Below are positions 1-50,828 of a stretch of DNA of 50,828 nucleotides, one piece after another. The notes under the pieces are model-generated. The model was not told where the DNA came from. It saw only the letters and a list, made by a program, of their open reading frames with translations, and searched no databases. The position numbers and the translations under genes are program-made. Source of the stretch: a phage. The stretch is taken from the sequence record PZ452605.1. One strand, 5' to 3'. Each line of letters begins with the position of its first letter. Positions within the stretch are counted from its first letter, which is position 1.

Positions 1-1569
1 ATGATCATATGGGAAGATTTGACGGCGGCGCAAAAGCGAGCCATTAAAGAAATCAGTGAGCATTCATTCGAAAAGATGATCAGAATCTGGTTTCAGTTAT
101 TGCAGGGGCAAAAATTCCAGAGCAACTGGCATTTTAGCTTATTGTGCAGTGAGGTAGAGAAGATCATCAATGGAGAGTCGCAGAATGTGATTTTCAACAT
201 TACGCCAGGTAGCGGTAAGACTGAGATTTTCTCGATCCACATGTCACCCTACGCGTCATTGAAAAGTCGTAAGGTGAGAAACCTTAACCTTTCGTTTAGT
301 GATGGACTTGTCCAGCAAAACAGCAACAGGATAAAGGAGATTATCGGTTCTCCTGAGTGGCAAGAGCTATGGCCAGGAAAACTGGCAAAGGCGAGCGCAA
401 AAGATCTCATAGTTACGGATGGCGGCAAGGTTAAATTGCAAGTTAACTCACGTTCTATTGGCGGACAGGTAACAGGTTTGCGTGGCGGCTATATGGATGA
501 TGGTTTTACTGGTATGCTGGTTCTGGACGATCCAGACAAGCCTGATGATATGCTTTCTAAGGTCAAGCGTGAGGCGATCCACATGAGGTTAAAAAACACA
601 GTGCGTTCTCGTCGAATGAAAGACACCACGCCAATTGTTATGGTGCAACAGCGACTACACGTTAATGATTCCACCTGGTTCATGCTTAATGGCGGGATGG
701 GCGGTATTGAGTTTAAAGTTGTGAGCATTCCTGCGCTGGTTACGAAAGAATACCGCGAAACGCTTCCTGATTGGTTGAAGCCTGAATTTGATCGTGATGT
801 GTTGTCAAGTAAGCCAGTGATGATAGATGGAGTTGCTCATTATTCATTTTGGCCTGCAAAGGAAAGCGCGGAGGAATTGCTTGCATTGCGCAATGCAGAT
901 CCTTACACGTTCGCCAGCCAATACCAACAACAACCCATCGCGCTTGGCGGCAACGTGTTTAAAACAGAGTGGTTCCAGTATTACGGCAGCGGCGAAAAAT
1001 GCGCACTTCCTAAACCGGATCGCTTTGAATACACATTTATTACTGGAGATACAGCACAGAAGGCCGGAGAGCTTAACGACTATTCAGTTTTTTGTTATTG
1101 GGGGATGTATAAAAATCGCGTTTACTTCATTGATGGCATTCGCGGCAAGTGGGAAGCGCCAGATCTTGAATTAAATTTTATTGCCTTCGTTAATCAGTGC
1201 TGGAAGCGCAATAAGGAGTGTGGCAGCTTGCGACGTATTCACATTGAGGATAAGGCCAGCGGCACGGGTTTGATTCAGGGGGCCAAAAAGAAGATCCCGA
1301 TTGATATAAATCCCGTTCAGCGAAGCAATGACAAGGTAACGCGAGCAATGGACGCCGCGCCAGTAATGAGGGCAGGACGTGTGGCACTGCCAGAAAGTCA
1401 TCCCATGTTACCTGAGATACTGGCAGAGGTTGCAGCGTTCACTTTTGACGATTCTCATCCCCATGATGATATTGTCGATAATATAGTTGATGCTGTTAAC
1501 GTAGAAATGAACTTGGCAGATGATCCGGTAGCAAGGATGAAAAAGCTGGCTGGTCTACGCAATAAATAG
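1..1569 (+). CDS. terL: terminase large subunit
   Basis: 522-aa ORF, ATG at nt 1; Walker A-like PGSGKT near N-terminus; followed by portal gene. Window end (ta) plus nt 1 (a) would form TAA overlapping this ATG if the sequence is circular. Confidence 0.8.
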   Translation: MIIWEDLTAAQKRAIKEISEHSFEKMIRIWFQLLQGQKFQSNWHFSLLCSEVEKIINGESQNVIFNITPGSGKTEIFSIHMSPYASLKSRKVRNLNLSFSDGLVQQNSNRIKEIIGSPEWQELWPGKLAKASAKDLIVTDGGKVKLQVNSRSIGGQVTGLRGGYMDDGFTGMLVLDDPDKPDDMLSKVKREAIHMRLKNTVRSRRMKDTTPIVMVQQRLHVNDSTWFMLNGGMGGIEFKVVSIPALVTKEYRETLPDWLKPEFDRDVLSSKPVMIDGVAHYSFWPAKESAEELLALRNADPYTFASQYQQQPIALGGNVFKTEWFQYYGSGEKCALPKPDRFEYTFITGDTAQKAGELNDYSVFCYWGMYKNRVYFIDGIRGKWEAPDLELNFIAFVNQCWKRNKECGSLRRIHIEDKASGTGLIQGAKKKIPIDINPVQRSNDKVTRAMDAAPVMRAGRVALPESHPMLPEILAEVAAFTFDDSHPHDDIVDNIVDAVNVEMNLADDPVARMKKLAGLRNK

Positions 1570-1585
1570 CACTAATTGCTAAAAA
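1566..1585 (+). repeat. intergenic motif copy, co-directional (variant ATAGCACTAATTGCTAAAAA)
   Basis: contains terL stop TAG; followed by TATAAT and terminator. Confidence 0.5.
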
Positions 1586-1597
1586 GTTATATAATCA

Positions 1598-1625
1598 AGG
1601 CTGGATTTTTCCAGCCTTTTTTATT
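1598..1625 (+). terminator. rho-independent terminator-like hairpin
   Basis: AGGCTGG-ATTTTT-CCAGCCT followed by T-tract. Confidence 0.5.
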
Positions 1626-1639
1626 ATGGAGATTTGACG

Positions 1640-2932
1640 ATGAGCGAAAAAACAAGGCTAGTTAAGGCCGATGGATACAACGAGATTTTCAAGGGCAGCA
1701 AGGGTAATGGGCGTGTAGAGTTGCCTTTCTTTATGCAAGGTTTCGAATACACCACGCACGCTGATTTTTACATTCGCGATGGACTAGCAAAACGAATTAT
1801 CGACGTTGTTCCAGAAGAAATGGTGACGCCTGGATTTAATATTGATGGCGTGGAAGATGAGGAAGGTTTTAGATCTTTGTGGGATGAGAAGAGACTAAAC
1901 GATAAAATCATTGATGCGCTTTGCTGGTCGCGTCTTTTTGGTGGCGCTGCAATCGTAGCAATCGTTCAGGATGGCAGGGCTTTGAAGTCACCTGTAGCGC
2001 CTGGTGCAATCCTTGAAGATGTTCGCGTTTACGATCGCTTTCAGGTTCGCGTAGAAAAGCGAGAAACTAATCCGCGCAAGGTGCGATATGGTGAGCCACT
2101 AATTTACACCATTGCACCTGGTGCCGACTTGCCAGAATACCAGATTCACTATTCGCGAATCTGTATTATCGACGGTGAGCGGCTACCAAATCAGCGGCGT
2201 CAATCAAATGATGGTTGGGGTGAGTCAATCCTGAATAAGCGATTGGTTGAGGCTATTTGTGATTACAACTACTGCGAAAACTTAGCAACTCAATTGTTGC
2301 GACGTAAGCAACAGGCAGTATGGAAAGCTAAAGGACTTGCCGATCTTTGTGATGATGATGATGGTGTTAACGCCGCGCGTTTGCGCCTTGCTCAAGTTGA
2401 TGATGAGGGTGGCGTAGGCCGTGCGATCGGCATTGATGCGGAAGATGAGGAATATGATGTTTTAAATTCTGATATTTACGGCGTCGATTCATTCCTGGAA
2501 AAGAAGATGGATCGCATTGTATCTCTTTCCGGCATACATGAAATCATCCTCAAAAACAAGAACGTTGGCGGTGTTAGCGCTAGCCAAAACACGGCGCTTG
2601 AAACCTTCTACAAGCTGATCGATCGAAAGAGAAAGGAAGAATACAAACCAATCCTTGAATTTCTGATCCCGTTCCTGATTCAAGAGGAAGAATGGAGCAT
2701 TCAGTTTGCGCCGTTGAGCGTTCCCAGTGAAAAGGACCAGGCCGAGATCTTGAACAAGAATATTGATTCTTTGAGCAAGGCTATTGACGGTCAATTCATG
2801 GATACAGAGGAGGCGCGCGACACATTGCGAGCCATTGCGCCTAACGTTAAACTAAAGGACGGCAATAACATTAAATTACCTGAGCAGGACGTAGAGCCGG
2901 AGCCAGGAACAACCGAGGGTAGCAATCAATGA
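1640..2932 (+). CDS. portal protein
   Basis: about 430 aa, acidic C-terminus, directly after terL; GGAG RBS 8 nt before ATG. Confidence 0.7.
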   Translation: MSEKTRLVKADGYNEIFKGSKGNGRVELPFFMQGFEYTTHADFYIRDGLAKRIIDVVPEEMVTPGFNIDGVEDEEGFRSLWDEKRLNDKIIDALCWSRLFGGAAIVAIVQDGRALKSPVAPGAILEDVRVYDRFQVRVEKRETNPRKVRYGEPLIYTIAPGADLPEYQIHYSRICIIDGERLPNQRRQSNDGWGESILNKRLVEAICDYNYCENLATQLLRRKQQAVWKAKGLADLCDDDDGVNAARLRLAQVDDEGGVGRAIGIDAEDEEYDVLNSDIYGVDSFLEKKMDRIVSLSGIHEIILKNKNVGGVSASQNTALETFYKLIDRKRKEEYKPILEFLIPFLIQEEEWSIQFAPLSVPSEKDQAEILNKNIDSLSKAIDGQFMDTEEARDTLRAIAPNVKLKDGNNIKLPEQDVEPEPGTTEGSNQ

Positions 2933-3684
2933 TAGTGAAAGGCGTCGTTAAACAATGGCGCTTTCCTGAGGCAAGCGAGCGGCAATTGCGCCGCTCAATT
3001 CAGGAGGCGATAAGGGATCTTGTTGTGCTGATGCGCAGCAAAACAAAGGAAATGAAATTTGACGCGGACACCGAAGAAATCAACGCCGCAGAGGATGAGA
3101 TTAGTAGCTTCGCGTTAAAGCTAATAGCTGGCATCGCCGCATCACTTCCGGCTATCGGTCTTGCTGTTTATAAATTCAACGCGAAGCAATTTATTAACGT
3201 AGCCAAATCAACGGGAGGCAAGTCAAATTCAGCCGTTATCATCCTTATGGCTATTGGGGCCAATGCGAATGAGAGTTGGTATAGGACGCTATACGGTCAA
3301 TGGCATGACATGACGATCGCATCTCTTCAAAAGCTATTTGGAAACATCGTGTCTGACTGGTCAACCAATATTAGATTGGCAAACTTTCGCGGAATGAGAG
3401 ATAGCCAGGTTAATGAATTGGCTGGTAAGAGGTTCGCAGTGTATAGCTCTTGGGGTAAGACCAGGGCGGAAAACATCATAGGCGCTTGGAATAGTAGACT
3501 CATGCGCCAGCGTCTTTATGATTCAAAAGTAACTCATTATTTTTGGCATGGTATGCTTGATGACAGAGAGCGATTGCAGCATGTACAATGGGAAGGTAAG
3601 CGCATTGCGCTAGATTCTGAACATGATTTTCCTGGTGAGCCTTTCGGTTGTCGTTGTTGGGCCATACCAGATTGGAACAGTTAA
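2929..3684 (+). CDS. head morphogenesis / minor capsid protein (F-like)
   Basis: 251 aa, start overlaps portal stop; position after portal. Confidence 0.45.
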   Translation: MIVKGVVKQWRFPEASERQLRRSIQEAIRDLVVLMRSKTKEMKFDADTEEINAAEDEISSFALKLIAGIAASLPAIGLAVYKFNAKQFINVAKSTGGKSNSAVIILMAIGANANESWYRTLYGQWHDMTIASLQKLFGNIVSDWSTNIRLANFRGMRDSQVNELAGKRFAVYSSWGKTRAENIIGAWNSRLMRQRLYDSKVTHYFWHGMLDDRERLQHVQWEGKRIALDSEHDFPGEPFGCRCWAIPDWNS

Positions 3685-3694
3685 GAGGTATTAA

Positions 3695-4810
3695 ATGAAG
3701 GCAAAACAAAGATTTGATAGCGCCAAAGTAAAGGCGCACTTTGATGATAACGGGTTTTTAGTTGATCGCCCTATCGTGGCGCGAATTGGTTTACAAGTCT
3801 ATCAGACTCCTTTCGGTGAGCGCAGAGAATTTCGTCCGGCGTCCGAAGTATTCAAGGCCGACTCACTCGCCACCTTCGCAGGGAAGCCAGTCACGGTTGG
3901 TCACGTTACGGTAACTCCAGAAAACGCCGAAAAGGTTGTGGTTGGTTCTTGTGCTGGCGCTGGTGTGCCGAACGGGATCGGCGTAGAGGTTCCGTTAAGC
4001 ATTTACTCAAAACGAGCAATCGAAAGCGCGAAGAAGCGAGACACGGCGGAAATTTCAGTTGGTTATACATCGGTTGATATTGATAAACCTGGCTGGGGCA
4101 ATAATAAAACTGGTGAGTACGTTTTCGATGAGGATGTTAGCGAAGACTGGAAACCGGATTCTCCTGATTGGGTTAAGTTTGATGCAATCCAGACTGAAAT
4201 CAAGGTAAACCACATCGCGTTAGTCTTCCGAGGTCGTGCTGGTATTGCAAAATTAAACCTTGATAGTCAGCAAGATTTTCCGTATAGTGACGAAGTTATT
4301 AACAACAAAGAGGATCAAATCATGACTGTAAAAATTAAACTAGATGGCGCTGTAGAATTTGATGTTCCGAAAGCAGTTGCGGATCACATTGAATCACTGA
4401 AAGCTGATGCCAAAGCACAGAAAGAAAAGGCGGACGGCCTGGAAGCTGAGCGAGATGCACTGCAAACCAAAGTAGATGGCATTCAGGATCAGATTGATGC
4501 CGCAGTCAAGAAAGCCAAAGAAGATGCCGCGCAACATGCTCAATTAGTAGCAGACGCTAAAGAGTTAGGCATCAAGTGCGACGGCCTGGATGCGAAAGCA
4601 ATCAAGGTTGCATACATCAAGGAAGTTATGGGGAATGACGTTTCCGATAAAACTGATGCCTATATCGAAACAGCTTTCGACATTGCCAAAAACTCTGATA
4701 AAATGGCGGCGCAGCGTAAGGGCATTAAAGGCGACTCTTTCGCGAATGAAAAGCAGGATGACGCAGGTTCTAAGCTGAATCCTAACGCTCGTTTTGAGAA
4801 ACTGAAATAA
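3695..4810 (+). CDS. scaffolding-like prohead protein (possible protease-scaffold)
   Basis: 371 aa; C-terminal K/E/A/Q-rich coiled coil; position before capsid genes. Confidence 0.4.
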   Translation: MKAKQRFDSAKVKAHFDDNGFLVDRPIVARIGLQVYQTPFGERREFRPASEVFKADSLATFAGKPVTVGHVTVTPENAEKVVVGSCAGAGVPNGIGVEVPLSIYSKRAIESAKKRDTAEISVGYTSVDIDKPGWGNNKTGEYVFDEDVSEDWKPDSPDWVKFDAIQTEIKVNHIALVFRGRAGIAKLNLDSQQDFPYSDEVINNKEDQIMTVKIKLDGAVEFDVPKAVADHIESLKADAKAQKEKADGLEAERDALQTKVDGIQDQIDAAVKKAKEDAAQHAQLVADAKELGIKCDGLDAKAIKVAYIKEVMGNDVSDKTDAYIETAFDIAKNSDKMAAQRKGIKGDSFANEKQDDAGSKLNPNARFEKLK

Positions 4811-4822
4811 GGAGTAATTAAA

Positions 4823-5332
4823 ATGGCTAAAATTGGAGCAAGTTATTTTGACACTATGGCGCGTGCGCTTCCTGGTCAGGTATCCGACACGTCAGCATAT
4901 AACATCGACGGCGCTTGCGTTCGTGACAAGGAAGACGGCATCCCAATCCTGGTTGGCGTGGCTGTTAAGCTAAAAGGCGTTGACTCAATGGGTAACAAGC
5001 TGATCGACTCCATTTCCGCTGACGATGATGTTCCTTATGGCGTTGGCATCCGTTCTCACTTTCAAACCACGGCTGATAATGGTCGAATGGTTTATGAGGT
5101 TGGCGGCGGAATCAACGTTATGACAGAGGGCCGCGTTTGGATGATTGGCGATGATTCAGATAAGACCAAAGAGCCATCGTATCGCGAGCTTGTAAAAATT
5201 GATGAAAACACTGGCAAGGTGAAAAGTGGTGGCGCTATCAATACCAACTGGATTTACACGGGAGATAAAACCACATTTGGAACTGGCGAAGATGTGTTGA
5301 CTTTGTTTGAAGTTCAGGTCTTCCCAAGCTAA
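4823..5332 (+). CDS. head decoration-like protein, paralog 1
   Basis: 169 aa; shares YNIDG, VGVAV, INVMTEGRVWM, WIYTGD blocks with next gene; strong RBS; terminator follows. Confidence 0.4.
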   Translation: MAKIGASYFDTMARALPGQVSDTSAYNIDGACVRDKEDGIPILVGVAVKLKGVDSMGNKLIDSISADDDVPYGVGIRSHFQTTADNGRMVYEVGGGINVMTEGRVWMIGDDSDKTKEPSYRELVKIDENTGKVKSGGAINTNWIYTGDKTTFGTGEDVLTLFEVQVFPS

Positions 5333-5336
5333 AATT

Positions 5337-5365
5337 AAGGCGCTCGCTTGAGCGCCTTTTTTATT
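5337..5365 (+). terminator. rho-independent terminator
   Basis: GGCGCTC-GCTT-GAGCGCC then T6. Confidence 0.6.
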
Positions 5366-5382
5366 ATGTAAGGAGAAATGAA

Positions 5383-6165
5383 ATGGCTAAAGATTATTCA
5401 TCTGTTATGGGTCTTTCTTGCCCTGGTTGTTTGGTTGACTCTACTCGCTACAATATTGATGGAACTGGCGTTTGTGGTTCTGAGTCGATTATTGCTGGTA
5501 AGGTTGTTTTCTTCAAAGAGAGAGTAGAAGGTTATAGCATATTTGTTGATCATAAAGAGCATGATGCGGTTGTTGCTGGCGTCGCGCTAAGGAGCAACAT
5601 AACAACGACAGTTAACGAGGAAGACGGGTATTCAGACTACAAGGAAGGAGACGCCATCAACATTTTGACAAGAGGTGTTGTATGGTGTGTAACTCAAACA
5701 ATTGAATCTCCTCCTGAACATGGCGATCTTGTTTATGTTAACAATGATGGCTTTGTAGCAAAGAGTGACGGGGATGAAATCGTCGATGGCTGGATTTTTA
5801 CTGGTGACTTCTACAAGTTTGATGAAGCAATAAACATAGTAGGAGTAAGGATAACGCCGCTTCATCATAGAAAATACCTTCTTACTGGTGCGATGATTGA
5901 GGCTGAAAATGGCTACATAGAGGGAACAGAGACGATTAATAACGTTCAATTAAAGGTAACGGTTGTTCCTACTTGGGCTGATGACAAAACGGGTCAGTGG
6001 ACAATTACAAACGAGCAAGATCCAAAGGTTGCCAGCGTTAGCCGTACAGGTCTTGTTGTTCCTACTGGTGTAGGAGGCAGAGTTAACGTCAACTGGACTG
6101 CTAATGATGGTTCTGGAGTTGCTGACCAGTTTGATATTGTATTTAAGAAAACCGCTGACGCATAA
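5383..6165 (+). CDS. head decoration-like protein, paralog 2 with C-terminal extension
   Basis: 260 aa; N-terminal 150 aa paralogous to 4823..5332; C-terminal beta-rich (possibly Ig-like) extension. Confidence 0.4.
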   Translation: MAKDYSSVMGLSCPGCLVDSTRYNIDGTGVCGSESIIAGKVVFFKERVEGYSIFVDHKEHDAVVAGVALRSNITTTVNEEDGYSDYKEGDAINILTRGVVWCVTQTIESPPEHGDLVYVNNDGFVAKSDGDEIVDGWIFTGDFYKFDEAINIVGVRITPLHHRKYLLTGAMIEAENGYIEGTETINNVQLKVTVVPTWADDKTGQWTITNEQDPKVASVSRTGLVVPTGVGGRVNVNWTANDGSGVADQFDIVFKKTADA

Positions 6166-6189
6166 CTGATAGCATAAAAAAACATTGCA

Positions 6190-6209
6190 CGTTTAACAAA
6201 AAGTGCTAT
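6190..6209 (-). repeat. intergenic motif copy, inverted relative to flanking genes
   Basis: GTTTAACAAAAAGTGCTAT upstream of capsid gene hairpin and RBS. Confidence 0.55.
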
Positions 6210-6232
6210 CATCTAGGCCGTTACATTTAACG
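6206..6232 (+). terminator. hairpin with T-tract upstream of capsid gene
   Basis: GGCCGTTACATTTAACGGCC then TTTTTT. Confidence 0.5.
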
Positions 6233-6255
6233 GCCTTTTTTATGGAGGAAGCAAA

Positions 6256-7227
6256 ATGGCTAAAAAATACGATGAATTAGATGCTACCATTGTAGCAAAT
6301 CATTTACAGGTTCAGGGCGTTAAGGGTGATGCTTCTGATATGGGTATTTGGACCGCTCAAGAGCTACACAAGATCCGTTCAACGACATACGAGAAAGAGT
6401 ATCCAGCAGGTTCCGCACTTCGCGTATTCCCTGTAACAAACGAGCTTTCTGATACTGATAAGACTTTTGAGTATCAGACTTTTGATAAGGTTGGCTACGC
6501 GAAAATTATCGCCGACTACACCGACGATCTGCCGACTGTGGACGCGCTGATGACTTCTGAGTTTGGCAAAGTGTTCCGCCTGGGTAACGCTTATCTGATC
6601 TCCATTGATGAGATTAAAGCAGGTCAGCGAACTGGCAAGAGCCTGTCAACTCGCAAGGCTAACGCCGCGCAAAATGCACATGATCAGCTGATTAACTTCC
6701 TGGTGTTCAAAGGTTCCAAGCCTCATAAGATCGTTTCCGTTTTCGATCACCCTAACCTTACGAAAATTGTTTCTAAAGGATGGATGAGCAAGGATGGAAA
6801 CACCAAGTTCCCTGATGTGGCAAGCGATGAACTGGAGGCTGCAATCGAGACTATCGAGGAAGTAACCAAAGGTCAGCACCGCGCGACTAACATCCTGATC
6901 CCGCCGTCCATGCGTAAAGTCTTGACGGTTCGAATGGAAAATACCACTGAAAGTTATCTTGAATACTTCCAGAAGCAAAACGGCGGCATCACTATCGACT
7001 CTATCGCAGAGCTTGAGGATATTGACGGCAACGGTACGAAAGGTTGCTTGGTTTACGAAAAAGATCCAATGAACATGAGCATTGAGATTCCAGAAGCGTT
7101 TAATATGCTTCCGGCGCAGCCAAAAGACCTTCACTTCAAGGTTCCTTGCACTTCCAAGTGTACTGGCCTTACAATTTATCGTCCGTTTACGATGGTGCTT
7201 ATTACTGACTTGAAAAAGTCAAATTAA
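6256..7227 (+). CDS. major capsid protein
   Basis: 323 aa; strong GGAGG RBS; flanked by terminator hairpins on both sides; position in head module. Confidence 0.55.
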   Translation: MAKKYDELDATIVANHLQVQGVKGDASDMGIWTAQELHKIRSTTYEKEYPAGSALRVFPVTNELSDTDKTFEYQTFDKVGYAKIIADYTDDLPTVDALMTSEFGKVFRLGNAYLISIDEIKAGQRTGKSLSTRKANAAQNAHDQLINFLVFKGSKPHKIVSVFDHPNLTKIVSKGWMSKDGNTKFPDVASDELEAAIETIEEVTKGQHRATNILIPPSMRKVLTVRMENTTESYLEYFQKQNGGITIDSIAELEDIDGNGTKGCLVYEKDPMNMSIEIPEAFNMLPAQPKDLHFKVPCTSKCTGLTIYRPFTMVLITDLKKSN

Positions 7228-7238
7228 TTAGATAACAT

Positions 7239-7269
7239 GGGGAGCCTTAAGGGTTCCCCCTTTTTTTTT
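7239..7269 (+). terminator. rho-independent terminator
   Basis: GGGGAGCC-TTAA-GGGTTCCCC then T9. Confidence 0.6.
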
Positions 7270-7287
7270 ATTTATGGAGCACGCAAA

Positions 7288-7554
7288 ATGAGCAAAAACT
7301 TAAAACTTAAAGTAACTGGCGTTTGCATGATCATTATGAACGGTAAGCGTTATCATCCTGGTGATGAAATTGAAATTGAATCCGATCGCATTAATGATTC
7401 CGCAATTGAATACCTGATCGCTCGCGGCGATGTGGAAGTTAAAGACAATTCCGAAATTAACGAGCAAATCAAGGAGAAAGCGGAGAAGAAGCGCAAAAAA
7501 GATCCTACCGAGGGCAAGAGCCGCAAAGAGCTAGAGGATGGCGGCGAATATTAA
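7288..7554 (+). CDS. hypothetical head-associated protein
   Basis: 88 aa from ATG with RBS; basic K/E-rich C-terminus. Confidence 0.4.
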
Positions 7555-7600
7555 TAATTGGGGCGCTTATGCGCCCCTTGTCATATCTGGAGAAAACAAA

Positions 7601-8020
7601 ATGGTAGATGAATTTTACACAGACGCTGAAATCGTTCAGCAAATCGTAAAGTTGGCCCCACCAATGCAGCAGGTTGATCCCGATTTAATTGTGGCATGGA
7701 TTGAGCTTGCTAAAGAATTTGTTTGCAAAAAACGGTTTAAAAACTCATACCCTAAAGCGGTTGCGCTTTACACTCTTCACCTTATGACCTTAGACGGGGC
7801 AATGAAACAGGAAGGTGAAAGCGTAGAAAGCTACTCCCGACGCGTTGCCTCGTTCACTCTGACTGGTGAATTTAGTCAGACGTTTGATCGAATTTCTTCC
7901 GATACAAGCGGAAAGCAGATCCGACAAACGCCGTGGGGCAAAATGTACGAAGTGTTAAACCGTAAGCACGGTGGCGGCTTTGGCCTTGTGACTGGATTGC
8001 GCCGGAGATGCTGCCGATGA
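7601..8020 (+). CDS. head-tail connector / adaptor-like protein
   Basis: 139 aa; position between capsid and tail genes; GGAG RBS. Confidence 0.4.
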
Positions 8021-8391
8021 ACTACAATGAGATTGCAAGAATGGCTACGGCTGGGATTAACTTTTTCAGCGATGCTAACGGTATGTTTAAGTGCATCACG
8101 CAGCAGGGAGGGGTTGAGATTATCGGCGGAGAGGAAGTTACCAAGCCTGAGGTTTCAGTGATGATAAAGGGGCTTGTTAGATCTCCGAGGACTAGAGAGG
8201 TTGACGGTGAAACGATCCGAGTAACCGACAAGTTGGGGATATTCACCAATGAAACTGAGATCAAAAATGGTTATCAGATTGAAATTGATGGCGATCGTTA
8301 TGTTGTCGTTGAAGCAAGACCAGTCAGGCAGACTAACATCACGGCAGCTTATCGTCCGATATTAAGGAGGATTGCTGTGCATGGCGGATAA
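8017..8391 (+). CDS. head-tail joining protein
   Basis: ATGA overlap with upstream stop; position. Confidence 0.35.
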
Positions 8392-8824
8392 TTATAAGAT
8401 CAGGGAATTTCACGGTGATATAAGCAGATGGATTGATTCAGTAAGCAGCGGCCTTGTTGATTGCGTTGAAATGTTCGCGACAAACGTCCACGAGGATCTT
8501 GTAAAGCGTTCGCCAGTTGATACGGGCCGATATAAAGCTAACTGGCAGGTAACAGCAAACAAGCCGCCGCTATATGCGCTCAATCAATACGATCGCGATG
8601 GTAGTAAAACCATTGCAGAAGGCAAGCGAGCAATATATGCAATCATGCGGGGCGGTGGCGCGGTGCGGTCAATCTATTTTTCAAACATGCTTATTTACGC
8701 CAATGCGCTTGAATACGGGCATTCAAAACAAGCGCCGTCCGGCGTGCTGGGAATCGTGGCGGTAAAGCTGCGATCCTATATGACTAAGGCAATAAAGGAT
8801 TCGAGGGCAAAAAATGCACTATGA
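8381..8824 (+). CDS. HK97 gp10-like head-tail joining protein
   Basis: 147 aa; AAGGAGG RBS; position. Confidence 0.4.
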   Translation: MADNYKIREFHGDISRWIDSVSSGLVDCVEMFATNVHEDLVKRSPVDTGRYKANWQVTANKPPLYALNQYDRDGSKTIAEGKRAIYAIMRGGGAVRSIYFSNMLIYANALEYGHSKQAPSGVLGIVAVKLRSYMTKAIKDSRAKNAL

Positions 8825-9215
8825 TTTAATGTTAGCGGCAAGAAAGGCGCTGGCGGCGGAATATGAATCACGATTCAAGATCGCCTATGAAAACGTTGAT
8901 TTTGTTCCGCCTGGTGATGGTTCGATGTGGTTAAAATTTGACTACATGGAAGCCGACACAGATCGCATATCTCTTGATAGAAAATGCGTTTCTTATGTCG
9001 GATTGGTTCAGGTTGGAATTGTTGTGCCTCCTGGCGGCGGCACTGATAAAGCGCGTTTGCTGGCTAAAGAGATTGCGAGATTTTTCTATGATGGTAGAAT
9101 GATTGAAACTGGCTATATTAGCGAGGGGGCAAAGGTCCACACATTACTAAAAAGTGAAACAGGTTGGTTCTTACCGATCCGTTTCAGTGTTAGGCTTGAT
9201 ACAAAGGAGGAATAA
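8814..9215 (+). CDS. tail terminator-like protein
   Basis: 133 aa; immediately precedes major tail gene. Confidence 0.35.
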   Translation: MHYDLMLAARKALAAEYESRFKIAYENVDFVPPGDGSMWLKFDYMEADTDRISLDRKCVSYVGLVQVGIVVPPGGGTDKARLLAKEIARFFYDGRMIETGYISEGAKVHTLLKSETGWFLPIRFSVRLDTKEE

Positions 9216-9217
9216 TC

Positions 9218-9880
9218 ATGCACTTGCCTAATGGTTCTCAAATTTTCATCGGCGTTAATATGGGTGATCCGATTCAGGTTACGGCTATTTCAAATGCTGA
9301 CGATCCTGTTTTTACTACTGACAGTCCTCAAAATATTGAGAAGGGCGCTTATGTTCTTATTGAAACATCTTCCTGGGGAAAACTTGTTAGTCGAGTCCTT
9401 CGAGTAAAGGAAGTAACTGGCAATCAAGGTTTTACTCTTGAGGGTGTAAGCACGAAAGACACCAATGTTTTTCCGGCTAGTTCTAATACAGCAACCTTCC
9501 GAGAAGTAAAATCATGGGTAGAGATTCCTTGCGTGCAGGATCTTGCGCAGGACGGCGGCGAGCAACAGTATTACACTTATCAGTGTTTGGCTGACGACCA
9601 GGAGCAGCAGTTACCGACCTATAAGAGCGCCGCTTCTCTTACCTACACTTTCGCGCATGAATATGATAACCCGATTTATCCGATCTTGCGCAAGGCTGAG
9701 GAATCCGGCGACGTAACAGCTTTGCGTATGTACGTTCCTAAAGCTAAAGAGATGCGTTGCTGGGCTGGCGTATTGTCCTTTAATGACATTCCGCAAACAA
9801 CTATGAACGAAATGGAAACTGTTTCCCTTTCCGTATCTCTGAAAGGTCGATTCACGTTCTTACCTTCTGACGTTAAGTAA
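9218..9880 (+). CDS. major tail protein
   Basis: 220 aa; AGGAGG RBS; followed by strong terminator and then the chaperone/tape-measure genes. Confidence 0.55.
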   Translation: MHLPNGSQIFIGVNMGDPIQVTAISNADDPVFTTDSPQNIEKGAYVLIETSSWGKLVSRVLRVKEVTGNQGFTLEGVSTKDTNVFPASSNTATFREVKSWVEIPCVQDLAQDGGEQQYYTYQCLADDQEQQLPTYKSAASLTYTFAHEYDNPIYPILRKAEESGDVTALRMYVPKAKEMRCWAGVLSFNDIPQTTMNEMETVSLSVSLKGRFTFLPSDVK

Positions 9881-9885
9881 AACAA

Positions 9886-9907
9886 GGGGCGTTGCGCCCC
9901 TTTTTTC
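9886..9907 (+). terminator. rho-independent terminator
   Basis: GGGGCG-TT-GCGCCCC then T6. Confidence 0.65.
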
Positions 9908-9945
9908 ATTCCTGTAAAATCAATCTATCAAATAAATCAATTTCA

Positions 9946-9965
9946 CTTTTAACAAAAAGTGCTAC
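9946..9965 (-). repeat. intergenic motif copy, inverted, abutting RBS of chaperone gene
   Basis: CTTTTAACAAAAAGTGCTAC then AAGGAG. Confidence 0.6.
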
Positions 9966-9979
9966 AAGGAGATCTTGAG

Positions 9980-10297
9980 ATGGCAAAGATGAAACTAACG
10001 TTAGGCCCACTGCCTGATTTTAAGCTGCCTGTTTCTTTCGTGCTTCCAAATGGTGATGAGCAAGTTATTGTTTTTACCGTGCGCCACAAGAAGGCAAGCG
10101 AAATTCACGAACGATACACGGCAGAAAAGCCGATGAGCGACGTAGAAATGATCACCTTCCTTGCTTCCGGTTGGGATTTGGAAGATGAATTTAACGAGGA
10201 AAACGTTGCTAAATTGCTGGATTATTACCCGTCTGCGTCATTATCGCTGACTGGTCATTATATGAAAGCACTTGCGGGGCAGCGGGTAAAAAACTAA
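9980..10297 (+). CDS. tail assembly chaperone (G-like)
   Basis: about 105 aa directly upstream of tape measure; AAGGAG RBS; ends just after slippery heptamer. Confidence 0.6.
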   Translation: MAKMKLTLGPLPDFKLPVSFVLPNGDEQVIVFTVRHKKASEIHERYTAEKPMSDVEMITFLASGWDLEDEFNEENVAKLLDYYPSASLSLTGHYMKALAGQRVKN

Positions 10298-10614
10298 AGC
10301 GGGCGGTTTACCTGTTTTACCTCAAGCCGCCAACTGACGCACAATTAGAGGCCGTCGGCCTATCCCGTTCAGACTACGAAGGGGAGGATCCGCCGGAGGT
10401 AATTTTTGATGAATCAATGTTTCAATCTTGGGATCTGTTTTGCGCTATGCAGACGCAATGGAGATCGACTAGCGGCAGTGTGTATGGGTTCGACTATAAC
10501 GTTTTGCCTATGCTTTTTGACATTTACAAGATTGAGGATCGGGAGATGGCGCTAAATGATTTGCGCATCATGGAACAAAAGGCGCTAGAAATGATTCATT
10601 CAAACAAAACATAA
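9980..10614 (+). CDS. tail assembly chaperone G-T fusion (via -1 frameshift)
   Basis: -1 frame has no stops between slippery site and ORF 10417..10614; conserved G/GT arrangement upstream of tape measure. Confidence 0.5.
10288..10294 (+). promoter_or_regulatory. -1 programmed ribosomal frameshift slippery heptamer A_AAA_AAC
   Basis: heptamer in zero frame 3 nt before G stop; -1 frame open from 10285 through 10614. Confidence 0.55.
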
Positions 10615-10635
10615 GCGCCGCGAGGCGCTTTTTTA
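10613..10635 (+). terminator. terminator-like hairpin
   Basis: GCGCC-GCGA-GGCGC then T6. Confidence 0.45.
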
Positions 10636-10653
10636 ATATCTGGAGGTTTTAAA

Positions 10654-13335
10654 ATGGCTGAAAAATACGCTAGCCTAACGCTAGGCGTTGACGTGTCGCA
10701 GGTCAACAATGCTGTTAAATCATTGCAGCAATTCAAGAAGGCAAACGACGACGCAAAAAAAAGCGTTAATGAATTTGTTGATTCTGAGGTTGTGGCGCGA
10801 CAGCAAGCAAAACAGTTTGCCGAAGAACTGGCGCGCCAGAAAGCAGAATTTAAGAAAATCCAGGAGTCAATTGATCCCACCGCGTCAAAGATGGATAAGC
10901 TGCGAAAGGCAGCGACACAGCTTGATGCGCTATGGAAAAAGGGCATTGTTCCTGATGAGACTTTTTTTGAGCTTGGGGCAATTCTTGAGACACAGCAAAA
11001 CAAGCTGATCGCAACCAAAAAAGCGATGACAGAGGAAGGACGCGCGGCACTTGAGGAATCAAAGAACAAAGCGCGTGCAGCGGAAGAGGCTAAAAAATTC
11101 GTCCAGGCTTTGCGTGAGCAGGAAGAAGCAGCCGGAAAAAGCAAGTCTGAATTGCTGGAAATGAAAGCGGCACAGCTTGGTGTTAGCCAGGAGGCAGCGC
11201 CTTACATCGCAAGGCTGAAAGAGCAGGAAAAGCAGATCCAAAAACTTGGAATTTCTACGGGTCAATACAAACAAGCAATGGCGCAATTGCCAATGCAGAT
11301 CACAGACGTGGTGACTTCACTTGCTTCTGGAATGCCTGTTTGGTTGGTCGCAATCCAGCAGGGCGGACAGATTAAGGATTCTTTTGGTGGCGCATCCAAT
11401 GCTTTAAAAGCGTTGCTATCTTTCCTGAATCCGGCAAACGTGGCGTTTGGCTTACTTTCAGGCACGCTGGCAATTGCTGCATATAATGCCTACAAAACAC
11501 AGACAGAGTTTGAGGCAATTAAAAAAACCGTTCAGGAAACAACTGGCTTGACTGGTGATTTTGCCGAAAAGATTGCTACCGGAATACAGGAGCTTTCCGA
11601 CAAGACAGGCGAAAGCGCCGAAGATCTTGCAAAGGCTTACATCACCACGAAAGACGGCGCGAGCGAGGCGATTAAAAAACTTGTTGACGTTGGCATGACT
11701 TATGATGACGCAAAAAAGAAAGTCAACGAGTACAAGGGCGCGTCTAGCTTTGTCAGCTTGAATAACGAAATTGCAAACCACAAAAACAAAGTCCTTGAGT
11801 TGGGCGATTCGTGGTATGAGGTTTTGAAAGCGAAGCGTGATTACGCTTCCCCGTCCGGCGGCCTGTTAGGTAAGGAGCTTGGCTATGTTAACCCTATGCT
11901 TAAGTTTGCACTTAACACTTATGAAGACATTGGAAAGGTCGTAAAAGATGCGAATAAGGACATGGCGGAACGAGCGGAAAGGATCGACAAAGAAAACCTG
12001 GCCTTAAACAGAGTGCGCGCAGCACAGGAGGCTTTAAACAAAGCCATTGAGGATCAGAAAAATGTGGCGCGTTCGGCTGATGAAGAACTGAAAAAGCGCG
12101 CGGCTGAAAACGTGGAGTTTAGGCGCAAAGAGCTTGAGGAAATCAAGAAGCAGGAGCAGAAAAAGAAAGAGGCTAAAGGTGGAATAGTTCGCGGCCCGAC
12201 TGAGCAGCTTGATAAAGAGTTGTACGTTTTAAAAGCGCAACTGGAGATGCTTAAAGAGCATCGCACTGTTAACGATGTTATTTCTCGCCAGCGTAAATCA
12301 TTATGGAGTATCGAAAAGCAGATCGAGATCCTGGAGGATGCGCAGAGCAAGCGTAAATTGACCGGAGCGGAACAGGCGCTACTAAACGAGCAAAAAGCCG
12401 TTCTTGAAATGGCAAGGCAAAAAGCGGAGCTAGGGGATCAGATTGTTTTACAGGAGCGCAAAAACAAGCTGGAGCAAGATAGCATTAAGTTTATCCGTGA
12501 AACTCAGGCGGCTATTGATGTGCTTGGCCTTAAGCAACTTGGCTACACTGAAAAGCAGATCGAGCGTGAGCTAGAGTTGCGCAAGCTGCGCACCGACTAC
12601 GAGGCGCAAGGCGGAAGCGTTAGCGATGAAGTTTTTCAGCAAATGGAGGCGAAACTTAAGCAGTATTATCAGACACAGGATGAGGTTCAAGGCAACTGGT
12701 TGGCAGGAGCAAAAAACGCATGGGAGATGTTCGCGGAAGATGCAAACAATGCCTATGGCAATGTTCAGCAGATCGCAAGCGAGGCGTTAAACGGCCTTAC
12801 AAACCAATTAGCGAATTTTATCGCTACTGGCAAGGCAAACTTTAAAGACTTCTCGACGGCTATCATCAAAATGATTATTCAGATGATCACGAAAATGGTC
12901 GTCTTTAATGCGTTATCTGGCCTGATGGGTGGTCAAACCTGGACGATGGGGAGCTTGCTTAAGAATATTGGCGGATTTGCTGGCGGTGGATACACTGGAG
13001 ACGGCGGGAAGTATGAGCCAGCCGGAATTGTCCATAAAGGTGAATTTGTCATGACGAAGGAGGCGACGCAGCGTATCGGGGTAGGAAACTTGTACCGCAT
13101 GATGCGAGGCTATGCTAACGGTGGCGCGGTTGGTAGTTCCGGCTATACTGGCGGTGGAGCTGTCACTGGTGGAGCGCCTCAATTTAACATTGGGGGGATT
13201 GATGTTAGCATCACTAACGGAAACGATCCGAAGGGCATCGAAACTGGTGTTAAGATGATTTTTACTGATATGATTAAACGTTCCTGTATGCAGGGCGGCG
13301 AGGTTTACGAATTTGTTATGAGCAAGCGAGGTTGA
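10654..13335 (+). CDS. tail tape measure protein
   Basis: 893 aa, long alpha-helical K/E/A/Q-rich protein with Gly-rich C-terminal part; after G/GT. Confidence 0.85.
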   Translation: MAEKYASLTLGVDVSQVNNAVKSLQQFKKANDDAKKSVNEFVDSEVVARQQAKQFAEELARQKAEFKKIQESIDPTASKMDKLRKAATQLDALWKKGIVPDETFFELGAILETQQNKLIATKKAMTEEGRAALEESKNKARAAEEAKKFVQALREQEEAAGKSKSELLEMKAAQLGVSQEAAPYIARLKEQEKQIQKLGISTGQYKQAMAQLPMQITDVVTSLASGMPVWLVAIQQGGQIKDSFGGASNALKALLSFLNPANVAFGLLSGTLAIAAYNAYKTQTEFEAIKKTVQETTGLTGDFAEKIATGIQELSDKTGESAEDLAKAYITTKDGASEAIKKLVDVGMTYDDAKKKVNEYKGASSFVSLNNEIANHKNKVLELGDSWYEVLKAKRDYASPSGGLLGKELGYVNPMLKFALNTYEDIGKVVKDANKDMAERAERIDKENLALNRVRAAQEALNKAIEDQKNVARSADEELKKRAAENVEFRRKELEEIKKQEQKKKEAKGGIVRGPTEQLDKELYVLKAQLEMLKEHRTVNDVISRQRKSLWSIEKQIEILEDAQSKRKLTGAEQALLNEQKAVLEMARQKAELGDQIVLQERKNKLEQDSIKFIRETQAAIDVLGLKQLGYTEKQIERELELRKLRTDYEAQGGSVSDEVFQQMEAKLKQYYQTQDEVQGNWLAGAKNAWEMFAEDANNAYGNVQQIASEALNGLTNQLANFIATGKANFKDFSTAIIKMIIQMITKMVVFNALSGLMGGQTWTMGSLLKNIGGFAGGGYTGDGGKYEPAGIVHKGEFVMTKEATQRIGVGNLYRMMRGYANGGAVGSSGYTGGGAVTGGAPQFNIGGIDVSITNGNDPKGIETGVKMIFTDMIKRSCMQGGEVYEFVMSKRG

Positions 13336-13337
13336 TA

Positions 13338-13688
13338 ATGAAGCTGGATCAGTTTAAGTGGTGTACGCAGGTTCAGAATGGTGGCGGGGCCATGACGTCA
13401 TCGAATAACGATCGAGAGATTGCATTCGGTAACGGATACACACAGGTAGCATCTGGAGGTTTTAACACAATCCGGCGAGAGTTCAGCATTGTTTACGCTG
13501 GGCTTGATTACAGAGATGTTGTCAAGTTCCTGAATGAGCACAGGCTAAAACCTTTCTTGTGGATCATGCCAGATGGAAGCCCTGGATTGTTTAGGGTGAA
13601 AAGCGGTAGCGTCGGCCTTACTCCATTGTCGCCAACCGTTCAGGAAGTAAAAGCCACTTTTACGGAGCAATTTACATCAATGCAGTAA
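13338..13688 (+). CDS. minor tail protein (lambda M-like)
   Basis: 116 aa immediately after tape measure. Confidence 0.55.
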   Translation: MKLDQFKWCTQVQNGGGAMTSSNNDREIAFGNGYTQVASGGFNTIRREFSIVYAGLDYRDVVKFLNEHRLKPFLWIMPDGSPGLFRVKSGSVGLTPLSPTVQEVKATFTEQFTSMQ

Positions 13689-13692
13689 TTTA

Positions 13693-13717
13693 AAGCCGCC
13701 TTTGTGCGGCTTTTTTC
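13693..13717 (+). terminator. terminator-like hairpin
   Basis: AGCCGC-CTTTGT-GCGGCT then T6. Confidence 0.5.
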
Positions 13718-13750
13718 TTGATGTTACAATGAGCAAAAAGGAGGTAGAAA

Positions 13751-14512
13751 ATGGCTAATAAAGAATCAGGTAGAGTTGAATTTGAGAACTGCCTACAAAG
13801 TTTGTACCCAGGCGAAATTATAACGCTTGTGGAGATTGACGGGACGAAGTTCGGGGCAAATATTTACCGATTTCACAATGAGAACATCTCTTATACTGCC
13901 GAGGAATTAATGCAAGCGCAGCAAACCGGAATCTTGCCGCCGAAAGATATTATTTTTCAGGGTGATGTTTACGGAGCGCGGCCTTTCGGTGTGAGCGGGA
14001 TTAACTTCACAAGTAACGGCAGGGCAGATAAGCCTCAGCTTATAGTGTCAAACCTTGATAGCAGGGTGAGCGCCATGATCAGAAATTACAATGGCATGAT
14101 GCAAGCAAAGGTGACTTTCTGGATAACGGCAAAGGAATTTATCGGAGAAGGCGGAGCAATCAAAGATGGCGCTTACAGAAAATTGGTTTATTACATTGAG
14201 CGCCCAAGCCAGTACAATAGAGAGATAGCGAAATTTGATCTAACATCGCCTTACGATATGGATGGATTAATGATCCCGCCGCGCATCACTCAAAGCGTCT
14301 GCTATTGGGCGCAAAGGGGGTGGTACAGGAGCGGAAAGGGTTGCTCTTATAACGGATCGGCAATGTTCGATAAAGACAATAATCCAGTAACAGATCCATC
14401 ACAAGACTATTGCGCCGGGACTGTAACGGCTTGCAAATTGAGATTCGGTCAGCAAAACGAGTTGGATTTCGGCGGTTGCGCGGTGGCGTCACTGCTACGG
14501 AGGAATCAATAA
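13751..14512 (+). CDS. minor tail protein (lambda L-like)
   Basis: 253 aa; C-terminal Cys cluster; position between M-like and K-like genes. Confidence 0.65.
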   Translation: MANKESGRVEFENCLQSLYPGEIITLVEIDGTKFGANIYRFHNENISYTAEELMQAQQTGILPPKDIIFQGDVYGARPFGVSGINFTSNGRADKPQLIVSNLDSRVSAMIRNYNGMMQAKVTFWITAKEFIGEGGAIKDGAYRKLVYYIERPSQYNREIAKFDLTSPYDMDGLMIPPRITQSVCYWAQRGWYRSGKGCSYNGSAMFDKDNNPVTDPSQDYCAGTVTACKLRFGQQNELDFGGCAVASLLRRNQ

Positions 14513-15243
14513 TGATTAGTGCAAAAATTAAACTTGAAATAATGCAGCACGTTAAAGAGGAATACCCTAAAGAGGCTTGCGGCGTCATAACTCAAAAGTC
14601 ACGGGTACAGAAATATCACCGCATAACCAACGTGCATGACGATCCAGAAAATCACTTTGAAATGGACGCCGTAGAATACGCTGAATCGCTCGACAAAGGC
14701 GAATTAATCGCGGTGGTGCATTCCCATTGCGGGGATGGTGCTAGCACGATACCGAGCGCGCACGACTCATGTATGTGCGATGAAATGGGTGTGTCGTGGA
14801 TTATAGTATCATGGCCCGAAGGTGACATGAGAATTGTCGAGCCGCAGGAGAGGCCGCTTATCGGTCGCCCGTGGTCGCTGGGGTCGTTCGATTGCTGGGG
14901 TCTTATCATGGCATGGCATAAACAGCACGGAGTAGTATTGAATGACTTCCGAAAGCCTTACGAGTGGTGGAAGTCAGAATATGGTGAAAATCTTTACCAG
15001 GATAATTATTTGAAAGAGGGATTTGTTGAAACTAACGAGCCTCCAAAACCTGGTGATATGGTGATTATGCAACTATCATCACCAGTCTGGAATCATGCGG
15101 GAATTTATTTGGGTAACAACCAGCTATTACATCATGCGTTTGGAAAGCTATCTCGCATCGACTTGTATTCTGGATGGTATCAGGAGCACACTGTAAAAAT
15201 TTGCCGACATAAGGATCTGAAATATGACATTGAAAGTAATTAA
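14512..15243 (+). CDS. tail tip assembly protein (lambda K-like, MPN/JAMM + NlpC/P60)
   Basis: TAATG overlap with L-like stop; JAMM-like EACG and HSHCGDG...SxxD motif; C-terminal Cys/His of NlpC/P60 type. Confidence 0.7.
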   Translation: MISAKIKLEIMQHVKEEYPKEACGVITQKSRVQKYHRITNVHDDPENHFEMDAVEYAESLDKGELIAVVHSHCGDGASTIPSAHDSCMCDEMGVSWIIVSWPEGDMRIVEPQERPLIGRPWSLGSFDCWGLIMAWHKQHGVVLNDFRKPYEWWKSEYGENLYQDNYLKEGFVETNEPPKPGDMVIMQLSSPVWNHAGIYLGNNQLLHHAFGKLSRIDLYSGWYQEHTVKICRHKDLKYDIESN

Positions 15244-15820
15244 GCTATCTGGTTCTCTGGGGCGTAGATTTGGCGTCTTTCACAAAATGGCGGTTGACTC
15301 ATACCCCGAAGCAATACGTGCGTTATCTTCCCAGGTTGAAGGGTTCAAAGACTACATGCAAAGCGAAGTAGGATCGCGCATGAAGTACGCTGTATTCGTT
15401 GACGGTAAAAACGTTGGTCAGCATGATGAAAAATCATGGAAGTGCGCGCGAGAGGTTCGAATAGTTCCCGTTCCAACTGGTTCTAAGTCCGGCGGCCTGT
15501 TTAATGTTGTTCTTGGCGCTGCAATTATGGCTACTGCGTTCTTTACTGGTGGTGCAAGTCTTGCTGCTATGGGTGCTTTTGCATCTTCCGCATTTATGAT
15601 GGGTGGTGCTATCGCGCTTGGCGGTGTCATGCAAATGATCTCGCCGCAGCAGGGAGGAATGAAACTGCAAAGCCAATCAGCAGAAAACAAGCCTTCTTAC
15701 GCTTTCGGCGGTGCTGTAAATACCACGGCGGCAGGTTATCCGGTTCCTTTGCCATATGGATATAGGACAGTAGGCGGCGCAATCTGGTCGGCTGGCAGCT
15801 ACGCAGAAGATAAAGCATAA
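15224..15820 (+). CDS. tail assembly protein (lambda I-like)
   Basis: 198 aa; Gly/Ala-rich hydrophobic C-terminal half; position between K-like and J-like. Confidence 0.55.
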   Translation: MTLKVIKLSGSLGRRFGVFHKMAVDSYPEAIRALSSQVEGFKDYMQSEVGSRMKYAVFVDGKNVGQHDEKSWKCAREVRIVPVPTGSKSGGLFNVVLGAAIMATAFFTGGASLAAMGAFASSAFMMGGAIALGGVMQMISPQQGGMKLQSQSAENKPSYAFGGAVNTTAAGYPVPLPYGYRTVGGAIWSAGSYAEDKA

Positions 15821-15824
15821 AAAA

Positions 15825-15850
15825 ACACCCGCCTTGCGCGGGTTTTTTTG
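15825..15850 (+). terminator. terminator-like hairpin
   Basis: ACCCGC-CTTGC-GCGGGT then T7. Confidence 0.5.
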
Positions 15851-15898
15851 TGCATTTATAATGTGCAAACCAAGAAACAGCACAAAAGGTTAAAAGTC

Positions 15899-18800
15899 AT
15901 GGCTAAATATATGATAAGCGGCAGTAAGGGCGGAAGCAAAAAGCCATACGTGCCAAAAGAGATGGAAGATAACCTGATCTCGATAAACAAGATTAAAGTT
16001 TTGCTGGCTGTATCTGATGGCGAGTGCGATCCAGATTTCACGTTGCGTGATCTTTATCTTGATGATGTTCCGGTTATTGTCAGCGATGGCACTGTTAACT
16101 ATGATGGGGTAACGGCTGAATATAGACCAGGCACACAGACGCAAGATTACATCCAGGGGTTTACTGACACATCAAGCGAGGTGATAGTTTCGCGAGACAT
16201 TACAACAGACAATCCCTATATTATCTCTGTGACAAACAAAAATCTTTCTGCAATAAGAATCAAGATTCTGATGCCAGTTGGCATAAAACAGGAGGATAAC
16301 GGCGATCTTGTTGGCGTAAGGGTTGAGTATGCCGTAGATATGGCTATTGATGGCGGTTCTTATAGCGAGGTTATGAGGGATGTAATTGACGGCAAGACAA
16401 GATCAGGATATGACCGCAGCAGAAGGATTGATCTTCCTAAATTTGATGAGCGTGTTTTAATACGAGTCAGGAGAATGACGCCAGATAGCACGTCTTCAAA
16501 GGTGACTGATAAAATCAAGCTGCAAAGTTACGCTGAGGTTGTTGATGCAAAATTCCGTTATCCTCTGACTGGCCTTGTATTCGTAGAATTTGACAGCGAA
16601 CTGTTTCCTACGCAAATCCCTAACATTTCTATAAAAAAGAAATGGAAGATTATTAATGTGCCAAGCAACTATGATCCAATATCAAGAGAATATCACGGGT
16701 CATGGGATGGGACTTTTAAAAAAGCGTGGTCAAATAATCCGGCTTGGGTTCTTTATGATCTGGTGACAAATCAGCGTTACGGACTTGATCAGCGAGAGTT
16801 AGGAATACAGATCGACAAGTGGAGCTTATACGAGGCGGGTGTTTACTGTGATCAGAAAGTTCCAGACGGCAAGGGCGGTACAGAGCCTCGCTACCTATGC
16901 GATGTGGTGATTCAGAATCAAGTTGAGGCTTATCAGCTAATCCGTGACATTTGCTCAATCTTTCGCGGAATGAGTTTTTGGAATGGTGAGAGCTTATCAA
17001 TCGTGATTGATAAGCCGCGCGATCCATCATACGTGTTTACTAATGAAAACGTCATCAACGGTGATTTTCAGTACACAAACGCAAGCGAAAAAAGCATGTA
17101 CACGCAGTGTAACGTGACGTTTGACGACGAACAAAACATGTATCAGCAGGACGTAGAGGGGGTTTTTGATACTGAGGCTGCATTACGATTTGGATACAAT
17201 CCAACAAGCATTACAGCGATCGGTTGTACACGCAGGAGCGAAGCGAATCGTCGCGGTCGGTGGGTTTTGAAAACAAACCTTAGAAGCACTACTGTAAACT
17301 TTGCTACCGGACTAGAGGGGATGATTCCATCAATAGGTGATGTGATTGCTATCGCTGATAATTTTCAGAGCAGCAACCTAACGTTAAACCTATCAGGCCG
17401 AGTGATGGAAGTTTCAGGATTGCAGGTTTTCGTTCCGTTTAAGGTTGATGCTCGTCCTGGTGATTTTATTATCATCAACAAGCCGGACGGAAAGCCAGTT
17501 AAGCGCACGATCTCAAAGGTTAGCGCAGACGGAAAAACCATTGAGTTAAATATTGGATTTGGTTTTGATGTTAAGCCTGATACTGTTTTTGCGATTGACC
17601 GTACTGACCTTGCGTTGCAGCAATACGTTGTGACAACTATCAGCAAGGGTGATGACGAAAACGAGTTTACCTATTCAATCACGGCTGTGGAGTACGATCC
17701 GAACAAATACGACGAGATTGATTATGGCGTAAACATTGATGACAGGCCGACTTCAATTGTTCAGCCTGACGTGATGGCAGCGCCTGAGAACGTTAAGATC
17801 TCATCTTATTCTCGCGTCGTGCAGGGTGTTAGCGTTGAGACTATGGTTGTTTCATGGGATAAGGTTCCTTACGCATCGCTTTATGAAATGCAGTGGCGAA
17901 AAGGTGATGGTAACTGGCTGAATACGCCGCAGACCGCTAACAAAGAGATAGAGGTAGAAGGGATTTATTCAGGCAACTACCAAGTAAGGGTGAGATCCGT
18001 TTCTGCAAGCGGTAACACTTCCCCGTGGTCAAAGATTGCAACCGCAACCCTGACAGGTAAAGTTGGCGAGCCAGGAGCGCCGATTAGTCTTACAGCCTCT
18101 GATAATGAAGTTTTTGGCATTCGTGTTAAATGGGGTATGCCGGAAGGTTCAGGCGATACTGCCTACATTGAGCTTCACCAATCGCCAGATGGAACGGTGG
18201 AAAACTCAAGTCTTCTTACGCTGATCCCATATCCGCAATATGAGTATTGGCATAGCACTTTACCAGCGGGGCAAGTTGTATGGTATAGAATCCGCAGCGT
18301 TGACAGAATAGGCAACGTTTCCGGCTGGACTGACTTTGTTCGTGGCATGGCGTCAGATGATGTTGACTCTGTTTTAGGCGACATTCTGGACAAGATTTTT
18401 GATACCGAAGCTGGTCAAGAAATCAAAGAGAACGCCATAGATAGTGCCAACAAAATCAAAGACCAGGCGCAATCAATCATCCAGAACGCATTGGCAAACG
18501 ATGCTGATGTGAAGTGGACGCGAGTGCAAAACGGAAAGCGCAAGGCTGAATATGGTCATGCTCTTGAGCTTATCGCCAATGAAACAGAAGCGCGCGTAAC
18601 TCAAATCGAAGAGTTAAGGGCTTCAATTGATGGCGAGATAACATCAAGCATCAAGACAGTGCAGGAGGCAATTGCCACTGAATCAGAGACGCGAGCGACT
18701 CAAATTCAGCAGCTTGATTCTAAATTCACAAAAGAAATCGACGGCGTGCGCAAGGATACTTCTGCAAGCATTAGCGATGTAAGGCAGACAATCACTAACG

Positions 18801-19477
18801 AGTCAGAAGCGCGCGCTCAGGCCGTTCAGCAGCTTGACGCTAAGTTCACGAAAGAGATAAACGACCTTGACGGAGTTATCAAAACAGAAGTCGAGGCTAA
18901 CATCTCAGAAGTGAAACAGGCGATCGCCAATGAGACAGAGGCAAGGGTTCAGGCTGACCAGGCATTAACAGCACGATTTGGCGACGTTGAATCTGCATTG
19001 GTTGAAAAGTTGGATTCTTGGGCGAGCGTTGATTCAGTTGGCGCTAAATACGCTATGAAACTTGGCCTTACTTACAAAGGCCAGCAATACAGCGCAGGAA
19101 TGGTGATGCAGCTTTCGCAGGGTTCATCCGGCCTTATCTCGCAAATTTTGTTTGATGCTAACAGGTTCGCCATTATGACTAGCTCTACTGGAGGGACTTT
19201 TACTTTGCCTTTCGTGGTTGAGAATAATCAGGTTTTCATTAATAGTCTTTTGGTGAAGAACGGTTCAATCACTAATGCGATGATTGGTAATGTGATTCAG
19301 TCAAACAACTTTGTTCAAAACCAGCAAGGATGGAGGCTTGATAAGAATGGGCGATTTGAGAACTACGGTTCTACGGCTGGAGAAGGTGCAATGAAGCTGA
19401 CCAATGAAACGATAAGTGTGCGAGACGCAAACGGGCAATTGCGCGTTCAGATTGGCAGGCTGACTGGTACTTGGTAA
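15899..19477 (+). CDS. host specificity / central tail fibre protein (lambda J-like)
   Basis: about 1190 aa; largest ORF after the tip assembly genes; fibronectin-like middle and repeat-rich C-terminal part. Confidence 0.8.
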   Translation: MAKYMISGSKGGSKKPYVPKEMEDNLISINKIKVLLAVSDGECDPDFTLRDLYLDDVPVIVSDGTVNYDGVTAEYRPGTQTQDYIQGFTDTSSEVIVSRDITTDNPYIISVTNKNLSAIRIKILMPVGIKQEDNGDLVGVRVEYAVDMAIDGGSYSEVMRDVIDGKTRSGYDRSRRIDLPKFDERVLIRVRRMTPDSTSSKVTDKIKLQSYAEVVDAKFRYPLTGLVFVEFDSELFPTQIPNISIKKKWKIINVPSNYDPISREYHGSWDGTFKKAWSNNPAWVLYDLVTNQRYGLDQRELGIQIDKWSLYEAGVYCDQKVPDGKGGTEPRYLCDVVIQNQVEAYQLIRDICSIFRGMSFWNGESLSIVIDKPRDPSYVFTNENVINGDFQYTNASEKSMYTQCNVTFDDEQNMYQQDVEGVFDTEAALRFGYNPTSITAIGCTRRSEANRRGRWVLKTNLRSTTVNFATGLEGMIPSIGDVIAIADNFQSSNLTLNLSGRVMEVSGLQVFVPFKVDARPGDFIIINKPDGKPVKRTISKVSADGKTIELNIGFGFDVKPDTVFAIDRTDLALQQYVVTTISKGDDENEFTYSITAVEYDPNKYDEIDYGVNIDDRPTSIVQPDVMAAPENVKISSYSRVVQGVSVETMVVSWDKVPYASLYEMQWRKGDGNWLNTPQTANKEIEVEGIYSGNYQVRVRSVSASGNTSPWSKIATATLTGKVGEPGAPISLTASDNEVFGIRVKWGMPEGSGDTAYIELHQSPDGTVENSSLLTLIPYPQYEYWHSTLPAGQVVWYRIRSVDRIGNVSGWTDFVRGMASDDVDSVLGDILDKIFDTEAGQEIKENAIDSANKIKDQAQSIIQNALANDADVKWTRVQNGKRKAEYGHALELIANETEARVTQIEELRASIDGEITSSIKTVQEAIATESETRATQIQQLDSKFTKEIDGVRKDTSASISDVRQTITNESEARAQAVQQLDAKFTKEINDLDGVIKTEVEANISEVKQAIANETEARVQADQALTARFGDVESALVEKLDSWASVDSVGAKYAMKLGLTYKGQQYSAGMVMQLSQGSSGLISQILFDANRFAIMTSSTGGTFTLPFVVENNQVFINSLLVKNGSITNAMIGNVIQSNNFVQNQQGWRLDKNGRFENYGSTAGEGAMKLTNETISVRDANGQLRVQIGRLTGTW

Positions 19478-19520
19478 AATCAAGGCGGGGCATTTGCCCC
19501 GCACTTATGGAGGTTTAATA

Positions 19521-19832
19521 ATGGCTGAATATGGAATCTCAACATGGGATGCAAACGGAAGATATAATAACTACGGCATCAAGCCATCGGTTGTTGTTGG
19601 AATGTTCTCACTTTCTACAGGTCAGGTTTCTGGCAGTTATACATTTAACGTACCTTCTGGATACAAGCTATCATACGCAATATCACTTGATGAAGGGAGT
19701 AGTGCCGGAGATAGGAGAAAAATCACAATATCAGGCAACAAAATTACTATTTCAAATGCCGGGGCATCAATAGGCGCTGACATATGGCCTACAACAAAAT
19801 GCGATGTTATTGTTTTTTTGGAGACTGCATAA
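19521..19832 (+). CDS. hypothetical tail-associated protein (paralog A)
   Basis: 104 aa; GGAGG RBS; N-terminus MAEYGIS resembles next gene MAQYGAS. Confidence 0.4.
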   Translation: MAEYGISTWDANGRYNNYGIKPSVVVGMFSLSTGQVSGSYTFNVPSGYKLSYAISLDEGSSAGDRRKITISGNKITISNAGASIGADIWPTTKCDVIVFLETA

Positions 19833-20426
19833 ATGGCGCAATACGGAGCAAGTTTTAAACTACCAAATGGGAATGTTTTCGTTACCCCTGACGCAAGTCC
19901 TTTATGCCTTTATAGGCGCATGACGCTAACATCAAATTACCAATCAGTGACAATTCCATCTGGCAAGCCTGTCATGTATTTTTCTCGCGACGCTGACGGA
20001 ATATCAATGGCGTTTAGAAAATCAGCAACAGAATTGTTGGTAGGGCCAGGCAATGGGGTTGGTTACATTTTTACTATATTTACACCTTCTCTTCCTAAGT
20101 ATGGGATGGGTATCTGGAATGCAGAGGGGCAATTGATATTGACCAACGAATCAAGGATTTTAACAGATCTTGTTAAGGTTGGAACACCTGGAAATCAAGG
20201 TGGAATATACATAGATCAGACTCTTACAGGTTCTTATGCAATTGCACCTCAATTGCTTGGTGCTATTGTGGGAATGGGGTCTGCATCAATTTATGCAGCA
20301 ACAAAATATAACGGAAGCACGACAAGAATTTATGGCAAGGCCGCAGGGCAGCCGCCAGGTGCTCAAGGTTATATTAATCATGGAAATATAATAACAGCAA
20401 TCAAGACTGATATTTACGACCAATAA
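19833..20426 (+). CDS. hypothetical tail-associated protein (paralog B)
   Basis: 197 aa; ATG directly after upstream stop. Confidence 0.4.
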   Translation: MAQYGASFKLPNGNVFVTPDASPLCLYRRMTLTSNYQSVTIPSGKPVMYFSRDADGISMAFRKSATELLVGPGNGVGYIFTIFTPSLPKYGMGIWNAEGQLILTNESRILTDLVKVGTPGNQGGIYIDQTLTGSYAIAPQLLGAIVGMGSASIYAATKYNGSTTRIYGKAAGQPPGAQGYINHGNIITAIKTDIYDQ

Positions 20427-20429
20427 AAA

Positions 20430-20455
20430 AAGGGGCTTAAGCCCCTTTGTTATTT
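20430..20455. terminator. bidirectional terminator
   Basis: A7-AGGGGC-TTAA-GCCCCT-TTGTTATTTT between convergent genes. Confidence 0.6.
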
Positions 20456-20689
20456 TCACAGACTGCAATCATCGTTTTTAAAGTTATCAACGCTTACCCA
20501 CTGAAAATTAAACGGATAGCCAGCCTTAACCAGCGTCTGATCACCAACTCTTTTAGCGCCAAAAATAGCGACAGAATATTCCATGCCACTATTTTCATAA
20601 GTGGCCGTGCATTCACGTTTAGGCATATTTGCGCAACCAGTCAGGGCAACGGCGGCAATTAAAACTGCGATTAACTTTTTCATCTTCAA
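20456..20689 (-). CDS. cor: small lipoprotein, Cor-like superinfection exclusion candidate
   Basis: 77 aa; signal peptide with lipobox LTGC; sits right after tail fibre genes on opposite strand, as cor does in T1/phi80-type phages. Confidence 0.5.
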   Translation of the reverse strand: MKMKKLIAVLIAAVALTGCANMPKRECTATYENSGMEYSVAIFGAKRVGDQTLVKAGYPFNFQWVSVDNFKNDDCSL

Positions 20690-20738
20690 TACTCCTTAGT
20701 TGTTGTTGGCTGCAACTATACACGATCTTGGGCATCGC

Positions 20739-20757
20739 GTTTAGCAAAAAGTGCTAT
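20739..20757 (-). repeat. intergenic motif copy (variant) in cor-exonuclease control region
   Basis: GTTTAGCAAAAAGTGCTAT. Confidence 0.5.
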
Positions 20758-21125
20758 TTGTTATTTTTGTTTTCCGGTGTTATAGAATTTAAGACGGCGT
20801 AAATTTAGCGCAAATTTTAGACAACATAAGATCAATAAACAATCAATAAAATAGATATATACATATAAAATCAATAGTTTATTTATTTATGTATGTATAT
20901 TTGTTTTTTCTTGTTATCTTCGTTTCTTGTGGTTTTGGTTGTTTGTGGTGATTTTTCTTTCTGAGTATCTGTATATGCCATCATTCATGTGTATTTATAT
21001 AATCCGGCGTACCTGAGAGAACAGGGGAACAAGAAAAATAACACATATTAATCATTAACTTATGAGTCAAATCTGTTTTCTTGCCATCTGAGAACGTTTA
21101 GAAAACAGAAAAAACAAAACAGCTA

Positions 21126-21153
21126 TTGACTAAATCAACCAAATGGCTACAAT
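21126..21153 (+). promoter_or_regulatory. sigma70-like promoter (TTGACT-16-TACAAT)
   Basis: near-consensus -35 and -10 with 16-nt spacer, 30 nt upstream of exonuclease ATG. Confidence 0.55.
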
Positions 21154-21183
21154 GCACGCATAAAGCAACAAGGAGCATTAAAG

Positions 21184-22239
21184 ATGAGTGATTTTAACGC
21201 CTACACTAGCGAAGAAATGAGCAACGAGCTTTATCATGATCCTAACGCGTGGACGGCTGAATATGTCAGCGGTTCCAGCCTGGCGGAGATTTACAGCACT
21301 TGCCCGGCGTACTGGAAGTACAAGCCGCGCCAGGAAACTAAAGCACTTGTTTTCGGTACGCAGTCGCATACCAACTTTGAAAGCAAGGAGCTATTCGAAA
21401 AAACATATCGCCGCGCACCGTCGCAGGATGATTTTAAAGATCTGATCACTAGTCAAACGGCGTTAGCATCAAAGCTGAAATCTTTTGGCCTGAAAGGTAC
21501 GACGGGTAAACAATACCCTGAATTGCTGGAAATGCTGTACAAGTGCGGCGAGGATCTCAATGTGTGGTGGCTTATCGAAATGATGGCAGAATGCCAGGCC
21601 GCAGCGGACGGAGTGCAGTTAATAGACGCTAAAGATTATGATGCCTGTGTAGCGATGCGGCGCGTACTTGAGGCCATACCGGAGCATAACGCTTGCATGA
21701 ACAGCCCAACCGCGCAGCGTGAAATGTCAATATTTGGGATCATCAACGGCGTAAAAGTAAAAGTGCGTCTTGATCACGTTGACGTAAACAAGGATGTAAA
21801 GGCAACAATCATTAACGGTTACGACGAAAAAGGCAGGCCGATTTATGAAGAAGTCACCTATCCAGAAGCGGTGATTATCACTGACTACAAAACAACGGTT
21901 AGCGCAAATCCGGTTGACTTCCAGCGCCTGGCTTACAATCACGGCTATTATCTTAAAATGGCTTTGCAACATGACTTATTCAAAAAGGCGTATCCAGACG
22001 AGGAAAGGCCAGTAATTGTAAGATTGCTTGCTCAAGAGAAGAAAGAGCCTTACTTGCCGCTCGCATTCCGCATGAACATTGAGCAGTTGAAGATTGGACG
22101 TATCCAGTACATGAGCGTGATCAACAAGTTTAACGTTTGCCAGCAGTTAGATGAATGGCCTTCGTATGCAAACGGACAACCAGAAATTGATCTTGATACT
22201 CCTGATTGGGTCCGTGCTCAATTCAGGCAGTATCTGTGA
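21184..22239 (+). CDS. RecB-family (Cas4/RecE-like) PD-(D/E)XK exonuclease
   Basis: 351 aa; RLDHVD ... IITDYKTT nuclease motifs; precedes Erf and SSB. Confidence 0.65.
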   Translation: MSDFNAYTSEEMSNELYHDPNAWTAEYVSGSSLAEIYSTCPAYWKYKPRQETKALVFGTQSHTNFESKELFEKTYRRAPSQDDFKDLITSQTALASKLKSFGLKGTTGKQYPELLEMLYKCGEDLNVWWLIEMMAECQAAADGVQLIDAKDYDACVAMRRVLEAIPEHNACMNSPTAQREMSIFGIINGVKVKVRLDHVDVNKDVKATIINGYDEKGRPIYEEVTYPEAVIITDYKTTVSANPVDFQRLAYNHGYYLKMALQHDLFKKAYPDEERPVIVRLLAQEKKEPYLPLAFRMNIEQLKIGRIQYMSVINKFNVCQQLDEWPSYANGQPEIDLDTPDWVRAQFRQYL

Positions 22240-22314
22240 CAAACTAAACAAATAGCTAAACTTTTATAATGGTTGGTGATATAATTCGCCAACCAGATAA
22301 CGGGAGAATGAGAA

Positions 22315-22572
22315 ATGACAGATAAAGACAATGCCACATTATTGCATTTAGAACGATTCATTGATCGAGTAACCATTGCAATGAAAGAATTTATTAAGCC
22401 GATGAACATTAAAGAGTCGGAAGAAATGAAGACTTATATCAAGGACGTGGTTGCATCCATTGACAACGTTATCCTTGTTGCAACGATGAGCAAGGGAAAC
22501 AAAGAGCGCGAGAGGTTGGTTGCTGAATCAACAGAAGAATTTATTAAAATGCTTGAAAGCGAGAAGGAATAA
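22315..22572 (+). CDS. hypothetical protein
   Basis: 85 aa between exonuclease and Erf. Confidence 0.4.
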   Translation: MTDKDNATLLHLERFIDRVTIAMKEFIKPMNIKESEEMKTYIKDVVASIDNVILVATMSKGNKERERLVAESTEEFIKMLESEKE

Positions 22573-23229
<657 letters not shown>

Positions 23230-23233
23230 TAAA

Positions 23234-23255
23234 CGGGGCGCTTGCGCCCCTTTTG
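23234..23255 (+). terminator. terminator-like hairpin
   Basis: GGGGCG-CTTG-CGCCCC then TTTT. Confidence 0.5.
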
Positions 23256-23272
23256 TCATAGGAGAAAACAAA

Positions 23273-23725
23273 ATGCACGTTATTACAGGTGAGATTCGAA
23301 AAGAGCCAAAAGTAAAGCAAATGCCTAACGGCAGCACGCTATATGTTATTGAGCTTTCCGAGCGATACAAAGACCGAGAGGGAAATTGGCAGTATACAAA
23401 CTATGTGTTTTTCTTTAACGCGAAAACAGACGGCCTGAATGGTTGGTATGCCGAGGCGTTCCAGGTAGGCAAGGTTGTTTCTGTTTCCTGCGATACCTTG
23501 CGAGTTGAAACGCGAGAATACAACAGAAAGATTTACAGCACCGTGCAGCCTGGCGGATTTGCAAACTTGCTATTTAGCCAGAGAGGTGAAAGCCAGCAAC
23601 AATATCAGCAGCGAACGCAAGGAGGCTGGGGGCAACCACAACAGCAACAGCAACAAAATACTCAACAGCAGCCGCAGCAAAGCAATCAGCCTCCGATTGA
23701 CTTTGACGACGATATACCATTCTGA
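23273..23725 (+). CDS. ssb: single-stranded DNA-binding protein
   Basis: OB-fold N-terminal region, Q/G-rich linker and acidic tail DFDDDIPF. Confidence 0.85.
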   Translation: MHVITGEIRKEPKVKQMPNGSTLYVIELSERYKDREGNWQYTNYVFFFNAKTDGLNGWYAEAFQVGKVVSVSCDTLRVETREYNRKIYSTVQPGGFANLLFSQRGESQQQYQQRTQGGWGQPQQQQQQNTQQQPQQSNQPPIDFDDDIPF

Positions 23726-23729
23726 TAAC

Positions 23730-23760
23730 AAAAAGCCCCGCATATGCGGGGCTTTTTTTA
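23730..23760. terminator. bidirectional terminator
   Basis: A5-GCCCCGCATATGCGGGGC-T7 between convergent SSB and fibre genes. Confidence 0.7.
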
Positions 23761-24321
23761 GTCTAACGTGGTTGGTTTGTTTACCAGTGCCGCTACAACC
23801 GCTTTTAGCTCGTCAATTTCTTTTCTCATCTCATCGTTTTCCGCTTTCAGTTTCTTAACGTGGTGAATCAGTGGAACAGTGAGGCGGTCATACATAACGC
23901 CTTCCGCCACCATGCCATTACTTGAAGCAATGGCAGGATCTTCTCCTTCTTGCAGCGGTCGCCAGTGAACGTACTCCGGCGCAATTTCTCCAACTTCCTC
24001 TGCAATCAGTCCGTACCATCCCCAATCTTTACGGTCGCTTTCACAGGTTGACCGATACCACACAGGACGCATTTCAAGCATCAGATCCGCATATTCATCA
24101 ATAACCGATTCTACGCTGCGCTTATAACGAGAAGAGGAAGTGGAGCGTAAAACTTGCGACACTCCAGCATTTGGATCAAGCCATAAGTTTGCTGATTGAG
24201 CGGTTGTGTTTAGTCTAAACAAATAAAATGCCTCGTTACCAGTCAGGGGGTAAAAATTGCCACCATACCTTCCGCTATCCAACTCGGACGATAGATCATT
24301 TTGTTTTAGATACAACTTCAA
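23758..24321 (-). CDS. short tail fibre-like protein with C-terminal intramolecular chaperone (peptidase S74-like) domain
   Basis: 187-aa ORF; SDRKDWGWYGLIAEEVGEIAPEYV resembles the autoproteolytic chaperone domain of fibres/tailspikes. Confidence 0.55.
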   Translation of the reverse strand: MKLYLKQNDLSSELDSGRYGGNFYPLTGNEAFYLFRLNTTAQSANLWLDPNAGVSQVLRSTSSSRYKRSVESVIDEYADLMLEMRPVWYRSTCESDRKDWGWYGLIAEEVGEIAPEYVHWRPLQEGEDPAIASSNGMVAEGVMYDRLTVPLIHHVKKLKAENDEMRKEIDELKAVVAALVNKPTTLD

Positions 24322-24496
24322 CTTATTGTCAACATCAGTAGTTGATGCTTTTCCTGCAACATCCTGTTTTAGTGTCGAAACATCACTTTTCAGCTTCGTT
24401 ATATCACCAGGAATAGTAGCAACATCCTGTTTTAGTGTTGAAACATCATTTTTCAGCCTTCGTTATATCACTAGGTATAACAGTTACTGTAGCCAT
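24322..24496 (-). other. out-of-frame N-terminal segment of the fibre gene (ATG 24496 with AAGGAG RBS)
   Basis: ATG at 24496 encodes MATVTVIPSDITK then stops; one extra nucleotide near 24458 in repeat copy B separates it from the downstream frame. Confidence 0.45.
24356..24483. repeat. two tandem copies of a 63-bp coding repeat
   Basis: copy A 24356-24418 and copy B 24419-24483 differ by one C-to-T change and one inserted C (cagcttcg versus cagccttcg). Confidence 0.8.
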
Positions 24497-24508
24497 TTTC
24501 CTAACTCC

Positions 24509-24787
24509 TTAAGCCCATTCTCTAATCGGCTGATCTAACTCAACCACGTAGCCATTAAAAATTACGGCATCAAACTCATCATCAATGATTCGCACATTAA
24601 CGAAATAGCCGTCGTTCTTTCGCGCAATCTCCTCGCCATCGTCAGATCGTGCAATTACTGTATAAGTATTGCCGATTACATCGAGCAGGATTGCATCCTG
24701 AATGGATTCGTTATCATCCCAATTAATTTTTCCTAAAAAGGCCGAAAACTCGGCCTTGTCTGCAAATTTTAATGTTAAATCACGCAT
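24509..24787 (-). CDS. hypothetical protein between the two fibre genes
   Basis: 92 aa from ATG overlapping the upstream stop (TAATG). Confidence 0.4.
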   Translation of the reverse strand: MRDLTLKFADKAEFSAFLGKINWDDNESIQDAILLDVIGNTYTVIARSDDGEEIARKNDGYFVNVRIIDDEFDAVIFNGYVVELDQPIREWA

Positions 24788-26749
24788 TAAACAATTTCCC
24801 CCAATTGATGATCTGTTAGCGCCTTGTGCCATATACGGAAGTTTCTAACGTGCCCGAAAAGATGGCGTTCGCCTGTACTTATTGGTCCGCCAATCCTTAT
24901 AGTAGCCGTCGATCTTATGTATCTCCATTCCGTTTTTGTTTCGCTTGATATTCTGGCATTACTTACACAGCAATTATTGTAATCACTCTTTACTCTCATT
25001 CCCATGATCATCTTTTTTAGTTTCGCATTCTCGTAAACCCTTCGGTTTGAGTTACCTATATCGCAACAAGGGAATCCGTCATTATCTCCCTCAGCAGACC
25101 CAAAAGCAAGAATAATTGCCGCTCCGGTCTGATGGCCTCCTGTATCAAAAACACGCGGTGCTGCGTTTGGCGTTATACTCCAGTTTTTATGAGCTTCCAC
25201 AAGCACTGTAAAAGGCAAATTGTAAAGGTTGTTTTTTATTGGCAATGTAACCATATCGCTTGCTCTTGTTGTTGGCGTACCATTAGAGATAATAAACGAT
25301 GATGCACATGTTCCAAGCTCAATTTGTGGTGTAGCTAGCGTAATCGTTGAATCTTCATAAAATGGCTCTTTGCTAATCTTGTTAGCAAAAAAGAAAGAAC
25401 AGTTTATAGCGTTGCGATCAGCGTCTGCCGTGTATGTCACTTCAAAATAAAGCCATTCTCCGCGCTGTTCAACTTTTGATCTAATGAGATTGGTTTGACC
25501 GCTTACTGAAGCTGTTACTGAATCAAAGTCTAGATATGCGTCTGCCGAAAAAACGTCAGCACCACCATCCCCAGCATAAGCCACTCTCGCACGGAGTCTG
25601 CACTTGCTACCTTTGGCACGACAAGAAAAAGTGAAACTTTCACCGCTAAGTAGATTAAACCTATCTCTGGTGGCAACAGTGATTATAGTGTATCCGCCTG
25701 TTGTCCCTATGATATCATTAGTCGGCGATACTGTTGCGTAGTTGAAGTTAAAGTTGTCGCTACCAAACTCTTTATTTAGTGATGCGTGTATAGACCACGA
25801 CTGCGGATTATTTGAGTTTAACAGATAATTAGTTCTCTGCCCCTCAATCAGCAATCCTTCGCGTTCAAAACGTGGCTCATTAATACCAGCCACAGTTAAA
25901 ACACCTGATTTGTTAATGTAAGTAGCAGTGCTTGCGCGTGAGAAAGAAACGACTTTATCTGATGATATTGTTTTTTCTTCCCCATCAATGGTTACTTTTT
26001 TAGTGCCTTGTCCGTAGCCCGTGATCATATCTAGAGAATCGTTAAACGGGATCCACACGTCAGGCAGAGGCTGCAATAAATCTTTGTAAGGTTCTGCGGC
26101 CTGCTTTGCGTATTCCTCCGCTTGATCTCTAGCACTTTCAGCACCTGTCTTTGCGGCATTCGCAGCATCACGCGCAGTTTCAGCGCCTTTTCTTGCAGTT
26201 CCAGCGCCAGTCTTTGCGGTATTTGCAGCGTCACGCGCGGATTCAGCGGCAGCCTTTGCAGTATCAGCACCTTTCTTGCTATTCTCTGCATTTGTTGCGC
26301 TTGTCTTTGCGTTATTCTCGCTAGTTTTAGCTGCCTTCTGGCTTGCTGCGGCTGCGTCAGCATTTGTCTTTACGTCTTTCTGGATCTTCTGTAGCTTATC
26401 CCAATCAAAATCCTTGATGATCTCAATAAATCCAGCAAACTCCGATTCCTTCCCCTGGTAATAACGCAACGTTTCCGCTACGTCTTGCGCAAGACCGTCA
26501 ACCGTTAACGAGTCATGAAGCAAGATCAGGTAATTTGTCTTCTGGACTACCGCGCCGCCAGTAGTAATTGCGCGAATGCTTGTATCGCTAATCACTTCCG
26601 TAATCACAGCAGCTTGCAAAGGTTGAGCAAGAAAGAAAATAGTTGCACCTGGGCGAATCAAGGTTAATTGCTCACGCCATTTTGTACCGTAACCAGTTAC
26701 ATAACCTTGCGCGTCCATAGACGCTTGGCCTTGTCTGTAAATCGCCATT
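24787..26749 (-). CDS. side tail fibre protein (Stf-like)
   Basis: about 650 aa; Ala/Thr/Lys-rich AKTSENNAKTSATNAENSKK repeats like lambda Stf; beta-rich C-terminal domain; AGGAGG RBS. Confidence 0.7.
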
Positions 26750-26766
26750 TGTAAAATCCTCCTAAA

Positions 26767-26786
26767 TAGCACTTTTTGCTAATGAC
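26767..26786 (+). repeat. intergenic motif copy abutting RBS of minus-strand fibre gene
   Basis: ATAGCACTTTTTGCTAATGA; inverted relative to the fibre gene. Confidence 0.55.
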
Positions 26787-26811
26787 AATGCAGATAATAG
26801 CATTTTCAAGT

Positions 26812-26840
26812 GCAAAAAAAAACCCCGCATAAGCGGGGCA
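26812..26840 (-). terminator. rho-independent terminator (minus strand)
   Basis: CCCCGC-ATAA-GCGGGG followed on minus strand by T-tract; downstream of primase. Confidence 0.6.
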
Positions 26841-26854
26841 ATACTAGCGGAGTT

Positions 26855-27784
26855 TTATAGCAGTGATTCGGGCTTGTAGAGTTTTCTTTCTACGCCCTGT
26901 TTAAAATTATCGTTAACAGGCATCATTATGTCAAGCCCTCTTTCCTCTGCCGCGATTATCACATCACGATCATCTTTCCGGCAGACTACGCGCATTCTTC
27001 TTTCTCCTTTATATCTATGCGCAACCATTTCAAGATTTGAAGGAGTAAAACAGGCCCACACCTCTTGACCAGTTGATAAATGAACATGCTGAGAATCAAC
27101 CCAATCAAGGCACAAATAGATCGTCTTATCTGTGCTACCTGTTTTAACAACAGATCCGCGCGTGTAGTCGCGAGCTAAAAACCAATCCTTTCCATCCTCA
27201 TCAATGAAAAGCACGTTACACATTTCATCATCCAGCCCGTCATCATGCACCAGGTGACAAGGTAGCGCGTGAATGTATCGACCATCCTTGACGCCGCAAT
27301 CATAATGACAATCTTCCGGCGGATATATCCCTTCATAAACACTTAAAGGTGTGCGATCGAATTTTAATGTTTTTGCCATCACTTTTTCGCAGCATTCATG
27401 ACTTGCCTGTTTCCCGAACGAGTAACCAGAAGAACGCGAAGCGCGTTTGTTTGCTCTGATCCTGTAATCCTGCGGCACTTTTCCGAGGAAGCGGCCCAAA
27501 ATGTTGATGGCCTCGCTGTAAGGTTCGCCAGTTAATTTCATTAACCAACCGATCCCCGTGTCGTTGCCGCATACGTTGCAGATCGCGCCGCCGTCGCCCT
27601 CTTCATTTAGCTTATCAGTCCATCTAAAACGATCCTTACCGCCGCAGTGTGGGCAAGGTTGATGCTTTTTGTTGAAAACATCGCTATGCAGTCCACAAAT
27701 GCTTTGTAGTGCTTCACGCCATAACCCCTTCATATATGGCAAAACATCTTCTTTCTGATAGGTCATAAAGTTTTCAGTATTCAT
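26855..27784 (-). CDS. DNA primase (zinc-ribbon + TOPRIM type)
   Basis: CPHCGGKDRFRW zinc-binding motif and second CNVCG motif; acidic DxD-type region. Confidence 0.65.
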   Translation of the reverse strand: MNTENFMTYQKEDVLPYMKGLWREALQSICGLHSDVFNKKHQPCPHCGGKDRFRWTDKLNEEGDGGAICNVCGNDTGIGWLMKLTGEPYSEAINILGRFLGKVPQDYRIRANKRASRSSGYSFGKQASHECCEKVMAKTLKFDRTPLSVYEGIYPPEDCHYDCGVKDGRYIHALPCHLVHDDGLDDEMCNVLFIDEDGKDWFLARDYTRGSVVKTGSTDKTIYLCLDWVDSQHVHLSTGQEVWACFTPSNLEMVAHRYKGERRMRVVCRKDDRDVIIAAEERGLDIMMPVNDNFKQGVERKLYKPESLL

Positions 27785-27839
27785 GGCAAACCTCAATAAA
27801 AAAGCCCAGCAAATATTATCATTTCGCTGAGCCTTATCA

Positions 27840-28316
27840 TTAGCTATTTGTGCTGTTATCACCTTTGTAGAATCGTCCGCCTGGTTCGTAGTCTGAATTT
27901 TTGACTACGCGCAACATCTCGTATTTGTCGCAACGGGTAGTAAGAGGCTTACCGTTAGAATCAAACCGCAGATCTGGACGACAAAATGATGCGCGGTATC
28001 CTTTGCATCCATTATATTTGTAGTCGTTATGCACCTTTTGTGCTCCAGCGGCTGAAATCATACCACGCTTTCGCCATTGGTTAACGACTTGCTGAGATAC
28101 GCGTAGACGTCGAGCCATAGCAGGAACACCGCCATAATACTCGATCAGAATATCCAAGCGAGATTTCAGGCTTGCTTTTACCTCATCTCGCAGGATAAGA
28201 AATCCGGTTCGGTGTTTTCGTGGCTTTTTGTCTTTACCTCGTCGCGTTCCGTTGTTACCGTTAATAGTGCGCTTGTCGATCTCACCCGTAGACACCGCAA
28301 TTCGTGCATCTTTCAT
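27840..28316 (-). CDS. HTH DNA-binding protein (Cro/YdaS-like)
   Basis: YGGVPAMARRLRVSQQVVNQWRKRG helix-turn-helix signature; Cys-containing C-terminal extension. Confidence 0.5.
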   Translation of the reverse strand: MKDARIAVSTGEIDKRTINGNNGTRRGKDKKPRKHRTGFLILRDEVKASLKSRLDILIEYYGGVPAMARRLRVSQQVVNQWRKRGMISAAGAQKVHNDYKYNGCKGYRASFCRPDLRFDSNGKPLTTRCDKYEMLRVVKNSDYEPGGRFYKGDNSTNS

Positions 28317-28327
28317 CTAGTCACCTC

Positions 28328-28347
28328 ATAGCATTTTTTGTTAAAAC
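28328..28347 (+). repeat. intergenic motif copy abutting RBS of minus-strand HTH gene
   Basis: ATAGCATTTTTTGTTAAAAC in helicase-HTH divergent region. Confidence 0.55.
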
Positions 28348-28404
28348 AGTTTATTGTAATGAGTCTATTATATACTCCAAATGGCATTTTTTTAAAGGTT
28401 TAAG

Positions 28405-30402
28405 ATGATTCCAAATATCGAAAAACAAATATCAGCGTTAGGCGAGGCAGTAATAAAAAGCATCCAAGAGCGATTCACGGTTGGCAATATAGTGCCTTAT
28501 CCTTATCAGTGCGTTGCGTATGCCGAGATCGCAAAGCGCATGAAAAACTATGAGCATCCTTTCTTTGTTAAGGCTTCTGTGTCGGCTGGCAAAACATTGA
28601 TGTTTGCGATGGTTGCGGCGCAATGCCGCAAAATGGGATTGAAAATGATGGTCCTTGCTCGCCAGGCTGAAATTGTTGATCAGGATTCGGAAGAGATCAG
28701 CAATCTTGGAGTGCCAAACTCAATCTATTGCGCCGGACTGAAAACAAAAAGCGCATACTTTCCGATCGTGGTCGGTTCTGAGGGCACTGTAGTAAACGGA
28801 TTGTTTAAGTCGTTAGGTGATTATGTTCCGCACGTTATCGGTATTGATGAATGTCACCAGGTGGATTGGGAGGATCTCGCGGACGCGATAGAAAATAATG
28901 AATCTTACCAGCAGATGACCACTAAGAAGGATTTGCCAGTACTGATTGGAGAAGAACAGCAATTTGATTCCAATGGCGATCCAATGTTCGGAACAGGACG
29001 CACACAGTACACCGTAATAATCATGGAAATGATGCGCAGGTGTCGCGAGGCATACGGGCACGAATTGCGAATATTCGGTATGACTGGATCTGAATTTCGC
29101 GGCGTGGTTCCAATACTGGTTGAAGATAAGAACAAAAAGGGATTCTGGCGTGAGCAGGTGACTAACATAGACACAAACTACTTAATCAAATTCGGTTCGG
29201 TAGTGCCAACAAACTTCGGCGACGTAGGCGACCTGGGTTATGACCTTTCAGAGTTCGAAGCCAGTAGCGAGGATGGCGTTTCAGACTTTGACGCTAAAAC
29301 ATTGCGCAAGATGGAAGAAAAGATCCATCAAGACGCAACAATGACACAGAAAATCATGGCTAAAGTCCATGAGATATGCAAAGACAGGAACGGAGTTTTA
29401 GTTACATGCGCAGGGGAAAGGCACTGCAAGGAGGCCGCCGCCGCACTGCCGCCAGGCGTTGAATACAGGATCATAACTGGCAAGACTGGAGATAATCAGC
29501 GTAAAGAGTGGCTGAGGGAGGCATGCGAGGGAAAAGTAAAATACATCTTCCAGGTACAGGCGCTTACCACTGGCGTTAACGTTCCGTTTTGGGATACTTC
29601 GGTAATACTGAGAAAGATAGGATCTCTAACATTGCTTATCCAGCTTTTGGGGCGCGGCATGCGACTGCTTAAGCAATGGCACATTGAGCAGGGATTCAAG
29701 AAAAAAGATCATCTTGTATTGGATTTTGCAGGTACTATGGATGAGTTAGGTGATTTGTATTTCGATCCAATCCTTGAGCAAGCGCAATTCCAAAAGAGAT
29801 TTACAAACGGGAAAGAGCCTAAGACTTGTCCGATATGTGGAACGCTAAACAGCTTTTACGCTCGCCGATGTATGCACGTAGACGATAACGGGAAGCGATG
29901 TGAGCATTTTTGGACTTACAGAATTTGCGAGGACCAGGTAGATCCGAGAACGAAAAAGATAATCAAGCGCGGTTGCGGAACAAAAAACGACGTAGTGGCG
30001 AGAGTATGCCGTTGTTGCGATATTTCTCTTGTCGATCCTAACGAGAAGTTAAGCGGTAAGCACTACACCAAAAACGATTGGTGCAACGTTAAATCTTTCC
30101 GCGTTGATATGACGAAAAACCAGAAAGGAATTATTTTTTGCTATGAGCTTGAGGCCAACGGCGACACGTTCAAGGCATACGAAAGATTTTTCCCTGAGTC
30201 AGAAAGCAACATTTGCCGGACGATATGGAGAAAAATAGCATTGCAGCACATACCGGATCGCAAGATTGCTGGTATGGTGGCGAGCTATAGAAATGCTCGT
30301 AAAATAATGTCATACGCTCATCACATCATGCCGCCTGTACGCGTAACGCATCGCAAAAACGGCAAAGGTGAGGATAACATTGCAAAACGGGAGTTTGTTT
30401 AA
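28405..30402 (+). CDS. SF2 DEAD/DEAH-type DNA helicase
   Basis: 665 aa; Walker A SAGKT, motif II IDECHQ, C-terminal CxxC zinc-finger cluster. Confidence 0.7.
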   Translation: MIPNIEKQISALGEAVIKSIQERFTVGNIVPYPYQCVAYAEIAKRMKNYEHPFFVKASVSAGKTLMFAMVAAQCRKMGLKMMVLARQAEIVDQDSEEISNLGVPNSIYCAGLKTKSAYFPIVVGSEGTVVNGLFKSLGDYVPHVIGIDECHQVDWEDLADAIENNESYQQMTTKKDLPVLIGEEQQFDSNGDPMFGTGRTQYTVIIMEMMRRCREAYGHELRIFGMTGSEFRGVVPILVEDKNKKGFWREQVTNIDTNYLIKFGSVVPTNFGDVGDLGYDLSEFEASSEDGVSDFDAKTLRKMEEKIHQDATMTQKIMAKVHEICKDRNGVLVTCAGERHCKEAAAALPPGVEYRIITGKTGDNQRKEWLREACEGKVKYIFQVQALTTGVNVPFWDTSVILRKIGSLTLLIQLLGRGMRLLKQWHIEQGFKKKDHLVLDFAGTMDELGDLYFDPILEQAQFQKRFTNGKEPKTCPICGTLNSFYARRCMHVDDNGKRCEHFWTYRICEDQVDPRTKKIIKRGCGTKNDVVARVCRCCDISLVDPNEKLSGKHYTKNDWCNVKSFRVDMTKNQKGIIFCYELEANGDTFKAYERFFPESESNICRTIWRKIALQHIPDRKIAGMVASYRNARKIMSYAHHIMPPVRVTHRKNGKGEDNIAKREFV

Positions 30403-30821
30403 TGGCTATAACTGATAAAGGAGATTATCTTGAGTTTTACGAAAGAGATCCAACCGACACGAGAAAGGAAGTTAATCACCAGATAGATAGCTTTCAGTGG
30501 TTGACTTATGCTCATCCTTATTTGCTAGCGTGGCATACGGTAAACGAGAATGAGAAGTCGAAAGTAACTGCGATGATTGATCAGCAGTCCGGCTTGGTTA
30601 AGGGGGTAAGCGATTTCATCATCCTGATTGGTTCAAACGGAAAATACCCCTTTGCAGCGATTGAGATCAAACGAGTGAATAAATCAGGCAAGGGGAAAGC
30701 ATCACCAGTCAGCGATGAACAAAAGGCTTTTTTGCGTCGCGTTCGCAGCTTAGGAGGATTCGCTGCGGTCGCCTACGGATTTAATCAGTTTAAGTTAGCT
30801 ATTGAATACATGCTTAAATAG
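30402..30821 (+). CDS. VRR-NUC domain nuclease
   Basis: 139 aa; GVSDFIIL ... AIEIKR PD-(D/E)XK-like core; ATG overlaps helicase stop. Confidence 0.55.
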   Translation: MAITDKGDYLEFYERDPTDTRKEVNHQIDSFQWLTYAHPYLLAWHTVNENEKSKVTAMIDQQSGLVKGVSDFIILIGSNGKYPFAAIEIKRVNKSGKGKASPVSDEQKAFLRRVRSLGGFAAVAYGFNQFKLAIEYMLK

Positions 30822-30837
30822 CACTTTTTGTTAAAAC
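30818..30837 (+). repeat. intergenic motif copy, co-directional
   Basis: exact ATAGCACTTTTTGTTAAAAC containing stop TAG of VRR-NUC gene. Confidence 0.65.
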
Positions 30838-30901
30838 TGGCGCGATGGATTGCGCCATAATTCAATAACACGAGATGGCTTTTAATAGCGGAGAAATGAA
30901 A

Positions 30902-31627
30902 ATGGCTAAAGATATTTTAGATAAAGACACCCATGACGCATTCGTTAGCTTTGAGCAGTTGGAGAGAGAAACGTTTATAGGAAATGCTCTTGCAACTGGA
31001 GGCCATTACCAGGCAGTAAAGCCAAATCAATATTATAAGGTAAGCGGCAACCGATACGCTGGAAGCACTACGCCGGACGTTGTGCGCGATATGTGGAGCA
31101 CGCCTCAAGAGATCGTGGAGTGGATGGAATCAGAATTTGGTGAATACGATCTCGACGCGGCAGCAAGCCAGGAAAACGCAGTTTGCGAGAAGTTCTACAG
31201 CAAGGAAACAAATTGCTTAAAGCGTTGGTGGGGTAGCAACAAGCACGTATGGCTTAACCCGCCGTACAGCAACCCAACTCCATTTATCAAGAAAGCAATT
31301 GAGCAAATGGAGCACAACAACCAAATTGATGTTTTGTTGCCATCCGACAACTCTACAGCATGGTTTTATGAGGCGCAGAAAAACGCGGCTGAAATCATCT
31401 GGATCACTGGCGAGGTTTGCGAAGAGGGTGGAGTAGAATACTCCCGCACAGGAAGAATCGCCTTTGTGTCTGGATTGACTGGCGAGCCTGTACAGGGCAA
31501 CAACAAGGGAAGCGTGATTTTTGTCATGCGCAAACTTAAAGAAGGAGAGGAGCAGAAAACGCGATACGTTAAGATCAGCGATATTTGCCCCTCTGTAACC
31601 GAACGCCGCGCGCGCAAACGGAGCTAA
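30902..31627 (+). CDS. dam: DNA N6-adenine methyltransferase (phage Dam type)
   Basis: DLDAAAS and NPPYS motifs; GGAG RBS 8 nt before ATG. Confidence 0.75.
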   Translation: MAKDILDKDTHDAFVSFEQLERETFIGNALATGGHYQAVKPNQYYKVSGNRYAGSTTPDVVRDMWSTPQEIVEWMESEFGEYDLDAAASQENAVCEKFYSKETNCLKRWWGSNKHVWLNPPYSNPTPFIKKAIEQMEHNNQIDVLLPSDNSTAWFYEAQKNAAEIIWITGEVCEEGGVEYSRTGRIAFVSGLTGEPVQGNNKGSVIFVMRKLKEGEEQKTRYVKISDICPSVTERRARKRS

Positions 31628-31631
31628 CACG

Positions 31632-31889
31632 ATGAAAAAAGAGAGAAGCGTTTATTTAAATGAAACTGGCGAGTGGTTGTTATTTCGCGCTATGGTGTGC
31701 GATGCACTTGATAAAAACCCTAACGTGAAAAAGATGATTGATTGCGATCCGTGGGAATTTTCAAGCGCATTAGATATGAGCTTTGATGAGACAAGAAAAC
31801 TCCCTCTTGAAAAATGGCACGAACAAATCAGAAATGATATGCAAGAGTTTGTAGATTCGTGGAATTTTCAGAACGGAATGATCCACTAA
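31632..31889 (+). CDS. hypothetical protein
   Basis: 85-aa ORF; stop followed by intergenic motif. Confidence 0.4.
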   Translation: MKKERSVYLNETGEWLLFRAMVCDALDKNPNVKKMIDCDPWEFSSALDMSFDETRKLPLEKWHEQIRNDMQEFVDSWNFQNGMIH

Positions 31890-31908
31890 TAGCACTTTTT
31901 GTTAAAAC
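31889..31908 (+). repeat. intergenic motif copy, co-directional
   Basis: exact 20-mer directly after stop TAA; followed by hairpin, CATAAT and CATCGAAACGAAC. Confidence 0.65.
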
Positions 31909-31964
31909 GCCCGGCATTTTGTCGGGCATAATTATTTCATCGAAACGAACGTGAGGAAATGAAA

Positions 31965-32144
31965 ATGGTAGTATATAGCAAGAAAGCATTTGACAAGGCG
32001 CAACAAGCCGCACGCGAGGCGGTAAAAGGTGGAACGAAAAACAATATGCAGCTTGATTGGGGCGCTGCAATGATTCTACTTCGCGTTGCATATGGTCACT
32101 ACCCATTAGAATTTGCGGAGGCATATTATAAGCATGAAGGTTGA
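31965..32144 (+). CDS. hypothetical protein
   Basis: 59 aa from second ATG with GAGG RBS. Confidence 0.3.
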   Translation: MVVYSKKAFDKAQQAAREAVKGGTKNNMQLDWGAAMILLRVAYGHYPLEFAEAYYKHEG

Positions 32145-32376
32145 ACAAGGTAGAGAGGCGGTATGGAATCACGCTAAAGAATGCGGAATAGCCGACGATA
32201 TAAAGAAGATCGCGCAATACTTTGATATTGCAGATGTGAGCATAATTAGCGGCGATAAGATGACTTTCCTCAAGGAAAGGCCGCGAAAAATGGTAAGAGC
32301 TCCAGCAGTTCCAACAAAAATTGATTTCAAAGAGGCAATGGCTAAAATCCGAGAGCCTCGCAAATATTATAAATGA
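32134..32376 (+). CDS. hypothetical protein
   Basis: 80 aa; ATG overlaps upstream stop region. Confidence 0.3.
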   Translation: MKVEQGREAVWNHAKECGIADDIKKIAQYFDIADVSIISGDKMTFLKERPRKMVRAPAVPTKIDFKEAMAKIREPRKYYK

Positions 32377-32470
32377 GGATAGTTATCATGTGGCGCTTGT
32401 TTGTTCTACCGTTACCCGTTATCATCGCTGTTACAGTTATGTACCATATAGTGATGAGATAGGTAGCAGA

Positions 32471-33586
32471 ATGAAAAATGTAAAAATTACAGATGAGCAA
32501 TTCAAGATCGAACGGGCGGCGGGTAAGACATATAAACAGATCGCTCAAGAGTACGGAATGAATGTGAGAAGCGTCGAGCGTCGCGCGGCGCGACTTGCAA
32601 AGCAAGGCCAGGTATCCACCATTGGAGCGCCTGGTTTTGGCGTTCATGGTGAGTCAGTAATGACTGACAAAGAAGGCAACATAATCCTAAAGTGGACTAA
32701 AACCAGCAAGGATAAAGAGCAATTAGAAGCATTAATGCGCGCAGCAATGGAGGCATTTAGCGAGGAAGTGCCGCGATTAGATCCGGTTCCATTACAGGAG
32801 CGCGACTATAACGAAACGCTTTCCTTGTATCCGATCTTTGACATGCACTTAGGCGCTATGGCCCATAAGCACGAATGCGGCGAAAATTGGGATACTGCCA
32901 CGGCAGAGCGCGTTATGAATAACTTTATCGACTATGCTTTAATGTGCGCACCGGATAGCGAAAAGGCTGTCATCCTGATTGGTGGCGATATGCTGCATAG
33001 CGACGGCCTGGAGGCGGTTACACCTGCAAGCGGTCACGTACTGGATCAAGATAGTCGATATGCAAAATTGGTTTACGTTGCCATCCGTGCAATGCGACGC
33101 GCAATCAATAAAATGTTGTTAAAGCATAAACATGTTGAAGTCCAGATCGTAGAGGGCAATCATGACCAATCAGGAATGATTTGGCTGCGCGCAGCAATGG
33201 CGGCAGCATATGAAAACGAGCCGCGCGTTTACGTTGATGTTTCACCTCGCGTTGTGCACCACACGCAATACGGAAAAACTTTCCTTGCGTACCATCACGG
33301 GCACACAGTGCGTAAACCGGAGACTTTGCTAATGATGTGCGCGTCAGATTGGCGGGAGGACTTCGGAAACTCAAAAACGATGTATGCGCACGTAGGGCAC
33401 TGGCATCACCAGACCGTGACAGAAACGTCGCTTGGCATCGTTGAGGTGCATAGCACCCTGGCGGCAAAAGACGCATACGCCGCGCGCGGTGGCTGGAGAT
33501 CTCGACGCCGTGCGGCGGTTATCATTTACGACAAAGAGCATGGAGAGGTGGGGCGATTTGTTCACTATCCAGAAATGATGAATTGA
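32471..33586 (+). CDS. calcineurin-like metallophosphoesterase with N-terminal HTH
   Basis: GDMLHSD, GNHD and GHWHH phosphoesterase motifs; N-terminal KQIAQEYGMNVRSVERR helix-turn-helix. Confidence 0.6.
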   Translation: MKNVKITDEQFKIERAAGKTYKQIAQEYGMNVRSVERRAARLAKQGQVSTIGAPGFGVHGESVMTDKEGNIILKWTKTSKDKEQLEALMRAAMEAFSEEVPRLDPVPLQERDYNETLSLYPIFDMHLGAMAHKHECGENWDTATAERVMNNFIDYALMCAPDSEKAVILIGGDMLHSDGLEAVTPASGHVLDQDSRYAKLVYVAIRAMRRAINKMLLKHKHVEVQIVEGNHDQSGMIWLRAAMAAAYENEPRVYVDVSPRVVHHTQYGKTFLAYHHGHTVRKPETLLMMCASDWREDFGNSKTMYAHVGHWHHQTVTETSLGIVEVHSTLAAKDAYAARGGWRSRRRAAVIIYDKEHGEVGRFVHYPEMMN

Positions 33587-33732
33587 TGAATTTTTATTTA
33601 AATCAATGACAAATTAAATCAAAAACTTGCAAGGGGGCGGCGTTTGTCGCCTCTTTTTTTTGTTTAATTTTTTTACCATGTACGTTTATCATGCTGTCAA
33701 TATATTGACTTTAATTAATATGGAGAATAAAA

Positions 33733-33948
33733 ATGAAAGATTTTATTAACGCAGCTACCGCCGGATCTGGCGGTTCATCTATCGCAAGCGCCGCTACAGG
33801 GCAGTTAACCATTGCTATTGCCAGCTTTGTTTTAATGGCTGCATTCGGTGCATGGGGCGCTTACCTTCGCTGGCGTGATAGTAAAAAATTCCACGAGGCG
33901 ATCGAAAAAGGTGATATTCAAAAAGCTATTGAAATCAGGGGCAAGTAA
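33733..33948 (+). CDS. holin
   Basis: 71 aa; central hydrophobic helix and charged C-terminus; directly precedes endolysin. Confidence 0.6.
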
Positions 33949-34439
33949 TGAGCATAAAGAACAGGGTAGCGGCGGCGGCCTTTGGCGTTGCGGTTGCCTT
34001 GACTTCTCCACTTCTTGAAGAGATCGAAGGGGTAAGATACAAGCCATACAAAGATATTGCGGGAGTATGGACGGTTTGCGCAGGAATCACCGGACCCGAT
34101 GTTATCCTGGGGAAAACGTACACTAAAAAAGAGTGTGATGCTTTGTTGGCTAAGCATATCCAGGTTGCTAAAAAGGAAGTTGACAAGCAAGTTAAGGTTG
34201 ACATTCCTGATAGTATGCGTGCAGCAATGTACTCATTCACTTACAATGCAGGTGTGGGAGCTTTCAGAAATTCAACAATGCTGAAACTCATCAACCAGGG
34301 GAAATTAAACGAGGCTTGCGATCAGCTTTATCGTTGGACTTATTACCATAACCCAAAAACAGGAAAGCGCGAGAAGTCTAAAGGCTTACTTAACAGGCGC
34401 AAGGTCGAATACAAATATTGCACAATGGATCTGAAATGA
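33948..34439 (+). CDS. SAR endolysin (T4-type lysozyme)
   Basis: Ala/Gly-rich N-terminal signal-anchor-release segment; E-D-T catalytic triad region [16 protein letters not shown]. Confidence 0.75.
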
Positions 34440-34831
34440 TGAAGAAATTTTTAATCGCACCAATCGCAATGGCGGTGATCTTGTCTGGATGTTCAAGCGT
34501 TACGCCACTGACCGGATTAATCGGCAGTAAGCCGGAAATCACAGCACAGGCTGGCGCGGAGAACGTGAAGCAGACAGTTGGCATTACAGCAAAGCAGGAC
34601 TCCAGCACAAAACAGGAAACCACAATAAAGGAATCTGCGGTTGACAAGGTGGACACGTCCATCAAGAAGGATTTCACAACATCAACCATTCAGGCCAATA
34701 CCATCAAGGCAGACAAAATTCAGGTCGTGCAGGGTAATAACGGCAGATGGTACGATCCGGTAATCATATGCGTGGTTGTGTTAATTGTGCTGATTTGTCT
34801 TTACTGGAGAGAAAAGAAAAAGGAGGCTTAA
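34436..34831 (+). CDS. unimolecular spanin (u-spanin)
   Basis: N-terminal lipoprotein signal with lipobox LSGC plus C-terminal transmembrane helix [16 protein letters not shown]; same architecture as T1 gp11. Confidence 0.65.
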
Positions 34832-34848
34832 TGCCTCCTTTATTTTTA
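34818..34848. terminator. bidirectional terminator
   Basis: AGGAGGC-TTAAT-GCCTCCT then T-rich; between convergent lysis and early leftward genes. Confidence 0.6.
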
Positions 34849-35070
34849 TGCGTCGGGCCACATATGAGTTTCGTTTGTTGGCTTGTTCGATTCGTCGTAC
34901 TTCCTTACTTCAATGCTGCAAGTGTCGCCATACATTTCTGCAATCTTGCGCTCATTTTCAACCGCCGATTGCTCACTCCATCCAAAACCTCTGTCGTAAA
35001 TTGTCGGGATTTCAGCAGAAGATCCGTTGTCATGATTATATACGCGAACTACTAAAAACTTGCTGGACAT
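34846..35070 (-). CDS. hypothetical protein
   Basis: 74-aa ORF, last gene of leftward cluster. Confidence 0.35.
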   Translation of the reverse strand: MSSKFLVVRVYNHDNGSSAEIPTIYDRGFGWSEQSAVENERKIAEMYGDTCSIEVRKYDESNKPTNETHMWPDA

Positions 35071-35130
35071 AATTTTACCTTTTGGTTGTTTCGTTTCAAT
35101 GAAACAAATATACCCGACACTAGGCCGGGC

Positions 35131-35150
35131 GTTTTAACAAAAAATGCTAT
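35131..35150 (-). repeat. intergenic motif copy, co-directional (minus)
   Basis: reverse complement ATAGCATTTTTTGTTAAAAC containing stop TAG. Confidence 0.6.
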
Positions 35151-35341
35151 TCCATACGCTTTACCGTAACCAGTAATACACCATCATCATTGCATAAAAC
35201 ATGTTCAGTGGTGCTAAAAGCGCGCATATCTGAATAAAGTAGCGTAAGTAAAGCATGAATAAAATCCTCATGTGATATTGAATTTACGGCGCAGTGCTTC
35301 AAGATCTTGTCTATTAGCTTTTGCCTGGAACAATTCATCAT
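35147..35341 (-). CDS. hypothetical protein (start uncertain)
   Basis: 64-aa ORF overlapping upstream gene by 74 nt. Confidence 0.25.
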   Translation of the reverse strand: MMNCSRQKLIDKILKHCAVNSISHEDFIHALLTLLYSDMRAFSTTEHVLCNDDGVLLVTVKRME

Positions 35342-35663
35342 CGCCCATCTCCCCTATTCTAGCCATATCCCTGATCCAGTCGTTGCGCATACCATCCAGG
35401 CTATAAAATTCGAATCCGAAAGGCCGCTTTGACGATCCTTTGGACCAGTATTTACCGCAGACCCCATCTATATAGCCAGCCGTCATCATTCTTGCGCAAA
35501 ATTCCTTAGATGCAAGGCTGGCGAACATTCGCGGCGTAAGTCCGGCGGCCCGTGCGAGCCGCTCACATTCTCTATGCTGATAGATAAATTTGGCTATGTG
35601 CTGCCTGTTAAACCAGTCGTATGACTCACACCATTTATACAGATCAAGCAAAAACATAATCAT
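35268..35663 (-). CDS. hypothetical protein
   Basis: 131-aa ORF, start overlaps upstream stop. Confidence 0.4.
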   Translation of the reverse strand: MIMFLLDLYKWCESYDWFNRQHIAKFIYQHRECERLARAAGLTPRMFASLASKEFCARMMTAGYIDGVCGKYWSKGSSKRPFGFEFYSLDGMRNDWIRDMARIGEMGDDELFQAKANRQDLEALRRKFNIT

Positions 35664-37240
35664 CCCAGCAGTATTGGATTGACAAAAATAACACCATTAA
35701 TCACACAAACATAATTTCTTTCTTCCAGCATTGGCAGCAAGTGCCCTTCTATCCTCTTCATTACGCCAGCCTGACCAACGAAAGGTTTTACCTTTCTCGC
35801 TGATTCGTACAGGGCGCGAATATTCAGGATCCCTTTGTTAGCCTTGCCGTGCCTCGTGATCAATTCAATCAATTTACCCATTTCAGCATCATCACCAGCA
35901 TAACCAGAAGCATTGGCGGCGCTAATGTATGTTTTGCTCAACTCCTGAAACATGATCAGAGCCTCTTGCATTGTATCTACGTCGATCTCTTTCGACTTCT
36001 GCGGGTATCCAGCAGGATTAAACCAGTTGCGTATAACATGCAGGACGGAAGCAAGCCTGATCACCTGTTTATCCATTTTACCCAGCGCACCGCGTAACAT
36101 TGTATGAGAATACTTTCCTCCGTCTGCAAGATGCGGTTCCATATCCTGGCGAGCAATGTTGAGCACTCGCATAGCTGAACGGCTTATTTTCAGCGATATA
36201 TTTGATTCGCCCATGATGTTATGCACCAATTGATAATATTGGGCTTTCAATTCAGAATCCACCGCCTCATAGGTAGAATCACCATTTTCATCAATGAATG
36301 AGCGACGGCCTAAGAATGATTCCTCGCGGACCAACAAAAAACGCTCACTAACACCGATGCCTCGCGATCCAGCGTCCATTATTCCGCTTATCGTTTCATC
36401 CTGGGCTATAACGCTCATACATCCAAGCGCGCGAAAACTCATATTATTGTCAGCATTAGCGCGGGCAATTGATACGTGACCATTATCCCACGCCTTAAGC
36501 ACTAACTCACTGTTAGTCTTCCTTTCGCTATTTGCATAGGTCAAGCCTAACAGACTGTTAATACTTGTTGCTTCATCAGATATTACGGCAAAGTTACCTT
36601 GCTTGTTGTTGATTTTCGCCAAGCCTTCTGGAGTTGTATCTGAAACAGGAAAAGTTATATCACACATTTTTTCCAGCTTTTCCTCCAGATCCTCTTTTTC
36701 CTGGTATAGAGATTCCATATCAGCGCCGGATCTTTCGCTTTTCATCTCCTTTGCAAGACCTGCCAGCTTTGCCTGTATTTTCTTTCTTTCCTTGCGGCGT
36801 TGCTCGTTGATCTTCTCAACTTCCGCAATCATCGGAGCAATAGCCATGCTGTTGATCGCAGATTTACCAGTTGACGGCGGCTGGCTTGTAACGACGTAAA
36901 GCGCAGTCGGCTGATCGGTTCCGTGATAGTCAACCGTAAAGCGTCCAAGCATAGCGGCAGAAATGCAGCCGATAAAGTGCATGTAAGCCGATGATTCAGG
37001 GAATTGAACGGATCGCGCAATGCTGCGTGATAACTTGCCGACAACATCAATATCATTACCAAGAGAAATAACGGGGTAGCGATCGTGACCGCTATTCACA
37101 TCCTTTACGTCGCCCCAAAAGCTGGACGACTGGCGATAGCCGTTAGCCTGAATTGATACGCGAACTGGTGAGAGGTTCTGGCTTTCAGCCATAGCGATTA
37201 TTTGCTGTGGAGTTAATTTGTTCGTTTCTAATGAAAACAT
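35660..37240 (-). CDS. DUF3987-like P-loop NTPase
   Basis: 526 aa; P-loop-like VVTSQPPSTGKSA; largest protein of the early leftward cluster. Confidence 0.45.
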   Translation of the reverse strand: MFSLETNKLTPQQIIAMAESQNLSPVRVSIQANGYRQSSSFWGDVKDVNSGHDRYPVISLGNDIDVVGKLSRSIARSVQFPESSAYMHFIGCISAAMLGRFTVDYHGTDQPTALYVVTSQPPSTGKSAINSMAIAPMIAEVEKINEQRRKERKKIQAKLAGLAKEMKSERSGADMESLYQEKEDLEEKLEKMCDITFPVSDTTPEGLAKINNKQGNFAVISDEATSINSLLGLTYANSERKTNSELVLKAWDNGHVSIARANADNNMSFRALGCMSVIAQDETISGIMDAGSRGIGVSERFLLVREESFLGRRSFIDENGDSTYEAVDSELKAQYYQLVHNIMGESNISLKISRSAMRVLNIARQDMEPHLADGGKYSHTMLRGALGKMDKQVIRLASVLHVIRNWFNPAGYPQKSKEIDVDTMQEALIMFQELSKTYISAANASGYAGDDAEMGKLIELITRHGKANKGILNIRALYESARKVKPFVGQAGVMKRIEGHLLPMLEERNYVCVINGVIFVNPILLG

Positions 37241-37292
37241 TCGTTAGCTTCTCCTTTGTGGGCCGTAAATTTTAACGGCCCAATACTACCCC

Positions 37293-37312
37293 GTTTTGTC
37301 AAAAAGTGCTAT
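37293..37312 (-). repeat. intergenic motif copy, co-directional (minus)
   Basis: ATAGCACTTTTTGACAAAAC containing stop TAG. Confidence 0.6.
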
Positions 37313-37530
37313 TTGATCCGCTCTATTGCAACCAGAAGTCGATCAGGCTGGCGGTCGCTGTAGCATTCTCCTGTAATCCCATCCTTAAACGTAAAGTAAA
37401 GCGCCTTATGATATGAAAAACCAATCAGCCAACCTACCGCCGTTTTTTTGATGGGCCTGACTATATCGCCAGGCTTGAAAGTCTTTGTGGTAGAATGCGT
37501 TACTTTGTAACGGTTTTCACTGTTTATCAC
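37309..37530 (-). CDS. hypothetical protein
   Basis: 73-aa ORF; stop embedded in intergenic motif. Confidence 0.4.
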   Translation of the reverse strand: MINSENRYKVTHSTTKTFKPGDIVRPIKKTAVGWLIGFSYHKALYFTFKDGITGECYSDRQPDRLLVAIERIK

Positions 37531-37919
37531 AGATATTTACCCTCAAAAAGATAACAGCCGCCAGCAGAGAATCCGACCTCTTCACGGTACAGGTTCCAGC
37601 GGTCGCCGCACTCATCAAAAACATAACCAGCAATGCTTCCAAGCGGTCGCCCTTTCTCGATCTGGTATCTCTTTCCCTGCTTAAAGTGCTTTTTGCACGG
37701 CATATTATGATCTACAAACGTGCAAAGAACGGTTTTTGTGTTAATGGCGCGGTAATCATCTCGGTTTGCTGGAAGCCAGCGGCTACCCTTAACAAGCGTC
37801 TTAACCTGGAATTCTTCCACCTCGATCACATCATTACTTCCTGCAATCTTCTGATAAACCGTTTTAAAACGGCCTTTCATCAATACGTTGGTTTCATTAC
37901 AGATAACATTCATGATCAT
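37527..37919 (-). CDS. hypothetical protein
   Basis: 130-aa ORF; AAGGAG RBS. Confidence 0.4.
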   Translation of the reverse strand: MIMNVICNETNVLMKGRFKTVYQKIAGSNDVIEVEEFQVKTLVKGSRWLPANRDDYRAINTKTVLCTFVDHNMPCKKHFKQGKRYQIEKGRPLGSIAGYVFDECGDRWNLYREEVGFSAGGCYLFEGKYL

Positions 37920-37965
37920 ATCTCCTTTGTTTGTTCGATGTGATTATGCCAGGTTTTACACCTGG

Positions 37966-37985
37966 CTTTTAACAAAAAGTGCTAT
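37966..37985 (-). repeat. intergenic motif copy, co-directional (minus)
   Basis: ATAGCACTTTTTGTTAAAAG containing stop TAG of methylase gene. Confidence 0.65.
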
Positions 37986-38692
37986 TTTGAGTTTGACTCA
38001 AAGACGGCGCGAGCAAAGCCGCGCGGAGTGAGGGAGCGGATCATCTTTGTGCGTGATGACTTGCCACCAGTTTTGGCCCAGCCTGGATTATCTTTGTCGT
38101 TCTCTTTCGGCAGGATTAAAGCGCGTGGAGGAATAACAAAGCCGTTGCCAGTCCAGAGGCACGTTTTCTTAAAGTAGCGATCCCGCGCCGGAATAATATC
38201 AGGGAAGTCGGGATGTTTATCATCTTCCGGCAGATAGCCAGCGTAATCGCACGGATGGAACGTATAATCAGGCTTACGCCATAACGTTGACAACTTGCCA
38301 ACCGGATTTTCGATCATGTAAGGAACACCGAAATAATCAGCTATATCAGCAGCGATTCTGCAAGTGTCGGCGGCCTCATCCTGGAACAATGGATTCTCAA
38401 GTCGTTTTTTGGCCCAATGGCGAGATCCGCTATTTGCAAGGTCGGTGCATGGTGGGAAGGCCATAATAAAATCAGGATTGCCCCACTCATTATTGATTGC
38501 CTTAACATAAAAAGCATCATCAATCCAGACGTTAACGTATTCGATATTCTTATGCTGTATGCGCACTGACTGGTAATCACCGTGATCGCCGCCGTCAGCA
38601 TTAAAGCAAATGCACTTATAGCCATTATCAGCCCAATCTTTAACGGCTTTACCAGATCCATCAAATAGGGAGAATATTAAACCTTTATACAT
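37982..38692 (-). CDS. DNA cytosine-5 methyltransferase (short orphan Dcm type)
   Basis: motif I FSLFDGSG, motif IV PPCTD catalytic Pro-Cys, motif VI ENP; GAGG RBS. Confidence 0.7.
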   Translation of the reverse strand: MYKGLIFSLFDGSGKAVKDWADNGYKCICFNADGGDHGDYQSVRIQHKNIEYVNVWIDDAFYVKAINNEWGNPDFIMAFPPCTDLANSGSRHWAKKRLENPLFQDEAADTCRIAADIADYFGVPYMIENPVGKLSTLWRKPDYTFHPCDYAGYLPEDDKHPDFPDIIPARDRYFKKTCLWTGNGFVIPPRALILPKENDKDNPGWAKTGGKSSRTKMIRSLTPRGFARAVFESNSK

Positions 38693-38702
38693 CGTCATTA
38701 CC

Positions 38703-38927
38703 TCAAAACGGAAAACAGCGCGGACAACTAGGATCGAAATCGCATCCACAATCATTAACAATCATATTGGGATCTGCAAATATTGCGCTTGATTCAAGAT
38801 CCATATCCATATCACCTAAAGCCTCATCAAGAGTCTTAATTTTATATGCCACTTCAAGCGCCGCCTCTTTATTTAGTCCGGCATCTTCTGCCATTTGAAG
38901 GCGTTCAAAAAATCCGTCCTGACTCAT
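38703..38927 (-). CDS. hypothetical acidic protein with C-terminal Cys cluster
   Basis: 74 aa; CGCDFDPSCPRC at C-terminus. Confidence 0.4.
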   Translation of the reverse strand: MSQDGFFERLQMAEDAGLNKEAALEVAYKIKTLDEALGDMDMDLESSAIFADPNMIVNDCGCDFDPSCPRCFPF

Positions 38928-39040
38928 CGCATAACTCCCTTAATAACAGCCAAGATAATGGCCAGGCCAGCAGCAGTAACCAAAAATCCAACCGCGCCAA
39001 TAATCGAATAAAAAAATAAATCAATAGCTTTATCTATCAT
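38924..39040 (-). CDS. small hydrophobic membrane peptide
   Basis: 38 aa MIDKAIDLFFYSIIGAVGFLVTAAGLAIILAVIKGVMR; GAGGTG RBS; ATGA overlap with next gene; below ORF-track size cutoff. Confidence 0.3.
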   Translation of the reverse strand: MIDKAIDLFFYSIIGAVGFLVTAAGLAIILAVIKGVMR

Positions 39041-39082
39041 TTTCCACCTCATTTAAAAGGCGGCAAAACGCCGCCAGATTAA

Positions 39083-39310
39083 TTAAAGAGCGCGCCAACT
39101 TTGAATATAGAAAGCGTTTTCTTCCAGTAATTCTTTTACCTGATCTTTATTGTATTTGCGCACCTTACCGCCTGGATGGATACCAATAAGATAGCCGCCT
39201 TTGCCCTCTGTGATAGTGATTTGGCTAATTCCGCAGGACTTATCAAGTTTTACAGCCACGCGGTGATGAGCGTCAATAGTTGCCATAATGTTTAAAACTT
39301 TTGCTTTCAT
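39083..39310 (-). CDS. hypothetical protein
   Basis: 75-aa ORF. Confidence 0.4.
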   Translation of the reverse strand: MKAKVLNIMATIDAHHRVAVKLDKSCGISQITITEGKGGYLIGIHPGGKVRKYNKDQVKELLEENAFYIQSWRAL

Positions 39311-39466
39311 TTAAATATCCTCAATTGAAATATGAATGACGTGGCGCTCTTTTTCCGTCGCCGCCGTAATGGTCATTTGCAACCGCCACCATCCAAGCGT
39401 TTTTGAAAATAAATAGCCTCATTTCTTATTTTCAGCTTAAATTTATGGCCTGGAACACCAGCGCCA

Positions 39467-39748
39467 TTATGCGATCCCAGTTACGTTAAAACTTACAGCC
39501 TTTGTTGCGCTAAATACATAAGCATCAACAGCGCCGCAAAATACACGAATTTTACCCTGGCCGTACTGCGCATTCATATTTCGCCAAACCGTTCTATTAG
39601 AGCAGAATGCGCTACCAGTCTTAATAAGCATATCCATCTCTTTTCTTAGATCGCGATAGTCAAGCCAGAATCTAAAGGCGCGCTGTTTAATTCGCGCCGC
39701 CTTGATTTTTTCTCTTGCGCTATTGAAATCATTCTTTTCGTATGCCAT
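39467..39748 (-). CDS. hypothetical protein
   Basis: 93-aa basic ORF. Confidence 0.4.
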   Translation of the reverse strand: MAYEKNDFNSAREKIKAARIKQRAFRFWLDYRDLRKEMDMLIKTGSAFCSNRTVWRNMNAQYGQGKIRVFCGAVDAYVFSATKAVSFNVTGIA

Positions 39749-39945
39749 TAAATGATCTCCATGTATGTTTCAAAGCCATTTAACTTGAACAGGCCGTTTT
39801 CACATTTGCGCACGTTCCAAGTTAGCCCTGAGTGGTACGCCTCCATATCATCAAGGTCAATGGTGATTTCAGCACCTTTCTTAAACAAACCTTTTTCGTG
39901 AGACTTGTCGCGCTTAACAACTTTAACATCAACCTGATTTTCCAT
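39748..39945 (-). CDS. hypothetical protein
   Basis: 65-aa ORF; start follows motif-hairpin-leader element. Confidence 0.4.
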   Translation of the reverse strand: MENQVDVKVVKRDKSHEKGLFKKGAEITIDLDDMEAYHSGLTWNVRKCENGLFKLNGFETYMEII

Positions 39946-39999
39946 CTTTAAATCCTCGTTTGTTGTCGATGCGCTTACTATACCAATCAGCAGCGCATC

Positions 40000-40020
40000 G
40001 TTTTTAACAAAAAGTGCTAT
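40000..40020 (-). repeat. intergenic motif copy, co-directional (minus)
   Basis: ATAGCACTTTTTGTTAAAAAC right after stop TAA. Confidence 0.65.
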
Positions 40021-40281
40021 TTAGTTCAGAAATTCGATTTCACGCTCTCCAGTTAGCGGATCTACAAGCCAGAATCCGAGCGGTTCGTGAGCACCGCCAT
40101 AGAATCCAAGCGCCGCCAGATCTTCACCTTTAACGAATACCAGATTTCCGCTACGGCTTACGTGAGACACGTTAACGATAACCGGAAATGTGCGATCCTT
40201 AAATGCAGGCCGCAGGGCGTAACATCCGTTATTGAGCAAACGTGCTTTGCGCTTAACTGGAATAGGTGCATTAATTTTCAT
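40021..40281 (-). CDS. hypothetical protein
   Basis: 86 aa; AAGGAG RBS 8 nt upstream. Confidence 0.45.
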   Translation of the reverse strand: MKINAPIPVKRKARLLNNGCYALRPAFKDRTFPVIVNVSHVSRSGNLVFVKGEDLAALGFYGGAHEPLGFWLVDPLTGEREIEFLN

Positions 40282-40293
40282 GGTTATTACTCC

Positions 40294-40506
40294 TTATCGT
40301 AAAGATTTAAAGACGTATAGTTTATTGCGGTAACTATATATCCGCATTGTTATTTCTCGCAGTGCAATATATTCCTTCCTGTTTTCCGGCATACTGGCGA
40401 GCAATAACAGGCAGTATTTATAAGCGCGGTCAAGATTTCTTTCCGTGCCCCTGCAATATCCCTTGTTGCGCCTGGAGCGGCACAGCCATAACAATTTCTT
40501 GAACAT
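40294..40506 (-). CDS. hypothetical basic Cys/Arg-rich protein (uncertain)
   Basis: 70 aa from internal ATG coupled to upstream stop (TGAAATG); composition is unusual. Confidence 0.2.
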   Translation of the reverse strand: MFKKLLWLCRSRRNKGYCRGTERNLDRAYKYCLLLLASMPENRKEYIALREITMRIYSYRNKLYVFKSLR

Positions 40507-40507
40507 T

Positions 40508-40717
40508 TCAGATCCGCCCATACAGATCGCAAACTTCGTTGATAAAACAGCGTTGAGACTCTTTATCCTGCTTCTCAAACATCGCACGGCACTCATAGCG
40601 GTGATTATGCACGATGACAACAACCATATTTTCAGGCGCTGACGGGTGACGCGCGGAAGCGTCGCAGATTGAAACATCCATACCCATCTCATGTGCTTTC
40701 TTGATCACATCCAACAT
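40508..40717 (-). CDS. hypothetical protein
   Basis: 69 aa from ATG with GGAG RBS. Confidence 0.35.
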   Translation of the reverse strand: MLDVIKKAHEMGMDVSICDASARHPSAPENMVVVIVHNHRYECRAMFEKQDKESQRCFINEVCDLYGRI

Positions 40718-40971
40718 TTTTTCTTCTCCTGCAATAAGCAAACATCATTGATAAAATCAGTACGGCCCTTAATGTTGCTGATGTGGAACGTCTTTTCAGC
40801 GTACAGGCCATCACCTTCAATCACGATCATTACGCGAGTCGGTTTATTCACGGGCGCACGAGAAAAGGGTTGGCGCACCGGAAGAAATTTAGTAGCCACA
40901 TCCAGGTTAGCCCTGGCGGCCCTGCAAAACACCTCCGCCAGATCCAAATCATTTTCGGTAATCACCGCCAT
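40705..40971 (-). CDS. hypothetical protein
   Basis: 88-aa ORF. Confidence 0.4.
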   Translation of the reverse strand: MAVITENDLDLAEVFCRAARANLDVATKFLPVRQPFSRAPVNKPTRVMIVIEGDGLYAEKTFHISNIKGRTDFINDVCLLQEKKKCWM

Positions 40972-41243
40972 TACTTCTTGATCTCCTCACTGATAAATTT
41001 CAGCACCTGACGCAAGAAAACTTCGTTGTTGATAGTCGCTGGCAATTCTTCTTTCACTTCTTGCGGCAGATAGATATTGCCGTGCCAGGTCAAGCAATCG
41101 TAGTTAATACGATAAGAGCAAAGCCACTCGCAATCGTTATCTGCTTCCCATATGCAGAGTTGCAGAACATCGCCAAAATCTTCAACAGTCAGATCCAGAC
41201 CGTGACGCTTAGCGAAATTGAAAGTGGTTTTGCTGATGTTCAT
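40971..41243 (-). CDS. hypothetical acidic protein
   Basis: 90-aa ORF with GGAG RBS after motif-hairpin-leader. Confidence 0.4.
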   Translation of the reverse strand: MNISKTTFNFAKRHGLDLTVEDFGDVLQLCIWEADNDCEWLCSYRINYDCLTWHGNIYLPQEVKEELPATINNEVFLRQVLKFISEEIKK

Positions 41244-41302
41244 TTACTATCTCCTGAGCGGTTCGTTTCGATGGGATAACTATACCAGGTTATCCCGATC
41301 AG

Positions 41303-41322
41303 CTTTTAACAAAAAGTGCTAT
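41303..41322 (-). repeat. intergenic motif copy, co-directional (minus)
   Basis: ATAGCACTTTTTGTTAAAAG right after stop TAA. Confidence 0.65.
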
Positions 41323-41625
41323 TTATTGTTTTGCGTGGCGCTCAATGTAAGCGCGGATAGTTTCAGCGGTGTCTTTCGCAGATCCAAACGTGCCCTTTAC
41401 ATGGCGAGCGTCGCGGTAAGCCTGGAAGAATTTACGCGCGATATTTGCAAACATTGCACCAGTAACGCGAGCGTCGCCAAAATTTGTTTCAATGGCATTG
41501 CTGATGCCGTCCTGGAATTCATGCTCAGTCATGAACAGTTCAGCCATTTCTGCTGTTTCGAACAGGTCAGCCAGTGCTGCCATATTCTCGTGGTCTTTAG
41601 CGGTGAACAGGTTCATGTTAATCAT
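41323..41625 (-). CDS. hypothetical protein, first gene of early leftward cluster
   Basis: 100 aa from ATG with GAGGA RBS. Confidence 0.45.
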   Translation of the reverse strand: MINMNLFTAKDHENMAALADLFETAEMAELFMTEHEFQDGISNAIETNFGDARVTGAMFANIARKFFQAYRDARHVKGTFGSAKDTAETIRAYIERHAKQ

Positions 41626-41689
41626 TGTTTGGTCCTCATTAAGTGCGGTTCGTTTCGATGTGTGCAATGTACCCGATCAGGCGGCCTGA

Positions 41690-41709
41690 GTTTTAACAAA
41701 AAGTGCTAT
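41690..41709 (-). repeat. intergenic motif copy upstream of first early leftward gene
   Basis: exact 20-mer with no upstream gene; iterons lie just upstream on minus strand. Confidence 0.65.
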
Positions 41710-41740
41710 TTGACGGTTAGCACCAGGATTGCGATCTAAA

Positions 41741-41828
41741 TAATCAAAAGTAATCATTCGTAATCAAATCACGTCAAAATGATGATTGCCTTTGCAAATT
41801 TGATGAGAAAAGTAATCACGTTTAATCA
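41741..41828. repeat. five TAATCA iterons at 10-bp phasing
   Basis: TAATCA at 41741, 41751, 41761, 41813, 41823; in divergent early control region. Confidence 0.6.
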
Positions 41829-42264
41829 TTGGTTGCAGGGGAGATAGTGAAACCTTCCCCTCTTGCCTCACTTTTCCGCCCGGCTGTCAGTGGTTGTTGT
41901 CTTTTGTTCACCCCTGTTACCGATTTCAGGCGGCGTGTTTCCGCGCGGTTTTCCGGTGTAGCGAAAACGGAAAAAACAAAGAAAATCCTCTATAATACAT
42001 TGAAAATAAAGATTATTTATTTATATATATCTATAATGTTTTCTTTTTGTTCTCACTGTTACAGTGCTTTTTGTTGGTTATGGTGTGGTTGTGTGTGGGT
42101 ATATATGGATAGTTGCGCGCGCGGCGGATTGCATATGTATATATACTTTTTCCGGCGGATTGCGTTAACAGCGTGAACAGAAAAATAACAGCCGCGAAAT
42201 CAATAACTTGCGCATGATTTTGTAGTTTTTCGATATTGGTAACGTTTTGAATACAACAAAAACA

Positions 42265-42292
42265 TTGACACGCACCAAATAGCTTTTATAAT
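42265..42292 (+). promoter_or_regulatory. consensus sigma70 promoter (TTGACA-16-TATAAT)
   Basis: perfect -35 and -10 hexamers with 16-nt spacer, 30 nt upstream of ATG 42324. Confidence 0.65.
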
Positions 42293-42323
42293 GCGCCAAC
42301 AGTCAACAACCGGAGGAAAGGAA

Positions 42324-42788
42324 ATGGAACAGAAAACCACTAAGGACTATTGCGATTGGCTTCGCGAGCTTGGTCGCCGCCTGGCTAGTGGAGATATTGA
42401 AGAGTATAAAATGTCACTAATTGACCTTGCCGGAATGTTAAGCGGTGACGACTGCTACAAGATCACGCGCAGTTCATCCTACAGCCGGACCATTATCAAC
42501 CGCGTTCCAGAAGTAAGGGCCGCAGGTCGGGTAAGTATCAAGGTCGAGGAAACGGAAGATGATAAATTTTACGTTTTCCGCATGGTCCGCGAATCGAAAA
42601 GGAAAATCATCACACCCGAAGAATTGCCAGCCATCAAGGCAAGGGCGATCAAAAAGTTTGCCGATCGCTTGCTGGCAGCAATCCCGAATATCGTTGACCT
42701 GGAAGGGGATAAACTGGCTGGAGCTTGTGAGGGCGTAAGCCGCTACCAGGATATGATCCGCGAAATCATCAAAGAGGAAGAGCAATGA
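42324..42788 (+). CDS. hypothetical protein, first gene of early rightward cluster
   Basis: 154 aa from ATG with GGAGG RBS. Confidence 0.45.
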   Translation: MEQKTTKDYCDWLRELGRRLASGDIEEYKMSLIDLAGMLSGDDCYKITRSSSYSRTIINRVPEVRAAGRVSIKVEETEDDKFYVFRMVRESKRKIITPEELPAIKARAIKKFADRLLAAIPNIVDLEGDKLAGACEGVSRYQDMIREIIKEEEQ

Positions 42789-43057
42789 AAAAGGCATTAA
42801 TCAGCGTTTTGGCGGCAATGGCATTCCTGACCGGATGCAAAGAAGATGGCGCGCATGTTGGCAATGTGCAGATGGCTAACCCTGGCGATGACTACAGCGT
42901 AAGGGAGCTATTCACCGCTGACGGTTGCACAGTTTACCGATTCTATGACGATCGCACTGTTTACTTCACCAACTGCAAGGGAACGACTAGCTGGGAAGTG
43001 TCGAAAAGCAATGGCAAAGGCACGAAGACAGAACATATGACCGTCGAAACAAAATAG
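42785..43057 (+). CDS. small lipoprotein (second)
   Basis: 90 aa; signal peptide with lipobox LTGC; two further Cys in mature part. Confidence 0.55.
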   Translation: MKKALISVLAAMAFLTGCKEDGAHVGNVQMANPGDDYSVRELFTADGCTVYRFYDDRTVYFTNCKGTTSWEVSKSNGKGTKTEHMTVETK

Positions 43058-43073
43058 CACTTTTTGTTAAAAC
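43054..43073 (+). repeat. intergenic motif copy, co-directional
   Basis: exact 20-mer containing stop TAG of lipoprotein gene; precedes candidate structured RNA. Confidence 0.65.
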
Positions 43074-43106
43074 TCAAAAGCGATAACCAGGCATAATACA
43101 CACATA

Positions 43107-43262
43107 GACGGGCGGCAAGGATTGCTGCGGGAGAGGAGTAACGCAGGGGCTTGATCGAAGTGTCAGGATTCCCAACCGTGAGGCCAGAACTATCACACTA
43201 GCCACCAGGCAGAACGCTAGATAGGTCACTGAGCTGAGGCTACCGACGAAGTGAAGCCCGTC
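43107..43262 (+). ncRNA. candidate structured RNA / structured 5' leader
   Basis: 155-nt GC-rich ORF-free segment; 7-bp closing helix GACGGGC/GCCCGTC; internal hairpins CTGCG...CGCAG and GCAA-GGA-TTGC. Confidence 0.3.
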
Positions 43263-43299
43263 ACAAAAGATTAAACGATTATTTATGTGAAAGGGGTTA

Positions 43300-43482
43300 A
43301 TGATGGATAAGATCATCAAAATGAGCGAAGTCAAGCCGGGAATGATGGTTAAGTTTGCTGGCAAATATCGCCTAGTGCTGGATAACTGCCGCAAAGAGAA
43401 CATTCTTACCATTCGTGTAAATGGCAAGGCGCAGCTATTCGCCCCTAACGCAGATATTGACGTTGAAGTTAGAATTAAGTAA
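43300..43482 (+). CDS. hypothetical protein
   Basis: 60-aa ORF with GGGG RBS. Confidence 0.35.
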   Translation: MMDKIIKMSEVKPGMMVKFAGKYRLVLDNCRKENILTIRVNGKAQLFAPNADIDVEVRIK

Positions 43483-43497
43483 TTAGGAGGAAACACC

Positions 43498-44391
43498 ATG
43501 TTAAAACTTGCTGACATTAAATTCCCGATCACCTTCGAATCTCGCGGCATTGGTCATTACATTTTTACTGATGAAAAAACATGCCATAAAGTTGATTTGC
43601 ATAGCTACAAGCGTGCTCCATCAGGCATGGAGATTGAACACTTCATTGATGCACATAACAAGCACTACAGCGCACTTAAAGACTATGGCTATGCAATGCC
43701 AGGCTACACATGTTTGCACTACAAGCCATATAAGGGCCAGGTGTTACCAGTGCGCTCACCGGAACGCGCAGAGATTCCGATGGTCAATATGAAAACCTGC
43801 GACTACAAAAAGCTGTGGTGCTTAAGTCTGGACAATATCAAGTATCCGATCACGTTCCACACGACTGGTAAGTCAACGATTCGCTACACATCGCGCGACA
43901 ATGGCGTTTATAGCGATGGCACGAAATCAGAGTTGAAAGTTGATTTCTTTGTTGATGGTCACAATAGATACAATCCACACAACGAAAAAGATAAGGTGTA
44001 CTACGTGGAAGACATTACAAAACACTTATTTGGAGAAACACCATTCGGCGGCGGGAAGACGTCAATTCAGAAAATAATTGGCGAGGAGATCCACAAATCG
44101 GCTAGCGAAATAAAAGCGCCTGGAGGCTGGCGTATTGATAAGAGCGCCTTTGCCAATCAAGAAATCGTAACGCAGGGCGCAATTGAAGACATGCCAGTTG
44201 CAGCCACGCTAAAAGGAGTCCAGCTTGATGATGGTTCATGGTATGAACTAACTGCGAAACCAAAGACGATTGAGATTCATGATGATGCTGTTATCCTTCT
44301 GCTTCACTATGGCAGCGCAAAAAACCGGACTGTTGCGGGTGAGATCAGCATCAAGTGCGGAACGATGGTTAAGTGGAAGGTAAAAGTGTAA
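43498..44391 (+). CDS. hypothetical protein with internal tandem duplication
   Basis: 297 aa; AGGAGG RBS; repeats LADIKFPITFESRG and LDNIKYPITFHTTG. Confidence 0.5.
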   Translation: MLKLADIKFPITFESRGIGHYIFTDEKTCHKVDLHSYKRAPSGMEIEHFIDAHNKHYSALKDYGYAMPGYTCLHYKPYKGQVLPVRSPERAEIPMVNMKTCDYKKLWCLSLDNIKYPITFHTTGKSTIRYTSRDNGVYSDGTKSELKVDFFVDGHNRYNPHNEKDKVYYVEDITKHLFGETPFGGGKTSIQKIIGEEIHKSASEIKAPGGWRIDKSAFANQEIVTQGAIEDMPVAATLKGVQLDDGSWYELTAKPKTIEIHDDAVILLLHYGSAKNRTVAGEISIKCGTMVKWKVKV

Positions 44392-44411
44392 ATAGCACGA
44401 ATTGTTAAAAC
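44392..44411 (+). repeat. intergenic motif copy, co-directional (variant)
   Basis: ATAGCACGAATTGTTAAAAC after stop TAA; TATAAT 18 nt downstream. Confidence 0.6.
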
Positions 44412-44464
44412 TCAAATGTGGGGCCAGGTATAATGGCCTCACTTTCAACGAAGGAGATAAAACG

Positions 44465-44683
44465 ATGTACATTAGCAAGAAGATGAAATGCGTTTCCGTT
44501 GGCTATGGTTGCGCTGGCATGTTTAAGCCTGGCGAAATCTATACGGCGCAAAAAATGAAATCATCAACCGGATCTTTTTACGTGAGCAATAGCAAGGGGC
44601 ATCGCATGTTCCTGAACGGCGGCGAAGGCACTAAGGTTATGGCGCACGCGATGGTAATTGCTGAATTTGAGGAAGTGAAATAA
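44465..44683 (+). CDS. hypothetical protein
   Basis: 72 aa from ATG with GGAG RBS. Confidence 0.4.
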   Translation: MYISKKMKCVSVGYGCAGMFKPGEIYTAQKMKSSTGSFYVSNSKGHRMFLNGGEGTKVMAHAMVIAEFEEVK

Positions 44684-44865
44684 TGGATGATTTTACTCGG
44701 CTTGTTCTAGGCTGGATTGTATTTCTTTTTGCGTGGCTTATCCACTGTGCGAGACATAAATTCAGACTGAGCTATGATAATTCATTCGTTATGACCTGCT
44801 TCAGTTTTCCAGGATGGATCATTTTACTTGGGGCTACTGCTGAATACATCCATAAAACATTTTAA
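44683..44865 (+). CDS. small membrane protein
   Basis: 60 aa, two hydrophobic segments. Confidence 0.4.
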   Translation: MDDFTRLVLGWIVFLFAWLIHCARHKFRLSYDNSFVMTCFSFPGWIILLGATAEYIHKTF

Positions 44866-44875
44866 GGATTAATAT

Positions 44876-45415
44876 ATGAAAAAATACACTTTCGAACTAT
44901 GGGGCAAGAAATACGAATTAATGACCAGCAAGCCGATTGTTATCGTTGATCTGGATGGCACACTATCGGACGGATCGCATCGTTTGCATTTGCTGCCAAC
45001 TGAAAACTTACACCTTACGGAATCGTGGAGCGAATTTAACAGGGCCGCCGCCGGAGATTCACCGATTAAAAGCACGATCGCGGTTATTAACGGTTTATGG
45101 GTGTCGGGATTTGCCATCGTCATCTTGACCGGACGCAGCGACGAGGTGCGCTATGAAACCTGCAAATGGTTGAATGAGAGCGGCGTGAAGTTTGACGAAA
45201 TCATCATGCGCCGCCAGGAGGACAACCGAAAGGATACGGTTATTAAAGAAGAAGCCTTGCGCGCTATTGGCCTGGACAATATTGTTTGCGCCTTTGACGA
45301 TTCGCCGAACGTGGTTAAGCACTTCCGCAGCCTGGGAATCACAACCTATCAGGTCACGGAATACGACAAGCCACACGCTCACCTGCAATCTCACGGCGTG
45401 GAGTGTTTAAAATGA
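44876..45415 (+). CDS. HAD-superfamily phosphatase (nucleotidase / PNK-phosphatase-like)
   Basis: HAD motif I VIVDLDGTLSD; 179 aa. Confidence 0.6.
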   Translation: MKKYTFELWGKKYELMTSKPIVIVDLDGTLSDGSHRLHLLPTENLHLTESWSEFNRAAAGDSPIKSTIAVINGLWVSGFAIVILTGRSDEVRYETCKWLNESGVKFDEIIMRRQEDNRKDTVIKEEALRAIGLDNIVCAFDDSPNVVKHFRSLGITTYQVTEYDKPHAHLQSHGVECLK

Positions 45416-45573
45416 CTTGGTTGCTTTTAATCTTTGTCACAAGTTACAACTCCGCAGCTATTGAGTCGCAGGAGTTCCACGGCGAATCAAGATGCCAGGA
45501 AGCGCGAAAGCAAGTTGTTCTCCACATGTCAGATAGTGGGAAGGATGTAACAGCGTTATGCGTTCGTAAATAG
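45412..45573 (+). CDS. small protein with N-terminal hydrophobic segment
   Basis: 53 aa; ATGA overlap with upstream stop; stop TAG embedded in motif; below ORF-track cutoff. Confidence 0.3.
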   Translation: MTWLLLIFVTSYNSAAIESQEFHGESRCQEARKQVVLHMSDSGKDVTALCVRK

Positions 45574-45590
45574 CACTTTTTGCAAAAAAC
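45570..45590 (+). repeat. intergenic motif copy, co-directional (variant)
   Basis: ATAGCACTTTTTGCAAAAAAC containing stop TAG of small ORF. Confidence 0.6.
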
Positions 45591-45645
45591 AGATTAACGG
45601 GCTTGCGGTATAGTAAGCCCATCAACAACAAACGAGGATTAAATC

Positions 45646-45909
45646 ATGGCTGACAAGATCGAGTTTTTTAAAGCTGTAGACATTATCGACGGCGCGCCTA
45701 GCTTCTTTGCTATCCATTCTATTGACGGCAAGGATATTGGGTACAACGTTATCCGTCGAGATGGAATCTCAAAACTTAGTGACCTAGTAGGCCATATTGT
45801 GTCAAACGGGAAATGCGCATGGCCCGATTCGCCACGAGAGCCACGCCGCCGCGACATGGTAGAGCCTGTTCTGCTTTACACTCTGGTAGTAGAAGGAGAA
45901 AATAAATGA
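45646..45909 (+). CDS. hypothetical protein
   Basis: 87-aa ORF. Confidence 0.4.
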   Translation: MADKIEFFKAVDIIDGAPSFFAIHSIDGKDIGYNVIRRDGISKLSDLVGHIVSNGKCAWPDSPREPRRRDMVEPVLLYTLVVEGENK

Positions 45910-46091
45910 TTTGGTTACTTGCTTTTTTTGTTGTTTTTCTTTACATTTCAGGCTTGTTTACGTTCCGCGCGTTGGTGAAATATTCTGACGCGACAGACAA
46001 AGACGATAAAATCGTTCTCGCTTTCTGGTTTGTTTGGGTGTGGTTAGCAATTTACGAGATCATCAGAGACAAACAGAAATTTGATTGGTGA
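45906..46091 (+). CDS. small membrane protein
   Basis: 61 aa, two hydrophobic helices. Confidence 0.35.
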   Translation: MIWLLAFFVVFLYISGLFTFRALVKYSDATDKDDKIVLAFWFVWVWLAIYEIIRDKQKFDW

Positions 46092-46147
46092 TTCTTGCTA
46101 TGGCGCATTCATGCAGTGCGCCATGTTGAGAAAACCTAAAGGGGGAA

Positions 46148-46291
46148 ATGATGCGTAACTTTGAAAAAATCGTTACCAAAAAGAATCGTCGCGGATACGA
46201 TGAGCATGTAGAGTTTGTGAACAAGCAACGCAAGAAGCGCCATAGACGCGAAATGCTGCATAATATCAACTCACGCTATGGAGATCATTAA
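46148..46291 (+). CDS. small basic protein
   Basis: 47 aa, K/R-rich; GGGGG RBS; stop overlaps kinase start. Confidence 0.3.
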   Translation: MMRNFEKIVTKKNRRGYDEHVEFVNKQRKKRHRREMLHNINSRYGDH

Positions 46292-46293
46292 TC

Positions 46294-46884
46294 ATGAAGC
46301 GAGACATTATCATCCTTAATGGGCCGCCAGGCTGCGGGAAGGACACTATTGCAGCTTACCTAACGGGCCATCGTTACCCTGCTGTCAAGGCGTCATTCAA
46401 ACAGCCGATGTTCGATATTGCTTTTTCTATGCTGGGCGTGTACCGATACGATGAATTTATGGACATGTACAACGACCGAGAGCAAAAAGAAAAGCCTCAA
46501 GTTATCTTAGGAGGCAAGTCACCTCGACAATTCATGATCTGGATTAGTGAGGATGTAATGAAGCCAGTTTTTGGGGGTCACTATTTCGGGCGTCGAATGG
46601 TTGAAGAGATTCACGAGAGGTACCGAGATTTGGCGGTTGTAATCAGTGATGGCGGATTCCCCGAAGAAATCAAGCCGCTTGTTAAGGCAGGGCATGAAGT
46701 GCATATTTGCCGATTGCATCGCGACGGCTTCACGTTTGCTGGCGATTCGAGAGACTACATTGACCTGAGCGGTTATCACTATCGAATCCATCACTATGAT
46801 TTCCACTTGCAGGAAGGTAAGCCGGAACTGGCTGTAAGCGAGATCGTCAATGCAGTCAAATGGAAGCACACACAGATTAAATAG
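46294..46884 (+). CDS. P-loop kinase (dNMP kinase-like)
   Basis: Walker A LNGPPGCGKDT resembling phage dNMP kinases; 196 aa. Confidence 0.55.
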   Translation: MKRDIIILNGPPGCGKDTIAAYLTGHRYPAVKASFKQPMFDIAFSMLGVYRYDEFMDMYNDREQKEKPQVILGGKSPRQFMIWISEDVMKPVFGGHYFGRRMVEEIHERYRDLAVVISDGGFPEEIKPLVKAGHEVHICRLHRDGFTFAGDSRDYIDLSGYHYRIHHYDFHLQEGKPELAVSEIVNAVKWKHTQIK

Positions 46885-46899
46885 CACGAATTGCTAAAC
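46881..46899 (+). repeat. intergenic motif copy, co-directional (variant)
   Basis: ATAGCACGAATTGCTAAAC containing kinase stop TAG; hairpin then TATAAT. Confidence 0.6.
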
Positions 46900-46954
46900 G
46901 CGGGGTTATCGGCCCCGCTATAATGCTCACATCAACAAGTAAGAGGAAATCACA

Positions 46955-47335
46955 ATGGTTAACATCCGAAAAATCCGCGTCGGCACTAAATTCTTAGTTA
47001 CTTACGCAATTCCAGATAGCGGAATGAAGAAGGGCCAGATTGTTAAGGTTGATAGCAAAAGATTCGGAATCCCTGGTATCAATGGCTATCTAATCAATAA
47101 AGATCTTGGATTCGACGGATTCGCTATCCGTTCGCTTGAGGGTATTGTTGCCACCCTTAAACGAATCACCAATCATCGCGGCTGCCCAATCAAGACGATT
47201 AAAGCGCCAACCAATTACGGCAAACTGGATAATCGTCGAATCCGCCGCCTGGCGCGTAACGCGTTAAAATTCCGTGGCGTAGGCGATGATTTCTACTATG
47301 GATACAAGAGGATTGCGCGCAATGCTGGGAAATAA
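46955..47335 (+). CDS. hypothetical basic protein
   Basis: 126-aa ORF with AAGAGG RBS. Confidence 0.4.
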   Translation: MVNIRKIRVGTKFLVTYAIPDSGMKKGQIVKVDSKRFGIPGINGYLINKDLGFDGFAIRSLEGIVATLKRITNHRGCPIKTIKAPTNYGKLDNRRIRRLARNALKFRGVGDDFYYGYKRIARNAGK

Positions 47336-47684
47336 CAATAACGCAACGAATCCTAAGCCACCTTTTGATTTTCATTCCGCAATGATTGCGGTATTATCAA
47401 TGCTACTTTTTCTTTATAGCATGAGGGCGCTACTATGGTTTTTTAACGCATTGAAACGACTGTTTAAGCCGGAATACCGGATCGTATTTTGCCGCGACTG
47501 TTCTACTTATCATGTGCAGCGACGCAGATTAGGCGGCAATTGGCACTATGTTACAGATGACTTTTTCGGCATCATTGCCACTGAATTTAAGTGTTATAGC
47601 GATGCTTATATGTACGTCAAGAAGCGCCACCGCTTACGCAAGTGTCGTTTTTCCGCACTGATTCACGTTAATGATTGTTACTGA
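47322..47684 (+). CDS. membrane protein with C-terminal Cys-rich region
   Basis: 120 aa; hydrophobic helix then CRDC...C...C. Confidence 0.35.
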   Translation: MLGNNNNATNPKPPFDFHSAMIAVLSMLLFLYSMRALLWFFNALKRLFKPEYRIVFCRDCSTYHVQRRRLGGNWHYVTDDFFGIIATEFKCYSDAYMYVKKRHRLRKCRFSALIHVNDCY

Positions 47685-47691
47685 GGTGAAA

Positions 47692-47874
47692 ATGAAAACT
47701 GGTATTATTATTCTTTTTCTGATCCTTTTCGGCAGCCATTTAACCATTAACTATGAGGGCATTATGGCCTTTTGGGGCAACTTGATGATGTTTGCCGCTG
47801 GTTCAATTGCTGGCTACTCTGACGGGAAAAAGGATGGTGTGCGCAAGATGCTGATGGGGCTTAAACAAAAATAA
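47692..47874 (+). CDS. small membrane protein
   Basis: 60 aa, two hydrophobic helices; GAGGTG RBS. Confidence 0.35.
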   Translation: MKTGIIILFLILFGSHLTINYEGIMAFWGNLMMFAAGSIAGYSDGKKDGVRKMLMGLKQK

Positions 47875-47885
47875 GGGGATATGAA

Positions 47886-48176
47886 ATGGCAAACAAAACT
47901 TACCGCAAACTACTGGTTAACGCTTTTGAAAACATCGCGCAGTGTAACAAGTGGAACGACTCTAAACACTCGCCAGTCACAATGAAGCGCGCCGGATTCA
48001 AAAATGCTCGTTCATGGGCGCGAGCTTTCGCATCTTGCTATATGCCTGATGGCGGATTAGGAGCGATGAACGATTTTTTAATCAACATGATAGAGGAGGC
48101 TGCGCGAGAGGATCGACCGCTGACACAGCGAGATTTTGACGACTTCGCGCGCGATGAGCTTTACTATCTGAGCTAA
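47886..48176 (+). CDS. hypothetical protein
   Basis: 96-aa ORF. Confidence 0.4.
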   Translation: MANKTYRKLLVNAFENIAQCNKWNDSKHSPVTMKRAGFKNARSWARAFASCYMPDGGLGAMNDFLINMIEEAAREDRPLTQRDFDDFARDELYYLS

Positions 48177-48195
48177 TAGCACTTTTTGTTAAAAC
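48176..48195 (+). repeat. intergenic motif copy, co-directional
   Basis: exact 20-mer after stop TAA; followed by hairpin AAGGGCA...TGCCCTT. Confidence 0.65.
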
Positions 48196-48251
48196 TTCCG
48201 CAAGGGCATTTGGTAAAGTGCCCTTATTGAAGCGAAACAGAGGAAAGCGCA

Positions 48252-48464
48252 ATGAAAATCAAAATCACCAAAATCGACACTATCAACGGCGACGGATCAA
48301 TCACTCTTGAGCAATGCGGTTTGGTTGTTGGTGATGTGCTGGAAGTTGATGGACATTTCAGTGACGGATCTTATTGTGTTATTGCGCCGCGTAACAGCGA
48401 GTTTATCAAGGCTGGCGACAATATTAGTGTTAACCATGACGAATGCGAGGTAGTGGAAGAATGA
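48252..48464 (+). CDS. hypothetical protein
   Basis: 70-aa acidic ORF. Confidence 0.4.
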   Translation: MKIKITKIDTINGDGSITLEQCGLVVGDVLEVDGHFSDGSYCVIAPRNSEFIKAGDNISVNHDECEVVEE

Positions 48465-48724
48465 TCACGATTAACCTGTCAGAGCAGCAAGCGCGCATTA
48501 TATTAGCGGCCTTTGGCTGGCGAGATGATGACGGCATCCAGGCAACGGTTAAAATTCCTGAGCCAGTGGCGCGTGAAGTTTTCAGCCAGCTAGAACACGC
48601 ATTTGATCCTGCTGGGACTGAGCAAGCGGAAACTGCCGCATGGTTCGGAGAGAACGGATACAGAGATCAGCAAGTCGAAAACTGGAAGCGCATAAACGAG
48701 ACTATGGAGGAATCAGGTTTATGA
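48461..48724 (+). CDS. hypothetical protein
   Basis: 87 aa; ATGA overlap with upstream stop. Confidence 0.4.
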   Translation: MITINLSEQQARIILAAFGWRDDDGIQATVKIPEPVAREVFSQLEHAFDPAGTEQAETAAWFGENGYRDQQVENWKRINETMEESGL

Positions 48725-49035
48725 TTTATATTCACTACTACCAAATCGGAACTAACGAGAACAAGAAAGAGCATCGTTTCATCCATGATGATTTGGACAA
48801 GGCAAAGGCACAGCAACAGGTTTTAGGCGGTGTCATTCAGGCTTTTGAGCATGTAGAAGATATTGAGTACCGCGAGCATTTAAAAGATGTTGTTATTGAT
48901 GAGATCTCTTGCTTGATTGATGATATGACAAATCACGGCCCTGGTTCCCCGTGGGAAGATGCAGGATCTGTAACGTGGGATAAGGCCAAAGTTAAGACGC
49001 TAAACAACTTTCGAGAGATTCTCGACGGTTTTTAA
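48721..49035 (+). CDS. hypothetical protein
   Basis: 104 aa; ATGA overlap with upstream stop. Confidence 0.4.
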   Translation: MIYIHYYQIGTNENKKEHRFIHDDLDKAKAQQQVLGGVIQAFEHVEDIEYREHLKDVVIDEISCLIDDMTNHGPGSPWEDAGSVTWDKAKVKTLNNFREILDGF

Positions 49036-49105
49036 TTAAAAACGCATAGCCGTTAGAGCGCCTCAATCGCATTCTAACGAGCTATTTTTCTGGTAAGGTG
49101 ATTTA

Positions 49106-49243
49106 ATGGATGAGTACAAACAACCCTCGCAATGGTGCAAAGAGAAGCAGGAGGAAGCACTTGAGCGCGGAGATGTAGAAGAAGCTATGAACTATTTCAA
49201 ACTTGCGGAAGAATGGAAGGGGAGAGGATACTGATGTTCGGCA
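49106..49243 (+). CDS. small hypothetical protein
   Basis: 45 aa with AAGGTG RBS; below ORF-track cutoff. Confidence 0.25.
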
Positions 49244-49464
49244 TGAACGAGGCGCAATTCAACGCAGCTAAACGCCAGGCTAAAAAGTGCGGCGAGGCAA
49301 TGAAAGCGGATGTGGAAAAGCGCGGGAAGTATGTTGATGAAGTAATGAAGGGCATCATTGCAGAACACTACCAGCCAATCGCGCCAATGTTGACGATCAC
49401 TCAATTCATTTGGCTATGTGGTTACTTGCGCGGACGTTGGGGGAACGCTTTCGACAGGGAATGA
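49234..49464 (+). CDS. hypothetical protein
   Basis: 76 aa; TGATG overlap with upstream stop. Confidence 0.35.
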   Translation: MFGMNEAQFNAAKRQAKKCGEAMKADVEKRGKYVDEVMKGIIAEHYQPIAPMLTITQFIWLCGYLRGRWGNAFDRE

Positions 49465-49626
49465 TTGACAACTCTTTCCTGATTGGTTAGCATGGCGTCG
49501 TTTACATAAGAGCGGCTTTGTCCGAACGCGTGACGCGATAGTCACACAACAACGGCGATATGCAGGAGGTTTTTGCAATGCAAAATAATCCGTAAGACGT
49601 ATCGCCTTTTTTAATGGAGATCCAAA

Positions 49627-49860
49627 ATGATTAAATACAAATTAACCGTTTCTTTCCGTGATACCGTTATTCATCCTTTCTACAATAGCTTTGTTAACAG
49701 CTTTACAGTAGAAGCGACAGAGGATCAGCTTGACGGTGATGAAACTTGCATTTCTATCGGAAATGTTGCTTATCCGATTCACAACATTACCAGCATTAAG
49801 CGTGAGGTTGTCGCTGATGAATTACAAAGTGAAGATGACGATCCGGCGAATGGGGCGTAA
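49627..49860 (+). CDS. hypothetical acidic protein
   Basis: 77-aa ORF. Confidence 0.4.
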   Translation: MIKYKLTVSFRDTVIHPFYNSFVNSFTVEATEDQLDGDETCISIGNVAYPIHNITSIKREVVADELQSEDDDPANGA

Positions 49861-50002
49861 TTGCCAATCATGCAAACAGGAATATGAATGCGTAGTTGAT
49901 GCTCTTGATGAACTGGAAGCAGTAGCAAAAGCAAAAGAGCAATCGGGCGCTAATCCTGAAACACATCAATTTTCAATTAATCTTGTGAGGGCTTTACAAT
50001 GA
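49850..50002 (+). CDS. small Cys-containing protein (start uncertain)
   Basis: 50 aa from ATG overlapping upstream gene end; CQSCKQEYEC. Confidence 0.25.
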   Translation: MGRNCQSCKQEYECVVDALDELEAVAKAKEQSGANPETHQFSINLVRALQ

Positions 50003-50223
50003 TCGCATTATCTTTCTGCATTGGTTTTATCATGGCTATCATTATCTTTTCCGTTGTCATGCGCTTTGCTTATAAGTTCGTGATTAATAAAGGTTGGTAC
50101 GCTTCTGCAATCTGGAGCGAAAAACAAAAGAAATGGCTTGTCCGTGGTCAATACCTGATGATCGGCAGCAAGATCCTAAATTCCATTCGAGCCAAAGATG
50201 GAAAAGTAAAATATACAGCTTAA
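49999..50223 (+). CDS. small membrane protein
   Basis: 74 aa, N-terminal transmembrane helix. Confidence 0.4.
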   Translation: MIALSFCIGFIMAIIIFSVVMRFAYKFVINKGWYASAIWSEKQKKWLVRGQYLMIGSKILNSIRAKDGKVKYTA

Positions 50224-50228
50224 AAATT

Positions 50229-50252
50229 ACCCGCCGCACGGCGGGTTTTTTA
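50229..50252 (+). terminator. rho-independent terminator
   Basis: CCCGCCG-CA-CGGCGGG then T6. Confidence 0.65.
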
Positions 50253-50264
50253 TTGCCCGTTGTC

Positions 50265-50273
50265 TGGTATAAT
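50265..50273 (+). promoter_or_regulatory. extended -10 promoter element TGgTATAAT
   Basis: TGnTATAAT 28 nt upstream of terS ATG, directly after terminator. Confidence 0.35.
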
Positions 50274-50301
50274 CAGGCATCTAACCAAAGGAGGATTAAT
50301 A

Positions 50302-50828
50302 ATGGCTAAAAATGTTGAGCCTGCTGTAAAGGCATTAAATTTCAAAGAGTTATACAATAAAACTTATGGCGATATTGTCACGCTAAACAACCGCCACAAG
50401 TACACGCCGGAACAGGTTTTTGATATGGCGATCCGCTATTTCACTTGGGCCGAAGAGAATCACATCCAGGCGGCTGAAACTGCTTCCTTTCAGGGTGACG
50501 TGTACGAGAGCAGAGTTTACAAGCCTCGCGTTTTCACGGTTAACGGATTCAGCTTGTATCTCGGCGTTACCGAGGCGGCTGTAAGCAAGTGGCGTAAAGA
50601 GCCTGGATTCTGCGATGTGATGGAGTTTGTTGATAAAGTAATTTACGAGCAAAAATTCCAGCTTGCGGCAAATAACATGATTAACGCTGGATTTATCGGT
50701 AAAGAGATCGGAGTAGAGAAGCCAGCAACAGTGAGCGTTGAAGCGAGCGCGGCAGCTAATGCAAGCATTGACGCAGTAACTGCCGATGAGGTGAAAGAGG
50801 CTGTGATTGATATTCTGGAGCAACTTTA
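50302..50828 (+). CDS. terS: terminase small subunit (3' end runs off window)
   Basis: GGAGG RBS; open frame to window end; HTH-like N-terminal region typical of small terminases; precedes terL across the window junction. Confidence 0.65.
   Translation, partial: MAKNVEPAVKALNFKELYNKTYGDIVTLNNRHKYTPEQVFDMAIRYFTWAEENHIQAAETASFQGDVYESRVYKPRVFTVNGFSLYLGVTEAAVSKWRKEPGFCDVMEFVDKVIYEQKFQLAANNMINAGFIGKEIGVEKPATVSVEASAAANASIDAVTADEVKEAVIDILEQL

What the first reader, a model, noticed from the sequence alone, without database searches (positions are those of the whole stretch)
35660..37240. Large DUF3987-like P-loop protein among early genes
This 526-aa protein has a P-loop-like PSTGKS and is the only large protein in the leftward early cluster, co-oriented with the Dcm methylase. 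Candidate roles are helicase loading, replication initiation or host takeover; the family is poorly characterised.
Basis: inference. Interest (0 to 1): 0.45.

Follow-up and report, generated by a model that had tools for sequence, protein, structure and literature searches.

The report
MCM-like replicative helicase of T1-like phage
The 526-residue protein is a real, highly conserved member of the DUF3987 family, a ring-helicase family related to the archaeal/eukaryotic MCM motor, and it is most likely the DNA-unwinding engine this T1-like coliphage uses to copy its genome; relatives are already annotated as helicases, so it is largely an ordinary finding.

Summary
The ORF at 35660-37240 (minus strand, 526 aa) exists exactly as described and contains QPPSTGKS. 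It matches Pfam DUF3987 (151.8 bits against a cut-off of 27) and PHROG 2373 'DNA helicase'. The window is a Warwickvirus (Drexlerviridae, T1-like). Proteins 99.6% identical occur in sequenced phages, some annotated 'DNA helicase'.

Relatives are fused to DnaG-type zinc ribbons, PriCT-2 or the DnaB N-terminal domain. In distant phages the gene lies next to a primase. The phage's other 'helicase' is a RadD homolog, and no polymerase gene was recognised.

Best reading: this is the phage's replicative (possibly self-loading) hexameric helicase. It would work with the separate T7-type primase and, by inference, host Pol III.

The roles it offered (loader, host takeover) are mostly not supported, and 'poorly characterised' is partly outdated, since one member was shown to be a 5'-3' helicase in 2025. 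Interest is low to moderate.

The parts
35660..37240 (-). Gene for the 526-aa DUF3987-family (SF6, MCM-like AAA+) helicase; the stop codon is at 35660-35662
   Evidence: ORF. Pfam PF13148, 151.8 bits. PHROG 2373 'DNA helicase', E=1e-243. AF2 model pLDDT 92.7, pTM 0.90. Best structural matches are MCM.
37061..37240 (-). N-terminal helical module (aa 1-60) with invariant W42. It is specific to stand-alone family members and is replaced by primase, PriCT or DnaB_N domains in fusion proteins.
   Evidence: Helices 11-21, 25-33 and 36-41. W42 is invariant in 73 sequences. In fusion proteins the match to the query starts at about residue 59-69. Fusion partners are listed.
36860..36883 (-). Walker A motif / P-loop, QPPSTGKS (aa 120-127)
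   Evidence: G125 and K126 are invariant; Q120, P121 and S127 are at least 90% conserved in 73 diverse sequences. Coordinates verified. The motif follows strand 115-119 and starts helix 126-168.
36656..36859 (-). Long charged helical hairpin (aa 128-195) inserted between Walker A and Walker B
   Evidence: Helices 126-168 and 172-191. 45% of residues are charged. The Walker A Lys to Walker B Glu distance is 92-106 aa in all 73 sequences, so the insertion is family-wide. The only hits to this stretch are weak coiled-coil-type Pfam matches.
36572..36592 (-). Walker B motif, FAVISDE (aa 217-223); E223 is the candidate catalytic glutamate
   Evidence: E223 is invariant. D222 is replaced by Ala in several homologs. 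The motif lies on strand 217-221.
36431..36478 (-). Beta-hairpin (aa 255-270) immediately before the sensor-1 strand, carrying invariant R260; candidate pre-sensor-1 beta-hairpin that would contact DNA in the pore
   Evidence: Strands 255-258 and 267-270, followed by strand 273-279. R260 is invariant in 73 sequences. The role is inferred by analogy with MCM.
36338..36409 (-). Sensor-1 region IAQDE (aa 278-282) through S298-E-R300-F301 (candidate trans arginine finger, resembling the MCM 'SRF' motif)
   Evidence: A279 and Q280 are at least 90% conserved. G296 and R300 are invariant and E299 is at least 90% conserved. The SERF motif lies just before strand 301-305. The likeness to the MCM motif comes from my own knowledge.
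36026..36256 (-). Alpha-helical lid domain (aa 329-405) with 383-RGALGKMDK-391 (candidate sensor 2)
   Evidence: Helices 329-343, 354-371, 380-387 and 389-405. K388 is invariant. G384 is at least 90% conserved across the 73 diverse sequences, and R383 is invariant among the 19 closer homologs.
35663..35836 (-). C-terminal winged-helix domain (aa 469-526)
35268..35663 (-). 131-aa winged-helix protein whose ATG overlaps the helicase stop codon (ATGA), implying translational coupling
37294..37314 (-). Copy of the T1-like 21-nt intergenic repeat (AAATAGCACTTTTTGACAAAA), ending 53 nt upstream of the helicase ATG, followed 22 nt later by a TAAAAT hexamer resembling a -10 element
   Evidence: 18 copies in the window against 0.03 expected. 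Alignment of five copies. The repeat is published for phage TLS with unknown function (PMC11447400).
26855..27862 (-). Stand-alone T7/DnaG-type primase, the presumed partner of the helicase (the relatives' annotation starts about 26 codons further in)
   Evidence: Pfam Zn_Ribbon_Prim, 56 bits. PHROG 510 'DNA primase' matches only positions 6-316 of a 667-position profile, which I read as the primase half of primase-helicase fusions. Annotated 'DNA primase' in phage tiwna.
28405..30402 (+). Second 'helicase' of the phage: a RadD-like SF2 repair/recombination helicase, followed by a VRR-NUC nuclease gene. It is context for the finding, not the fork helicase.
   Evidence: Pfam ResIII and Helicase_C. 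Matches E. coli RadD 6jde_B at E=6.9e-40. The VRR-NUC gene is annotated downstream in tiwna.

Best explanation
The gene encodes a DUF3987-family AAA+ ATPase of the MCM-related (superfamily 6) helicase lineage, and it is the phage's own replicative DNA helicase.

Proposed mechanism, with the basis for each step:
1. Ring assembly (inferred). The protein assembles into a ring, presumably a hexamer. ATP would bind at subunit interfaces, held by Walker A K126 and Walker B E223 of one subunit and the arginine finger R300 of its neighbour.
2. Translocation (inferred). ATP hydrolysis would drive the R260-bearing beta-hairpin, which projects into the pore, along single-stranded DNA and so unwind the duplex.
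3. Loading (inferred). The C-terminal winged helix, and possibly the translationally coupled 131-aa winged-helix protein, would help place the ring on phage DNA.
4. Primase docking (inferred). The N-terminal helical module occupies the position where relatives carry fused primase or DnaB N-terminal domains. It would therefore dock the separately encoded T7-type primase.
5. DNA synthesis (inferred). I recognised no polymerase gene in the window, so synthesis would be by host Pol III.

Shown here: family membership, the MCM-like fold, motif conservation, and fusion and neighbourhood links to primases. Shown only for a distant family member in the literature: ATP-dependent 5'->3' helicase activity. 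Everything else is inferred: oligomeric state, polarity, partners, and essentiality in this phage.
For: Family membership:
- Pfam DUF3987, 151.8 bits against a cut-off of 27. PHROG 2373 'DNA helicase', E=1e-243.

Fold:
- AF2 model with pLDDT 92.7 and pTM 0.90.
- All top 50 Foldseek hits in the PDB are MCM subunits.

Motifs:
- Invariant in 73 sequences at 24-87% identity: G125/K126, E223, R260, G296, R300 and K388.
- These residues map to the P-loop, the Walker B strand, the hairpin before the sensor-1 strand, the pre-beta5 'SERF' motif and the lid.

Fusions in relatives:
- CHC2 DnaG zinc ribbon + DUF3987 (P0150).
- DnaB N-terminal domain + DUF3987 (P0193).
- PriCT-2 + DUF3987 (P0228).

Neighbourhood:
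- In six distant phage contigs at 32-39% identity, the gene lies in one module with a RadD-like SF2 helicase (6 of 6).
- A DnaG-type primase is adjacent or within two genes in 5 of 6. The primase overlaps the helicase start in L007 and follows 8 nt after the stop in L005.
- The same modules carry DUF3799 exonuclease, ERF or AAA_24, and SSB genes. Vibrio phage K164 shows the same arrangement.

No alternative fork helicase in this phage:
- The 665-aa helicase is a RadD homolog, E=6.9e-40.
- The primase covers only the primase half of primase-helicase profiles.
- No ORF of 150 aa or more was recognised as a polymerase. The TLS paper states that T1-like phages lack one (PMC11447400).

Distribution: full-length homologs in 914 phage records, with genus counts that parallel those of the primase.

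Literature:
- DUF3987 was predicted to be an SF6 replicative helicase; the dns gene of phage N4, essential for replication, is a member (PMC4889955).
- AgaPH (PriCT-DUF3987) unwinds 5'-overhang and forked DNA. Its activity is abolished by Walker A or Walker B mutations, and it binds its primase-polymerase (PMC11724360).
Against: - No experiment exists on this protein or on any T1-like homolog.
- The gene lies 7.8 kb from the primase and on the far side of the lysis cassette, not next to the primase as in the distant relatives.
- The T1-like phage literature names the SF2 helicase as the replication helicase and does not discuss this gene (PMC11447400).
- HMMER finds no sequence-level link to MCM or any other AAA+ family. 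The MCM link therefore rests on a predicted structure and on a published profile-profile result.
- Features typical of MCM proper are missing from the model. The N-terminal region has no OB-fold, and there is no beta-hairpin insert in helix 2.
- The Walker A motif has Gln where the canonical first Gly or Ala would be.
- Use of host DnaB at the fork is not excluded.
- The assignments of sensor 1, arginine finger and sensor 2 follow from motif order and position in the model, not from a residue-level superposition.
Confidence: 0.68

Rival explanations
1. Origin-recognising initiator that melts DNA. The protein would bind a phage origin through its winged helix, open it, and then hand over to host DnaB rather than serving as the travelling fork helicase. 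This would resemble the initiator function of SF3 proteins or of plasmid and island Rep proteins.
For: - A C-terminal winged helix is present, and the translationally coupled 131-aa protein is also a winged helix.
- No other initiator-like gene was recognised in the window.
- The gene is separated from the primase / SF2 helicase module.
- The literature proposes origin recognition for winged-helix domains in such proteins (PMC5862659).
Against: - The DnaB N-terminal-domain fusion, and the fusions and adjacency with primases, point to a fork function.
- The characterised member AgaPH unwinds forked DNA.
- No iterons were found in or beside the gene.
- The two roles are not mutually exclusive.
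Confidence: 0.12
2. Recombination or branch-migration motor. The protein would be a ring translocase like ComM or RuvB that processes recombination intermediates during T1-type concatemer formation, rather than a replication fork helicase.
For: - In relatives the gene travels with recombination genes: exonuclease, ERF or AAA_24, SSB, RadD-like helicase and VRR-NUC.
Against: - The fusions are to primase domains and to the DnaB N-terminal domain, not to recombination domains.
- The phage already carries a RadD-like helicase with a VRR-NUC nuclease, which could cover branch processing.
- N4 dns, a family member, is required for replication.
Confidence: 0.09
3. Helicase loader or adaptor: an AAA+ protein that recruits and loads host DnaB onto phage DNA, like DnaC or lambda P.
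For: - It is an AAA+-type ATPase in a phage for which I found no DnaB-family gene.
Against: - The protein has a pore-hairpin-like element with an invariant Arg and an MCM-like arginine finger.
- At 526 aa with a winged helix it is much larger than known loaders (my knowledge).
- A DnaB N-terminal domain is fused to DUF3987 in place of the DnaB motor (P0193). This implies that DUF3987 substitutes for DnaB rather than loading it.
Confidence: 0.05
4. Host-takeover or anti-defence ATPase unrelated to replication.
For: - The gene lies among small genes of unknown function in the leftward cluster.
- BrxL and RavA, AAA+ proteins of the same clade that are not replicative helicases, appear as weaker structural matches.
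Against: - No PADLOC match.
- The gene is near-universal and well conserved across T1-like phages, unlike typical accessory takeover genes.
- In distant phages the gene is in replication modules and fused to primases.
Confidence: 0.03

Closest known systems
DUF3987 family (Pfam PF13148), including AgaPH (the PriCT-DUF3987 helicase of a Seonamhaeicola mobile element) and the dns protein of phage N4
   Same: - Strong Pfam membership.
[quoted passage not shown]
- Genetic association with primases.
- AgaPH is an oligomeric, ATP/dATP-dependent helicase that binds its primase-polymerase.
- N4 dns is essential for replication.
   Different: - This protein is stand-alone, with a short helical N-terminal module instead of a PriCT domain (AgaPH) or a fused AEP (archaeo-eukaryotic-type) primase (N4 dns).
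- Its presumed primase partner is a DnaG/T7-type enzyme encoded 7.8 kb away, not an adjacent AEP primase-polymerase.
- No polymerase gene was recognised in the phage.
- Activity and polarity are untested here.
MCM helicases (archaeal MCM, eukaryotic Mcm2-7, MCM8/9; Pfam PF00493)
   Same: - AAA+ core with a hairpin before sensor 1, an S-x-R-F arginine-finger motif before beta5, a helical lid, and a C-terminal winged helix.
   Different: - No sequence-level match by HMMER.
- The model shows no N-terminal OB-fold or zinc domain and no evident helix-2 beta-hairpin insert.
- It has a family-specific helical hairpin of about 65 residues after the P-loop.
- The one characterised DUF3987 helicase runs 5'->3', whereas MCM runs 3'->5' (established knowledge).
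Helicases of staphylococcal mobile islands: SCCmec Cch and the SaPI5 primase-helicase (DUF927-type)
   Different: They belong to a different Pfam family and have much lower structural similarity than MCM. They sit on islands and satellites, not on a virulent phage.
T7 gp4 / DnaB-DnaG type primase-helicase pairs (SF4)
   Same: The functional logic is the same: a zinc-ribbon/Toprim-type primase works with a ring helicase. Relatives even carry the DnaB N-terminal domain fused to DUF3987. The window's primase matches only the primase half of primase-helicase profiles.

Membership tests
DUF3987 (Pfam PF13148) | Match to the family HMM above the curated gathering score | tested here: met
   151.8 bits against 27, E=3.7e-44, residues 81-430 on profile positions 3-350 of 364. 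All 73 aligned relatives also match.
DUF3987 (Pfam PF13148) | [quoted passage not shown] | tested here: met
   G125/K126 and E223 are invariant in 73 sequences. The motifs read QPPSTGKS and FAVISDE.
DUF3987 (Pfam PF13148) | C-terminal winged-helix domain (Kazlauskas et al. 2016) | tested here: met
   [not shown]
DUF3987 (Pfam PF13148) | Association with a primase, by fusion or adjacency | tested here: met
   Met in relatives: fusions to Zn_ribbon_DnaG, PriCT_2 and DnaB_N, and adjacency in 5 of 6 distant phage contigs plus Vibrio phage K164. In this window a primase is present but 7.8 kb away.
DUF3987 (Pfam PF13148) | ATP-dependent DNA helicase activity (5'->3' in AgaPH) | not testable with these tools
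   Shown only for AgaPH (PMC11724360).
MCM family proper (Pfam PF00493) | Sequence match to the MCM family model | tested here: not met
   No MCM hit for any of 73 members at E<=1. No PDB hit by sequence or by profile. A published HHsearch link exists for another DUF3987 member.
MCM family proper (Pfam PF00493) | AAA+ core fold closest to MCM | tested here: met
   [not shown]
MCM family proper (Pfam PF00493) | Pre-sensor-1 beta-hairpin with a basic residue that contacts DNA | tested here: met
   Hairpin 255-258 / 267-270 lies directly before strand 273-279 and carries invariant R260. This was judged from the model's secondary structure, not from a superposition.
MCM family proper (Pfam PF00493) | Arginine finger in an S-R-F motif before beta5 | tested here: met
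   S298-E299-R300-F301 precedes strand 301-305. R300 is invariant. The equivalence to the MCM motif is inferred from position.
MCM family proper (Pfam PF00493) | N-terminal OB-fold / zinc-binding domain | tested here: not met
   Residues 1-96 of the model are helical with one unstructured stretch (aa 42-65), and only a short hairpin at 101-111 follows. No Pfam domain is found there.
MCM family proper (Pfam PF00493) | Helix-2 beta-hairpin insert | tested here: not met
   Helix 204-214 before the Walker B strand is uninterrupted. Instead there is a helical hairpin at 128-195 after the P-loop. This was judged from secondary structure only.
MCM family proper (Pfam PF00493) | Hexameric ring; 3'->5' translocation | not testable with these tools
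   No multimer prediction or assay was available.
DnaB / T7 gp4 helicases (SF4, RecA fold) | RecA-type motor domain (DnaB_C) | tested here: not met
   [not shown]
DnaC / IstB-type helicase loaders (AAA+ initiator clade) | AAA+ core of the initiator/loader clade | tested here: not met
   [not shown]

The most novel reading that the evidence does not exclude
T1-like coliphages run a hybrid replisome. The fork helicase would be an MCM-related AAA+ ring with the polarity of a bacterial helicase (5'->3', as reported for AgaPH). It would be coupled to a T7/DnaG-type primase and to the host Pol III holoenzyme. The family-specific charged helical hairpin (aa 128-195) or the N-terminal module would serve as the coupling surface, and the translationally coupled 131-aa winged-helix protein would act as a dedicated loading or origin factor. 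That would make T1-like phages a tractable E. coli model for how an MCM-type motor was rewired to work on the lagging strand of a bacterial replisome.
Probability: 0.3. Interest if true: 0.55.

Novelty: already known. Interest (0 to 1): 0.3.

Why it matters
T1-like phages (Drexlerviridae) are among the most commonly isolated coliphages and Klebsiella phages, yet how they replicate is poorly defined. A 2024 analysis of the archetype phage TLS names the SF2 helicase as the replication helicase. That protein is a RadD homolog.

The evidence here points instead to the DUF3987 protein as the fork helicase. This gives a concrete candidate for genetic and biochemical tests. It is also a target for understanding how a phage without an identified polymerase gene would use host Pol III.

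More broadly, no DUF3987 structure was detectable in the PDB by sequence. The one characterised member has the opposite polarity to MCM. An abundant, easily expressed E. coli phage protein would therefore be a good system for that mechanistic question.

None of this changes the classification. The family assignment and helicase prediction are already in the literature and in RefSeq annotations.

Tried and rejected
- Sequence and profile searches of the PDB with the protein and with the 73-sequence alignment gave only coiled-coil noise from the charged hairpin, such as augmin and mitofusin.
- NCBIfam gave no hit and PADLOC gave no hit.
- Scanning all 73 relatives against Pfam at E<=1 showed no recurring weak hit to MCM, Mg-chelatase or AAA families. 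The MCM link cannot be reproduced with HMMER alone.
- The N-terminal ~400 residues of most long fusion proteins remained unassigned by Pfam even at E<=1.
- Literature searches for escape mutants or defence triggers mapping to this helicase in Drexlerviridae found nothing specific. Searches for classical T1 genetics (DNA-negative amber mutants, host dna gene requirements) found nothing readable.
- A repeat search in and around the gene found no iteron-like array, and the promoter and terminator scans were at chance level.
- The 496-aa 'replicative DNA helicase' that fills the same slot in Skatevirus seszw showed no significant similarity to the DUF3987 profile by hhalign, probability 0.8%. It therefore could not be used as a further relative.
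- A residue-level comparison with MCM was not possible.
Full report
**Observation.**
An AGGAG ribosome-binding site lies 10 nt upstream.
- The P-loop-like string is 120-QPPSTGKS-127.
- Among the genes annotated in the near-identical phage tiwna, it is the only protein above 259 aa in the leftward cluster running from about 34.8 to 41.7 kb.
- It is co-oriented with a methyltransferase gene at 37982..38761. That gene matches PHROG 757 and carries FDGSG, PPC and ENP motifs.
- Whether these are 'early' genes cannot be tested here.

**What the window is.** The region is 98% identical at the DNA level to Escherichia phages tiwna, swan01, tonijn and others of genus Warwickvirus (Drexlerviridae, the T1-like phages). 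The protein itself is 99.6% identical to proteins in deposited phages such as swan01, MartyMcPhage and SECphi27. In RefSeq records of these phages the homolog is annotated 'DNA helicase' or 'putative helicase'. In other records it is 'hypothetical protein'.

**Family.**
- Pfam gives DUF3987 (PF13148) at 151.8 bits against a gathering score of 27, over residues 81-430.
- PHROGs gives phrog_2373 'DNA helicase' at E=1e-243. NCBIfam and PADLOC give nothing.
- An exhaustive phmmer scan of 1.84 billion cluster representatives finds 2,621 relatives at E<=1e-3 and 159 at E<=1e-30.
- tblastn finds full-length homologs in 914 phage records, mostly Klebsiella, Escherichia, Salmonella and Shigella phages. 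The gene is therefore real, abundant and conserved.

**Structure.** An AlphaFold2 model built on a 73-sequence alignment (24-87% identity to the query) is confident, with mean pLDDT 92.7 and pTM 0.90.
- No solved structure is detectable by sequence or by profile.
- The next hits are RavA (11.8), MCM8 (11.2), the SCCmec Cch helicase (9.6), BchI (9.4), ComM (9.1), BrxL (8.7) and the SaPI5 primase-helicase (8.2).
- All top 50 Foldseek hits in the PDB are MCM subunits.

**Anatomy**.

| Residues | Element | Conservation and notes |
|---|---|---|
| 1-60 | Short helical N-terminal module | W42 invariant |
| 115-119 | Strand leading into Walker A | |
| 120-127 | Walker A | G125/K126 invariant |
| 128-195 | Charged helical hairpin | Family-wide: the Walker A to Walker B distance is 92-106 aa in all 73 sequences |
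| 217-223 | Walker B, FAVISDE | E223 invariant; D222 variable |
| 255-270 | Beta-hairpin directly before the next core strand | R260 invariant. This is the position of the pre-sensor-1 hairpin that contacts DNA in MCM-type motors (inference) |
| 278-282 | IAQDE at the end of that strand | Candidate sensor 1 |
| 298-301 | S-E-R-F before strand 301-305 | R300 invariant. Resembles the MCM 'SRF' arginine finger (my knowledge; positional inference) |
| 329-405 | Helical lid with RGALGKMDK | K388 invariant |
| 469-526 | C-terminal winged helix | |

Two features of MCM proper are missing from the model. There is no N-terminal OB-fold or zinc domain, and helix 204-214 has no hairpin insert. HMMER sees no MCM similarity in any of the 73 relatives. 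The protein therefore belongs to a sister family of MCM, not to the MCM family itself.

**Evidence from relatives.**
- Long relatives carry the DUF3987 module at the C-terminus of fusions. Partners include a CHC2 DnaG-type zinc ribbon (P0150), a PriCT-2 domain (P0228) and, tellingly, the DnaB N-terminal domain (P0193), where DUF3987 stands in place of the DnaB motor. Most other N-terminal regions have no Pfam assignment.
- On six long phage contigs that encode stand-alone homologs at 32-39% identity, the gene is always in one module with a RadD-like SF2 helicase.
- In five of the six, a DnaG/T7-type primase is adjacent or within two genes. The primase overlaps the helicase start in L007 and follows 8 nt after the stop in L005.
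- The same modules carry DUF3799 exonuclease, ERF or AAA_24 recombinase, and SSB genes. Vibrio phage K164 has the same arrangement with a more divergent DUF3987.
- These are the same gene types that the window carries at about 21-31 kb: exonuclease VIII, Erf, SSB, primase, SF2 helicase and VRR-NUC. In Drexlerviridae the helicase gene has simply been separated from its module.
- Genus counts of phage records holding the primase and the DUF3987 protein run in parallel for Klebsiella, Escherichia, Shigella and Citrobacter.

**What else could unwind the fork.**
- The 665-aa 'ATP-dependent helicase' (28405-30402) is a clear homolog of E. coli RadD (E=6.9e-40). RadD is an SF2 repair/recombination enzyme. 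Here its gene is followed by a VRR-NUC nuclease gene.
- The primase (26855-27862) has the Zn_Ribbon_Prim domain. It matches only positions 6-316 of a 667-position PHROG profile, which I read as the primase half of primase-helicase fusions.
- I recognised no polymerase gene, and the TLS paper says the same for T1 and TLS.
- The DUF3987 protein is therefore the only phage-encoded ring-helicase candidate. The remaining alternative is host DnaB.

**Literature.**
- Kazlauskas et al. (2016, PMC4889955) classed phage DUF3987 proteins as divergent SF6 helicases related to MCM. They noted the C-terminal winged helix and the primase association, predicted that these proteins are replicative helicases, and pointed out that the replication-essential dns protein of phage N4 is a member.
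- A 2018 survey lists DUF3987 among helicase-like ATPases fused to archaeo-eukaryotic primases (PMC5862659).
- In 2025 a PriCT-DUF3987 protein, AgaPH, was purified. [quoted passage not shown] It uses ATP or dATP and is inactivated by Walker A or Walker B mutations (PMC11724360).
- By contrast, the 2024 TLS genome paper treats the SF2 protein as the replication helicase and does not discuss the DUF3987 gene.

**Most likely mechanism.** The protein would form an ATP-driven ring helicase that unwinds phage DNA at the fork.
- Nucleotide would bind between subunits (K126 and E223 in cis, R300 in trans).
- The R260 hairpin would pull ssDNA through the pore.
- The winged helix, and perhaps the translationally coupled 131-aa winged-helix protein, would aid loading.
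- The N-terminal module would dock the separate primase, and host Pol III would synthesise DNA.
- Family, fold, motif conservation and genomic association are shown here. Helicase activity is shown only for a distant relative. Ring formation, polarity, partners and essentiality are inferred.
- I put this reading at about 0.68.

**Rivals.**
- An initiator that hands over to DnaB: 0.12. This is not exclusive of the main reading.
- A ComM/RuvB-like branch-migration motor: 0.09.
- A DnaC-like loader: 0.05.
- A takeover or anti-defence ATPase: 0.03.

**Surroundings.**
- The helicase stop codon overlaps the start of a 131-aa ORF (ATGA).
- Ending 53 nt upstream of the helicase ATG lies one of 18 copies of the 21-nt repeat AAATAGCACTTTTTGTTAAAA. 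This repeat is already published for TLS, and its function is an open question.

**Verdict.**
- The protein is best read as the phage's MCM-like replicative helicase rather than a loader or takeover factor.
- This is already implied by database annotation and by the 2016 and 2025 papers, so novelty is low ('already known').
- The residual interest is that no T1-like member has been tested, no DUF3987 structure was detectable in the PDB by sequence, and the T1-like phage literature credits a RadD-like enzyme with the helicase role.
- The family may also combine an MCM-type motor with bacterial-type polarity in a replisome that otherwise depends on the host.

Noticed in passing
window, 18 sites. 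Plus strand: 1564, 26764, 28326, 30816, 31887, 43052, 44390, 45568, 48174. Minus strand: 6191, 9947, 20739, 35132, 37294, 37967, 40002, 41304, 41691.: The 21-nt repeat AAATAGCACTTTTTGTTAAAA occurs 18 times at up to 3 mismatches, against 0.03 expected. It is the published T1/TLS intergenic repeat of unknown function (PMC11447400). In the five leftward-cluster copies that I aligned, a hexamer resembling a -10 element follows about 22 nt downstream (TATAGT, CATAAT or TAAAAT, often preceded by TGG). That spacing is too long for a canonical -35/-10 promoter. Three weaker copies (6191, 9947, 20739) lie antisense to the rightward structural genes, whereas the TLS paper describes all copies as co-directional with transcription.
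   Followed up: partly
window 35268-35663 (-): A 131-aa protein is translationally coupled to the helicase through an ATGA overlap. Homologs were found only in T1-like phages and phage-sized metagenomic contigs. Related phages label it 'YdbL', but it has no Pfam support. It is predicted to be a generic winged helix, and its function is unknown. It could be a loading or origin factor, or a regulator.
   Followed up: yes
window 37527-37913 (-); also 8829-9215 (+) and 47298-47684 (+): SECphi27 belongs to the same genus, and its helicase is 99.6% identical. A '128-aa protein of unknown function' from SECphi27 was reported to trigger the Mokosh type I defence system (bioRxiv 10.1101/2022.08.27.505566). 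The window has three ATG ORFs of exactly 128 aa. One of them (37527-37913, phrog_2684) lies two genes upstream of the helicase. The text I read does not say which one is the trigger.
   Followed up: partly
window 41740-42290: A non-coding region of about 550 nt lies between the leftward cluster and the rightward genes. It contains a very AT-rich stretch (GC 0.23 at 41950-42049), short repeats (AAAAGTAATCA twice, TATATA runs) and a perfect sigma-70 consensus promoter at 42265-42292. It is a candidate divergent-promoter region and/or replication origin. The TLS paper reports finding no origin-like iterons.
   Followed up: partly
window 28405-30402 (+): The phage's annotated 'ATP-dependent helicase' is a homolog of the E. 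coli repair helicase RadD (6jde_B, E=6.9e-40). In related phages it is followed by a VRR-NUC nuclease gene. This suggests a fork-repair or recombination role rather than the replication-initiation role assigned to it in the TLS paper.
   Followed up: partly
window 37262-37283 (-): The hairpin GGGCCGT-N8-ACGGCCC lies between the 21-nt repeat and the helicase ribosome-binding site. The TAAAAT hexamer resembling a -10 element sits in its loop, and no T-run follows. It might modulate expression or transcript stability of the helicase gene.
   Followed up: no
proteins P0227, P0231, P0233, P0241, P0244, P0261, P0264, P0237, P0245, P0257 (not in the window): Many DUF3987 fusion proteins of 800-970 aa have N-terminal regions of about 320-550 residues with no Pfam match even at E<=1. 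These may be undescribed primase or polymerase domains.
   Followed up: partly
L009:6444-7934 (Salmonella phage seszw, Skatevirus): In this related small siphovirus, the same primase / SF2-helicase / recombination module holds a 496-aa 'replicative DNA helicase'. It has no Pfam family and no detectable similarity to DUF3987 (hhalign probability 0.8%). It does match the C-terminal halves of primase-helicase PHROGs. This may be a non-orthologous replacement of the helicase slot.
   Followed up: partly
phage database hits: About 20 records named 'Campylobacter phage', with host Campylobacter jejuni, carry T1-like homologs of this helicase, the neighbouring DNA and the primase. That is an unexpected host label for Drexlerviridae-type sequence.
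   Followed up: no

What the first reader, a model, noticed from the sequence alone, without database searches (positions are those of the whole stretch)
37982..38692. Orphan C5-cytosine methylase in the early cluster plus separate orphan Dam
A short Dcm-type methylase (FxGxG, PC and ENP motifs) with no adjacent endonuclease lies among early small genes, and a phage-type Dam with NPPY lies at 30902-31627. Two orphan methylases of different specificity suggest broad anti-restriction protection; the Dcm target is unknown.
Basis: partly seen in the sequence, partly recalled or inferred. Interest (0 to 1): 0.45.

Follow-up and report, generated by a model that had tools for sequence, protein, structure and literature searches.

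The report
Known T1-like phage orphan methylases
The window is a T1-like coliphage genome with two stand-alone DNA methylases that are already annotated in its relatives, and the short cytosine methylase is a close ortholog of the phage protein already shown to methylate retron Ec86 DNA and trigger that bacterial defence.

Summary
Both genes are real and intact. The window is a Warwickvirus (Drexlerviridae), about 98% identical to phages tiwna, tonnikala and FritzSarasin, which annotate the same two genes.

The protein is 89% identical to the Dcm-like protein of phage KarlJaspers. Published work on a KarlJaspers strain (K42) showed that this 711-bp gene puts 5mC on retron Ec86 msDNA and triggers abortive infection. 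The published catalytic residues C82, E128, K175 and K176 are all present here.

The Dam (30902-31627) is a PF05869/TIGR01712 phage Dam, 66% identical to T1 Dam. No nuclease partner is present, so both are orphans.

"Broad anti-restriction" is not supported. The enzymes should cover only GATC and probably CCWGG. The genome instead shows strong palindrome avoidance.

The CCWGG assignment rests on indirect evidence. This is an ordinary, already described feature.

The parts
37982..38692 (-). Dcm-like orphan C5-cytosine DNA methyltransferase, 236 aa (PHROG 757); ortholog of the phage K42/KarlJaspers Dcm that triggers retron Ec86
38701..38704 (-). Shine-Dalgarno GAGG of the methylase gene; overlaps the TGA stop (38703-38705) of the upstream 74-aa ORF
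   Evidence: Sequence. The same GAGG is in KarlJaspers. K42 retron-escape mutants carry a point change 9 bp upstream of the start.
38651..38671 (-). Motif I, SLFDGSG (cofactor-binding FxGxG)
   Evidence: G12, S13 and G14 are invariant and F10 and D11 nearly so in 73 homologs. Aligns to the DNMT3B 'SLFDG'.
38441..38458 (-). Motif IV, FPPCTD, with catalytic Cys82
   Evidence: P81 and C82 are invariant. C82 is the residue mutated in the published inactive Dcm.
38300..38317 (-). Motif VI, MIENPV (Glu128; ENP in place of the canonical ENV)
   Evidence: E128, N129 and P130 are invariant. E128 was mutated in the published inactive Dcm.
38153..38185 (-). Motif VIII-like RDRYFKKTCLW (includes K175 and K176)
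   Evidence: D171, Y173, K175 and W180 are invariant. K175 and K176 were mutated in the published inactive Dcm.
38057..38152 (-). Only about 32 residues (181-212) sit where canonical C5-methylases carry their target-recognition domain; contains the subtype-specific loop DNPGWAK
   Evidence: Protein length and motif spacing. Lowest model confidence is at residues 191-210. Two loop subtypes appear in the alignment.
38000..38041 (-). Motif X-like IRSLTPRGFARAVF before and in the last helix; R219, S220, T222, P223, R224 and G225 are invariant
   Evidence: The assignment to motif X is an inference from position and conservation, not from a residue-level superposition.
30902..31627 (+). Orphan phage-type Dam (N6-adenine methyltransferase), 241 aa, NPPY at nt 31256-31267
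   Evidence: PF05869 at 1.6e-61 and TIGR01712 at 180.5 bits. PADLOC 'orphan methyltransferase' at 5e-104. 66% identical to T1 ST20. Coordinates.
38703..38927 (-). Upstream 74-aa ORF of unknown function (phrog_9323); its stop overlaps the methylase ribosome-binding site
   Evidence: Conserved next to the methylase in FritzSarasin and KarlJaspers.
37527..37919 (-). Downstream 130-aa ORF of unknown function (phrog_2684); no Pfam or PADLOC family match (neither nuclease nor Vsr)

Best explanation
**What it is.** The ORF at 37982-38692 encodes an active, SAM-dependent DNA C5-cytosine methyltransferase. It belongs to a large, phage-specific family of very short enzymes (PHROG 757).

**How it works.**
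- It keeps the catalytic core of the C5-methylase fold: motif I binds the cofactor, Cys82 of PPC attacks C6 of the flipped cytosine, and Glu128 of ENP protonates N3.
- It has almost no target-recognition domain, and it most resembles the DNMT3 catalytic domain.
- During infection it methylates phage DNA, and any other DNA in the cell, most probably at CCWGG like host Dcm. The neighbouring-module Dam methylates GATC.
- Both enzymes are orphans that copy host marks. They would keep fast-replicating phage DNA fully marked and protect it from enzymes of the EcoRII/SsoII (CCWGG/CCNGG) and MboI/DpnII (GATC) type, including in dcm- or dam- hosts.

**The cost.** In hosts carrying retron Ec86/Eco1, the same activity methylates the msDNA stem-loop, activates the effector and aborts infection.

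**Shown here:** gene integrity, motif conservation, fold, orthology, orphan status and purifying selection.

**Taken from the literature on orthologs:** 5mC formation, the retron trigger role and EcoRII resistance.

**Inferred:** CCWGG specificity of this particular protein and the protective role.
For: **Identity of the phage**
- The window is about 98% identical to Warwickvirus phages that annotate this gene as a Dcm-like or DNA methyltransferase.

**Family**
- phrog_757 'DNA methyltransferase', 7.5e-85.
- Homologs occur in 1498 of 50,697 phage records and in 1184 clusters at 50% identity, nearly all 210-260 aa.
- A 57%-identical homolog (P0106) passes the Pfam PF00145 gathering score. A natural fusion to a D12-class N6-adenine methylase exists.

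**Fold**
- Model pLDDT 92.
- The top 44 Foldseek PDB hits are all DNMT3A/B/C, E about 1e-7.

**Motifs and selection**
- Catalytic motifs are invariant in 73 homologs.
- dN/dS is 0.12 against KarlJaspers.

**Orthology to the tested enzyme**
- 89% identical to KarlJaspers Dcm with no gaps, same 711 bp, same synteny, and C82/E128/K175/K176 in place.
- The preprint on K42, a KarlJaspers strain, reports four results. Escapers of retron Ec86 disrupt this gene. Its expression is toxic only when the retron is present. LC-MS shows 5mC on msDNA, and that signal is lost in the C82A/E128A/K175A/K176A mutant. Mutating the msDNA CCTGG site abolishes defence.
- The work is cited as Cell Rep 2024;43:114857.

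**Specificity clues**
- Phage AAS23 has a 61%-identical enzyme at the same locus, and its DNA resists EcoRII and MboI.
- CCWGG observed/expected is 0.91-1.14 in six carrier genomes (736 observed, 733 expected). It is 0.83 and 0.78 in the non-carriers T1 and RTP (158 observed, 196 expected).
- GATC observed/expected is 0.78-1.12 in Dam carriers and 0.35 in RTP, which has no Dam.
Against: - No curated model recognises this protein directly: Pfam, NCBIfam, PADLOC and PDB sequence searches all gave nothing.
- The profile match to DNMT3B is not significant (E 0.27). hhalign against E. coli Dcm aligns only motif IV. The C-terminal half has no sequence-level match to any solved methylase.
- The TRD position holds only about 32 residues. 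How five base pairs could be read is unexplained.
- The CCWGG assignment in the literature is by analogy to host Dcm plus site mutagenesis, which could also have disturbed effector binding.
- MG1655 used in those experiments is dcm+, yet it showed low msDNA 5mC and no self-triggering. The phage enzyme must therefore differ from host Dcm in level, access or specificity.
- AAS23 virion methylation could come from its host.
- The k-mer comparison uses eight genomes that are not phylogenetically independent, and the CCWGG effect is small.
- BASEL found no link between these methylases and restriction resistance.
Confidence: 0.75

Rival explanations
1. It is an active C5-methylase, but not a Dcm mimic. 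With almost no recognition domain, it has a different, shorter or relaxed specificity. For example, it may methylate the outer cytosine, use a shorter motif, or accept hairpin or single-stranded DNA such as msDNA. That difference would be what lets retron Ec86 tell phage methylation from host methylation.
For: - Only about 32 residues sit at the TRD position.
- The best structural match is DNMT3, which reads a 2-bp site.
- There is no detectable similarity to E. coli Dcm beyond motif IV.
- dcm+ MG1655 does not methylate msDNA much and does not trigger Ec86, whereas the phage enzyme does.
- The authors note that the phage Dcm is itself toxic.
- Two distinct loop subtypes (DNPGW and GYSxQH) occur in the family, and a 45%-identical allele is swapped in at the same locus in PeterMerian. 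This suggests more than one specificity in the family.
Against: - Changing either C of the msDNA CCTGG site abolishes defence.
- AAS23 DNA resists EcoRII.
- CCWGG is not avoided in carriers but is mildly avoided in non-carriers.
- Close relatives were isolated on wild-type MG1655, which I recall is McrBC+. From my own knowledge of McrBC, that argues against widespread purine-5mC methylation.
Confidence: 0.18
2. It is a carboxymethyltransferase of the CmoX type. It would use host-made carboxy-SAM to install 5-carboxymethylcytosine, instead of or in addition to 5mC.
For: - CmoX is defined by an Arg replacing the motif X Asn that contacts the carboxymethyl group.
- The window protein has an invariant Arg219 in its motif X-like IRSLTP.
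- E. coli makes Cx-SAM through CmoA.
Against: - LC-MS on the ortholog detected 5mC.
- The second defining motif is SPPC in CmoX but FPPC here.
- No CmoA or amide ligase is annotated in KarlJaspers or in the matching FritzSarasin region.
- From memory, DNMT3A/B also carry Arg at this position and use SAM.
- I could not verify that R219 aligns with the motif X Asn.
Confidence: 0.04
3. It is a degenerate or non-DNA enzyme, for example an inactive remnant or a Dnmt2-like RNA methylase.
For: - No curated family model detects it.
Against: - All catalytic residues are invariant.
- dN/dS is 0.12.
- The ortholog methylates DNA in vivo, and activity depends on the catalytic residues.
- The DNMT3 and bacterial DNA methylases score higher than Dnmt2.
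Confidence: 0.02
4. It is the methylase half of a compact restriction-modification or toxin-like module, and its nuclease partner is one of the small flanking ORFs.
For: The flanking ORFs of 74 and 130 aa have unknown function and are syntenic in relatives.
Against: - Neither neighbour matches any Pfam or PADLOC family, nuclease or otherwise.
- Homologs sit in different contexts: next to a helicase in Gluttony, at the genome end in Shfl1, and with an extra ORF in PeterMerian.
Confidence: 0.01

Closest known systems
Dcm of phage K42 / KarlJaspers (Bas06), the trigger of retron Ec86 (Eco1) (Wang et al., bioRxiv 10.1101/2023.08.16.553469; Cell Rep 2024;43:114857)
   Same: - 89% identical over all 236 residues with no gaps.
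- Same 711-bp gene and same Shine-Dalgarno.
- Same position after the DUF3987 helicase and two small ORFs.
- C82, E128, K175 and K176 are conserved.
   Different: - It comes from a different genus (Warwickvirus, not Hanrivervirus).
- There are 25 substitutions, mostly in residues 23-120.
- Activity and retron triggering have not been tested for this allele.
Catalytic domain of eukaryotic DNMT3A/DNMT3B
   Same: - It is the only family reached by the sequence profile. The match runs over motifs I-IV: SLFDG, I.YVN and PC.DL.
- It also has a short recognition region.
   Different: - About 18% identity, and the profile match is not significant (E 0.27).
- The phage protein is about 45 residues shorter still.
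- It has none of the regulatory domains.
E. coli Dcm / M.EcoRII (CCWGG methylases)
   Same: - Same chemistry and fold class.
- The literature assigns the phage enzyme the same CCWGG target.
- Relatives are annotated as 'dcm'.
   Different: - E. coli Dcm is 472 aa with a full recognition domain and is paired with vsr.
- hhalign finds only motif IV (probability 1.3%).
- There is no vsr-like neighbour here.
- Host Dcm does not trigger Ec86, whereas the phage enzyme does.
Phage T1 Dam (ST20) and the PF05869/TIGR01712 phage Dam family
   Same: - The window Dam is 66% identical to T1 ST20.
- It passes the equivalog model.
- It has the same position after the helicase and VRR-NUC genes.
- From memory, T1 Dam is a biochemically characterised GATC methylase (Auer and Schweiger 1984; Schneider-Scherzer et al. 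1990).
   Different: - The N-terminal 23 residues are not alignable.
- Specificity has not been tested for this allele.
CmoX, the phage DNA cytosine C5-carboxymethyltransferase (PDB 8yf3)
   Same: - An invariant Arg sits in the motif X-like segment, and CmoX uses an Arg there to bind Cx-SAM.
   Different: - FPPC here, not SPPC.
- No phage CmoA or ligase genes.
- The ortholog makes 5mC.
Phage SPR cytosine methylase, the trigger of the Dazbog defence system
   Same: It is another phage orphan C5-methylase whose activity both protects phage DNA and sensitises the phage to an abortive-infection system.
   Different: - By my knowledge it is a large multispecific enzyme with several recognition domains.
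- It comes from a different host and is sensed by a different system.

Membership tests
DNA C5-cytosine methyltransferase superfamily (Pfam PF00145) | Motif I FxGxG (cofactor binding) | tested here: met
   F10-D-G-S-G14. G12, S13 and G14 are invariant in 73 homologs.
DNA C5-cytosine methyltransferase superfamily (Pfam PF00145) | Motif IV Pro-Cys with the catalytic cysteine | tested here: met
   P81-C82 is invariant. It aligns to the PC of DNMT3B and of E. coli Dcm.
DNA C5-cytosine methyltransferase superfamily (Pfam PF00145) | Motif VI ENV glutamate | tested here: met
   E128-N129-P130 is invariant, with Pro in place of Val.
DNA C5-cytosine methyltransferase superfamily (Pfam PF00145) | Score above the Pfam gathering threshold | tested here: not met
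   This protein gets no PF00145 hit even at E 0.1. The 57%-identical homolog P0106 passes (24.7 bits against 22), but only over motifs I-IV.
DNA C5-cytosine methyltransferase superfamily (Pfam PF00145) | C5-methylase fold | tested here: met
   [not shown]
DNA C5-cytosine methyltransferase superfamily (Pfam PF00145) | Sizeable target-recognition domain between motifs VIII and IX | tested here: not met
   Only about 32 residues (181-212) lie between motif VIII-like and the C-terminal conserved block. The whole family is 210-260 aa.
DNA C5-cytosine methyltransferase superfamily (Pfam PF00145) | Motif X (GN...) closing the cofactor pocket | tested here: inconclusive
   The invariant segment I-R-S-L-T-P-R-G precedes the last helix. 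No residue-level alignment to a canonical motif X could be obtained.
DNA C5-cytosine methyltransferase superfamily (Pfam PF00145) | Makes 5-methylcytosine in DNA | not testable with these tools
   Reported for the 89%-identical ortholog by LC-MS and lost in the catalytic mutant.
E. coli Dcm / EcoRII-type CCWGG methylases | Sequence relationship to Dcm beyond the universal motifs | tested here: not met
   hhalign of the 73-sequence profile against MG1655 Dcm aligns 24 columns around motif IV, probability 1.3%.
E. coli Dcm / EcoRII-type CCWGG methylases | Methylation of the inner C of CCWGG | not testable with these tools
   The evidence is indirect. The msDNA CCTGG site is required for the retron response. 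AAS23 DNA resists EcoRII. CCWGG is not avoided in carriers.
E. coli Dcm / EcoRII-type CCWGG methylases | Linked vsr repair gene or EcoRII nuclease | tested here: not met
   The neighbours have no Vsr or nuclease match. For comparison, dcm and vsr overlap in MG1655.
PHROG 757 short phage methylases, including the retron Ec86 trigger | Full-length match to the family profile | tested here: met
   7.5e-85, residues 2-235.
PHROG 757 short phage methylases, including the retron Ec86 trigger | Orthology to the tested K42/KarlJaspers protein | tested here: met
   89% identity with no gaps, same locus, same functional residues.
PHROG 757 short phage methylases, including the retron Ec86 trigger | Activates retron Ec86 | not testable with these tools
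   Published for K42. 34 of 35 Ec86-sensitive phages in that collection encode a Dcm.
Phage Dam (Pfam PF05869 / TIGR01712) | Score above the curated cutoffs | tested here: met
   207.3 bits against 28.1, and 180.5 bits against 97.05.
Phage Dam (Pfam PF05869 / TIGR01712) | Catalytic (D/N)PPY motif | tested here: met
   NPPY at residues 119-122, conserved in T1 Dam.
Phage Dam (Pfam PF05869 / TIGR01712) | GATC methylation | not testable with these tools
   The evidence is indirect. GATC is not avoided in Dam carriers, but observed/expected is 0.35 in Dam-less RTP. AAS23 DNA resists MboI.
Type II restriction-modification system | Adjacent cognate restriction endonuclease | tested here: not met
   No nuclease lies next to the Dcm-like gene. 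The VRR-NUC gene next to Dam is also present in Dam-less RTP.
CmoX C5-carboxymethyltransferases | SPPC motif plus Arg replacing the motif X Asn, usually with phage CmoA | tested here: not met
   FPPC instead of SPPC. The Arg position is unverified. No CmoA is annotated in relatives.

The most novel reading that the evidence does not exclude
The short enzyme is not a Dcm copy. It would be a minimal, DNMT3-like methylase whose real specificity or substrate range differs from host Dcm. It might methylate another cytosine, use a shorter motif, or accept hairpin DNA. Family members with different recognition loops would carry different specificities and be exchanged as cassettes at one locus. Retron Ec86 would then be reading a non-host methylation pattern rather than CCWGG methylation as such.
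Probability: 0.2. Interest if true: 0.5.

Novelty: already known. Interest (0 to 1): 0.18.

Why it matters
- The gene pair has been annotated in T1-like phages since phage TLS. The cytosine methylase has a published function as the retron Ec86 trigger, so this window adds no new kind of element.
- The practical value is predictive. This phage should carry Dam and probably Dcm-type marks whatever its host. It should be blocked by hosts carrying retron Ec86/Eco1, such as E. coli BL21. It should escape by losing this gene.
- Two points remain open for the family, which occurs in about 3% of sequenced phage genomes. One is how a 236-aa enzyme with almost no recognition domain reads its site. The other is what benefit outweighs the retron liability.

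Tried and rejected
**Searches that found nothing for the cytosine methylase**
- Pfam, NCBIfam, PADLOC and PDB sequence searches with the single protein all returned nothing.
- The family profile against PDB sequences gave only a non-significant DNMT3B match.
- hhalign of the profile against E. coli Dcm aligned only motif IV.
- A profile of the C-terminal half gave no methylase hit. I therefore could not map motifs VIII-X residue by residue or confirm that R219 occupies the motif X Asn position.

**Ideas rejected**
- The 130-aa downstream ORF is not a Vsr-like or nuclease partner; it has no family hit.
- The VRR-NUC gene is not a restriction partner of Dam, because it is present in Dam-less RTP.
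- CpG specificity, by analogy to DNMT3, is unlikely. CpG-containing 6-bp palindromes are purged like the others.
- CCSGG depletion is not a signature of the methylase. It is confined to Tempevirinae and absent in the carriers Shfl1 and Gluttony.

**Literature and limits**
- Searches for T1 Dam biochemistry and for the Murphy et al. review found nothing usable in the held library.
- The 'early gene' label could not be tested. The promoter scan found no more sites than shuffled sequence.
Full report
**What the window is.** The 2.1 kb around the finding is 97-98.5% identical to Escherichia phages tiwna, tonijn, tonnikala and FritzSarasin. FritzSarasin is classified as Drexlerviridae, Tempevirinae, Warwickvirus, and its gene coordinates nearly coincide with the window's. 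The window is therefore essentially a complete T1-like phage genome. In these records the two genes are already annotated as 'Dcm-like C5 cytosine methyltransferase' (or 'DNA methyltransferase' or 'dcm') and 'Dam-like N6-adenine methyltransferase'. Phage TLS already carries both as 'dam' and 'dcm' at the same positions.

**Checking the observation.**
- The minus-strand ORF ending at 37982 is listed mechanically from TTG 38761, but ATG 38692 is the real start.
- A GAGG lies 8 nt upstream and overlaps the stop codon of the preceding 74-aa ORF.
- Homologs begin there, and the studied ortholog is the same 711 bp.
- The protein has SLFDGSG (residues 8-14), FPPCTD (79-84) and MIENPV (126-131).
- In 73 homologs at 54-82% identity, G12, S13, G14, P81, C82, E128, N129 and P130 are invariant. 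So is a C-terminal block, R219-S220-x-T222-P223-R224-G225.
- dN/dS against the KarlJaspers ortholog is 0.12.
- The Dam at 30902-31627 has NPPY at residues 119-122. It matches PF05869 (1.6e-61) and the TIGR01712 equivalog (180.5 bits, cutoff 97). It is 66% identical to T1 ST20.
- Both observations are confirmed.

**What the cytosine methylase is.**
- Curated libraries miss it. Pfam, NCBIfam and PADLOC gave no hit, and so did a PDB sequence search.
- PHROG 757 'DNA methyltransferase' matches at 7.5e-85.
- The family is large and phage-specific. It occurs in 1498 of 50,697 phage records, including Drexlerviridae, Klebsiella Webervirus, Dhillonvirus and phages of 135-165 kb.
- It has 2950 relatives at 90% clustering and 1184 clusters at 50% identity, almost all 210-260 aa.
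- One 57%-identical member passes the PF00145 gathering score over motifs I-IV. One member is fused to a D12-class adenine methylase.
- An AlphaFold2 model built on 73 sequences is confident (pLDDT 92, pTM 0.89).
- Foldseek against the PDB returns DNMT3A/B/C catalytic domains as the top 44 hits, E about 1e-7.
- The only PDB family the sequence profile reaches is DNMT3B, over motifs I-IV, at a non-significant E of 0.27.
- The protein is a C5-methylase core that most resembles DNMT3. Only about 32 residues (181-212) sit where other enzymes carry a recognition domain.
- It has no detectable relationship to E. coli Dcm beyond motif IV.

**Link to published experiments.**
- A preprint (10.1101/2023.08.16.553469, later Cell Rep 2024;43:114857) isolated escapers of retron Ec86 from phage K42, a strain of KarlJaspers (Bas06).
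- All four escapers disrupted a 711-bp 'dcm' gene or a base 9 bp upstream of it.
- Expression of the protein was toxic only with the retron present.
- LC-MS showed 5mC on msDNA, and the signal was lost in a C82A/E128A/K175A/K176A mutant.
- Mutating the msDNA CCTGG site abolished defence.
- 34 of 35 Ec86-sensitive phages encoded a Dcm.
- I fetched KarlJaspers. Its bas06_0055 sits at the same place, after the DUF3987 helicase and two small ORFs.
- It is 89% identical to the window protein with no gaps. The window protein has C, E, K and K at exactly positions 82, 128, 175 and 176. The -9 position is the G of the shared GAGG.
- The window gene is thus an ortholog of a characterised retron trigger.
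- Independently, Pantoea phage AAS23 has a 61%-identical gene at the same locus, and its DNA resists EcoRII and MboI.

**Orphan status and context.**
- The flanking ORFs are 42-130 aa, of unknown function, and have no nuclease or defence-system match.
- The family member sits in other contexts in Gluttony, Shfl1 and PeterMerian.
- T1 and RTP lack the gene entirely by tblastn, so it is accessory.
- The Dam follows a helicase and a VRR-NUC protein. RTP keeps those two genes but has no Dam.

**Does it give broad anti-restriction protection?**
- BASEL reported FritzSarasin as highly restriction-resistant but saw no pattern linking methylases to resistance.
- Its panel was EcoKI, EcoCFT_I, EcoRI, EcoRV, EcoCFT_II and EcoP1_I. 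None of the four sites I recalled (EcoKI, EcoRI, EcoRV, EcoP1) contains GATC or CCWGG; I did not look up the two EcoCFT sites.
- Counts against first-order Markov simulations are: EcoRI 2 against 20.5, EcoRV 1 against 10.6, EcoKI 0 against 6.5, EcoP1 24 against 52.
- 19 of 64 six-base palindromes are absent, with an overall observed/expected ratio of 0.64.
- Site avoidance is the visible broad strategy. The methylases are narrow.

**In-silico test of the targets.** I computed maximal-order Markov observed/expected ratios in eight genomes.
- GATC is 0.78-1.12 in the seven Dam carriers. It is 0.35 (72 observed, 205 expected) in RTP, the only genome without Dam.
- CCWGG is 0.91-1.14 in the six carriers of the short methylase (736 observed, 733 expected). 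It is 0.83 in T1 and 0.78 in RTP (158 observed, 196 expected).
- Within one genus, the carrier Shfl1 is at 1.02 and the non-carrier T1 is at 0.83.
- This fits GATC clearly and CCWGG weakly.
- The sample is small and not phylogenetically independent, and host Dcm is a confounder.

**What remains open.**
- The CCWGG assignment is indirect.
- MG1655, the host used in the retron experiments, has dcm. Even so, msDNA carried little 5mC and the retron stayed silent without the phage enzyme. The phage enzyme therefore differs from host Dcm in amount, access or specificity.
- The alignment shows two recognition-loop subtypes, DNPGW and GYSxQH.
- PeterMerian shares a 94%-identical backbone but carries a 45%-identical allele swapped in between window positions 38038 and 38695. 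One breakpoint lies inside the conserved 3' end of the gene.
- I give about 0.2 to the reading that the specificity is not simply Dcm-like.
- The CmoX lead rests on an Arg in the motif X position that binds carboxy-SAM. It is unlikely here for four reasons. The ortholog makes 5mC. The SPPC motif is FPPC. No CmoA is annotated in relatives. From memory, DNMT3 has the same Arg and uses SAM.

**Verdict.** The feature is already known both as annotation and, for the cytosine methylase, as a published retron trigger.

Noticed in passing
whole window: Strong restriction-site avoidance. 19 of 64 six-base palindromes are absent, for example AAGCTT 0 against 17 expected and AGGCCT 0 against 13. EcoRI is 2 against 20, EcoRV 1 against 11, and EcoKI 0 against 6.5. 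This probably explains the restriction resistance reported for the near-identical FritzSarasin.
   Followed up: partly
whole window; L004, L008, L009: CCSGG is almost purged in the Tempevirinae phages although CCWGG is at expectation. Counts are window 7 against 20 expected, KarlJaspers 2 against 12, TLS 0 against 17, PeterMerian 7 against 18. It is not purged in T1, RTP, Shfl1 or Gluttony. This may reflect pressure from CCSGG/CCNGG enzymes, with the CCWGG subset protected by methylation.
   Followed up: partly
L007 (phage RTP): RTP has neither Dam nor the short cytosine methylase, and it avoids GATC strongly (72 observed, 205 expected). Dam carriers do not avoid GATC.
   Followed up: partly
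window 38038-38695; L009 38218-39421: PeterMerian has the same genus and a 94%-identical backbone, but carries a 45%-identical methylase allele plus an extra 528-bp ORF at this locus. One breakpoint lies inside the conserved last 57 nt of the gene, so the replacement looks cassette-like. Several other phages match only those last 57 nt.
   Followed up: partly
window 37948-37966: A stable hairpin lies 15 nt after the methylase stop codon. Its arms are GCCAGGT and ACCTGGC, so each arm contains a CCWGG site. The z-score for the 76-nt region is -3.9. A T-run follows only on the plus strand.
   Followed up: no
window 30402-30821: A VRR-NUC domain protein lies directly upstream of Dam and downstream of the 665-aa helicase. 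It is conserved in T1, TLS and AAS23, and also in Dam-less RTP.
   Followed up: partly
window 42265-42292 (+): A perfect sigma-70 consensus promoter (TTGACA, 16 nt, TATAAT) sits in the divergent intergenic region between the leftward small-gene cluster and the rightward cluster.
   Followed up: no
alignment A1, window residues about 195-210: The family splits into two recognition-loop subtypes, DNPGW(A/K)K and GYSxQHxK. The window, KarlJaspers, TLS and AAS23 all have the first.
   Followed up: no
P0239: A 563-aa protein is a natural fusion of a PHROG 757-type N-terminal domain with a C-terminal D12-class N6-adenine methylase.
   Followed up: no
L011 49532-50000 (Shfl1): Shfl1 is a close T1 relative. 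It carries a 56%-identical homolog of the short methylase at a different locus near the genome end, whereas T1 has none.
   Followed up: no
phage database hits: 39 records labelled Campylobacter phage encode a homolog at about 54% identity, for example A12a (135 kb). 20 such records match the 2.1-kb query by megablast. This is odd for a coliphage-type gene and may reflect mislabelled hosts.
   Followed up: no

What the first reader, a model, noticed from the sequence alone, without database searches (positions are those of the whole stretch)
38703..41625. Leftward early island of about twelve small ORFs with no recognisable function
Every gene from 41625 down to 38703 is 38-100 aa, most preceded by the motif-hairpin-leader cassette, and none shows a motif I recognise. 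The island includes a Cys-cluster protein (38703-38927) and a 38-aa membrane peptide (38924-39040). Such cassette-driven early islands are where host-takeover and anti-defence genes concentrate.
Basis: inference. Interest (0 to 1): 0.5.

Follow-up and report, generated by a model that had tools for sequence, protein, structure and literature searches.

The report
Swappable early-gene island of a T1-like phage
This is the variable accessory-gene stretch of an ordinary T1-like coliphage: twelve real small genes in three promoter-driven modules that relatives gain and lose at repeated promoter cassettes. One gene belongs to a family known to set off a bacterial immune sensor; the function of the others is unknown.

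Summary
The window is a complete Warwickvirus (Drexlerviridae, T1-like) genome, 96-97% identical to SLUR29, tunus, Bas04 and SECphi27.

The island is real. It holds 12 minus-strand ORFs of 33-100 aa, most with Shine-Dalgarno sites and most with codon-position evidence of purifying selection.

- Only 3 of the 12 ORFs (O1, O2, O7) follow the motif-hairpin-leader cassette. The rest are packed into three operons.
- One ORF is recognisable. O7 (39748-39945) matches Pfam PF25180 "antiviral trigger protein Gp54". It is 100% identical to SECphi27 Gp19, which was published as not activating CapRelSJ46.

The other ORFs have no functional match. O2 is spread across unrelated phage families and gives a confident alpha/beta model with only weak fold matches. 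O10, O12 (four invariant Cys, charge -11.5) and the methyltransferase are backbone genes found across the family. O1, O3, O5 and O8 are narrow accessory genes.

The cassette is a sigma-70 promoter. Published Bas11 escape mutations appear to fall in its -10 hexamer and its 21-nt motif.

Whole modules are exchanged at the cassettes, as with the PeSL cassettes of T4-type phages, and the leader ATCGAAACGA is shared with phage Phi1.

Early timing and an anti-defence role remain inferences. Verdict: an ordinary accessory region, with a modestly new PeSL-like mechanism in T1-like phages.

The parts
41626..41711 (-). Promoter cassette P1. It comprises the 21-nt motif (41691-41711), a 19-nt spacer without a hairpin, the -10 hexamer TACATT (41666-41671), the leader ATCGAAACGAACCGC and the Shine-Dalgarno site of O1.
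   Evidence: (z +0.6, no hairpin).
41323..41625 (-). O1, 100 aa, with an acidic N-terminal half and a basic C-terminal half. It is a sporadic mobile module.
   Evidence: PHROG 12926, function unknown. Found in only 28 phage records: SLUR29, tunus and Rogue1-like phages. Only 2 strong clusters among 1.84 billion representatives. Absent from SECphi27, Bas04, tonn, mar001J1 and EcoS-95.
41244..41324 (-). Promoter cassette P2. It comprises the motif (41304-41324), a hairpin (about 41269-41301) with the -10 in its loop and 3' arm, the extended -10 TGG-TATAGT (hexamer 41279-41284) and the leader ATCGAAACGAACCGC.
   Evidence: (-13.7 kcal/mol, z -2.8).
40971..41243 (-). O2, 90 aa and acidic. A widely transferred small protein with an alpha-beta4-alpha-alpha fold.
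40705..40971 (-). O3, 88 aa. An ORFan restricted to the genus. Its start overlaps the O2 stop (TAATG).
   Evidence: No Pfam, PHROG or PDB hit. 65 records, all Escherichia or Shigella phages at 88% identity or more. Weak codon-position bias.
40508..40717 (-). O4, 69 aa with 4 Cys.
   Evidence: Third-position bias 2/3/11. The cluster has 65 members, all named hypothetical. The overlapping 132-aa frame is not coding.
40294..40506 (-). O5, 70 aa and very basic (pI 10.3, charge +12.5). It is often left unannotated in relatives.
   Evidence: 13 synonymous against 7 nonsynonymous changes, codon positions 4/3/14. 58 records, closely related Escherichia and Shigella phages at 94% identity or more; several show no annotated feature. 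Physical properties.
40021..40281 (-). O6, 86 aa. Last gene of the P2 operon. Its stop codon lies inside the P3 motif.
   Evidence: PHROG 9595, E 5.7e-13. 183 records of T1-like phages, including T1 itself.
39946..40022 (-). Promoter cassette P3. It comprises the motif (40002-40022), a hairpin (about 39967-40000), the extended -10 TGG-TATAGT (hexamer 39977-39982) and the leader. This is the site where relatives carry extra two-gene modules.
   Evidence: (-17 kcal/mol, z -4.4).
39748..39945 (-). O7, 65 aa, a member of the Gp54 family. It is identical to SECphi27 Gp19.
   Evidence: Pfam PF25180, E 1.7e-38, 130.7 bits against a cutoff of 27. PDB 9axb/9erv Gp54, E 4.4e-17. 100% identical to the SECphi27 gene. 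14 synonymous against 2 nonsynonymous changes.
39467..39748 (-). O8, 93 aa and basic. A variable gene, absent from tunus, tonn, EC125 and aalborv.
   Evidence: No family or PDB hit.
39432..39467 (-). An 11-codon remnant (MALVFQAINLS) of a 70-aa gene (bas04_0054). The gene is present in most relatives and is deleted here and in SECphi27.
39321..39422 (-). O9, a 33-aa microprotein.
   Evidence: PHROG 32259, E 1.2e-19. 15 synonymous against 2 nonsynonymous changes.
39083..39310 (-). O10, 75 aa. A backbone gene found across the family.
   Evidence: PHROG 4344. 685 phage records, including Klebsiella T1-like phages and T1.
39059..39075 (-). Terminator-like hairpin GGCGGCGTTTTGCCGCC followed by TTTTAAAT, between O10 and O11.
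   Evidence: Consensus match only.
38924..39040 (-). O11, a 38-aa peptide with a single transmembrane helix. Its stop overlaps the O12 start (ATGA).
   Evidence: 9 synonymous against 7 nonsynonymous changes, and one homologue carries a stop. No family hit.
38703..38927 (-). O12, 74 aa and very acidic (pI 4.1, charge -11.5). It ends in CxCx5CxxCFPF. It is conserved directly upstream of the methyltransferase gene in all T1-like contigs and loci examined.
   Evidence: searches (C60, C62, C68, C71 invariant; synteny in T1-like contigs, including ones matching a Klebsiella phage protein), 78, and 82 (AF2 pLDDT 67, too poor for a fold search).
37982..38692 (-). Dcm-like DNA methyltransferase, 236 aa. 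It is the downstream neighbour and a conserved anchor of the island.
   Evidence: PHROG 757, E 7.5e-85. No Pfam hit at E 0.01 or below. Annotated as a methyltransferase in relatives.

Best explanation
The island is the promoter-proximal accessory region of the leftward transcription unit of a T1-like (Warwickvirus) phage.

How it is expressed:
- Three tandem sigma-70 promoter cassettes (P1, P2, P3) are read by host RNA polymerase without any phage factor.
- Each cassette consists of a 21-nt upstream motif, a spacer that usually forms a stem-loop, a -10 hexamer that is extended in P2 and P3, and a conserved leader beginning ATCGA.
- The cassettes drive three groups of tightly packed, partly translationally coupled small genes: O1; O2-O6; and O7-O10.
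- Transcription then passes a weak terminator into O11-O12 and the methyltransferase.

How it changes:
- Because the cassettes are repeated, recombination between them inserts, deletes or swaps whole 'ORF plus cassette' modules. This is the mechanism described for PeSL cassettes in T4-type phages.

What the products probably do:
- They are small proteins without recognisable catalytic domains. They most likely act by binding host or competitor proteins early in infection.
- The variable ones (O1-O9) are dispensable accessory genes of the kind that interact with host immunity.
- O10, O12 and the methyltransferase are conserved backbone.

Shown here or in print: the gene calls, the mosaic content, the cassette-bounded junctions, promoter activity of the homologous Bas11 cassette, and Gp54-family membership of O7.

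Inferred: early timing, protein-binding roles, and any anti-defence function.
For: Identity of the phage:
- Warwickvirus, 96-97% identical to SLUR29, tunus, Bas04 and SECphi27.

Coding evidence:
- Codon-position bias and ribosome-binding sites.

The cassette is a promoter:
- Eighteen motif copies against 0 expected, all oriented with the flanking genes.
- A -10 hexamer lies 18-19 nt after the motif, preceded by TGn in P2-P4.
- In Bas11 the same cassette precedes gene 54.
- The published escape mutations are named '-37mut' and '-71mut'. Both lower Gp54-FLAG expression from the native promoter on pBR322 (PMC11578894).
- Counted from the ATG, -37 falls on A2 of the -10 hexamer and -71 falls inside the 21-nt motif.

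Modular exchange:
- The O1 module is absent from six of the eight closest relatives compared (all but SLUR29 and tunus). Its junction lies exactly in the shared 15-nt leader.
- Two alternative two-gene modules are inserted at P3 in other relatives, each flanked by duplicated cassettes.

Interaction with immunity:
- O7 is a Gp54-family member.
- Gp54 of Bas11 binds and activates CapRelSJ46, and is non-essential.

Horizontal spread:
- O2 occurs in 431 records across unrelated phage families.
- In Phi1 it sits in a run of small ORFs separated by promoter-like intergenic spacers, and it shares the leader ATCGAAACGA.
Against: - No ORF matches a known anti-defence, toxin or host-takeover protein. 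Pfam, PHROGs, NCBIfam and PADLOC gave nothing functional, and only O7 has a PDB sequence match. No anti-defence HMM library was available.
- The exact O7 allele (SECphi27 Gp19) does not activate CapRelSJ46.
- Early timing is untested.
- Spacing from TTAAAA to the -10 is 18-19 nt, which is suboptimal. The motif may therefore act as something other than a plain -35.
- Not all indels are cassette-bounded. The O8 and Xa indels, and the O3-O5 loss in aalborv, are not.
- O10 and O12 are conserved like core genes.
- The numbering convention of the Bas11 mutations is assumed.
Confidence: 0.75

Rival explanations
1. Specifically an anti-defence island. One or more of O1-O9 inhibits a host immune system, for example restriction-modification, and this is the island's main role.
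For: - The region is variable, dispensable, promoter-proximal and made of small genes. It fits the 'accessory region' concept.
- Zhang et al. suggest that Gp54 may inhibit another defence system.
- Warwickvirus Bas04 and Bas05 are unusually resistant to restriction, with no known cause.
Against: - There is no homology to any known anti-defence protein.
- The fold matches are weak and Foldseek finds nothing.
- The BASEL authors found no genomic feature that correlates with restriction resistance.
- No experiment bears on these ORFs.
Confidence: 0.35
2. Mainly phage-internal regulators or replication helpers. Under this reading the small proteins tune the phage's own transcription, replication or DNA methylation rather than targeting the host.
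For: - O10, O12 and the methyltransferase are syntenic across Drexlerviridae.
- The same transcription unit continues into a DUF3987 helicase gene.
- O12 is placed as if translationally coupled. Its start overlaps the O11 stop, and it ends 10 nt before the methyltransferase start.
Against: - O1-O9 vary between near-identical phages and can be lost (Bas11 deletions). This is not expected of essential regulators.
- No DNA-binding domain was detected.
Confidence: 0.3
3. Many of the ORFs are annotation noise: non-coding spacer between promoters that happens to be open.
For: - The ORFs are very short. O5 is unannotated in several RefSeq records.
- O3, O8 and O11 show only weak codon-position bias, and one O11 homologue carries a stop.
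- Annotators disagree on the region. Bas04 calls a 423-nt ORF across O4 and O5.
Against: - Third-position bias is strong for O2, O4, O5, O7, O9, O10 and O12.
- The competing 132-aa frame shows the opposite pattern, 2 synonymous against 12 nonsynonymous changes.
- Ten ORFs have Shine-Dalgarno sites.
- Stops and starts overlap tightly.
- PHROG families exist for 8 of the 12 ORFs.
Confidence: 0.07

Closest known systems
PeSL (promoter-early stem-loop) mobile regulatory cassettes of T4-type phages RB49 and phi1 (Arbiol, Comeau & Krisch 2010, PMC2839356; Comeau et al. 2014, PMC4122927)
   Same: - The layout is the same: stop codon of the upstream gene, AT-rich stretch, sigma-70-like promoter, and a stem-loop usually between -35 and -10 or over the -10.
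- The cassettes are repeated many times in front of small ORFans.
- Differences between close relatives are bounded by cassettes.
- The mobile unit is one ORF plus one cassette.
- Even the leader ATCGAAACGA after the -10 is shared with Phi1.
- An O2 homologue (Phi1 ORF194) lies in such a region.
   Different: - The host phage is a 50-kb T1-like siphovirus, which those two papers do not mention.
- The upstream element is a fixed 21-nt motif ending in TTAAAA, with 18-19 nt spacing. RB49 and phi1 have TTGACA-N17.
- The copies are spread over the whole genome, including structural regions.
- Circular recombination intermediates were not tested.
Gp54 of phage Bas11, trigger of the CapRelSJ46 toxin-antitoxin defence (Zhang et al. 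2024, PMC11578894; PDB 9axb, 9erv; Pfam PF25180)
   Same: - O7 aligns end to end with Gp54, with slightly more than half of the residues identical in the printed alignment.
- It has the same genomic position behind the same cassette.
- It is small, and the family is non-essential.
   Different: - O7 is identical to SECphi27 Gp19, which did not activate CapRelSJ46.
- It has V7 and A25, where Bas11 needs A7 and I25.
- The family's function for the phage itself is unknown.
Phage accessory regions as defined by Silas et al. (bioRxiv 10.1101/2023.04.06.535777; PMC12373910)
   Same: It is a hotspot of variable, small, non-essential genes between conserved flanks in closely related enterobacteriophages.
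   Different: No known counter-defence gene is present to mark it. I found no mention of T1-like phages in the main text of the preprint with a term search. The PMC12373910 version was not read.

Membership tests
Pfam PF25180 (phage antiviral trigger protein Gp54), for O7 | Full-length match to the family HMM above the gathering score | tested here: met
   130.7 bits against a cutoff of 27, E 1.7e-38, residues 1-65 of 65.
Pfam PF25180 (phage antiviral trigger protein Gp54), for O7 | Sequence homology to the solved Gp54 of Bas11 | tested here: met
   PDB 9axb/9erv, E 4.4e-17, aligned over residues 1-65.
Pfam PF25180 (phage antiviral trigger protein Gp54), for O7 | Activates CapRelSJ46 (the property that gives the family its name) | not testable with these tools
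   The identical protein, SECphi27 Gp19, was published as not toxic when co-produced with CapRelSJ46. O7 has V7 and A25 instead of the required A7 and I25. O7 is therefore a member by sequence and, on published data, probably not a trigger of this sensor.
PeSL-type mobile promoter cassettes | Sigma-70-like promoter directly after the upstream stop codon, with an AT-rich upstream element | tested here: met
   The stop codons of O1 and O6 lie in the motif. A -10 hexamer follows 18-19 nt after the motif, with TGn in P2-P4. Bas11 promoter mutations lower expression.
PeSL-type mobile promoter cassettes | Stem-loop within or overlapping the promoter | tested here: met
   12 of 14 cassettes tested fold with z of -2 or below, although their stem sequences differ. 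In the island this holds for 2 of 3; P1 has no stem-loop.
PeSL-type mobile promoter cassettes | Indels between close relatives are bounded by the cassettes | tested here: met
   This holds for the O1 module and for the two alternative modules at P3. It does not hold for the O8 and Xa indels.
PeSL-type mobile promoter cassettes | Excised mini-circles detectable during infection | not testable with these tools
   Needs inverse PCR on infected cells.
Anti-defence accessory region | Variable gene content between conserved flanks in near-identical phages | tested here: met
   At least seven different arrangements among 13 loci.
Anti-defence accessory region | Contains at least one gene with known or demonstrable counter-defence activity | tested here: inconclusive
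   No hit in Pfam, PHROGs, NCBIfam, PADLOC or PDB apart from Gp54. No anti-defence profile library was available.
RWD / UBC-like alpha+beta sandwich, for O2 | Significant structural match to the fold | tested here: inconclusive
Acidic DNA-mimic anti-restriction proteins (Ocr/ArdA-like), considered for O12 | Strongly acidic surface arranged like DNA | tested here: inconclusive
   Net charge -11.5 over 74 aa. The AF2 model is too poor to judge, pLDDT 67 and pTM 0.35. There is no sequence match. O12 is also present in phage groups that are restriction-sensitive overall.

The most novel reading that the evidence does not exclude
The T1-like cassettes may be true relatives of the RB49/phi1 PeSLs. 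They share the -10-to-leader sequence ATCGAAACGA..CACTT..GGAG..CAAACAATG.

Together they would form a common exchange currency that moves early accessory genes, such as the O2 family, between unrelated coliphage families.

Within this island, at least one product would be a new inhibitor or modulator of host immunity. Candidates are O2, O5, O7 and the acidic four-Cys protein O12 that travels with the methyltransferase. This could account for the unexplained restriction resistance of some Warwickvirus phages.
Probability: 0.2. Interest if true: 0.6.

Novelty: new member of a known kind. Interest (0 to 1): 0.35.

Why it matters
The genes are already deposited as 'hypothetical' in well over a hundred phage genomes, so the island itself is not a discovery. 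The value of the analysis is practical:

- It gives a cleaned gene map. O4 and O5 are real, and the 132-aa call across them is not. O5 and O9 are real but easily missed.
- It separates backbone genes (O10, O12, the methyltransferase) from truly variable modules (O1-O9).
- It ties the repeated motif to published promoter mutations.
- It shows that T1-like phages swap early genes at promoter cassettes, as T4-type phages do.

This tells experimenters which modules to delete or swap when looking for the factors behind differences in defence sensitivity among closely related BASEL and SECphi27-type phages. It also marks natural cut points for engineering.

Tried and rejected
Searches and models that gave nothing useful:
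- Pfam, NCBIfam and PADLOC scans of all ORFs gave nothing except O7. The weak XdhC_C and ComA hits for O4 are far below cutoff.
- PDB sequence searches of O1, O3, O4, O5, O6, O8 and O10, and profile searches for O2 and O12, gave no credible match.
- Cluster names for exact sequences were all 'hypothetical'.
- The exhaustive HMMER search for O1 found only two close clusters plus two weak, probably spurious hits.
- The O10 homologue search returned 5 near-identical proteins, too few for a useful alignment.
- The AF2 model of O12 had low confidence, so no fold search was run on it.
- O2 fold searches gave no significant match with Foldseek against PDB. BFVD returned only uncharacterised phage proteins, apparently its own family. 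AFDB50 was not available.
- Rfam found nothing, at gathering scores for the whole window or at E of 1 or below for the island.
- Literature searches for the motif sequence, for T1-like promoter cassettes and for a T1-like infection transcriptome found nothing relevant.

Readings considered and rejected:
- TTGTTA as the -35 hexamer. Its spacing to the -10 would be 22 nt.
- The hairpin as a sense-strand intrinsic terminator. No U-tract follows it.
- An antisense-terminator reading of the hairpin plus TTTTAAC. This was considered but not pursued, because there are only four T.
- Names such as 'thiol:disulfide interchange protein' for O2 and 'TamB' for O11 in some records. They have no support.

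Full report
**What the window is.** The 50.8-kb window is a complete genome of a T1-like siphovirus (Drexlerviridae, Tempevirinae, Warwickvirus). The 4.3 kb around the finding is 96-97% identical to phages SLUR29, tunus, FritzSarasin (Bas04), tonnikala and SECphi27 (taxonomy). The finding lies at the start of a leftward block (about 35-41.7 kb). This block continues into a Dcm-like methyltransferase (PHROG 757) and a DUF3987 helicase. It is separated by a roughly 580-bp intergenic region from a rightward block of small genes.

**Check of the observation: the ORFs.** Twelve minus-strand ORFs fill 41625-38703. I call them O1 to O12, and their coordinates are in the parts list.
- Ten have a clear Shine-Dalgarno sequence. 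Several are joined by overlapping stop and start codons: TAATG for O2/O3 and O7/O8, and ATGA for O11/O12.
- I compared the window with 12 related loci and counted unique codon changes:

| ORF | Synonymous | Nonsynonymous |
|---|---|---|
| O2 | 19 | 10 |
| O4 | 9 | 5 |
| O5 | 13 | 7 |
| O7 | 14 | 2 |
| O9 | 15 | 2 |
| O10 | 13 | 5 |
| O12 | 32 | 25 |

- In all of these, most substitutions fall at third codon positions. O3, O8 and O11 show weaker bias. O1 and O6 could not be assessed: O1 had no variant homologue, and all O6 homologues carry in-frame length differences.
- The N-terminal extension of the alternative 132-aa ORF (40294-40692, annotated in Bas04 as a 423-nt gene) has 2 synonymous and 12 nonsynonymous changes. 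These concentrate at its second codon position, which is the third position of O4. O4 and O5 are therefore the real genes.
- The 38-aa peptide is a single hydrophobic helix, and O12 carries four Cys.

**Check of the observation: the cassette.** The motif AAATAGCACTTTTTGTTAAAA occurs 18 times in the window against none expected. Only three copies lie in the island, upstream of O1, O2 and O7. 'Most preceded by the cassette' is therefore an overstatement. Hairpins are significant for the O2 and O7 copies (z -2.8 and -4.4) and absent from the O1 copy.

**What the ORFs are.** O7 matches Pfam PF25180, 'phage antiviral trigger protein Gp54', over its full length (E 1.7e-38). It also matches the solved Gp54 of phage Bas11 (PDB 9axb, E 4.4e-17).

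According to Zhang et al. 2024 (PMC11578894):
- Gp54 of Bas11 is a six-stranded beta-barrel. It binds and activates the CapRelSJ46 toxin-antitoxin defence protein.
- It is not toxic alone and is not essential.
- Its function for the phage itself is unknown.

O7 is 100% identical to the SECphi27 homologue Gp19. That paper reports that Gp19 does not activate CapRelSJ46. O7 has V7 and A25 where Bas11 needs A7 and I25.

All other ORFs hit only PHROG families of unknown function, or nothing. None hits PADLOC, NCBIfam or PDB sequences. Database names are uniformly 'hypothetical'.

**Distribution separates the island into layers.**

| ORF | Phage records | Where found |
|---|---|---|
| O10 | 685 | T1-like phages of Klebsiella, Escherichia and other enterobacteria, including T1 |
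| O2 | 431 | T1-like phages, Krischvirus (Phi1/RB49-type T-even), rV5-like and Justusliebigvirus myoviruses, Klebsiella, Vibrio and jumbo phages |
| O7 | 215 | Escherichia, Shigella, Salmonella and Citrobacter phages of about 50 kb (T1-like), including TLS |
| O6 | 183 | T1-like phages, including T1 |
| O8 | 80 | Warwickvirus and related T1-like phages |
| O3 | 65 | Close relatives only (88% identity or more) |
| O5 | 58 | Close relatives only (94% identity or more) |
| O1 | 28 | Two Warwickvirus species plus Rogue1-like phages |

- O12 is 69-99% identical in contigs of about 50 kb. In the three T1-like contigs examined, and in Bas11, it lies directly upstream of the 234-236-aa methyltransferase gene.
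- O1 has only two close clusters among 1.84 billion representative proteins.
- O12 is very acidic (charge -11.5). C60, C62, C68, C71 and the C-terminal CFPF are invariant. Its model was too poor to use (pLDDT 67).

**The cassette is a promoter.**
- After the motif come 18-19 nt and then a -10 hexamer: TACATT, TATAGT, TATAGT and CATAAT for P1-P4. P2-P4 carry TGn just upstream, which makes an extended -10.
- About six bases further on, the conserved leader ATCGAAACGAACCGC (or a variant) begins. This is where a transcript would be expected to start. The Shine-Dalgarno site follows.
- In Bas11 the same cassette sits directly in front of gene 54.
- Zhang et al. isolated two escape phages with mutations 'immediately upstream' of gene 54. 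These lowered Gp54-FLAG expression from the native promoter on a plasmid. Their plasmid table names them -37mut and -71mut.
- Counted from the ATG, -37 is the A at position 2 of the hexamer TATCAT. -71 lies inside the 21-nt motif, about 45 nt upstream of the presumed start.
- This numbering convention is my assumption. If it is right, both the -10 and the conserved motif are needed for expression with host RNA polymerase alone. That fits early expression.
- No infection time course for a T1-like phage was found, so 'early' remains an inference.

**Modules are exchanged at the cassettes.** A gene-content map of 13 loci reads as follows for the window:

[P1] O1 [P2] O2-O6 [P3] O7 O8 (remnant) O9 O10 O11 O12 methyltransferase [P4]

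- SECphi27, Bas04, tonn, mar001J1, EC125, EcoS-95 and B1.2 lack the O1 module.
- Bas04 and SECphi27 carry an extra two-gene module at P3. EcoS-95, B1.2 and aalborv carry a different two-gene module at the same place. Each is flanked by a duplicated cassette.
- Phages without O1 have the P1-type spacer joined to the O2-type ribosome-binding site exactly within the shared 15-nt leader. The inserted unit is therefore 'ribosome-binding site, O1, motif, hairpin and -10, leader', which is one ORF plus one cassette.
- Other differences are not cassette-bounded. These are the presence or absence of O8, the loss of O3-O5 in aalborv, and a deletion of about 150 bp. That deletion, shared with SECphi27, reduces a 70-aa gene to an 11-codon remnant in the window.
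- More distant relatives (Bas11 and a T1-like contig carrying a protein named for a Klebsiella phage) retain only the skeleton [P] O2 ... [P] ... O10 O12 methyltransferase.

**Comparison with what is known.** The architecture and behaviour match the PeSL cassettes described for the T4-type phages RB49 and phi1. Those have the stop codon of the upstream gene in an AT-rich stretch, a sigma-70 promoter, and a stem-loop most often between -35 and -10. They lie in front of ORFans in hyperplastic regions and mediate indels.
- The O2 homologue of Phi1 (ORF194) lies in a run of small hypothetical ORFs separated by promoter-like intergenic spacers of this type.
- Phi1 intergenic sequences read TTGACA-N17-CATAAT-acaccc-ATCGAAACGAGATACCACTTAGGAGAATCAAACAATG. 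This shares the leader, and in the O1 cassette also CACTTA and CAAACAATG, with the window.
- Whether this reflects common descent or convergence on a good early leader is open.
- The two PeSL papers do not mention T1-like phages. The cassette itself is present in more than 700 records of T1-like phages, including T1 and Klebsiella phages.

**Verdict.** The interpretation as a variable, promoter-driven block of accessory genes is supported. The anti-defence or host-takeover role is a reasonable expectation without direct evidence. It applies at most to O1-O9, since O10 and O12 are backbone.

The most useful lead for function is circumstantial. Bas04 and Bas05, of the same genus, are unusually resistant to restriction for unknown reasons. 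Gp54-family proteins physically meet a host immune sensor. I rate the finding as an ordinary accessory region (interest 0.35) with a modestly new point: PeSL-like modular shuffling, with a shared leader, in T1-like phages.

Noticed in passing
window, 18 sites (for example 30816-30836 +, 37967-37987 -, 43052-43072 +, 48174-48194 +): The 21-nt motif and its promoter cassette are spread over the whole genome on both strands, always pointing with the downstream genes. 12 of the 14 copies tested carry a stable stem-loop whose sequence differs from copy to copy. The cassette is found in more than 700 records of T1-like phages, including T1 and Klebsiella phages.
   Followed up: partly
L015 (phage Phi1) 647-2450, compared with window 41626-41672, 41244-41285 and 31920-31965: The PeSL cassettes of the T4-type phage Phi1 share the post -10 leader ATCGAAACGA with the T1-like cassettes, and in part CACTT..GGAG..CAAACAATG as well. 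Phi1 ORF194, an O2 homologue, lies among them. This points to cross-family exchange or to convergence.
   Followed up: partly
window 41712-42290: A roughly 580-bp divergent intergenic region. It contains AT-rich palindromes (42017-42036), two copies of CGGCGGATTGC 31 nt apart (42122-42132 and 42153-42163), and a perfect TTGACA-16-TATAAT promoter at 42265-42292 (+) for the rightward genes. It may be a regulatory region or an origin.
   Followed up: no
window 40294-40692 (-): The 132-aa ORF annotated in Bas04 (bas04_0060, 423 nt) is an over-extension. Its first 62 codons evolve as the third-position frame of O4. Conversely, O5 is unannotated in SECphi27, tunus, tonijn, mar001J1 and others, although it is under purifying selection.
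   Followed up: yes
window 37982-38692 (-): The Dcm-like methyltransferase is only 236 aa and gives no Pfam hit at E 0.01 or below, although PHROG 757 matches at E 7.5e-85. By eye it has FxGxG-, PPC- and ENP-like motifs. It is always preceded by the acidic four-Cys protein O12.
   Followed up: no
window 39432-39476 (-): The window and SECphi27 share a deletion of about 150 bp in a 70-aa gene (bas04_0054) that most relatives keep. It leaves an 11-codon ORF.
   Followed up: yes
hits H71, H72, H113, H115 and others: About 20 records labelled 'Campylobacter phage' (A14b, A16a, A113 and so on, host C. jejuni) are close relatives of these E. coli T1-like phages: 86% nucleotide identity over part of the island and 96-97% identity for the O2 protein. 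The host labels look doubtful.
   Followed up: no
relatives' annotations of O2 and O11: Some records name O2 'putative thiol:disulfide interchange protein'. RefSeq names the SECphi27 homologue of the 38-aa peptide 'translocation/assembly module TamB'. Neither name is supported by any search here.
   Followed up: yes

What the first reader, a model, noticed from the sequence alone, without database searches (positions are those of the whole stretch)
41258..41322. Composite element: motif, hairpin with -10-like hexamer, conserved CATCGAAACGAAC leader
Downstream of most co-directional copies there is a fixed layout: TTAAAA(C) of the motif, then 18-19 nt that fold as a hairpin, then a -10-like hexamer (TATAAT, CATAAT, TATAGT, TAAAAT, TACATT), then a leader. 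The leader is often CATCGAAACGAAC (31938-31950; reverse complement at 41270-41282 and 41648-41660) or TAGTAAGCxCATCxACAACAAACGAGGATT (45611-45642 and reverse complement of 39951-39980), then RBS and ATG. This suggests a modular promoter-plus-leader cassette copied in front of many early genes, possibly with the hairpin controlling -10 access.
Basis: seen in the sequence. Interest (0 to 1): 0.75.

Follow-up and report, generated by a model that had tools for sequence, protein, structure and literature searches.

The report
Marbox-type promoter cassettes in T1-like phage
A roughly 75-bp unit repeated about 15 times in this T1-like phage is an early-gene promoter whose 20-bp repeat matches the binding site of the host's MarA/SoxS/Rob stress activators, placed exactly as in the E. 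coli micF promoter, so the phage may borrow these host factors; the embedded hairpin seems to belong to the upstream transcript rather than to gate the promoter.

Summary
The window is a T1-like coliphage (Drexlerviridae, Warwickvirus-like). It holds 19 copies of ATAGCAC-N3-TTG-N-TAAAA. Fifteen of them have a -10-like hexamer 17-19 bp (mostly 18) after the 20-mer, then C-1/A+1, an A/C-rich leader, an RBS and ATG. In 218 unique copies from related phages, 165 show this exact spacing. The repeat is already published as the TLS 21-nt direct repeat of unknown function, but without the -10, hairpin or leader. New here: the repeat fits the marbox consensus AYnGCACnnWnnRYYAAAYn at 13 of 14 specified positions. 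It points forward, lies over a missing -35, and sits 18 bp from the -10, as in E. coli micF. I found no MarA-like gene in the phage. My best reading is a set of class II promoters served by host MarA/SoxS/Rob; binding and start sites are untested. The hairpin is significant (76% of copies against 14% of controls). It ends before +1, shows a sense-strand G·T bias, and is missing from promoters with no upstream gene. It therefore looks like an upstream-transcript terminator or stabiliser, not a gate on the -10. The cassettes also bound gene insertions and deletions, like T4 PeSLs.

The parts
41303..41322 (-). 20-bp marbox-like repeat of the focal cassette, ATAGCACTTTTTGTTAAAAG. The stop codon TAA of the upstream gene (41325-41323) abuts it.
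   Evidence: One mismatch to AYnGCACnnWnnRYYAAAYn (position 19).
41285..41302 (-). 18-bp spacer between the repeat and the -10, G+C-rich, ending in TGG (T-15, G-14).
   Evidence: G at -14 in 86% of 143 non-redundant copies.
41273..41296 (-). Hairpin GGGATAAC / loop CTGGTATA / GTTATCCC. The arms flank the -10 and the 3' arm ends at -1.
   Evidence: MFE -11.8, z -3.1. Relatives carry GGGGTAA/TTACCCC and GGGGTAA/TTATCCC, i.e. compensatory and G·T variants.
41279..41284 (-). -10 hexamer TATAGT.
41244..41272 (-). Inferred transcript start (A at 41272) and 5' leader ATCGAAACGAACCGCTCAGGAGATAGTAA, with RBS AGGAG at 41255-41251. ATG at 41243 opens the 90-aa gene 40971-41243.
   Evidence: C-1 in 80% and A+1 in 85% of 143 copies. 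The start site is inferred, not mapped.
41645..41709 (-). Sister cassette with no significant hairpin: box 41709-41690, TACATT 41671-41666, +1 about 41659, leader CATCGAAACGAACCGC 41660-41645. First promoter of the leftward early cluster.
41323..41625 (-). 100-aa gene which, together with one cassette, forms a 387-bp insertion relative to close relatives. The junction lies in the shared leader CATCGAAACGA(ACCGC).
   Evidence: Alignment A1.
39970..40020 (-). Cassette: box 40020-40001, TATAGT 39982-39977, +1 about 39970, hairpin around the -10. Its leader is shared with the 45570+ cassette.
37936..37985 (-). Cassette: box 37985-37966, 17-bp gap, CATAAT 37948-37943, hairpin wholly within the spacer.
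37262..37312 (-). Cassette: box 37312-37293 (TTGACA variant), TAAAAT 37274-37269, hairpin around the -10.
35100..35150 (-). Cassette: box 35150-35131 (GCAT variant), TATATT 35112-35107, hairpin in the spacer with a T-rich tail.
20708..20757 (-). Cassette inside the late region, in front of a small minus-strand gene with a signal-peptide-like start (Cor-like position). Perfect marbox match, 17-bp gap, TATAGT.
28328..28378 (+). Helicase-gene cassette, no hairpin. It abuts the start of the divergent Cro/YdaS-like regulator gene 27840-28316(-).
30818..30868 (+). Cassette: box 30818-30837, CATAAT 30856-30861, hairpin in the spacer.
31889..31950 (+). Cassette: box 31889-31908, hairpin 31909-31927, CATAAT 31927-31932, leader CATCGAAACGAAC 31938-31950.
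43054..43104 (+). Cassette with no hairpin: box 43054-43073, CATAAT 43092-43097.
44392..44441 (+). Cassette (GAA variant): 17-bp gap, TATAAT 44429-44434, hairpin around the -10.
45570..45642 (+). Cassette: box 45570-45589, 19-bp gap, TATAGT 45609-45614, leader shared with the 40020- cassette.
46881..46931 (+). Cassette missed by the first motif search. Perfect marbox ATAGCACGAATTGCTAAACG, 18-bp gap, TATAAT 46919-46924, hairpin in the spacer.
48176..48226 (+). Cassette: box 48176-48195, TAAAGT 48214-48219, hairpin around the -10.

Best explanation
Each copy is a compact early promoter of the class II, activator-dependent type.

The 20-bp repeat spans about -50 to -31 and takes the place of a -35 element. 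It is a forward-oriented marbox, the asymmetric site bound by a monomer of the host AraC-family activators MarA, SoxS and Rob (RamA in Klebsiella and Salmonella). It lies 18 bp upstream of a near-consensus -10 preceded by G-14, the same geometry as the E. coli micF promoter. By analogy with solved micF complexes, the bound activator would contact the alpha-CTD and sigma-70 region 4 and recruit host RNA polymerase. Transcription would start at the conserved C-1/A+1, giving a short, unstructured, A/C-rich leader with a strong RBS.

The upstream gene's stop codon sits in or at the repeat's 5' edge, so the only free DNA is the spacer and discriminator. That stretch carries a variable hairpin that ends before +1. 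This hairpin most likely acts in the RNA read through from the upstream unit, as a terminator, attenuator or 3' stabiliser. Transcripts started at the cassette do not contain it.

The conserved ends of the cassette (repeat and leader) also serve as homology patches for inserting and deleting small early genes.

Shown here: the layout, its statistics, the marbox match and geometry, the hairpin statistics, and the indel boundaries. Inferred: activator binding, the start site, and what the hairpin does.
For: Marbox match and geometry:
- The published consensus AYnGCACnnWnnRYYAAAY(n) (PMC3709825, PMC2064960) finds 17 sites with up to 1 mismatch in the window against 1.24 expected. At least 13 of them are repeat copies.
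- Across 143 non-redundant copies the polymorphic positions take exactly the consensus classes: position 2 T/C (Y), position 10 A/T (W), position 14 C/T (Y). GCAC, R13 and AAA are fixed.
- The E. coli micF promoter reads ACAGCACTGAATGTCAAAAC, then 18 bp, then TAGAAT. That box is 15/20 identical to the phage box, also has A at position 19, and has the same orientation and gap.
- The reverse complement of the mar marbox, ATGCCACGTTTTGCTAAATC, is 17/20 identical to the phage variant ATAGCACGTTTTGCTAAAAC.
- Class II marbox promoters have a forward box centred near -41 and no recognisable -35 (PMC10268841, PMC12052159, PMC8811837, PMC9638938). In the phage, positions -35 to -30 read AAAACN.
- The gap is exactly 18 bp after the 20-mer in 165 of 218 unique copies and in 14 of 19 sites in T1 itself. 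The same holds in a Klebsiella Webervirus.

No phage-encoded candidate of the MarA type:
- tblastn with MarA and SoxS gives only E > 1.
- Pfam finds no AraC-type HTH in 20 early proteins.
- The DUF7174 model is not MarA-like.

Hairpin.

Indel boundaries.
Against: - No start-site mapping or binding data for any T1-like phage turned up in the searches run, none of which paired marbox or Rob with phage.
- Several positions are conserved beyond what the marbox consensus asks (A-51, A-48, T-40, T-39), and position 19 is A rather than Y. Another or an additional binder is therefore possible.
- The core also reads as a dyad, TAGCA-N5-TGYTA, and a conserved phage Cro-like HTH gene sits next to one copy.
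- From general knowledge: Rob is largely inactive without inducers, and MarA and SoxS are scarce in unstressed cells, yet T1-like phages grow well in ordinary media. Reported class II activation by RamA or MarA is only 2-4 fold (PMC8811837).
- Four copies lack a properly placed -10 or face the wrong way in the late region (1566+, 6209-, 9965-, 26766+). This model does not explain them.
- Most hairpins lack a U-rich tail, so they are not canonical intrinsic terminators.
Confidence: 0.6

Rival explanations
1. A phage-encoded factor, not a host one, reads the repeat. The conserved Cro/YdaS-like HTH protein (27840-28316, minus strand; TLS gp57, T1 ST23) would bind as a dimer to the dyad TAGCA-N5-TGYTA centred at -42. 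It would act either as a class II activator of delayed-early genes or as a Cro-like repressor that shuts early promoters off.
For: - The dyad has half-site centres 10 bp apart and a variable centre.
- The regulator has a Cro-like HTH and is found in 850 phage records, including the three Drexlerviridae genomes where I confirmed the repeat.
- Its gene abuts a repeat copy (28328+). In TLS its own sigma-70 promoter, P57, reads through DR11, an arrangement typical of autoregulation.
- A perfect sigma-70 promoter at 42265-42292 could provide immediate-early expression without the repeat.
Against: - A 5-bp dyad inside a 21-mer is only weakly significant (my estimate, about 0.04).
- The two halves are not treated alike: G-47 is invariant while its symmetry partner at -37 is C 57% / T 39%, and the flanks are asymmetric.
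- The repeat is used in one orientation with one spacing, which suits an asymmetric monomer site.
- The detailed fit to the marbox and to micF geometry would then be a coincidence.
Confidence: 0.2
2. No activator is involved. Host RNA polymerase alone uses these as extended -10 promoters, and the repeat acts as an intrinsic UP-like or displaced -35-like DNA element. This is the TLS authors' 'UP element' suggestion.
For: - The -10 is near consensus and G-14 is present in 86% of copies, T-15 in 41%.
- The repeat has T- and A-tracts and contains TTGYTA.
- The TLS paper proposes UP-like elements.
Against: - The best-conserved bases are G/C (GCAC, G-38), unlike UP elements.
- TTGYTA lies 22 bp from the -10, too far for sigma region 4.
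- The element sits over the -35 position rather than upstream of it.
Confidence: 0.1
3. One reading: the hairpin forms in DNA (a cruciform or a non-template-strand hairpin) and gates access of RNA polymerase to the -10 hexamer.
For: In 69 of 109 hairpins with MFE <= -8 the arms flank the -10, which sits in the loop. The G·T bias is also compatible with a hairpin in the non-template DNA strand.
Against: - 40 of those 109 hairpins lie in the spacer and do not pair the core of the -10, though many reach its first bases.
- Promoters at the start of a transcription unit have no hairpin (orthologues).
- Orthologous promoters can gain or lose the hairpin.
- Stems of 6-10 bp are short for cruciform extrusion (general knowledge).
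Confidence: 0.05
4. The repeats are transcription roadblocks (stoperator-like) or, together with the adjacent hairpin, terminators for antisense transcription (hairpin followed by TTTTAAC on the opposite strand).
For: The TLS paper raises stoperators. In four window copies the hairpin directly abuts TTTT on the opposite strand.
Against: - The strict 18-bp register with a -10 and with C-1/A+1 is not needed for either role.
- Most hairpins lie 7-14 nt from the T run.
- The wobble bias favours the sense strand, not the antisense strand.
Confidence: 0.03

Closest known systems
Class II MarA/SoxS/Rob (RamA) promoters of enterobacteria, archetype micF
   Same: A 20-bp asymmetric marbox in forward orientation centred near -41. 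It lies 18 bp from the -10, there is no -35, and -35 to -30 reads AAAC-like. The box is 15/20 identical to the micF box (PMC9638938, PMC8811837, PMC10268841).
   Different: Here 15-20 near-consensus copies sit in one 50-kb virulent phage genome. They are far more uniform than the degenerate host sites. They carry a nested hairpin, and the box overlaps the upstream stop codon. Activator binding is untested.
21-nt direct repeats of phage TLS and other T1-like phages (aaATAGCACnnnTTGnTAAAA; PMC11447400)
   Same: The same sequence, intergenic, pointing in the direction of transcription, about 76 nt before start codons, with T/A/G sub-types.
   Different: That paper lists the repeat alone and calls its function an open question. 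It does not report the fixed -10, the start-site consensus, the nested hairpin, the leader consensus or the marbox match.
PeSL cassettes (promoter-early stem-loop) of T4-type phages (PMC2839356, PMC4122927)
   Same: A small composite terminator/promoter unit repeated between small early genes. It flanks gene insertions and deletions between close relatives.
   Different: PeSLs have a normal sigma-70 promoter with a -35 and an AT-rich upstream region, and the stem-loop lies upstream of the promoter. Here the stem-loop is nested inside the promoter and the -35 is replaced by a marbox. There is no sequence homology.
Phage T4 middle promoters (MotA box plus -10, with AsiA; PMC2988021 in the search list, details from general knowledge)
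   Same: The phage promoter class lacks a -35, keeps a sigma-70 -10, and depends on an upstream box bound by an activator that displaces sigma region 4.
   Different: The MotA box (TGCTTtA) is centred at -30 and is read by phage proteins. Here the box is centred at about -41 and resembles a host activator site.
CRP/FNR class II promoters and lambda PRM (cI at OR2)
   Same: The activator site is centred at -41.5 or -42 and overlaps the -35.
   Different: Those sites are dyads bound by dimers, and their sequences are unrelated.

Membership tests
Class II marbox (MarA/SoxS/Rob) promoter | A 20-bp asymmetric site matching AYnGCACnnWnnRYYAAAYn, with recognition elements GCAC and YAAA | tested here: met
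   17 hits with up to 1 mismatch against 1.24 expected; variation follows the Y/W/Y classes. The only consensus departure is A at position 19, which micF shares.
Class II marbox (MarA/SoxS/Rob) promoter | Forward orientation, overlapping the -35 position, centred near -41 | tested here: met
   The 20-mer spans -50 to -31 relative to the inferred +1 and has the same strand sense as micF. The +1 is inferred from the -10 and the C-1/A+1 consensus, not mapped.
Class II marbox (MarA/SoxS/Rob) promoter | Fixed distance to the -10 hexamer (18 bp in micF) | tested here: met
   An 18-bp gap in 165 of 218 unique copies, in 11 of 15 window promoters and in 13 of 14 T1 promoters. micF has 18 bp.
Class II marbox (MarA/SoxS/Rob) promoter | No recognisable -35 hexamer | tested here: met
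   Positions -35 to -30 read AAAACN. The sigma-70 scan does not list most cassettes.
Class II marbox (MarA/SoxS/Rob) promoter | Bound by MarA, SoxS or Rob, and transcription depends on the activator | not testable with these tools
   Needs EMSA or footprinting, in vitro transcription, and infection of rob marA soxS mutants.
T1-like 21-nt direct repeat (TLS DR) | Consensus aaATAGCACnnnTTGnTAAAA, intergenic, co-directional with genes, about 76 nt before the start codon | tested here: met
   In the focal copy the repeat starts 81 nt before the ATG.
PeSL (T4-type promoter-early stem-loop) | Canonical sigma-70 early promoter (-35, -10, AT-rich upstream region) with an adjacent upstream stem-loop terminator | tested here: not met
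   There is no -35, and the stem-loop is nested between the box and +1. Only the functional analogy holds.
PeSL (T4-type promoter-early stem-loop) | Cassettes flank indels of small genes between close relatives | tested here: met
   A 387-bp insertion is bounded by cassettes. 7 of 15 homology-block ends fall inside cassettes that cover about 9% of the region.
Intrinsic (rho-independent) terminator | G+C-rich hairpin followed directly by a U-rich tract | tested here: inconclusive
   Spacer-type hairpins: mean 3.4 T in the next 9 nt, and 20% have 5 or more. Hairpins around the -10: mean 1.4 T, and 7% have 5 or more. Two window copies pass the terminator scan and three T1 copies are annotated as terminators.
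Sigma-54 promoter | TGGCAC-N5-TTGCW with GG and GC exactly 10 bp apart | tested here: not met
   The repeat reads TAGCAC-N3-TTGY: the GG is missing and the spacing is 2 bp short.
T4 MotA-dependent middle promoter | MotA box (a/t)(a/t)(a/t)TGCTTtA centred at -30, 11-13 bp from the -10 | tested here: not met
   The box here ends 18 bp from the -10, is centred near -41, and has a different sequence.

The most novel reading that the evidence does not exclude
T1-like phages (Drexlerviridae) may have wired almost their whole early transcription programme to the host's MarA/SoxS/Rob/RamA stress and antibiotic-resistance activators, through 15-20 near-consensus class II marboxes per genome. Early phage gene expression would then respond to bile salts, salicylate, redox stress or antibiotics. 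Replicating phage DNA could also soak up these activators. Terminator-like hairpins nested in the same cassettes would make each small gene an insulated, recombination-ready module.
Probability: 0.5. Interest if true: 0.85.

Novelty: new variant of a known kind. Interest (0 to 1): 0.7.

Why it matters
The 21-nt repeat of T1-like phages is named as an open question in the 2024 TLS genome paper. This analysis turns that question into a specific test: does host Rob, MarA or SoxS bind the repeat and drive phage early promoters built like micF?

If the answer is yes:
- A large and common family of coliphages and Klebsiella phages would be using a host antibiotic- and stress-response regulon to start infection.
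- That bears on phage-antibiotic interactions, on phage behaviour in bile-rich gut conditions, and on the choice of therapeutic phages.
- It would be a clear case of a virulent phage relying on a host activator rather than its own factor.

Two results hold whichever factor reads the box. The work defines a compact nested terminator-like/promoter/leader part. It also shows PeSL-like modular gene shuffling outside the T4-type phages.

Tried and rejected
Other known sites, compared by eye and rejected:
- Sigma-54 promoter (TGGCAC-N5-TTGC): the spacing is 2 bp short and there is no GG.
- CRP, FNR, IHF, Fis, DnaA box, ArcA and DeoR sites: no convincing fit.
- A canonical sigma-70 promoter using TTGYTA or TTAAAA as the -35: the spacers would be 22 or 19 bp.
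- The UP-element idea: the conserved bases are G/C.

Searches that found nothing:
- Rfam over the whole window: no family. tRNA and tmRNA: none.
- A phage MarA/SoxS homologue: tblastn only E > 1; Pfam on 20 early proteins, no AraC-type HTH.
- DUF7174, the first gene behind the perfect sigma-70 promoter: AlphaFold model with pLDDT 83. Foldseek against the PDB gave nothing with E < 0.03 and only faint winged-helix-like hits, so it is neither MarA-like nor assignable.
- Papers on start-site maps or transcriptomes of T1-like phages and on the motif string. Only the TLS paper describes the repeat.

Weaker tests:
- The cross-phage test of hairpin against upstream ORF is blurred by very short upstream ORFs and by locus ends. 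The cleaner window-only table was used alongside it.
- A blastn of the focal cassette against E. coli genomes gave only 26-nt matches at E about 2, so it was not used as evidence.

Full report
**What the window is.** The region around the finding is 96-98% identical to Warwickvirus-type T1-like coliphages (SLUR29, tunus, tonnikala, FritzSarasin). The gene order matches FritzSarasin and T1. The finding lies in the leftward cluster of small early genes.

**Checking the observation: motif and -10.**
- The motif AGCACTTTTTGTTAAAA occurs 18 times with up to 3 mismatches, against 0.42 expected. A nineteenth copy, at 46881+, appeared later.
- In 14 of the 18 copies a -10-like hexamer lies 18-20 nt after TTAAAA. 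The chance of that at a random site is 0.022, so the joint probability is about 1e-20.
- Counted from the full 20-mer, 15 of the 19 copies are complete units with a gap of 17-19 bp, and 11 of those have exactly 18 bp.

**The focal unit, minus strand.**

| Feature | Coordinates |
|---|---|
| 20-mer repeat | 41322-41303 |
| Spacer (18 nt) | 41302-41285 |
| -10, TATAGT | 41284-41279 |
| Leader CATCGAAACGAAC | 41273-41261 |
| RBS AGGAG | 41255-41251 |
| ATG | 41243 |

**The same layout across the family.** I scanned viral contigs with ATAGCACNNNTTGNTAAAA and pooled the T1-like loci.
- This gave 218 unique copies. In 165 of them the best -10 lies exactly 19 nt after the 19-mer, which is 18 bp after the 20-mer.
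- In 143 copies less than 85% identical to each other, several positions I had not selected for are conserved: G-14 86%, T-17 64%, C-1 80%, A+1 85%, and a leader reading tcgAAAc.AA.
- The pyrimidine-purine step 6 nt after the hexamer is what a start site should look like.
- The layout also holds in T1 itself, where 14 of 19 sites are complete, and in a Klebsiella Webervirus.

**What is already published.** The 2024 TLS genome paper describes 18 intergenic 21-nt direct repeats, aaATAGCACnnnTTGnTAAAA. [quoted passage not shown] The paper says similar repeats occur in T1, Rtp and Rogue1. It offers stoperators, enhancer sites or UP elements as guesses, and lists the function as an open question. 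Its table gives the repeats alone. In the papers I could search, I found no mention of the fixed -10, the start consensus, the nested hairpin or the leader.

**What the repeat is.** There is no -35 at the normal place: positions -35 to -30 read AAAACN. The -35-like TTGYTA lies 22 bp from the -10. The repeat fits the marbox (soxbox) consensus AYnGCACnnWnnRYYAAAYn, quoted in PMC3709825 and PMC2064960, at 13 of the 14 specified positions.
- Searching the window with that published consensus and up to 1 mismatch gives 17 hits against 1.24 expected.
- The positions that vary among phage copies vary within the consensus classes: T/C at position 2, A/T at position 10, C/T at position 14.
- In E. coli K-12 the micF promoter reads ACAGCACTGAATGTCAAAAC, then 18 bp, then TAGAAT. 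The box is 15/20 identical to the phage box, it also has A at position 19, and it has the same orientation and gap.
- The reverse complement of the marRAB marbox, ATGCCACGTTTTGCTAAATC, differs at 3 of 20 positions from the phage variant ATAGCACGTTTTGCTAAAAC.

The literature describes class II marbox promoters as having a forward box overlapping the -35, centred near -41, with no recognisable -35. In the cryo-EM structures of micF complexes the monomeric activator contacts the alpha-CTD and sigma region 4 and keeps region 4 off the DNA (PMC10268841, PMC12052159, PMC8811837, PMC9638938). The phage units meet every sequence-level criterion for this class. Binding itself cannot be tested here.

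**Host factor or phage factor?**

For a host factor:
- I found no MarA/SoxS-like gene in the phage. tblastn gives only E > 1, and Pfam on 20 early proteins shows no AraC-type HTH.
- DUF7174 is the first gene behind a perfect sigma-70 promoter at 42265-42292. Its model is confident (pLDDT 83) but has no significant match in the PDB and does not look like MarA.
- The motif is the same in phages of Escherichia and Klebsiella. That fits a conserved enterobacterial factor.

For a phage factor:
- A Cro/YdaS-like HTH protein (27840-28316, minus strand) is found in 850 phage records.
- Its gene abuts a repeat copy. In TLS its own sigma-70 promoter reads through that copy.
- The repeat core also reads as a dyad, TAGCA-N5-TGYTA.

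I rate this rival lower for three reasons. The two half-sites are not conserved alike (G-47 is invariant while -37 is C or T). The flanks are asymmetric. And the element is used in one orientation only. It remains a serious alternative, and both kinds of factor could act on the same site at different times.

**The hairpin.**
- Over the 143 non-redundant copies, 76% fold with MFE <= -8 kcal/mol in the stretch from -35 to +3, against 14% of random 38-mers from the same loci.
- There are preferred registers. One lies wholly in the spacer, centred near -21. Two have arms flanking the -10, centred at -12.5 and -11.5. The stem sequences differ widely between copies while staying complementary.
- The 3' arm nearly always stops at or before +1, so transcripts started at the cassette lack the hairpin.
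- Non-Watson-Crick pairs inside stems are G·T 74 times and A·C 19 times on the sense strand. Base composition predicts 58% G·T, giving p = 2e-5. The structure is therefore selected on the sense strand, most simply as RNA read through from upstream.
- In the window, 11 of 12 promoters with a co-directional gene ending at the repeat have a hairpin (z <= -2.3). None of the 3 promoters without such a gene has one. My Fisher calculation on these counts gives p of about 0.009. The cross-phage comparison points the same way, 87% against 52%.
- Three such hairpins are annotated as rho-independent terminators in the T1 record.
- Most hairpins nevertheless lack a U-rich tail. Attenuator or 3' stabiliser is as likely as terminator.

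None of this supports a hairpin that gates the -10.

**The leader and the repeated CATCGAAACGAAC.** The leader has a family-wide A/C-rich consensus. The exact 16-nt identity between 41273-41258 and 41660-41645 has a more specific cause. Close relatives lack the 100-aa gene 41323-41625 and carry a single cassette there. The junction of this 387-bp insertion or deletion falls inside the shared leader. Compared with FritzSarasin, 7 of 15 homology-block ends between 39.4 and 50.3 kb fall inside cassettes, which cover about 9% of that stretch. In two cases one cassette in one phage maps to two cassettes in the other. This is the behaviour described for PeSL cassettes of T4-type phages (PMC2839356, PMC4122927). 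PeSLs, however, have an ordinary sigma-70 promoter with the stem-loop upstream of it.

**Verdict.** The repeat is known; the composite architecture and its identity with class II marbox promoters appear to be new. The main claim, that host MarA/SoxS/Rob binds and activates, rests on sequence and geometry alone. I give the whole model a confidence of 0.6.

Noticed in passing
window 42265-42292 (+): A perfect sigma-70 consensus promoter (TTGACA, 16 bp, TATAAT) with no repeat, in front of the DUF7174 gene (42324-42788) and a DUF4884-like gene (42785-43057). It is a likely immediate-early unit and corresponds to P01 of TLS.
   Followed up: partly
window 41740-42290: A 550-bp non-coding stretch between the two divergent early clusters. 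It holds GTAATCA/TAATCA repeats, TATATA-rich palindromes and a CGGCGGATTGC direct repeat. It corresponds to the genome-end (pac / terminal repeat) region of T1.
   Followed up: partly
window 9880-9965 (-); T1 (L168) 18850 (-): A repeat copy pointing against the late genes, with TAGATT 18 bp downstream and a bidirectional terminator about 10 nt after the predicted start. It would make an antisense RNA of about 35-40 nt. The arrangement is conserved in T1, and its 5' edge abuts the RBS of the plus-strand gene at 9977.
   Followed up: partly
window 26766-26785 (+), 1566-1585 (+), 6190-6209 (-): Repeat copies with no -10 at the right distance. 26766+ (the ...GCTAATG variant, conserved in several phages) abuts the RBS of the minus-strand tail-fibre gene. 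1566+ is followed by a true terminator after the large terminase gene. 6209- sits next to a terminator in the head-gene region. Their role is unexplained.
   Followed up: partly
window 27840-28405: The Cro/YdaS-like regulator gene and the helicase gene diverge from an 88-bp region. A minus-strand sigma-70-like promoter (TTAAAA, 17 bp, TATAAT; 28395-28367) and the plus-strand cassette share overlapping -10 hexamers. The regulator's 5' UTR would contain the reverse complement of the repeat.
   Followed up: partly
L122 (Klebsiella phage PKP126) and many loci: A second recurrent leader ending, ACCAATCAGGAG, is shared by many otherwise different cassettes.
   Followed up: no
L169 (E. coli plasmid NZ_AP022066.1, 84312-84380) and about 18 related plasmids: ACAGCACTTTTTGTTAAAAG followed by 19 bp and TATAGT in an unannotated intergenic region of plasmids of about 95-160 kb. 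This is the same box-gap-hexamer layout outside the phage family. The match is only 26 nt at E about 2, so it may be chance.
   Followed up: partly
window 42324-42788 (+): The DUF7174 protein model (pLDDT 83) shows helices followed by a beta-hairpin and then two long C-terminal helices. It has no significant PDB match, only faint winged-helix-like hits.
   Followed up: yes
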